Translations under genes and position numbers: made by a program | Notes under the pieces: model-generated | Told to the model about the DNA's origin: nothing | Database searches by the model: none | Seen by the model: only the letters and a program-made list of their open reading frames with translations | Shown here: piece after piece, positions 1-64,000 of the stretch | How positions within the stretch are numbered: the first letter of the stretch is position 1 | Layout of the letters: each line of letters begins with the position of its first letter | Assembly (NCBI RefSeq): GCF_006345805.1 | Contig: NC_042997.1 | Location: forward strand, 126,852,001-126,916,000 | DNA from: Octopus sinensis | Lineage: Eukaryota | DNA: 64,000 nt | Direction of reading: 5' to 3'

Positions 1-205
1 TGTGTCTGTGTTTGTCCCCCAACGCCGCTTGACAACCGATGCTGGTGTGTTTACGTCCCCGTAACTTAGCTGTTCGGCAAAAGACCGATAGAATAAGTAC
101 TAGGCTTACAAAGAATAAGTCCAGGGGTCGATTTGCTCGACTAAAGGCGTGTACAGCGTGGCCACAGTCAAATGACTGAAACAAGTAAAAGAGTAAAAGA
201 GTAAA
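1..205 (+). mobile_element. 3' part of CORE-like tRNA SINE (family C)
   Basis: Matches the 3' half of the complete copy at 46770-47236, including the gtaaaagagtaaaagag tail. Confidence 0.85.
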
Positions 206-248
206 TGTGTGTTGTGAACGCTTGGTGGCGAAAGAGTTATTAGTAAGG

Positions 249-445
249 ATTTCAAATTTTGGCACAAGGCCAGCAATTTCGGGAGCTGGAGTAAATCGAT
301 TGCGTTGACCCCAGTTCCCAGCTGGTACTTTATCTATCGACCCCGAGAGGATGAAAGGCAAAGTCGACCTCGAAAGGAATTTGAACTCAGAACGTGAAGG
401 CGGACGAAATACCGGTAAGCATGTTTCCGCCACCTTGCCACCTTG
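249..445 (-). mobile_element. tRNA SINE family M (Meta/MESC-like central domain), diverged
   Basis: Reverse complement of the family core gagttcaaattcc...gcctttcatcct...ggggtcgata...aagtaccag. Confidence 0.8.
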
Positions 446-689
446 AAAGAGTTGTTGATATTGGTCACAGCAAATTTAAGAATATTCACATAATTTGTCC
501 GAATTAAAAGCGGTAGAGAAGCATCCGCTGCCGGGAAATTGACTTCGTATTTTCTTTATATAATTTTAAAATCATTTTATTAAATGCCTTCTTAAATTGA
601 AATGTCTTAGATTTACTTCTGTGCTATTTCCATCTCCATCTATATTTTTACATTTTCTACTTGACCTTTTTTCCATATATATATATATA

Positions 690-2200
690 TATGGAAAAAA
701 AAAGTCAAGATAGCAAATGCTAAAATAATTTTATAAAAAACATTTCAGTACCGTTTTCAGTCATTGAGACTTTTTCAACTGTAAGTATGGAAAACAATTA
801 AATTTTGGAAAAATTAAAAGAAAAGTTTTTCTGAAAGAATATTTGCATAGTATTCAAATACAAGGGGCATTAAAAATTTGGTATATACTCAAAATATTCA
901 AAGAAGTTTATCCTTCTGTTAAAATTTCATTCTTAATAATCTTCTTGATTAACCTAAATTTTAACTTTATACAATAAGACAATATTGTTTGAAATGATCT
1001 TTAGAAATTATTTGATTTATCTCTTTCTTAAATGGCTCTACCCTCCTAATCTTAGTATTTATAAGGCCCTTTATATAAATAACCCTTCTAAACAAGTACC
1101 ACTAAGAAACTATAAATATCATGTAGGGAGTAACAATATTAAATTCTTAAACCTATAATATAACCCTTAGTTTCTAAAAAAAGATTAGTGTAAAATATGA
1201 TTGTTCCATAACTTAAATATTCCTTTAGCCGATACCAGACATCAGTCTTTTATTGACATTAACTAAATAAATAAATATATAATTTTTAGTCTAATATATT
1301 TTGAATTACTATACTTTTTCTCAAAATCTTCTCTATTGGTGTTAATAAGCTACACATACTTTGCCATAGTATTAGTAATTAAGCCATTTTATTTCCTTTT
1401 CTATGGTGTTCTGCTCAACTTGATTATTTTATATTCTTTATCATTTTATAATTAGCCGTTATTTATTTATAAAATTAATCTAATTTTTGTATCTCTATAA
1501 ATTCATATTTAGCTTATATAAAACTATACTGGTATATTCACTACTTATAAAAAAATACTGCTTAGGTTAAAATTCTATTAAATATATAATTAGCATGTTC
1601 CTTTACCCCAATAATCCTTTATTAATACCAGTATATAACAATTAATTAATATTCACAGATACCATCTGATGAGTTAGTATTTAAGTATACAATATGTATA
1701 ATATTAAACTATTTCTGGATAATTTCTTTTCCTCCTTCTATTATGGTAAAGTATTCATAAATTTCTATCCTTTTGTTATAATATTCTTCTTAATAATCCT
1801 TTGGATAACCCTAAACTTTATCTGTATATAATATAGCAACATTGTTTAAAATATTAAGTTTAGTACCACATGATAAGACTTTCCCTGTTTCATTATCAAT
1901 AGTCTGCTAGTGGGCGACCCCTTTAATTATCAGCTAATATCTTGTTTTTAAGTTTTCCCTTACTAAACCTCATGATATTGCTTATAATAAATCTTGATTT
2001 TTTATGACTATACCAACTAGAATGTCTGTCTATTACCTCAGCCCTACTCCTAACAGATACTGCTCTCTGTTCTCTCGGCCTTAGATATACAAGTGATTTG
2101 ATAAACTAGTCTATAAATTAAAACTGACCACATAAAGACAAAAAATCAGTGACAAGCAGTCTTCTTGATAATTTTAGTAACTTTTATGCTGAAGTAGAAA
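690..2200 (-). mobile_element. Heavily degenerate, very AT-rich Penelope-like element remnant
   Basis: Starts at a (TA)n tract; degenerate hammerhead motif at 746-781; minus-strand trace DGI...RIIGVKEH near 1590-1670 resembling a GIY-YIG domain; no open frame. Confidence 0.4.
746..781 (-). ncRNA. Degenerate minimal hammerhead ribozyme motif
   Basis: Minus strand reads cag-TTGAAAA-agtc tcaat gact-GAAA-acgg-TA-ctg; stems I and II intact, core has C>T and G>A changes. Confidence 0.45.
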
Positions 2201-2263
2201 CAACATTACGGAGATGTACTTGCATAGCAAGTGATTTGATCTGAGATCGTGTGCTAAAACGAA

Positions 2264-2327
2264 AACAATTGCAGCGTGGAAGGTGTTTGTAAGTCATTTA
2301 AGAAACACCTTCCACGCTGCAATTGTT
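2264..2327. repeat. 25-bp perfect inverted repeat with 14-nt loop
   Basis: aacaattgcagcgtggaaggtgttt ... aaacaccttccacgctgcaattgtt. Confidence 0.9.
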
Positions 2328-2670
2328 AGAGACAACATGTTCTTTGTCTATCCATAACTTCTTGGAGATTTTAGGTGTAATTAAACTAATGTGTCCATCT
2401 GTTCTAACTTAATTAAATTCTATGTCAAAAGCTGAAGATTGCTCTACATTTTAAATTGATGTAATGATTGAATTGTTCAATTAAATGGAGTTGCATGAAA
2501 CGATCGTACTGCATAACCTCTGGATATCCTTGTTGCTTATTTTAACATATATATATAACGTTTTTATTTCTCTTTCCCTTTCAGAATTACAACTATTAGT
2601 GGTTTGGAGTTTAACTGCTCTTTCTAGTGAGTCAGATGTCCTATTATGGCCATCTCTTATGTGTTTAAAT
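2328..2670 (+). mobile_element. Penelope-like terminal repeat (family H1) with hammerhead motif at about 2430-2510
   Basis: Homologous to 24961-25141; CTGAAGA at 2432, GAAA-CGATCG-TA at 2497-2508; ends in (TA)n. Confidence 0.7.
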
Positions 2671-2680
2671 ATATATATAT

Positions 2681-2740
<60 letters not shown>

Positions 2741-2745
<5 letters not shown>

Positions 2746-2996
2746 TTAACCACTATGTGGATAACTCTAGTGCTAAAAATAGCCCCGATAGTATAGCCAC
2801 AGTATAGTATAGTTGGAAACATCTTTTTCTGTGGCTATACTATCGGGGCTATTTTTAGCACTAGAGTTATCCACATAGTGGTAACTCTCTAATAATTTAT
2901 GTATAAATTTGTATTTTCTCCGTAATTTTTTGTGCTAAGCCACTCGGTGTTAAATTAATGGTATTATTAAATTAATATAAATTTTTCACCCTCATT
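2741..2996. mobile_element. Fold-back element in (TA)n: about 61-bp inverted arms plus one-sided tail of about 105 bp
   Basis: 2741-2802 is the reverse complement of 2829-2889; (TA)n on both sides. Confidence 0.8.
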
Positions 2997-3023
2997 TATA
3001 AATATATATATATATATATATAT

Positions 3024-3133
3024 AGATCCAACCCCACCATTTATTGATCTATATATATATATATAGATCCAACCCCACCATTTATTGATCTATATATATA
3101 TATATATATAGATCCAACCCCACCATTTATTGA

Positions 3134-3136
<3 letters not shown>
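3024..3136. repeat. Three tandem copies of gatccaaccccaccatttattgatc separated by (TA)n
   Basis: Direct reading. Confidence 0.9.
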
Positions 3137-3170
<34 letters not shown>

Positions 3171-3469
3171 GTATGTATGCATGCATGGTGTAAGTAAATA
3201 TATGTGCAGGGGTGATAATACATATGGACACACGTATGTATGACTTTGTGTATATACGTGTATTTGTATGCGTTATATATATGTATATGTGTACGTGTGT
3301 GTGTATGTATGTATTATATATGTATATACATATATGTGTGTAGATAATATATATATATATTATATATATATATATAATTATATATATATATATAATTTAA
3401 TAAATAAAATATACGCATACATACATTTATGTACGTACCTATATCTACATGCATATATACATGCATATA

Positions 3470-3520
<51 letters not shown>

Positions 3521-3603
3521 TATTAATAAATGAAATAAACATATGCATATATATAAACATATATGTACGTACCTACCTCTACATGTACATATACACGCAT
3601 ATA

Positions 3604-4771
3604 TGAGTACAGGACACCAAAAAGACGTCGAACACAATGAGAAACGAAAACATAGACACAAACCAAAGGAACTGGACATTTTTTAAACAACAAAAAAATA
3701 GAGTACAGGACAATTAACACAAAGAAAAAAACCCTTCTTCAGTCGCTATGGTTTCATCTACTCTACCTTTCGGAGGTGAAAGCGAGACGTATCTTCGACA
3801 AGAAACTTTCCTTCCCGTAAAAAGCAAATCAATTAAAATTCTGAGATCTTTTCGCAGAGGGGTAAAAAATGGTAACAAAAACAGGACAGTAACGACAGTA
3901 CAAATTATAAACAGTAAAAGATTGGACAAGGAAAAACAAGATAAGGTGGGCTGTTAACGCCGAACGAAAAAAAGGAATTCCGAACGCGGATTTTTTTATG
4001 AACGACAAGCGGAGCTAAAAGAATTGTCGTCCATACCTTGAGAGGGCCAGGCCAGAAAGACAGCAGCGGAAGTCTCGTCGCGGGTCAACGACGGGAGGGG
4101 AGAGGAGGAGCAAGAGAAAGGGAGAGAAGAAGGGGAATGGCTGCGAGGAAACCATGAAGAATGAAGAGGGGGAGAGAGAGAGTGAAGAATGAGAGAGAGG
4201 AAGAGACAAGTTAAGTAGAGGAAAAGGAAATCAAAGAATGAAGGCTGAGAAAGGGATGGGACAGAAAGGTTAAGAGTGCGCATCAAAGTTAATATCAAGA
4301 ACAAAACTTGATATAAAGAACAATCTTACTTAAAAGGGATGCGTGCGTTTCGTCATATAATATATTAATAATAAAATAATATATATATATATAATCTATA
4401 TATATATATATATATTTTATTTATTATATATAAATAAATATATATATAAATGAGTACAGGACACCACAAATAGATGTGAAACTCAACGAGAAACGAAAAC
4501 ATAAAAACAAACCTTTCCTTGTTTTTACCCCTCTGAAAAGGAATTTTATTTAATTCTTTTGCAGGAAGAATTAGTTCGACGGGTCGTGTTCTGTCCTTAC
4601 CTTCGAAACACGCATGGAGTCGAACCAAGGACAGCTGATGAAGGGGAATATTCCTTGTATTGTTTGTCTTGTACTCTGTTTTTTCGTTGTTAAAAAAAGT
4701 CCGTTTCCATGTTTGTTTTTATGTTTTCGTTTCTCGTTGAGTTCTACGTCTATTTGTGGTGTCCTGTACTC

Positions 4772-4836
<65 letters not shown>

Positions 4837-4962
4837 TGTATATATACATGTAGATGTAGGTACGTACATATATGTATGTATGCATATATTTTATTTATTA
4901 AACTATTGTTTGACTGAGCGCCTTCGCGTCGTTTCGGTTCTTTTCTTTTCTCCAAGTAAGTT

Positions 4963-5059
<97 letters not shown>

Positions 5060-5263
5060 TTCGAGACAAAACCACTATTTTGCAAAACAAACAGGAAAGA
5101 CTTAATCATACATAAAAATTTTTATGTATTGATTAAGTCTTTCCTTGTTTGTTTTGCAAATAGTGGTTTTGTCTCGAATTAATATTATATAATATTTTAC
5201 TATAAAATTGGATTTAATCCTAAATCTGATTTTTTCCCTGTAAATTTGGATTTATTCCCTAAT

Positions 5264-5328
<65 letters not shown>

Positions 5329-5495
5329 TAAATAAATAAAATATATGCATATATACATACATATATGTACGTACCTACCTCTACATGTATATATACATGC
5401 ATATATGGGTACAGGACACCAAAAAAACGTCGAACACAATGAGAAACGAAAACATAAACACAAAACCAAGGAAATAGACATTTTTTTAAAACAAC
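3604..5495. mobile_element. Cluster of direct and inverted copies of a Penelope-like terminus (gagtacaggacacca...gagaaacgaaaacata)
   Basis: Copies near 3604 (+), 4451 (+), 4655-4773 (-) and 5406 (+), all next to (TA)n; Penelope assignment inferred from architecture. Confidence 0.6.
5046..5265. mobile_element. Loop-less palindrome (about 70-bp arms, centre 5118/5119) plus one-sided tail, in (TA)n
   Basis: attaattcgagacaaaaccacta...cataaaaa|tttttatg...tagtggttttgtctcgaattaat. Confidence 0.85.
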
Positions 5496-5914
5496 ACGCA
5501 TACCTGTCTCTGTGTGTGTATGTGTGTGCGTGTGTCTAGGTATACACCTGCATACATTTATGCGTGTGTGAGTCAGCATGCATGCATTTATGTATGCAAG
5601 AATTTATATATACAAAAATAGATACAAATGAGCGTGTATATGCGTGAAAGCGTGTAACATACTAGAGTTTGTATGCGTATATATGTGTTGACGTATGTAC
5701 ATATCTATATACATGTGTAGACACGTATGTGTGTATACATCTTCACAGATACATATTCTTTATTTCGTCTACTACTCACCACTAACCTGTTCTTTAAGTA
5801 ACTTGACTTATATTCTTCAGTCTTCATTCCACCTCAATTTTAATACCCTTACCCTCCCTCTACACTTTCTAGGCCTATCCCTTAAGCTCTGTCACAGCAT
5901 ACTCTCTTTTTCTG

Positions 5915-6035
5915 TTTACCCTCTCATCTCTTTACCCTCTCATCTCTTTACTCTCTCATCTCTTTACCCTCTCATCTCTTTACCCTCTCATCTCTTTATC
6001 CTCTCATCTCTTTATTCTCTCATCTCTTACTCTCT
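5915..6035. repeat. Minisatellite of about 16 bp (ctctcatctctttacc), roughly 7 copies
   Basis: Direct reading. Confidence 0.85.
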
Positions 6036-6426
6036 CTCCCCCTCACCTCTCCATTCCGTCAATCATTTTATCCTGACCATAAGCTAACACACCTCTTTCT
6101 TCATTTGTTTATCATCTCTCTCCCCCTTTTTTCTCCGGTTTTTGATTTGCCCTTAGAAACACATTCCCAACTTTTAAGTCACTTAAAAAAAAACCTCGAT
6201 CGAATAACACCGTTTACAAGACTCTATGCTTGGGATGACCAATTATAAACACCATTGGAACTCACACAGAACGTATAGGAAACTTATATATACACCATTC
6301 TGCTTAAATAATGGAACTGCAAATACAATATCCTTACGTATCTCACGTCTGTTTTCATTCCTCCACTTCACTCTGTATTTCATATCTTCGCTATAATAAC
6401 TATTACTTAAACATTTTCTCGCACCA

Positions 6427-6472
6427 TCTCTAATGAAGCGATATAGAAAATATCCCAGAAACAGCTGTAAGA
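6427..6472 (+). ncRNA. Minimal hammerhead-like motif with one core mismatch
   Basis: tct-CTAATGA-a-gcgatat agaaa atatccc-a-GAAA-cagctg-TA-aga; palindromic stem III acagctgt. Confidence 0.55.
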
Positions 6473-7659
6473 CCTTCGCTTTATAAATGTTCTGAAAACT
6501 ATTCACAGCCTTGGATTTTTTTATCTCATTCTGTTAATTTATATGTGTGTGTGTGTTTGTGCGTGTGTAAGTATTTATGTATGTATGTAAGCATTGTATG
6601 TATGTATGTATGTATGTATGTATGTATGTATGTATGTATGTATGTATGTATGTGCGTGTGGGTGTTAAAAAACTATCTTGTTTATATAGATTATCGCCAG
6701 CATCCATGAGTGTGGAATACTATCCAATTTCTTTCGGTAATCAATCCAAGCCATGCTAAGTTTTGTTTTCTTCCCTCTCACTGTCGTCTCTGATAGCTCA
6801 GTTCTTCAGCAGTTATTCTTTAACCCTTCCTGGTACCATGTTTGGTTATGTATTATTGTACTCCAGAAGTGTAACCAATTTGTTGTGCTACATAGATACA
6901 TACATTCATATATATATATATACCTGCTTACACATACACACACGCGCGTGTGCTTGTATGTGTAAGCATGTATGTATATGAATGTGAGGACTCAACATAA
7001 AGCTTAAACAATTATCAATAAGAGTGTGCAGGATGAAATTCTTTTAAAAAGACGAACGCTTCTTCCCCGAGAACAAGGTATTGGAATCAATCACTAAAAG
7101 ATTCTACGTTAACAAAGGAATTAGCAAAAGAAACATAACGCCGGAAGATGTGCCTATATCAATGGAAATCCAAGCACGTTGAAAGGGAAAAATGAAACCA
7201 AAACATTTAATGGAACAAAAGATCGCAAGGGATCAAAGAGAAAGAAAACGTATATAACACGGCAACCACAGCCCATCTTAGCGGGCACGGAACTATCAAC
7301 ACAATAACAGCTGCAAGATGTTTGAAAGCCTAAACACTAAACCGCTATCAACGAGTAGCAGCATTCAATGAAGTGACAAGCAGGCTAGTATTAACACTTG
7401 CTTCGATGGTAGAGGGGAAAATCATACTTATATTCCAAAATATAAATACCGAAGTGTCTAAAAGGTATAGACTTTTAAACTACTTGGGAACACAATATAG
7501 AGCCTCTTTCATCTATGTAATACAACAAACTAGTTACACTTCTGGAGTAGAATGTTGGCATCCTTTTGTCTCAGGAGACAATGCGCATAAACTAATCAAG
7601 TCTGGTTTTTACATTTCATGTCCTCTCCAGTTTCCTCTCCAGTTTTGCGTAGGCCTGGG

Positions 7660-7945
7660 CTAGATGTAAGAAAATCCTGGGTAGCCCAATAGTCAGGATT
7701 CCTCTCTCGACCTTACTGACGTAGTAGTCCAAAGGAGTGCAGAGCATTGCGTTTGGCACCAGCTTGGTTGCAGGAGCTGCCGGAAGAGTGTTGAGACGAA
7801 CAATAAACCGCCTACAGCGCTCCACTCCGGATATCTTTGAAGGTTGTCTCCTTTCCGTAACCCTGGATGGAGGCCTATACCGGGTACTGTCAGCCGGAGC
7901 CAGCTGAGCCCGGGACTCGTGTCAGGCAAGGTCGTCACACACTGA
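7660..7945 (-). mobile_element. GC-rich insert resembling an RTE-clade LINE 5' UTR
   Basis: Contains ccggcagctcctgcaaccaagctggtgccaaacgc, recalled as similar to RTE/BovB 5' regions; needs a database check. Confidence 0.4.
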
Positions 7946-9002
7946 AATAGTGAAGAAAATCGCTACCCACTACCTAGTGGAGTACAATAATACATAACCA
8001 AATATGGTACCAGGAAGGGTGTAAAGACGACAGTTAGAGTAAAGAAAATAAAACTTAGCATGGCTTGGATTGATTACCGAAAGGAATTGGATAGCATTCC
8101 ATACTCATGGATGCTGACGATAATCTATATAAAGATGACAGTTTTAACATTAATGAAATTCGTCAGGCATGTCATGATGACATAGAAACGCCGTTTCAAG
8201 GCAAAGGCGATGCGATTAAAAATCATCCGTCTACACATAATAAGAAGACTCTTCTACGGGTGCTCCCTATCCTCTCCTACGCTTTTGCGTAGCACTAACC
8301 CCCTTAGAAGAATTGCTGAACGAAACTAACATGTGGTATAGATGATAAAGAAGCTTTCAACCGTCTCCTTTACATGAGTAACTTAAAGATATTTACAAAG
8401 GATAGTATCAAGATGTAAAGCCTGTTAAAAATTGTGCTCGAATTCAACCGAAAGGTAAGCATGAATATGGTATTAGACAAATCCCCATGCCCGCTATAGT
8501 GAGAAGTAAATCAATTAGAAATGAGAATATTAAATCAGACCGAAGAGATCAAAATCGGAGAATTAGATCAAAATTTGTCATACAAATAGTTAAAACTCTT
8601 CGAATTTGATAGAATAGAACGGAAATGAAGGGGAAAATTATCAGCGACTAACTCAATTACCAGTTAGATTTTCGAGATAAACAAACTAGCAACTAAATGA
8701 ATAGCAAAGCTTGCACAGAAAAAACAGGAAATAAGCGATAGCGCTCCGAAGTCACAATCTCAAAGCTGATAGCAATAGACGGCACCTACATTACACACAA
8801 AAAAGAGCAGATCCGATGCGCATAGAAAATAACTACAACATAACAATAGTATGATTAGAACGATAATGCACAAGGTAAAAAGTGATATCCATAAGAAAAG
8901 GAATCTTTCAAGGAGATTCATTACCCTTCTTTATTCTTTTGAGCAACGCTGATTCCATTAATAAAACTGTTGAAAAAAAAAAGAAAGAAAGAAAAGCAAA
9001 CT

Positions 9003-9375
9003 TTATATTGTTTGATTTTCAAACAGATATTCACGTCAGCAGGGCAGCTGATCTCTTCGACAGTACATTCTTCTTCCCTTCTCCAAAGAACAATATCTGA
9101 CTCGTTACGTTTACACTTGATAGGTGTTTTCATGGGAATGTTCCACCAATATTCCTTGTGTTGGTGTTTATGTACGTGTTCAGTAACAGAGAGTCTTTGT
9201 TTTGCAAATGGCACTGTGTATTTTTTTTTTTTGTTTTTTGGATAAGGTCGTGTAGCATAGGGACGTAGTTCGTTGATGACATTTTTGAATAGCTACAAAT
9301 CACATATGAGATGTCGCCCACAGAAATCGACCAATTTAAGGAAACGACGAAGTGCTGAAAAGAAACCAACTACAC
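9003..9375 (-). mobile_element. Opposite-strand fragment of a second RLE-LINE endonuclease region
   Basis: ORF 8921-9214 EYWWNIPMKTPIKCKRNESDIVLW...EISCPADVNI (PD..D/ExK-type endonuclease region). Confidence 0.7.
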
Positions 9376-9380
9376 TGTAA

Positions 9381-9612
9381 GGCGGCGAGCTAGCAGAAAC
9401 GTTAGCACGCCGGGTGAAATGCTTAGCAGTATTTTGTCTGCTGCTACGTTCTGAGTTCAAATTCCGCCGAGGTCGACTTTACCTTTTATCCTTTCGGGGT
9501 CGATTAAATAAGTACCAGTTACGCACTGGGGTTGATGTAATCGACTTAATCCGTTTATCTGCCCTTGTTTGTCCCCTCTGTGTTTAGCCCCTTGTGGGCA
9601 ATAAAGAAATAA
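9381..9612 (+). mobile_element. SINE family M, full length
   Basis: ggcggcgagctagcagaa head, B box gagttcaaattcc, core, aaagaaataa tail; degenerate TSD aactacactg/aactacattg. Confidence 0.9.
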
Positions 9613-10553
9613 GATACTAACTACATTGAAGTAATATATTTAGACAAGAACAAAATAACTGGAAGGTTAGAAAAACAAAACAAAATCAGAATGGATTTCA
9701 AGAATATATTTAAGGAAACACGGAGAAGAACTAGTGCATGGCTCGATGCCAGAGTTATTACCGACAATGATTTAAATCTTTGGGTAAAACCATAAACAGA
9801 AGTTCGAAGGTCTGATTCTAAAGGTACGGGACCAATACTTAATCACAAACAACTACAATAATAAAATACAGGAAGATGCTAACATCAAATGCAGAGTGTA
9901 GGTAGTGCAGTGAGAGAGTTGATCAAATTATCTCTGGTTGCCTTGTCATTGGCTTGGCCGAATATGGACGGAGACACGATTGAGTACGTAGGAATGTAGA
10001 CTGGGCAATATGCCAATACTTAGATGCGAAAACAGTCAAGAAATGGCATAAAATAATTATCATAGAACACTACACAACAACGACTTAGCCACAATCATAT
10101 GGGGGAAAAAAAACTATCAAAACTGACAAGGGGATCAAGGCGGATATAATAACAATCAAAAAGTGGAGAAAAACACACGCTCACTGACAGACATCAATAT
10201 CTCCTCTGATGAGAAAGAAGAAAAAAACATTGCACGGAATAAATTTGAGAAACTGTCCAAATAGAAGGATTTTGAAATTGAAATAAACAGGATATAGGAT
10301 AGCCAGCGAAGGATTATAAATGCTAGGAGTATGTGGTTTCATTTGTTTAGAATTGTTATTGATACATAATTTTCAGTAATTGATCAATTTACATTATTTA
10401 ACTTACGGTGGAGTTTTTCACGCTACACCATCATAAAACAAAAACCCTTAATTGCATTCTAAAATATCCCCTATAACAAACAAGCTGTTTATTTCTGTCT
10501 CTTTCTCTCTTACTCTCACGTCGTCAGTTTGTATATCACTCTGTTCATCTCTT

Positions 10554-10596
<43 letters not shown>

Positions 10597-10955
10597 AACA
10601 ATCTCATTTCCTCACTTTGTCAGTTTGTATATCTCTCTATCCGTCTTTGTCTCTCTCACTGTCTTTCCACACACGCGTGCACAGACAGATACACACACAT
10701 ACACACACAAATAAATGATTTGGGAATAGGAGTCACATAATCAACTTTATTAGCTTACAGCTGTTTCTACTATAAAAAAAAACAGCGCACTCAGAGCCGA
10801 GTGCTTGAGGAACATCATACAGCTTCACGTGATTCCTGTTCCTTTGTCATTTATCAATTAGTTTTGTGATCTGTACTCACCTGTCATTTTACTCCAAAGA
10901 AAATGTATATTGTTCTAACAGCTGGTTATCTGTATCGCTATACCTAGGTAAAATC

Positions 10956-10987
<32 letters not shown>

Positions 10988-10999
10988 CATCACCACCAC

Positions 11000-11038
<39 letters not shown>

Positions 11039-11259
11039 GTATATGTGTGCGTATGTGCGTGTGTATATATGTTATGTATGCATTTATGTATGTCTGTAAG
11101 GAGGTAACACACACACATGTATACGTATATATATATATGTATGTATCTATATGTGTATGTATGTGTATGTATGTATATGTGAGTATGAATGTATATGTGT
11201 ATGTATGTATGTAAGGAGGTATACACTTAGACACGCACAAACACACACATGTATGCGTG

Positions 11260-11293
<34 letters not shown>

Positions 11294-11297
<4 letters not shown>

Positions 11298-11948
11298 ATA
11301 AAAGGGCTTAGTAAAATAAATTACTTTGCCGCATACTGAACTCATTAGAAATAGCAGCTAAAAAACTTTTTTAAAGCTATTTCTAATACTTAAAGAAAAT
11401 CTCTCTCATATATAGTGTTTGCTTATTTCAACTCACAAAAGTTTGGGGGTAAGGACATCGAAAAATCAAATGCTAAGGTTTCGAGAACGTACGTTTCAAG
11501 ATTAGTCAAAACAACATTTCTATCACGGCTCAGAAATTCCTTGGTTTGGATTTGGAAACACTGAAAATAAGAATGTTCTTATTTTCAGTGTTTCCAAATC
11601 CAAACCAAGGAATTTCTGAGCCGATGATAGAAATGTTGTTTTGACAATCTTGAAACGTACGTTCTCGAATAACCTTAGCATTTGATTTTTCGATGTCCTT
11701 ACCCCCAAACTTTTGTGAGTTGAATTAAGCAAACACTATATATGAGAGAGATTTTCTTTAAGTATTAGAAATACTTTAAAAAAGTTTTTAGCTGCTATTT
11801 CAATGAGTTCAGTATGCGGCAAAGTAATTTATTTTACTAAGCCCTTTTATATAATGTATAATTGAATTCGCCTTGAATGGTCCCTTGCATACTGAACACT
11901 TGTGAAATTGATTATAATTAATTAATTTTGCCCTCAATTGTTGAAATT
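11294..11948. mobile_element. Near-perfect palindrome (about 280-bp arms, centre 11574-11575) plus tail of about 95 bp, in (TA)n
   Basis: 11294-11573 is the reverse complement of 11576-11854 with few indels; degenerate hammerhead CCGATGA...GAAA-cgtacg-TT at 11614-11669. Confidence 0.85.
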
Positions 11949-12166
11949 ATATATATATGTATCGATGTATGTATGTATATATGTATGTGTATGTATGTAT
12001 ATGTGTGTATGTATGTATATGTGTATCTATGTATGTATATGTGTGCATATGTGCGTGTGTATATATGTTATGTATGCATTTATTTATGCATGTATGTAAG
12101 GAGGTATACACTTAGACGCACACAAACACACACACACATGTATGCGTGTATATATATATACATATA

Positions 12167-12345
12167 GGGAGAGTTTACGAAAAAAAAACAAAAGACGAAG
12201 ACAGGTGGTGTACAAAACAAACAGATGTATTAGTATAACGCTCGGGAATAGAAAAAGTCTTTTACGTTTCGAGCCTACGCTCTTCTACAGAAAGGGACAC
12301 AGAAAAAACAAGGAGAGAAAAAGATGTGTGTAGTGGCTAACGGCA
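12167..12345 (-). mobile_element. Penelope-like terminal repeat (family H2) with hammerhead variant at 12258-12294
   Basis: Homologous to 61965-62160; abuts (TA)n. Confidence 0.7.
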
Positions 12346-13045
12346 TTCATCTTTCGCTGAAGTACTCGATACGTTATAAGCATGCGGTGTCATTATAATC
12401 TTTATTAGAAATAACGTGTTGCAACTGTTTCACACACATTTGACAAAACTGTTTTATGGAAGTAGGTGTAATGTGGCATCGCTAATACAAATATGTGTAT
12501 GTTTTTGTGTGTATATATGCATGAATATATATGTAGACACACACGCACGCACACACATATATATGTATGCATGTATATGTATATACTTATTAATATATAT
12601 ATGTATATGTGTATATATATATATTAATATATATGTGTGTATGTGTGTAATTATATGTGTGTGTATGTGAAAGTGTGTGAGTATGTGTGTAGTGTGTTTG
12701 TGTTTATGTTTGCGTGTGAGGATGAATAACAACGAGAGCCAAAATTAAGAAAATTTTACAAACACATGATAAATTAGCTACAAGCAATTATCAAGAATAG
12801 TTTTTTTTTAAAAAAAAGTCAGCGCTGATCGCCAAGCAAAATGTTGTTAAATACTGAGTGACCAAAAGTGTAAATGGTCTCTTATATTCAAGAATCTTGA
12901 AATTAGTGTCTACTTCTAATATTTTCTTTCCCCTTTTCCAAATTATTCAAATACTAGGAATATATTATTCACCTAATTTTTCATAGTTATGTAAAATACC
13001 CTTCATACGTACTCAAATTCCCCTATGGTGTACTGGTAGATTAGT

Positions 13046-13410
13046 GAGGGTGCAATGGCCTAGTGGTTAGGGCAGCGTACTCGCGGTTGTAGGATCGCAG
13101 TTTCGATTCCCAGACCGGGCGTTGTGAGTGTTTATTGAGCGAAAACACCTAAAGCACCACGAAGCCCCGGCAGTGGCTGGTGGCGAACCCTGCTGTACTC
13201 TTTCACCACAACTTTCACTCACTCTGTCTTCCTGTTTCTGTTGTGCCTGTATTTCAAAGGGGCCAGCCTTTTCACACTGTGTTACACTGAATCTCCCCGA
13301 GAACTACGTTAAGGGTACACGTGTCTGTGGAGTGCTCAGCCACTTGGACGTTAATTTCACGAGCAGGCTTGTTCCGTTGGTTGGATCAACTGCAATCCTC
13401 GTCGTCGTAG
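13046..13410 (+). mobile_element. tRNA-headed SINE family V, alternative tail
   Basis: A box tggcctagtgg, B box gtttcgattcc; head and body shared with 18235-18535 and 50580-50880. Confidence 0.8.
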
Positions 13411-13579
13411 CTCTATTTTTTGTTTTTCTGACTAAAATTTAGTGATAAACGAAATAAACACATACATTCAACATCAGACAGTAAGAAGGCATGTAATGTT
13501 CTATATTAAGTGTGGCACAGATAGGCCAGTTGAGCAGCTCTCCAGGATGACATTATTTTACATATCGAGCGACAAATAT

Positions 13580-13795
13580 TGATTTCAAATTTTGTCACAA
13601 GACCAGCAAGTTCCGGAGAGGGGCTAAGTCGATTACATCGACTCCCAGAGATCAACTGGTACTTATTTTATCGACCCTGAAAGGATGAAAGGCAAAGTCG
13701 ACCTCGGCGGAATTTGAACTCAGAACGTAAAGGCGGACGAAATACGGCTAAGCATTTTGCCCAGCATGTTAACGACTGCTGCCAGCTCGCCGCTT
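13580..13795 (-). mobile_element. SINE family M
   Basis: Reverse complement of family head and core. Confidence 0.85.
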
Positions 13796-14129
13796 TTTCA
13801 ACAACAAATATTAAAGCGAACATCGTAAGAATACTTCTCTCTGGTCCTTCAGAAACCTCATCACTTAGTAACACTCTATAAAGAGAAATTAAGTGAACTC
13901 AAGAGGACTACAGAGAAATTATGTATGCCGTCTACATCTCATTGAAAAACGAAAAATTAACAACAACAAAAAAATTGAGATAAATCAAACAGAAAATACC
14001 TTTAGAATCAGGTTCCTCCCCCTAAGCCCTAGGATTCATGAGGCCAGTTACTCAGTTTCCATGGCGTATAAGTAGTCGAGATCACATTATTTCCCCTGAA
14101 CAGGAAAACAGTCCGTTGCAGAGCAGCTT

Positions 14130-14318
14130 TAAAGGGAGCGGGCAAGTCGATTACATCAATTCCAATGTTTGCCCGATACTTTATTTAATCGATCCCAAAG
14201 GGATGAAAGACAAATCTGACCTCGGCGGAATTTGAACTCAGAGCATAAATAATCGGATGAAATGCCACTTAGAATTTTGTCTGACGTGCCAACAACTCTG
14301 TCAGCTCGCCACCTCCTT
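14130..14318 (-). mobile_element. SINE family M, diverged
   Basis: Family core ggcggaatttgaactcag present. Confidence 0.75.
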
Positions 14319-14330
14319 TTAAGATCAAGA

Positions 14331-14596
14331 TCAGTGGTTCACAGCTGGGGTCTACATATTTCTTGGGTGCCCAATATAAGATTTTGTTGTTAAAATTTAT
14401 CTGCAATAAATCGGTTATACTGCCGCTATGCACAAAATATTTTAATTTTTTTAAATACAATTCCTAATAATATCTAATTATATATTAAAAAAAACTAATA
14501 GGATTTTTAAAGACTGAATAACCAGGAGGGCCCATCCGAGTAAAATAAGAATCAAAGGGGTCCATAGGTGAAAAAAAAAAGAAAGACAATCATTGA
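14331..14596. mobile_element. Possible hAT-type MITE
   Basis: Begins cagtggttcacagctggggtc and ends ggggtccatagg...aatcattg followed by atctaga. Confidence 0.35.
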
Positions 14597-14619
14597 TCTA
14601 GAAGAATAGAAATAGGGAG

Positions 14620-15720
14620 AGTCGTAATGCCTAGGCTTCTCTAAACTAGTAAATTAAGAAGGGAGGTAATCAAACGAGGAACTAAACGAAATAAAACGGT
14701 TTGTTCAGTATGATCAAGGCATGAATGCAACACATAAAGAATCAGCCGAAAGAAGAGAAGCCCAAAACAACGTCTCAACGCTCTTGCAAAGAGAAGTCAA
14801 GCAAGAGAGCGAAAATGTAGGAACTGGCATCAGAAGCCAAAATACCAATGAAGAATTAGATGAAGAGAATTTCAATAAGGTAGAGAATGATCGTTTTCTA
14901 GAAGAGGTTGTTGAAAACATTGTAATCATAAAGAAAGTGTAAATGAACTAACCAAGGTAAGCGACATAAACAAGACGAAAAGAGTAATAATGCTAAAAAA
15001 ATATTGAACAAAAACAGACGCAACAATCTTATGAAGATGGGAAATGCTGCAATCAAAGACCTTTTCTACACAATTAAGCCTAATTTATCCGAACTCAATC
15101 AACTGGTTTATGTTTCAGCCAATCTAATTGAGTCACAATACTCGATCGATAAAAAGAGAAACAGACCTGTGCAGCAGAAGAAACCTGAATAGAACGAAAG
15201 GGTGAAAAAAGAAACGGAACGAATGAGAGGAGAAATATCGATTGTGAAGGAACCTAGCTGGAACACAGTGTGAAATCGAGGAAAGCAAGGAAGCTAAAAC
15301 AAATAAGGGCAAAAGAAAATAGAAGATGTATCACCGAAGAACAACTCAAAGGTGACGGAATAAACGTGCTACAATTATCTAAAGCAAAATAAAAGTCCGA
15401 GGTAAATGCCAAAAACAAAATAATAGCCATAAAGAAACTGGTGATCGCGATTGTAATATATTGTTTCGAAATTATCAATTCGGATATAATCGAAATTAAA
15501 AGAATAGATACAAAAACCAGAAAAAAAAACACAAGCGTGCAATAAAATGCACCGTCCCAATGCAGATGTTGATCAACTGTACCTGTTGAGAAGCAAGAGA
15601 CACGGGAGAAAAATGATGTGGAGTGAACTGTCATATAAGACACGGACTATTTTAGATATCTATAAATGGCAGAAAATTTTGATGCTGCCACTAGCTCTAG
15701 ACTGCGAAAAATACCACACA

Positions 15721-15783
<63 letters not shown>

Positions 15784-16170
15784 AACAAAATACAATATTT
15801 TGGTAAAAAAAGAAAAGGTGATTTGATGGGATATTCAAATATGCACAGACGAGGAGATAAAGCGAAGCAACAGGACATCATAATAAACACACGAGATCTG
15901 TCTTGTTCGCATGTTAATTATTGTACATTGTCCGAATAACAATATTATCTGACTAAAGGAGGTGGAACAGTTCTTCAAATATATAAAGACCAAGAGACCG
16001 AAATAGCGAGAACATGGAATATGGACAGAAAAATATCTCAGCCATTGTAGTTCTCAAAGTTATCAAGCGTGATATGGAGAAAATTTTTTAAAAACTTGAA
16101 GAATAGCCTGGGAGACATTCCTTAGGTGAAGCTCCAAGGAGATGTCCATATTGTATACATAAAACACTAT
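14620..16170 (+). mobile_element. Fragmented R4/Dong-clade LINE
   Basis: ELNQLVYVSA...KKPE (15004 ORF), HRPNADVDQLYLLRSKRHGR (15547 ORF, typical HP.ADVDRLY..R..GGRG), YKDQETEIARTW near 15980. Confidence 0.65.
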
Positions 16171-16739
16171 TTGTGAAAGAAAATCTACTCTACTTCAGAA
16201 CTGTAGAAAGGTTCCAGTAAAGTATGAGTATCATTAATAGTTATACTGTGAATATTATCTGTGTCTCCACTGTTTGATGTGCGAAGATCTGAGGAATAAT
16301 GTATCTTACTTGAAAACATGAGTTCTGATCGGAAAGGGTATCCGGGCTTAATATACAGACTCGGGAAGACTCATCCAACCAATGCCAGCGGATGTAAAAA
16401 TGAAGGTGATAATTAAGATGATAACGACGGCGATGATATTATATGATGTTATAATATTAAACAGTTTAGAACCATAAATGAGGCATTTTTAATAATTCAT
16501 AGCTAGAAAATGTATATTTTATGAGATACGATATTAAAGATTCGTGTTTATTAATAAATAGTTTAATAGCATGGGGATTTGAAAGAACGGGATTTTAAGG
16601 AAATTATTAGAGGGCTGTATCTAAATGTATATAATATGGCGTATCGTGTTTCTGGATCGAAATAAACCTTATGATAATATTATTTTCCAACCTTTTGGAC
16701 TTGATAAATTAGGTATCAGTACCAGAAGATTTGAGACGT

Positions 16740-18210
16740 TTTCAGGTGAGATATTCATTAATTTCAAAGAAGTACAAAACTAGTCTCCTTCAAGGTAGGA
16801 CACCCTGACTTCAATACATTTGTAGAGCCCCAGCCAGTTCGTGAAGGCTCCGTGAAATCTTCCAAATTGGTGTCCATGACCCCTGTCACAGCTTCCTTCC
16901 TCTGATGCATCTTGGAGAACAACTAAGTCAAAGGAAGCAAGGTCTGGACTGTAGGCAGGGCGAGGGACAGTTGTGATGCCCATCTTTGTTAATTAGTTGG
17001 TTACCAGGATGGAATTGTGCACTGATGCATTGTCCTGGTGCAGGTACCACTGACCATGTGGAAGAGCTCTGGCCTTTTGCGACGAAATCTCTTCCTGAAC
17101 TCTCTCAAAACCTCCACAAAGTACTTTATCTTGACCGACTGGCCAGGGGGAACCCAGTGGATGTAGATGATGCTCTTGCTGGTGGACTTGCTTTGCCTGG
17201 CCTTCTTGGGTCTGGGATAGCTAGGATGCTTCTATTGAGCAATCTGTCTCTTGGTCTCTGGATCATAACAATAGATCCAGCTTTCGTCACAGGTCACCAA
17301 AGACTCAGGTACTCTTGCATTAGAGGTAATGAGTTCAACCATCTCCCTGCTGTCACCAACAGCTGTTCGTCACCCACAACTGTTCGTCACCAGGAACAAA
17401 CTTTGCACGAATTTTGCTCATGTTCAGATTTTCATGAGTAATTTTGTGCGCGCAAACTCCAAACTGTGTGCTTATTGTTCTTATAGGCACACGAACGTCT
17501 TCATTAAGGGAACTCTTTTACTCTTTTACTTGTTTCAGTCATTGACTGTGGCCATGCTGGAGCACCGCCTTTAGTCGAGCAAATCGACCCCAGGACTTAC
17601 TCTTTGTAAGCCTAGTACTTATTCTATCGGTCTCTTTTGCCGAACCGCTAAGTTACGGGGACGTAAACACACCAGCATCGGTTGTCAAGCGATGTTGGGG
17701 GGACAAACACAGACACACAAACATATAAACACAAATACATATATATACATATACATATATACGACGGGCTTCTTTCAGTTTCCGTCTACCAAATCCATTC
17801 AAGCCATTAGTAGGAGACACATGCCCAAGGTGCCACGCAGTGGGACTGAGCCCTGAACCATGTGGTTCGTAAGCAAGCTACTTACCACACAGCCACTCCT
17901 GTGCCTATGCGAACTTTTTCAATCAGCTCAAATGTTCTGACATCCTTCTCACCATCTTTCACCTCTTCACTACCGTACTTGAACCTCTTGTGCCAACAAA
18001 AACAAATACTTGGCTGATAAGCAGTTTCATGAGTCTCTGTAGCATTTTTCTTTGCTTAACACAAAACTTTATGGCATGGCGAGCTTCAAAACTGTCTTCA
18101 CGTCCCGGCTGCATTCTCTAAACTAGTCAGCTGTGAAAGCAGTGTCTAACAGAGTTTATGCAAAATACTGTTACAGTATCTCCTTCAATCTGGAATAAAA
18201 AGTTGGCAGA
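16740..18210 (-). mobile_element. Mariner transposon fossil interrupted by a SINE
   Basis: PAYSPDLASFD (YSPDLAP motif, ORF 16780-16983), VTCDESWIYCYDPETKRQ near 17245-17300, YLEGD C-terminus. Confidence 0.8.
17514..17908 (-). mobile_element. SINE family C, full length
   Basis: Reverse complement of 46770-47236 with an internal (TA/TG) tract. Confidence 0.9.
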
Positions 18211-18234
18211 TCAGTTTATTAAATGTATAGTAAT

Positions 18235-18535
18235 AAAAACGTCGCCCTTTTCAAGCCTAGCCAGGCTCATGGGCCCGGTTTCCCGGTTTCTGTGGCGCAT
18301 GTATTCCTCCCAGCTGGACGGGACGCCAGTCCATCGCAGCGTTACTCAAGAAACAGGAAGAGAAAGTTGGGGCGAAAGAGTACAACAGGGGTCACCACCA
18401 CACCCTGCCGGAGCCACGTGGAGCTTTATGGTGTTTTCGCTCAATAAACACACACAACGCCCGGTCTGGGAATCGAAACCGCAATCCTCCGACCGCGAGT
18501 CTGCTGCCCTAACCACTGGGCCATTGCGCCTCCAC
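18235..18535 (-). mobile_element. SINE family V with 15-bp TSD
   Basis: tRNA-like head on the minus strand; TSD taaatgtatagtaat at 18220-18234 and 18536-18550. Confidence 0.9.
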
Positions 18536-19267
18536 TAAATGTATAGTAATGATATATTAAAATTACAACAACCTCGGAGAGTTATAACTGCCGTTCCTAA
18601 AAATGTCTCAAAACTTCTAGAATGGATCTCATATATTGTGACTGACGAATTAGCCTTTAGAAGATATTTTGTACACAACCCTTTTATATCACTGAATACT
18701 GCGTCATTAGTTTCATTTGTATCAGATCCTTACAGTAACATTCGTTAACCCTATCCACAAGGACTTCTTCAACCGTAGTTAGGCCTTAAAGGAAAAGCAC
18801 ATTTTAAATGGAAAAATATGAAGAAAACATTGCAGTTATCAGATATCAACCATATCAGCCTTGGAGTTATTTCTCATCTTCTTTAAGTTTTTGAGTTCTA
18901 TTTCCATGGAAACTGCTACAACTGGAAGTGGGAATTGTCGGTAAAAACTGACCATAAAAGATTTTCGGCAAGTTCGTTACACTTGGCTTTGAATACTCCT
19001 TGTATGTTGGTATCAGGTGACCACAAGTGATCTTAAATGATCAGCTATGGTTCTACATGGATGGCTTTGGGTAGAATAATAAGAATTGACCGTGGTCGCT
19101 TATGAGTCAATTGGAAAAAGAGAAAAGGCTTACAGATAATTTTGGAAAAATCTGTAACTGCTGATAAACAACGGAAAAGAGCGCATTGTTTTCAGTATTA
19201 GTCCCTTTTGGAGCTGGCTGCTAACATATTTACAATATTCTTGGTAATTAGAAAGCACTTAACTTTC

Positions 19268-19745
19268 AGTTCTATATTTAAGAGATGAGGAATTATGTAA
19301 ATTTTTTACATTATTTTCATTATTTACATTTGACGGATATTTCTTCTCATCTTGTTTGATATACCCTGATATACCCTGATATACCCTCCAGCCTTCCTGA
19401 GGTGTCTTGGGGAAATTTCGAACCTGGGTTCTCATTCCTAAGGTATTTTTCGATCTTCTTCTTCTTCTTCTTCTTCTTCTTGTTATTCAGGCCCTAAGAA
19501 AATATTAGATTTATAAGCCCTATAAATTCACTCCATAATTGCCACGGGCATATGGCTTAGTGGTTCCGAGTTCGATTCCTTAATGACAATAATAATAATA
19601 ATAACATAGAAAAGTACCTTAGGAATGAGAATCCAAGTTCGAAATTTCCCCAAGACATCTGATGAAGGCTGGAGCCGAAACGTTGTGTTAACAACAAACA
19701 AGATGAGGACAAATATCCGTCAAATGTAAATAATGTAAATAATGT
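19268..19745. mobile_element. Inverted-arm hammerhead-bearing element (family H3) with 14-bp TSD and internal A/B boxes
   Basis: TSD agcacttaactttc at 19254-19267 and 19746-19759; arms about 19295-19455 and 19603-19745; A box 19553-19563, B box 19570-19579. Confidence 0.85.
19654..19689 (+). ncRNA. Minimal type I hammerhead ribozyme motif
   Basis: gacat-CTGATGA-a-ggc tgga gcc-GAAA-cg-TT-gtgtt; intact core, palindromic ACGT stem III. Confidence 0.75.
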
Positions 19746-19978
19746 AGCACTTAACTTTCTAGGCGGTCACAGATAGTTTAATCAAAATTAAAAAGTGACA
19801 TTAAACATATAGGAACAGATACATACAAGTTGACGTGCGGGATTACTGGCGGCCTTGCGTTAGTTTTTTCTTTTTCTGTAAAATCTAAAACAGCTAACAA
19901 CAACGGCAGGGATAGTGTAGGTTATTAACAGGAACCTTCTAACTGATGACTTGACATCAGATGATAGTTGATCTTGCA

Positions 19979-21253
19979 CGGGGTGGGAGCAGAGAAGATG
20001 GACGTTTTTGAAAAATTCACAAAATCATTAATTTTAGCTGCAAACAAATTTTATTGACAGCAATTTGTTCGTCTTGAATTTGTGAAAATTAAGTGTGGAA
20101 AAGAACATCCATCATATGGTGTCCATTTTTATTGATGCTTTTCTGAAGGCGTTCTTGGAAGATGGCCTCCACGCATCCAGCATTGCTCTGTCGATTCCTT
20201 CAAATCGTCCAATGTACGGGGCTTATGCACATACACACGTGCTTTGAGGTCTTCCCACAAGAAATAATTACACATGGAGACAAATCAGGGGACCGAGAGA
20301 GCCAAGGAGTGTCAGCAAGCCTGGAAATGAGGTGGTCACCGAAGAGAGGGCGAAGAATGTCCATTGATGCTCTGGCTGTGTGAGACGTCGCCCCATCCTG
20401 CTGAAACTACACACGTCGAATCGGCATACGTTTTCATTGTAATTCAGGCACAAAGAAGTTGTTTATCATCTCGATGTAACACTCGGAGTTCATAGTAAAA
20501 ACATTTCCCTTATTGTCTTCAAAAAAGTAAGGACCGATAACGACATCTTTTCCAACATCACACCAGACCGTAATTTTGGGCTGTTCAGTGGTCTTTCGTA
20601 CAGTTCTCTCGGATTTTCAAGAGCTTAATAACAACAGTTCTGTTGATTAACCATGCCATTGAGATGAAAATGAACTTCATCACTCATTAACAAAATGAGG
20701 TTGTCATTTGCCTCAAAAATTGCTTCCATCTGACGTGCAAAGTTAAGTTGCTGTGCATAGTCCCATGGTTTCAACTGTTGCCCAGTGATCAATTTGTACG
20801 GGAGGAAATGCAGGTATTCATGCAAAATGCACCTTACCGATCGACTACCGATGCCAAGTTCAGTAGAATGCTTTCGAGCAGAGCGATTCGGACTCCGTAA
20901 CAAAGCTTGTCCGACGCGTTCCACATTTTCCGGTGTCCGTACTGTTCGTGGCGCCCCCACCGGTCTCCTATTCATTAGTGTACCTATTCACCCAAAATAA
21001 GTTTGTGTTACGGTTGGGAACAGTCTGATATCGGTGAATGTTAAAGTGGCGACGAAACCCACGCTATTCTTCACGTAGCTGTCGTAGACAAACACGCGAT
21101 GCTCCATCGTCCACAGCACCATGGCATCACCTGAAAAGAAAAAACTAATACGAAGGCATCGCGAACCGGAAGGTACCTGTCGAATATATGTCCCTCCTCC
21201 TCGGATTGAGTAATAGCCGTTTCAAAAACGCCCGTCCTCTCAGCCCCACCCCA
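19979..21253 (-). mobile_element. Near full-length Tc1/mariner-superfamily transposon (rosa/DD41D-like), pseudogenised
   Basis: Imperfect TIRs of about 33 bp (ggggtggg..agag..g..gg.cgtttttgaaa), TA at right end; PRTVRTPENVERV...RSPNRSARK...MSDEVHFHLNGMVNQQN, FQQDGATSH, RSPDLSP. Confidence 0.85.
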
Positions 21254-23528
21254 TATAAAATGGTAGTGAGTGATCACGCGCAGTTTTAGGCAGCTTGGTA
21301 ACAGTTTTCCAAACACTGTCTGTAGATAGTTAGTGATTTTAAAGTATTTAATCAGCGTAAGTTAATGTCCCTTATGGTAGGTGATCTGAGTGTGTTATAG
21401 GGATGACGGTTCAAGAAGCTGGATTAGTAACCTAATCTTGGCATCTGTTATATTAATCAGGAAATATTACCGAGGGAAAAAAATTAGATCAGTTTTAGAA
21501 CAGAGCTTTATACTAATACCATTTTCTCCAGAAAATATATTTCCACACCATCTCAGTTACCTCAGTTACCTTGGCATTTGTTGTATTAATCAATGAAAAT
21601 CAATTTTGTGCAATGATGACCTCTCAGCTCCAACTTGATTCTTCTAACACAACCAACAAGGTTTTGGTCCCTTTTCATCTTATGATTAATTGAATCATTA
21701 ATATTCAAACAGGCAGCCTAGTTTCTGGTTGATAACAAGAACTTTGCAACTTTAGACAATCAAGGGGAAAAAATATCACAATAAACTTGACTTTTTTTTT
21801 TCATTTTCATGATTCAAAGTAATTAAAACTGTTTTTTTTTAATGAAAACAAACAAAAGCAAAATATTTAAATATTCATCATTATTTTGTGAAGTTAATTT
21901 TCTGTAGCTATGATTTATAGGATGATTGCTGCAGCTTCCCATATTACTCTTTTGATTGAGGGTCTTTTATTTTATCATCATCATGCCTGAAGAAAAAGGG
22001 CACTGACCACAGCTTACAGGTGTTCTCTAAGATCAGAAGGTGAATTAGATTGCTACGGTTTGTTTCAAGTAATTCAAATAACAAAAGAAATTCTCAAGGA
22101 GCTTTGATGTTGGTTGGAGAGGATTGTCTATGTTTGTATAAAATATGTTATAGCATAAAACTAACCATGAAAACAGTTGTCTGGTAGTTATGACAATTCT
22201 TTTTTTTTAAGTATGACTTTATAATTGATAGAAATCTTACATGGGGCTATCTTTTAAATAGCATTTTTAGAAAAGGCATTCTGATATTAGAATTCTTAGA
22301 TATGGTTGTCTAATAGAAAGAATTCTGTTTACATGTACTGAATATGATATTTAACCTCTTTACAACTGAACCATTAATAGTTTATACCATTCTAATTCTG
22401 TTTATTGCAATTGGTCCTTCCTTTACTGATTAGTGATATTCGTTATTTCTACAGAAATATAAAACCACACACGGAACCAAATCTATGTTTGTTTTGCGCT
22501 TATATAATTTAATGTCTCACAAAATAATGTTATATTAAATCAGCGTCTGATATCCAATTAAAATCTAAACTATTTCTGTAACTGCCTGTCAATTTTTAAG
22601 AACCAAAACTACTGCAGTCAGGTTTTATAGCCGGAAGATTGCGTGGATCCACACTGAAAGAATTACACAAATGGATTCTTCAGGAACATACACAACGTAA
22701 TGAATACCAATACTAATTTCTGAATTCCTTAAAGCTAAATAAAAGAGGGAAAGAAATTGAGATAATTGGAATGGAAAAACCGAGGATTTGTATGTCAGCC
22801 ATTACAGATGTGGATCCTGACCTGTCATCAGTTAATTTGCCACATTACTAACACTATAAAGTTAATCTGCCGTATGACAAGAAGACTTGAATAACAAATA
22901 TTACAGTATTTAGTTGCATGAAGCTGCTGTCACTGTGATTTTGATGTTCATTTCTCTGTTGCGGTGTGTAATTGATACAAATGCTTGACTGACAAATTAG
23001 TTCCCCATAAATAGCCACCAGACTGTTCGTCTCTCTGTCGGTAAGGCCAGAGAACAGGAAAGTGAATACGACCAATAACGCCGTCTCTTTGTCTGTCAAC
23101 TGTTACGGTTGCTCAGATCTCTGTCATGTGTTGGCGATTTCATGCTTTACTGCATTTTGTGGCAGAGGTGTCCATATAAAGTGTTTCCCCTTCATTGCCA
23201 GCGGTCTATAGTGCCAGTGAACCAAAGACTTGTGGTAAACGAAGGATTACAGAAATGTTAAGAAGGCATAAAACAATTTGCGAAATTCTATATTTACAAA
23301 TCTCTTAAATATCAGTGATTTGATCTATTGATGCATCTTGATTCAATATTGGTAACAATGACTGCAACAGCAACAAAAACACCTACAACACAGTAGCAGC
23401 GACAGCAGAAGCAGCAACAACAGCAGCAGTAGCAGCAGCAACACTAGCAGCAGTGTCAGAATCAACTGCAGCGGCTCAACAACCATAGCAACGCAGTAGC
23501 AGTAAGGACAGCAGCAACGAAAACAACG

Positions 23529-23890
23529 ACTCTTTTACTCTTTTACTTGTTTCAGTCACTTGACTGAGGCCATGCTAGAGCACCGCCTTTAGTCGAGGAA
23601 ATCGGCCCCAGCACTTATTCTTTGTAAGCCTAGTACGTATTCTATCGGTCTCTTTTGCCGAACCGCTAATGTTACGGGGACGTAAACACACCTGCATCGA
23701 TTTTCAAGCGATGTTGGGGGGGGGGGGCAAACACAGACGCACAAAGACACACACATATGTATATATACATATACATATATACGACGGGCTTCTTTCAGTT
23801 TCCGTCTACCAAATCCACTCACAGGGCTTTGGTCGATCCGAGGCTATATGCCACGCAGTGGGACTAAACCCGGAACCATGTGGTTGGTTA
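23529..23890 (-). mobile_element. SINE family C, 5' truncated
   Basis: Family tail and body on the minus strand, inside a (CAG/CAA)n tract. Confidence 0.85.
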
Positions 23891-24720
23891 GCCGCAGCAG
23901 CAGCAGCAACAACAACAGCAACAACTGCAACAACAGGAAAAACAAAAACATTTTTTTTACTGCAGGCACAAGGCCTGGAATTTTGGGGGAGGGGTAGCTG
24001 ATTACACCGTCCCTATTGATCATCTTGTACTTTTTTTTATCAACCCCAAAAGGATGAAAGGTCGATATCGGTGAAATTTGTACTTAGAACGTAAAGACGG
24101 ACAAAATGCTGCGTCTACGCTGTTGCTTAGCTTGCAAGAAATAGCAGCCAAATTTCACTCAAATCATATTCTACCATCGTAAAAAATAAAGAACATATTG
24201 AGTAATATCGTCTTGCATCGACTATGTCTTATGAAAACATGGAGTGGTCAGGACAGGAGCGTCTTTGATCATAGATTTGCTCAATCAAATCTGGAGCTAA
24301 ACAGTAGCAATGACAAGTACATGTGCAAACGAGGGAGCCTCTTCATAGTCGTCTGTTGCCAATGATCATGAGATCTCCCTCATATCACCCTCTGCCGTCT
24401 TTAAAACGGGAACACAAGTTATCTCAGGTTACGGCTACTTCGTGTTACAGGATTCAGTAGTTACGGAAATTGCAAAGTATAACACTAATTTGGGAAATAC
24501 GAACTGAAATTTCGCTTTTACGGGAACTGGAATAAATTTAAAAACCACGCTTTCTTTTTAGACAAAACACCACTTCTCGACTTATTAGCAAAGACGAAAG
24601 CAGTTAATTTGAAAACTAGAGACACAGCATAAAGAGACATATATAAATATACATGAACACGCACAGATGTGTGTGTGTGTGTGAATCTGTACGTATTTGA
24701 GCTTCTTCACGGCTCTTACT

Positions 24721-24784
<64 letters not shown>

Positions 24785-24804
24785 TTATCTATCTATCTAT
24801 CTAG

Positions 24805-25141
24805 CACCAGAATTTAGTATGGTATTATCCATACAATTTAAAATAAGGTGATTATAATCAAAATAAGCAACAAGGATATCCAGAGATAATGCAGGACGAT
24901 CGTTTCATGCGACTCTATTTAATTGAACAATGCAAACATGACATCAATTTAAAATGTAGTTTGGAGATTTTGATAAAATTATACTAATGTGTCCTTAAAT
25001 TTAATTAAAATTCTATGTTTTTGTGCAGCTGAAGATTGCTCTACATTTTAAATTGATGTAATGTTTTCATTGTTCAATTAAATGGAGTCGCATGAAACGA
25101 TCGTACTGCATTGCCTCTGGATATCCTTGTTGCTTATTTTT
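24805..25141. mobile_element. Inverted pair of family H1 termini between (TATC)n tracts
   Basis: 24860-24959 is the reverse complement of about 25041-25140. Confidence 0.8.
25023..25111 (+). ncRNA. Type I hammerhead ribozyme motif with long stem II
   Basis: gtgcag-CTGAAGA-ttgctct...ggagtcgcat-GAAA-cgatcg-TA-ctgcat; 5-6 bp stem I, palindromic ACGATCGT stem III, GUA triplet ending at 25105. Confidence 0.75.
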
Positions 25142-54390: not shown

Positions 54391-55471
54391 ATTATTACAT
54401 GAATAGGAATAAGACAGTTTTCCTCTCTCACAAATCAGATCTTTACTGGGCCAAGTATTTTTTTATTAATTATTTGTTGTGGCTAATTAATCGCCACGGC
54501 TGTTGGATTTGCCTTCAGTTTATGATATCTTGAAAGACGCTATCAAGTTGACATGAAGGAAATAGTGCGAAAAGGAACCGCAAAGGGATTACATTGGATA
54601 TTAAGCTTGATGCTTTCAAAAGAATTGATGCATAGGCAAAACTAAGTTGCATTCCCAAAACATTAATCTTGCCACATCTGAAGTGGAAACAATACGTGAC
54701 AATAGAGAGAAAATTATCTCAAGTGTTCAAGAAGCTTCTTCGTTGACTGTCCGGACTTTGTTTTACCATAGATCTAATATAATGCTTAAAATGGAACGAC
54801 ACTTGGGTGTATGGAACGAGGCTCGGAATCGGCGTAATGTGACGATAGACATGATGGTAATTCAAAAAAGAAAGAACCAAAGGTTTATAGAAAAAGATTT
54901 GCATAAAAAATAAAGTGAAACTTCTAATGAAAAATCCTTTTTGACTAATATAGCCTGGTTTAAAAGGTTTAAAGCGCATAAATTTGCACAACCTGAAAAT
55001 GTTGATGAAACCGCACTCAGCTGGAAGCGTATGCGCGCTAAAAGAAAATATCAGCACCATAATTTAAAGCTTCTAAAAATCGGCTGACACTTCTGTGTGT
55101 GTGTGTGGAGGGGGGGCGGAATGGCGCTGGTTATATGAAATTAAAAACCCTACAGATGCATCACTCTGAAAGTTCAAGGGCTTTTAAATGTTACATGAAA
55201 TTTAGTCTACCTCCGATTTGGTGTTCAAATAAAAAGAAATAGATGAAAAACCTTTTCAAAGATTGGCTTACAAACGTTTTTGTTCTGTCAGCCAGTCTTT
55301 GAAAAGGTTTTTCATCTATTTCTTTTTTTTGAACGCCAAATCGGAGGTAGACTAAACTTCATGTAACTAAATTTCGTGTATTTCTCCCAAATCAGTGCTT
55401 TTTTAGACAATGCTCCGAGGCCACCCAGCGAACTTAGATGACAAGAATACAACTTCTTTGCTCCAGCCAAT

Positions 55472-56419
55472 CATCATCATCATCATTGTTCGACCGTGGT
55501 CGAGACAATGGAATTTACTATGTTACGCCAGACTTCACGGTCCGTCATAGCATTACGGAGGTCCTGTTGCTGGATGCCTGTATCCCTGGAGATTACATCA
55601 GGGTAGGAGAGTGTGCGCCCTCTGGTGTTGCGAGTAGATGGCTTCCAGAGGAGAAGAGTAGAAATTACTTCTTTTTCAGCTCTACAACAATGTCCAGCAA
55701 ACTGGACTCTCCTACCTTTCACAAGAGATGACGCAGGTGGCAATTTCCCATATATTTGCATTTTGGTTGGATGGCGCCTCCACGAGAGATTTTGAGCTCT
55801 CATAAGGAGGCGAGTGTAGGTTCCATCCAACCGCCTCTCAAGCTTCTTTGATAACGTCCAGGTTTCTGAGCCATATAGTAGAATTGGTTCGACTGTGGCT
55901 TTGAATATTTCAAGTTTGAAGTCTTTACTTAGATTTGATGACCAGATCTTATGCATGTCATTACAGGCTGACCAGGCCATACCCTTTCTAGTTAGAAAGT
56001 CTTTTCCAGATGATGATATGTATGACCCAAGATATTTATAATCAGAAACCATATTTAAAGGCGCACTGTTGAGAGTGTGGATGATGCAATCACTGTTGGA
56101 CAGGCACTTGTTTATGTATTCAGTTTTGGCCTCATTGAGGTAAAGACCTACACAATTTGAGGCTTGTTCAAGAGATTGTAAAAGAGACTGGGCATTGGAG
56201 AGAGAATCACTGATAAGAGCGATGTCGTCAGCAAAGTCAGTGTCTGTCAAGTACTCAGCTGGGTGTCTGGAACTTCTTCTTGGTTTTATTTCAAAGCCCT
56301 TGCCAGAGATGGTATCAACTGACATACGTAGCACATAATCAACAACAATGATGAAAAGAAATGGGGCGAGTGTGTCTCCCTGCAGTATTCCGGCTTCGAT
56401 TGAGAAAGATGATGTTTCT
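55472..56419 (-). mobile_element. 5'-truncated RTE-clade LINE, stop-free RT C-terminal half with (TGA)n tail
   Basis: ORF 55483-56451: GILQGDTLAPFLF, DFADDIAL, YKYLGS, LLYGSETW, QFAGHC; ccaat at both junctions. Confidence 0.92.
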
Positions 56420-57378
56420 CCAATAGGTAAAGATGTGATTGCTAACTTCAAGATATATTATATGAGAAGAACTTACAAACAACTTATGAAGGCAATTCAC
56501 TTGGAGGATAAATCTACAGTTGGAAATTTCTGGAAGAAATTCAACATAATGCATACTGTGGATAATATAGCTTCATGAGATGAAGTGAAACCTTCACCTT
56601 TGAATAGGACTTGGAGAAGTATACGACCAAACTATATCCGTGACACTACAAGTTTTTCTCAAACAGTAAGTCTACAACAAATTCGGACAGATATATTGTG
56701 ACTCTTGCAAAGGGTGTAAGATTTGAGGATGTTATAGAGGATTATGCGACTGAGTTGCTAATGTCTCAGAAAGGAATTTTATTTAATCAGGAACCAATGT
56801 TTTAGTAATTGAACATACTTCAATTGGCTACAGAAATTTTTGTTAAACGATTGAAACTTAGAGAGGAAGGTTTGCAGGTTTTTGCTGATAATGATACTCA
56901 TCGAGAACGTAGCATGAAAATTACAAGAGGAGTTTACAATGAGCCCTGTTTCTATACCGAACTGTACAAAGAAACGATGTGTCATAAACAGCACAACTTT
57001 GAAGAAGCTCCTCGACCCTCAAGCTGATTTCGTGATATTAAACTATAAGATAGTCAATATTGTCTTTTGTCCTCCTAGTAACGCTCGTTCCACCACCGCC
57101 TCTCATACAGTTGTCAACATCTTTTGTGGTAAGAACGTACTCCTTCGATATTAAGATTCTTATTCATTCCCCAAAGTATTCCTCTTGAACTGTTTTCGTG
57201 TTTTTATGTATCTACACCGTACCGTGTATGTTTAAAAGTTGTTGTTTTCATGTGCAAAGGCGATCATGTTGCTTGTTCTGTGTTGTTGAATTTTCCGTTC
57301 TTCTTTCTATTTTATTTTTGTTCTCCAAAAACGTCCGTAGGAATGCAATCTCACTTGGCAATATGAAAATCAATAAAG

Positions 57379-57775
57379 GGCGGCGAGCTGGCAGAATCGT
57401 TAGCACACCAGGAAAAATGCTTAGCAGTATTTCGTCTGCCGTTACGTTCTGAGTTCAAATTCCGCCGAGGTCGACTTTGCCTTTCATCCTTTCGGGGTCG
57501 ATAAATTAAGTACCAGTTACGCACTGGGGTCGATATAATCGACTTAATCCGTTTGTCTGTCCTTGTTTGTCCTCTCTGTGCTTAGCCCCTTGTGGATAGT
57601 AAAGAAATAGGTATTTCGTCAACCGTTACGTTCTGAGATCAAATTCCGCTGTAGTTGACTTTGCCTTTCATCCTTTCGGTGTCGATTAAATAAGTACCAG
57701 TTACGCACTGGGGTCGACGTAATCGACTTAGTCGCTTTGTTCTTGTTTGTCCTCTCTATGTTTATAAAGAAATAA
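57379..57775 (+). mobile_element. SINE family M partial dimer
   Basis: Two cores; aatatgaaaat on both flanks. Confidence 0.9.
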
Positions 57776-58198
57776 ATATGAAAATAAAAATTAAAAAAAA
57801 CAACTTTCCATTATGGAATTTCTCTTTATGGTTAGATTTTCAGGAACGCATTACTTCCGTAAAGCGGAGGATTACTGTAATACCGTTCATCCGGGAGAAT
57901 GCAGTTACTCGCGGCACCGTAGAGCGAAGTGATGACCACGAAGTCGACTTCTTAACCAGATATCTATGTCTGTGCCCACGAATAATGTGTCAACCGTTTT
58001 AGCTGGTCAATGATGACTATAACATATACTGACTGTATAACATCTACAACGTATAATAATATAGAGCATTTAATAATATACGAAAGCAGATTTGTTAAAA
58101 GATTTATAATCCAACTGTTATCGAAATACTCGTAACCTAAGAATAAATGTGATTCTAATATTACCATTCATGTACTGGTCAGACTAAACATATATATT

Positions 58199-58230
<32 letters not shown>

Positions 58231-58255
58231 TGTGTGGAGAGAGAGAGAGGAGAGA

Positions 58256-58290
58256 ATATGACGTTTCGAGCATGGCTATTCGTCAGATAT
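58256..58290 (-). ncRNA. Minimal hammerhead ribozyme motif
   Basis: atat-CTGACGA-a-tagc cat gctc-GAAA-cg-TC-atat; intact core, GUC triplet, one stem II mismatch. Confidence 0.65.
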
Positions 58291-59072
58291 AGGAAGCTAC
58301 CAAGCACAAAAGTCAAACGTTAATCTCAGAGCAGCCTCACTTGTATAAATATTTAAAACTTAAATTTTAAAGACAAGGCTTTCTTTCCAGGACGAGAAAA
58401 TTATCCAGTTCTTATTGATTACTGACACTCTTAAAAATTCTAGATAATATAATGATATACTAATATAATACTCATTCATTTATATCATATAAGCTCACTC
58501 GTAAAGGAATGCGCCATTAACATGCATGCACAAGAAATTTTTAATGACACCCAAAGGCATTCTATTAGATTGGCATAGGTTCATTGATTCATTCATTTGC
58601 ACGAAGAAGCCGTTATTAGCCAATAAATGTGCTGTTCCCTTTTCCCACAACGGCAATTAGCGTCATACAATATCCCCACTGGAGTCGGTGTTAAGAGGTG
58701 TAACATTTTTTCCTGGTCCAACATGTTTGTTATTTCAAGTGGTGTTCTAAAAAGTGTATTTATCCCTTGGCGTTTCACTGTCCAATATCGAACCTCTCTT
58801 TTTTGCACTCTCTTGTCATATATATATATCGTTCTCCCAGAGTCGTGCACTAAACACTTCTAGCATTTCGTCTTACCAGAACTTCCACCCTCAATAATTT
58901 CCTTCCTGCTCATGGATTATCTATAGATATCAACCAAGAAAAGTTAAAGACGAGCCTCATGCCTGGAGCAATACCTATCACTCTATATCTTTCAATAAAT
59001 ACACCAAACATGCGCACACGAACATACAATACATACGCGCACGTACACATATTAGTACTATTAGGCTGTGTG

Positions 59073-60129
59073 GATGCGCCGACGTGGCTGTGTGGTAAGT
59101 AGCTTGTTTACCAACCACATGGTTCCGGGTTCAGCTCCACTGCGTGGCACATTGGAGAAGTGTCTTCTATTATAGCCTCGGGCCGACTAAAGCCTCGTCA
59201 GTGGATTTGGTAGACGGAAACTGAAAGGAGCCCATCGCATATATATATATACAGTATGTTTCAAAAAATTTGATATCATTTCATAATCTAATAACTTTGC
59301 CAGTTCTGGTTCAAATGAGTTCAAATTTTAACAGCATGTGTAGAAACAGGTCAAAATTATATGTTTAATGTTTGATATGTTTATCTTTTCAGGTACAGAA
59401 ATGGAGGAACAAAAGCGTTTTGTGTGATGGTGTATGATCGAATGCAGTCGAACAAGATTATGCAGTGTGCATAAGAGAGTTCTCTAAAAAGTCCCCAATG
59501 GCAATGCAAATATGGACATGGCACAAAAATTTAAAACAGGAAGGCTGTCTGTGCAGGGCAAGAGGATCTGGACGACCACTAACATCGGAAGAGACTGTCG
59601 AGCGGGTTCGCCAGAAACTCATGCGTAGCCCCAAGAAGTCCGTAAGAGGAACAAGTCTGGAAACCCAGATTCCTCCTACGACAGTTTGGCACGTCCTAAA
59701 GAATCGCTTGCAAATGAAGTCCTACAAGCTGCAGCTCGTTCAGGCCATAAAGGCAGATGATAAGCGAAAGCGTGAACATGGGGCTATGTGAAAGACTTGG
59801 TCTATGTCTTTCCTCTTCCTGCAAACTTGGAAGAACTCGAGCAGAGAATCACTACCGCAATGGAGACTGTTACCCAAGACATGCTGCAGCGTGTGCCGAC
59901 TTGACGTGTGCCGTGTCTCAAGGTGTGCACATGTTGAACATTTGTGAAATCGTTCATGGAATCCACATACCTTTGAATCTCTCATTCAAATTTGGAGGAA
60001 TAAATCTTATGTTACTCAACAGTAAGCTTGTTTAGTTTCATTTGCTTTGACTATGTAGTTTCTGTGATATTTACATCTCAAATGATATCAAATTTTGAGA
60101 TGTATACACACACACACACACACACACAC

Positions 60130-60216
<87 letters not shown>

Positions 60217-60405
60217 TATATATGTGAGTGTTTGTCCCCCCACCATCGCTTGACAACCAATTTTGGTTCGGCAAAAGAGACCAATAGAATAAGTACTAGG
60301 CTTATAAAGAATAAGTCCTTGAGTCGATTTGTTCGACTAAAGTCGGTGCTCCAGCATGGCCGCAGTCAAATGACTGAAACAAATAAAAGAATAAATGAAT
60401 AAGAA
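59073..60405 (+). mobile_element. SINE family C split at its internal (TA)n by a DNA transposon
   Basis: 5' half 59073-59250, 3' half about 60225-60405. Confidence 0.85.
59252..60105 (+). mobile_element. Internally deleted Tc1/mariner (rosa-like) element
   Basis: TIR core aaatttgatatcattt inverted at both ends; GSGRPLTSEETVERVR..RSPKKSVR joined directly to WGYVKDLVY..LEELEQRI. Confidence 0.85.
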
Positions 60406-60915
60406 TAGGTACACCGAGTGTAACATTAAAATGCTGGTCATGTGACCACATGGGTTAAACACAAATATGGCTGCATCTATCGTGTTGCATCCCCGAGTGA
60501 TACGTTTGACTCTAATCGTTCTGCTTAACCAGCTGGACAAAAACAAAATCAATTTCCGTTTCCCACTTTCGCAACTTCCGGTTCCGTCTCTAAATTCATG
60601 ATATCCCGGATATGTAAGAAGCTAAACAGAAAGAAAAGTTAAAGAACACCGTAATGACGATGAAGAAGACATAATATTCCGTCATTAGAAATAATAATTA
60701 GATAAAATAGATTAGAAACGTAATTAATCTCTGACCTTCTGCAGTATTCTGTTTTCTTTTAGTATTTCTTCAAAATCAGACGGCATCATTTCTAAGGATT
60801 TCTGGAAATAAAAACGTAAATGAAACTTACTAAAATAATTAAATGTTAAATGAAACGGAATTAATCGTTTCTTGGTTTTTGTTCGGCTGAAAATTCTTCA
60901 TTCCTTCTCTGTCTT

Positions 60916-60952
<37 letters not shown>

Positions 60953-61830
60953 CTTTGGCCAATCTCCAGCCGAATTTATATAGTCACAGAGCGGATGCAG
61001 GAAGCTGGTATGACTAGCTACCGCAGAATTAACATCTCATCTCTTCATCTCTTTCTTACTACCACGACCACGACCACGACCACGACTACGACGACGACGA
61101 CGACCACCACCACCACCACCACTGCTACTTGCCACCATTACCGCCATCAGCACCAACGCTAAAACCTCACTATCTCTATTACAAGAACTACACTGTTATC
61201 ATCAACACCATCGCACTACTACCACCACCATCACCACCACCACCTGCTGCTGCTGCTGTTTGCTTGTTTGCTCCTCGTCATTGGCCATTGTTGCCTTAGC
61301 AGCCGAGAGCAATGTAAGTGGTAGCGTCCTCTCATCGGTTTACGTGATCTTTCGCAAGTCGATTCCTCCCAGTAAAGACGGTCAGGTGTCTACTCCTACT
61401 GTTCTTCCTTTCTGAGATATGTCCGTTCAAATATTACAACTATCCCTTGCGAGGGAGTGAGAATGAGTAGCTAATACGTACCGTACTTTCATAAAGTGTT
61501 TTAGTTACCTATACAATTGCAGGAAAATATAGACACCCTCTTCCCCCCACCCCATCCTAGGTTCAAGGGAATATCCAGAATGTGACTGCTAGAAGGAGAT
61601 AGATAGATTGATAGAAAGAGAGGGGGAGATAGAGGATAAGAAAGAGAGATGGGAGAAGGAGAGGAAGAGTGAGGGCGATAGAGAAAGAGAGTGAGAGATA
61701 GATAGAAAGAGAGACCCCGTCCAATTAATTAATTAATTAATTAATTAATATAAATTAAGAAGCGACTGAAACAACTATTTGTCATTACTACCGAACAACG
61801 GAAAAAACAGAGAAACGAGATATGCAACAT

Positions 61831-61874
<44 letters not shown>

Positions 61875-61882
61875 TTGAGTGC

Positions 61883-61950
<68 letters not shown>

Positions 61951-61964
61951 TATATATGTTGATT

Positions 61965-62160
61965 CGCTAGCTTCTGCACGCATTTTTCTCTCGTTTCTCT
62001 CCGTGTTTCTTTTCTGTGTATCTTTCTGTTGAAGAGCGTAGGCTCGAAACGTAAAAGACTTGTTTTATTTATATTCCTGAGCGCCATACTAATACAATTG
62101 TTTGTTTGTATTCCACCTGCCTTCGTCTTTTGTTTATTTTCATAAAGCTTCCCGTTATAT
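61965..62160 (+). mobile_element. Family H2 Penelope-like terminus between TA-rich tracts
   Basis: Homologous to 12167-12345 in the opposite orientation. Confidence 0.75.
62021..62058 (+). ncRNA. Hammerhead-like motif with variant core CTGTTGA
   Basis: tcttt-CTGTTGA-a-gagc gtag gctc-GAAA-cg-TA-aaaga; perfect stems I and II. Confidence 0.6.
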
Positions 62161-62639
62161 ATATACATACATATATGCATACATACATTCAAACATACAT
62201 ATGTGTATGTATACGCATACGCATGTGCGCACGCGTACACATGTATTATCAGGTTTGATCTGACTAATCTTCTCACACGGTTACATATATCAAGTACGGA
62301 ATTTTATTGCTGTCACAAAACACCATCATAAGAGTTTGCTATGCATTCACTATCTCGTTTTAAGATAGTACAAATAACAAAGCAGCGCGCATTAACCTGA
62401 CAAATAAGTTAACTGCACCGTTTTTGTTTTCACAACATCTTCAGCTCTACACCCTTAGTTACCACAAAACACAATTTCTTTAGAATCACTTACAAATTAT
62501 TCTCACCGCAACAGACTCGCACAGAAACGAAGAAATGAAAACATTTTCAAAAACTTTAAAGGAATGAAGAACAACGAAATGAGACCTAGCAACAAAAGGA
62601 GTCAAAGTTTTAGATATTCAACAGTACCACAATCACACA

Positions 62640-62883
62640 CTTCCTGCGCGCATGACGCTTCGTCAACGAAGAAGAGGTGAAGAGGAGATTCAGTGAAGGA
62701 GTTCCTCGCCTCGATGGATATGAACCTGTATCAGTTCAGGATCAAAGAGCTGGCAGGAAGGTGGCTTCAGACGGTGGAACACGAAGGCATCTACTTTGAA
62801 TGCTAGGTTGCTTTTGTTGTAAACTTGACGAATGAAGCAAATAAGTTACTAAAATATTGTAAAACTTTTGACTCAACACAATA
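62640..62883 (+). mobile_element. Mariner 3' fragment with right TIR
   Basis: RRFVNEEEVK...IKELAGRWLQTVEHEGIYFE followed by aaacttttgactcaacacaa-ta. Confidence 0.7.
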
Positions 62884-64000
62884 AATTTATAAAATAAAAG
62901 AGAAATTACTGATAGCAAATAAATAAAGACACAAAAGAGCAGAAAATGTGTTAACATTTGTATTCAACATAAAACACCAAAATATCAGTATATCACTATA
63001 CAGAGAGCTATGAGCTATAACAGTGAGGAATAACAACAGCAGCAACAACAGCAGCAGCAGCCGCAACAACAAAAATAGGTGATACCACACTCAGTGTCAT
63101 AGTAACAACCGTAAATTCTATATTCACATTGCGATACCAACGAAACACTCTTATCAGAAATTTATCGAAAAAATGTCCACAAAATAAATAAATAAAATAA
63201 AAATATAACAAAATAAAAAAAAAACACAAATAAGACCGGAATGTAAAAACGAAAATATATGACTTCTACCCATGATTTTTACTCCTCTTTGCATCAGTTA
63301 CCTGTACCTAAATAGCTATGGAGAATTCTAGACCCTGAAAAGCCTTAGGGCAGGACATATATACATAACAACAGTAAATTCATGTGCCATCACTGTTAAA
63401 TTCCCAGAAAGTGGGCGCTGGACAAAATCATAAGAATTCTAAAGTTACAGGAAAATTCAAGTGAAGGAGTTTCACATGGCACATGGAACTATTATCTTTG
63501 ATATGACACGCCCCTAGAGTCTGCACGCCAAACATGGAATTCAGGTTACTACAGTAACATTCAAACTGCTGAAAAACCTAACAAAGAAACATTTTTAAAT
63601 GGCTTCAAGAACAACAACGACAGCAAAAATGGCCTACACGTAAACTCTAACTGCTAGTGATCAGGGCCACCTTAGTAGGATTAAAGATCCCCGGGAAAAT
63701 CAATGCACTGAGCCCTGTGATATTTATTTATTGACAGCAATTCACAACTTACATGTATCAAAATTAGACCTGTAAACCTGTGGGTTCCCCGGGTAACTGC
63801 TCAGTGTGCCATGCCTTAAAACGTTACTGGCATTGACATCAACAAATGTTTCGATTCCATAAAGCCGCTATCTAGTCTTACTATAAAGTACTCAACACCA
63901 TCGTAAGTAACTACACAAAACGCTGGTTAGGAAACTACTTGTCTGGCCAGCATACCTATTTACGGTATTAGAACAACACTCCCAGAATGTACAATATCTC

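What the first reader, a model, noticed from the sequence alone, without database searches (positions are those of the whole stretch)
19254..19759. Candidate tRNA-promoter plus hammerhead non-autonomous retroelement (Penelope-dependent SINE or retrozyme-like)
Seen: one 478-bp insertion bounded by a perfect 14-bp TSD. It has inverted arms of about 150 bp, an intact minimal hammerhead core at 19654-19689, a tail of about 30 nt on only one arm, and Pol III A-box (TGGCTTAGTGG) and B-box (GTTCGATTCC) matches just upstream of, and co-oriented with, the ribozyme-bearing arm. A second copy lies at 27745-27982. Established: Penelope-like elements carry minimal hammerheads in their pseudo-LTRs and often insert as inverted partial copies with a one-sided tail, whereas typical SINEs borrow LINE tails. 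Inference: a tRNA-headed element mobilised by Penelope machinery, which would be an unusual SINE class. Caveat: the A and B boxes are only about 6 nt apart, so this copy must be internally deleted.
Basis: partly seen in the sequence, partly recalled or inferred. Interest (0 to 1): 0.85.

Follow-up and report, generated by a model that had tools for sequence, protein, structure and literature searches.

The report
Penelope element with tRNA-like promoter head
This is a broken, folded-back copy of a protein-coding Penelope-type jumping gene whose end repeat carries a tRNA-like sequence just ahead of its ribozyme, and that sequence likely served as its transcription start and would explain the many short SINE-like copies in this genome.

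Summary
In detail: 14-bp TSD, inverted arms, one-sided tail, minimal hammerhead, A/B boxes 6 nt apart. But this is not a stand-alone SINE. The arm is the first ~52 codons of an RT + GIY-YIG Penelope ORF, and this copy also carries that ORF's last codons and stop (19496-19516). The unusual part is real. A 73-nt tRNA-register head (28 nt deleted here) sits inside the pseudo-LTR between the stop codon and the hammerhead. It follows the ORF end in 25 of 30 loci, and no free-standing head was found. Of 43 arm-selected insertions that reach the head's first 17 nt, 38 stop there and 5 run on, about 27 times the background truncation rate. Near-full-length copies also begin there. The head therefore likely marks the RNA start. 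Short head-to-tail copies with TSDs (family total roughly 20,000) would be run-off products of reverse transcription started near the 5' end. Short and long copies share age and variants, so no separate SINE lineage was seen. Pol III use is untested; a TATA box at -28 makes Pol II a serious rival. New variant of a known kind.

The parts
19254..19267 (.). Left target-site duplication (14 bp)
19268..19298 (-). PLE 'tail' (~31 nt), on the left arm only; in long copies it runs on into the ORF N-terminus
19299..19454 (-). Left (inverted) arm = start of the Penelope ORF (ATG at 19435-19433); hammerhead destroyed by core changes and a local triplication
19455..19491 (-). Spacer tract of the left arm ((AAG)n in place of (AAT)n) plus the last bases of the head; inversion junction at about 19491-19494
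   Evidence: read from the sequence; family order
19495..19540 (+). 3' end of the RT-GIY-YIG ORF (KKILDL*, stop 19514-19516) and short spacer; TATAA at 19512-19516, about 29 nt before head position 1
19541..19581 (+). tRNA-like head, internally deleted by 28 nt and 3'-clipped; A box 19553-19563, B box 19570-19579
19588..19604 (+). (AAT)n spacer
   Evidence: present across the family
19605..19745 (+). Right arm = start of the Penelope ORF (ATG 19625), frameshifted by a 10-nt deletion; ends at the tail-less 3' end
19654..19689 (+). Minimal type I hammerhead (core 19659-19665 and 19677-19684; predicted cut after 19684), overlapping the ORF; activity untested
   Evidence: motif type as in PMC4209133
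19746..19759 (.). Right target-site duplication (14 bp)
27744..27982 (.). Second copy: two inverted arm fragments, no head, tail on the right arm, no TSD found

Best explanation
The insertion is a 5'-truncated, inverted copy of a protein-coding Penelope-like retrotransposon whose pseudo-LTR holds a tRNA-like head that likely acted as its transcription start, probably as an RNA polymerase III A/B-box promoter. Shown: the unit order is ORF stop, head, (AAT)n, ATG, hammerhead, tail, then the rest of a DKG-RT-GIY-YIG ORF; and insertions pile up with their 5' end at head positions 1-17. Inferred: RNA begins at head position 1. The element's protein would nick AT-rich DNA and start reverse transcription inside the RNA, at the two ends of the tail, as shown in vitro for the anole element PAc. 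Starting at the site near the RNA's 5' end and running off it would give the abundant short head-to-tail copies (about 260-400 bp). Starting in the 3' pseudo-LTR would give longer copies that retain ORF end, such as the window copy. Fold-back or template switching at short palindromes would give the inverted arms. The short copies look like SINEs but are likely by-products of the coding element, not a self-propagating lineage. The family looks dead (5-8% from the column majority; no complete ORF among the copies examined).
For: Coding element: 25 of 30 endonuclease-selected loci have the head directly after the ORF stop and 23 of 30 have the hammerhead downstream. The arm reads in frame into the N-terminus in natural copies L156, L159 and L160 and matches the start of full-length protein P0003 (39% over 203 aa, E 2e-41). 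RVT_1 matches, and the L175 frame is 68% identical to P0001. tRNA-likeness: the best of 57 genomic tRNAs is Arg(TCT), colinear over ~67 nt, z 8.2 against shuffles; a profile of 87 heads finds the heads of other SINE-like repeats (best E 0.001). 5' boundary: 38 of 43 end at head 1-17 against 5 that continue; hazard 0.127 versus 0.0046 per nt; 11 of 13 among non-inverted copies. ORF-bearing copies L156, L157, L162, L399, L402 and L408 also start at head 1-10 (L395 is the same insertion as L156). Three chimeras join onto head position 1-2 exactly (L396, L408, L421). Direct repeats of 9 bp or more flank 31 of 69 measurable loci against 19 of 1352 shuffled pairs. 41 long and 85 short copies have similar divergence and no diagnostic substitutions. 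No TTTT run is shared on the sense strand of 16 long copies.
Against: Rfam's tRNA model does not match the head at E up to 10, ARAGORN finds none in 29 loci, and the head does not fold as a cloverleaf (z +0.9). A TATAA at -28 with a pyrimidine-purine step at +1 fits a Pol II start equally well. Position 1 coincides with the hairpin GCCC-AC-GGGC, so fold-back could inflate the peak among inverted copies. The TTTT deficit is weak (P 0.005-0.03 by null model), and A runs are depleted about as much (P 0.04). RNA-seq from a related label showed no place where many molecules begin or end and no strand bias, and 63-68% of laid reads run on into unlike sequence. PMC10886601 argues Pol III is too weakly processive for autonomous elements. 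The samples are the best-scoring hits, not random draws, and 31 of 89 loci have no head within 1 kb.
Confidence: 0.6

Rival explanations
1. Same element and same RNA start, but the promoter is RNA polymerase II (TATA at -28 overlapping the ORF stop, initiator at head position 1); the tRNA-like head is a captured passenger in the 5' leader.
For: TATAA lies 28 nt before head position 1 in L077, L078, L080 and L089. D. virilis Penelope has an internal promoter likened to LINE promoters (PMC2377424 abstract), and a Chlamys PLE has its TSS in the pLTR with polyadenylated reads (PMC8557442 passages). A translated mRNA is normally Pol II (established knowledge).
Against: The start falls 13 nt before the A box, where a tRNA-type promoter would place it (recalled rule). 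Box consensus and spacing are intact although the stems no longer pair. Copies that begin at the head lose the TATA but keep the boxes.
Confidence: 0.22
2. One reading: an independent tRNA-headed SINE lineage, born from this pseudo-LTR, amplified by its own Pol III transcripts using Penelope protein in trans.
For: Short units far outnumber long ones (5 of 89 reach the ORF end; first-look candidates 35,578 for the arm against 4,556 for the endonuclease). Clean head-to-tail units with 11-15 bp TSDs exist (L312, L329). The short unit of the typical copies has no TTTT. The in-frame 9-nt repeat variant differs in frequency between short and long copies (p 0.005-0.017).
Against: No substitution separates short from long copies and ages match; the 9-nt difference may come from my query, which carries the longer variant. 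No free head was found in 1.66 Mb of held DNA except one at a locus edge. PAc needs RNA to 172 nt into the ORF (PMC11167929), which by analogy lies about 50 nt past the tail that short copies end on. The window copy itself includes the ORF stop.
Confidence: 0.12
3. The 5' peak is not an RNA start but a reverse-transcriptase stop or fold-back point at the GCCC-AC-GGGC hairpin; the head is neutral SINE debris fixed in the master element.
For: Many inverted junctions sit on this hairpin or on other microhomologies (recurrent head 3/14 and 42/25 junctions). 27 of the 38 peak loci are inverted.
Against: 11 of 13 non-inverted copies also end there. The hairpin is only 4 bp, and the much longer hammerhead stem causes no comparable stop. 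Long copies read through the head routinely.
Confidence: 0.06

Closest known systems
Penelope/Poseidon-clade PLEs, e.g. PAc of Anolis (PMC11167929, parts 1-2 of 4 read; PMC8557442, passages; PMC4209133, part 1 of 4 and passages)
   Same: Single RT + C-terminal GIY-YIG ORF, DKG motif, pseudo-LTR with a minimal type I hammerhead overlapping the ORF start, 5' truncation, inverted partial copies, one-sided 30-40 nt tail.
   Different: This family has a 73-nt tRNA-register A/B-box head and an (AAT)n tract between the stop codon and the hammerhead, and a sharp 5' boundary at that head. I saw no such feature in the parts of these papers that I read.
TRIMp3: Cassandra, Helenus, Ajax (PMC10886601, part 1 of 6 and passages)
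   Same: Small-RNA-derived Pol III promoter motifs inside the terminal repeat; boxes kept while the tRNA fold is lost; possible origin by SINE insertion into the repeat.
   Different: Those are non-coding LTR elements with PBS/PPT and 4-5 bp TSDs, and the author expects autonomous partners not to share the promoter. Here the head sits in the coding element itself, and it is a PLE.
Schistosome Sm-alpha / Sj-alpha SINE-like elements (PMC6765202 and PMC2770079, passages)
   Same: tRNA-related, apparently Pol III-transcribed repeat carrying a hammerhead.
   Different: Those occur as tandem repeats whose cleaved monomers carry the promoter at the 3' end, with no coding partner named in the passages read. 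Here the ribozyme is the minimal PLE type, inside an ORF start, in inverted copies with a PLE tail.
Non-LTR (animal) retrozymes (PMC7229834, passages; bioRxiv 10.64898/2026.07.22.740005, parts 1-3 of 5)
   Same: Short non-coding hammerhead units derived from PLE pseudo-LTRs.
   Different: Retrozymes are head-to-tail tandems with two or more co-oriented ribozymes. The window copy is head-to-head with one intact ribozyme, and no tRNA head is described in the parts read.

Membership tests
EN+ Penelope-like element | One ORF with RT and C-terminal GIY-YIG endonuclease (CCHH) | tested here: met
   RVT_1 E 4e-9; 551-codon natural frame in L175 from DKG to the endonuclease end, 68% to P0001. The endonuclease was recognised by motif by eye (VYSIPCSC..YKGET..H..H); Pfam GIY-YIG gave no hit.
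EN+ Penelope-like element | Pseudo-LTRs, direct or inverted, with 5' truncation | tested here: met
   L157 has head-arm-tail at both ends of the ORF; 54 of 89 arm-selected loci are inverted.
EN+ Penelope-like element | Minimal type I hammerhead in the pseudo-LTR | tested here: met
   Motif and stems present; a strict core pattern matched 65 of 126 arms. Cleavage not tested.
EN+ Penelope-like element | 30-40 nt tail on one end | tested here: met
   Window copy; two 3' ends 30 nt apart among laid reads and contigs, at 2423/2424 and 2454.
Penelope/Poseidon clade | [quoted passage not shown] | tested here: met
   Linker C-x-C-xx-C absent from L175 and P0001-P0008, present in the second family L381.
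Penelope/Poseidon clade | RT groups with named Poseidon references | tested here: inconclusive
   The tree groups it with unnamed P0001-P0004 (100/100), but no named reference was available.
tRNA-derived SINE | tRNA-derived head with A and B boxes at tRNA spacing | tested here: met
   Colinear with genomic tRNA-Arg(TCT), z 8.2; A-box T to B-box G is 45 nt. Rfam and ARAGORN negative; parent isotype unsettled (only 57 tRNA sequences, 10 amino acids, compared).
tRNA-derived SINE | Non-coding lineage that replicates apart from its autonomous partner | tested here: not met
   The head is part of the coding element; no diagnostic substitutions between 85 short and 41 long copies. A small, score-selected sample.
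tRNA-derived SINE | Transcribed by RNA polymerase III | not testable with these tools
   Standard RNA-seq was uninformative; only indirect support from the 5' boundary.
Non-LTR retrozyme | Tandem units with two or more co-oriented hammerheads releasing a circular RNA | tested here: not met
   The window copy is inverted with one intact ribozyme. A few deleted derivatives elsewhere do have two co-oriented arms; circles not testable.

The most novel reading that the evidence does not exclude
A protein-coding retrotransposon that captured a tRNA gene fragment and had its whole ~2.8-kb, TTTT-free mRNA made by RNA polymerase III, so that every new copy starting at the head carried its own internal promoter and no longer needed the tandem arrangement that other Penelope elements rely on; its 5'-proximal run-off products then seeded about 20,000 SINE-like hammerhead units, a direct route from PLE to SINE.
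Probability: 0.2. Interest if true: 0.85.

Novelty: new variant of a known kind. Interest (0 to 1): 0.55.

Why it matters
How Penelope elements are transcribed and why they leave so many short hammerhead fragments is open; only a few promoters and one in vitro system are described in the papers read. This family gives a sharp, genome-scale mark of the RNA start, which fits the internal-initiation model from the anole element. It extends the 'small-RNA promoter in a terminal repeat' theme from non-coding LTR elements to a coding PLE. It also warns that annotation pipelines could file these short copies as SINEs. If Pol III made the coding RNA, that would be very surprising.

Tried and rejected
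Rfam on the whole window gave only weak miRNA/snoRNA matches to palindromes and microsatellites in the 150 rows listed, of 181; Rfam on the head and arm of L127 gave no tRNA or hammerhead. ARAGORN found 0 genes in the window and in 29 loci. The head against phage records gave one weak hit on an annotated tRNA (E 0.05), not used as evidence. Pfam found no GIY-YIG in this family's frames. Relatives with DNA context were not obtained: metagenome scans gave 0 loci and 9 distant loci (I looked only at L393), and the viral scan gave 0. Whether P0001-P0004 have a tRNA head is therefore unknown. Sequencing runs: no RNA holder listed on record. Three raw RNA runs of a related label looked unstranded and dominated by read-through of many copies, so they say nothing on promoter use. 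TTTT avoidance was kept only as weak support. 'A SINE landed in the AAT tract next to loose pseudo-LTR pieces' was rejected because the head is copied with the arm in inverted pairs and sits behind the ORF stop. Earlier scan findings: none returned. Literature searches listed no paper whose title, abstract start or passages read describe a tRNA-headed PLE; most listed papers were seen only as listings. Repbase, Dfam, SINEBase and all supplements (including the repeat library of PMC13282606) were not seen and may already hold this family.

Full report
Observation. The left-arm ribozyme has lost its core. The second copy at 27744-27982 is two inverted arms without head or TSD. The genome G000 has 2.72 Gb in 13,516 contigs. 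From size and repeat types I guess a cephalopod; this is recalled, not tested.

The family. The arm gave 3,030 first-look candidates as DNA and 35,578 as peptide. Forty evenly placed 10-kb stretches held 3 insertions in 400 kb, or about 20,000 genome-wide (Poisson range roughly 4,000-60,000). Of 29 other arm-selected loci, 25 hold a longer version of the head. The window copy has lost 28 nt between the boxes. Of 30 head-selected loci (one is the query), 27 have the arm downstream on the same strand and all 30 adjoin some piece of the element. A head profile run over 1.66 Mb of held DNA found one strong hit away from the element, at a locus edge, and otherwise only weak hits to other repeats' heads.

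It is a coding Penelope element. Searching with the 47 nt before the head retrieved copies that continue upstream into a reading frame ending in a GIY-YIG-type domain and a stop codon. The window copy carries the last six codons and that stop (19496-19516). Of 30 loci chosen by the endonuclease protein, 25 have the head directly behind the stop and 23 have the hammerhead further on. At the other end, the tail runs straight into the N-terminus, DKG motif and RT. L157 is a near-complete copy with head-arm-tail at both ends. The arm is coding: ATG 34 nt before the ribozyme core, the core read as TPDEG and PKRCV, and 39% identity over 203 aa to the start of the full-length protein P0003. PMC11167929 reports the same overlap of ribozyme and ORF start in PAc. 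The linker lacks the Neptune/Nematis cysteine motif, which a second PLE family in this genome has (criterion from PMC8557442), so Penelope/Poseidon is the likely clade; no named reference was in the tree. Sixteen long copies are 5.1-8.4% from the column majority, and the longest natural open frame among 20 long loci is 551 codons. The family looks extinct.

The head. Read in tRNA register it is 73 nt (head positions 7-79) with the A box, a CT-NNN-AA loop, a 5-nt variable region and a T-loop at canonical spacing (read from the sequence). It aligns end to end with a genomic tRNA-Arg(TCT), the best of 57 tRNA sequences (z 8.2), though other isotypes score close behind. Rfam, ARAGORN and folding do not recognise it as a tRNA, as expected for a decayed SINE-type head and as reported for Helenus (PMC10886601). 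The young second PLE family showed no such head in 6 loci.

The 5' boundary. I fetched 90 of the 150 loci listed for the arm peptide, a query blind to what lies upstream, and dropped one exact duplicate (L294 and L295 also look alike and were kept). Of 89, 31 have no head within 1 kb, 15 end in head 18-82, 38 end in head 1-17 and 5 continue into the ORF end. That is 0.127 against 0.0046 ends per nt. Among non-inverted copies the split is 11 against 2. Copies that carry the ORF's N-terminus start there too: L156, L157 and L162 and L399, L402 and L408 (L395 is the same insertion as L156). L163/L411 runs further upstream as a partial tandem, and L421 starts inside the head. Three chimeras join onto head position 1-2. 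Direct repeats of 9-15 bp flank 31 of 69 measurable loci, against 19 of 1352 shuffled pairs; a few of the 31 are microsatellite or element sequence.

Mechanism. Shown in PAc (PMC11167929): reverse transcription starts inside the RNA, at two sites near the ORF start that bracket the tail. The two 3' ends 30 nt apart seen here fit that. Inferred for this family: RNA starts at head position 1; initiation at the first tail and run-off at the RNA end gives the common short copies; initiation in the 3' pseudo-LTR gives copies with ORF end, like the flagged one; fold-back at short palindromes gives inverted arms (54 of 89). Against a separate SINE lineage, 85 short and 41 long copies have like divergence (arm medians 4.3% and 4.6%) and differ only in the frequency of an in-frame 9-nt repeat, which my query may have biased.

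Which polymerase. For Pol III: intact boxes, a start 13 nt before the A box, and no shared TTTT in the sense strand (0 observed, 2.8-4.6 expected, P 0.005-0.03; the second family has 5 observed, about 5 expected). Against: A runs are similarly depleted, a TATAA lies at -28, and known PLE promoters appear to be Pol II-like (PMC2377424 abstract; PMC8557442 passages). RNA-seq was uninformative. A contig from a differently labelled organism (X19, record 8) spans the ORF-end/head junction, so the fusion is not private to this assembly.

Comparison and verdict. It is a member of the EN+ PLEs. It works like a SINE or TRIMp3 in placing tRNA-type boxes at its 5' end, but fails SINE membership on independence. 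It is not a retrozyme. Eight literature searches showed no description of a tRNA-headed PLE in what I read; Repbase, Dfam and supplements were not seen. My odds: PLE membership about 0.97, head as RNA start about 0.85, Pol III driving that start about 0.55-0.6, Pol III making the full coding RNA about 0.2. New variant of a known kind; interest 0.55.

Noticed in passing
L401, L402, L404, L413/L414 (around locus 1320-1790): Recurrent internally deleted mini-elements, arm + first 116-118 nt past the tail + arm, with two co-oriented hammerheads about 295 nt apart. Three share nearly the same junction on contig C27, which suggests a small retrozyme-like sub-lineage; the query ended at nt 116, which may bias this.
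   Followed up: no
L380-L385: A second, young PLE family with open frames of 624-876 codons, about 96-98% identical copies, a Neptune-type linker cysteine motif, a C-rich pseudo-LTR and a variant hammerhead core (TTGAAGA); no tRNA-like head seen.
   Followed up: partly
L005, L023, L026, L271; L018, L020, L028, L281, L335: Two other repeats sit in the (AAT)n spacer of the element; one ends in a reading frame resembling R4/Dong-type retrotransposons (name recalled). The spacer is an insertion hotspot.
   Followed up: no
window 19628-19648: The first codons of the arm contain a second B-box-like stretch resembling head positions 50-64; possibly an older captured tRNA piece.
   Followed up: no
window about 58250-58295, minus strand: Another minimal hammerhead-like motif of a different sequence family; a weaker candidate lies at 31252 on the plus strand.
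   Followed up: no
window 11288-11860: 573-bp near-perfect palindrome (96%), MITE-like or fold-back; shorter palindromes at 2712-2917 and 5042-5195.
   Followed up: no
window 55483-56457 (-) and 20625-20987 (-): A 324-codon reverse transcriptase frame (RVT_1 E 2e-10) and a transposase-like fragment judged by eye with no Pfam hit.
   Followed up: partly
window 9374-9618, 13579-13800, 17512-17906, 23529-23892 and others: Several other abundant SINE-like families, some with tRNA-type heads only weakly similar to this head.
   Followed up: no
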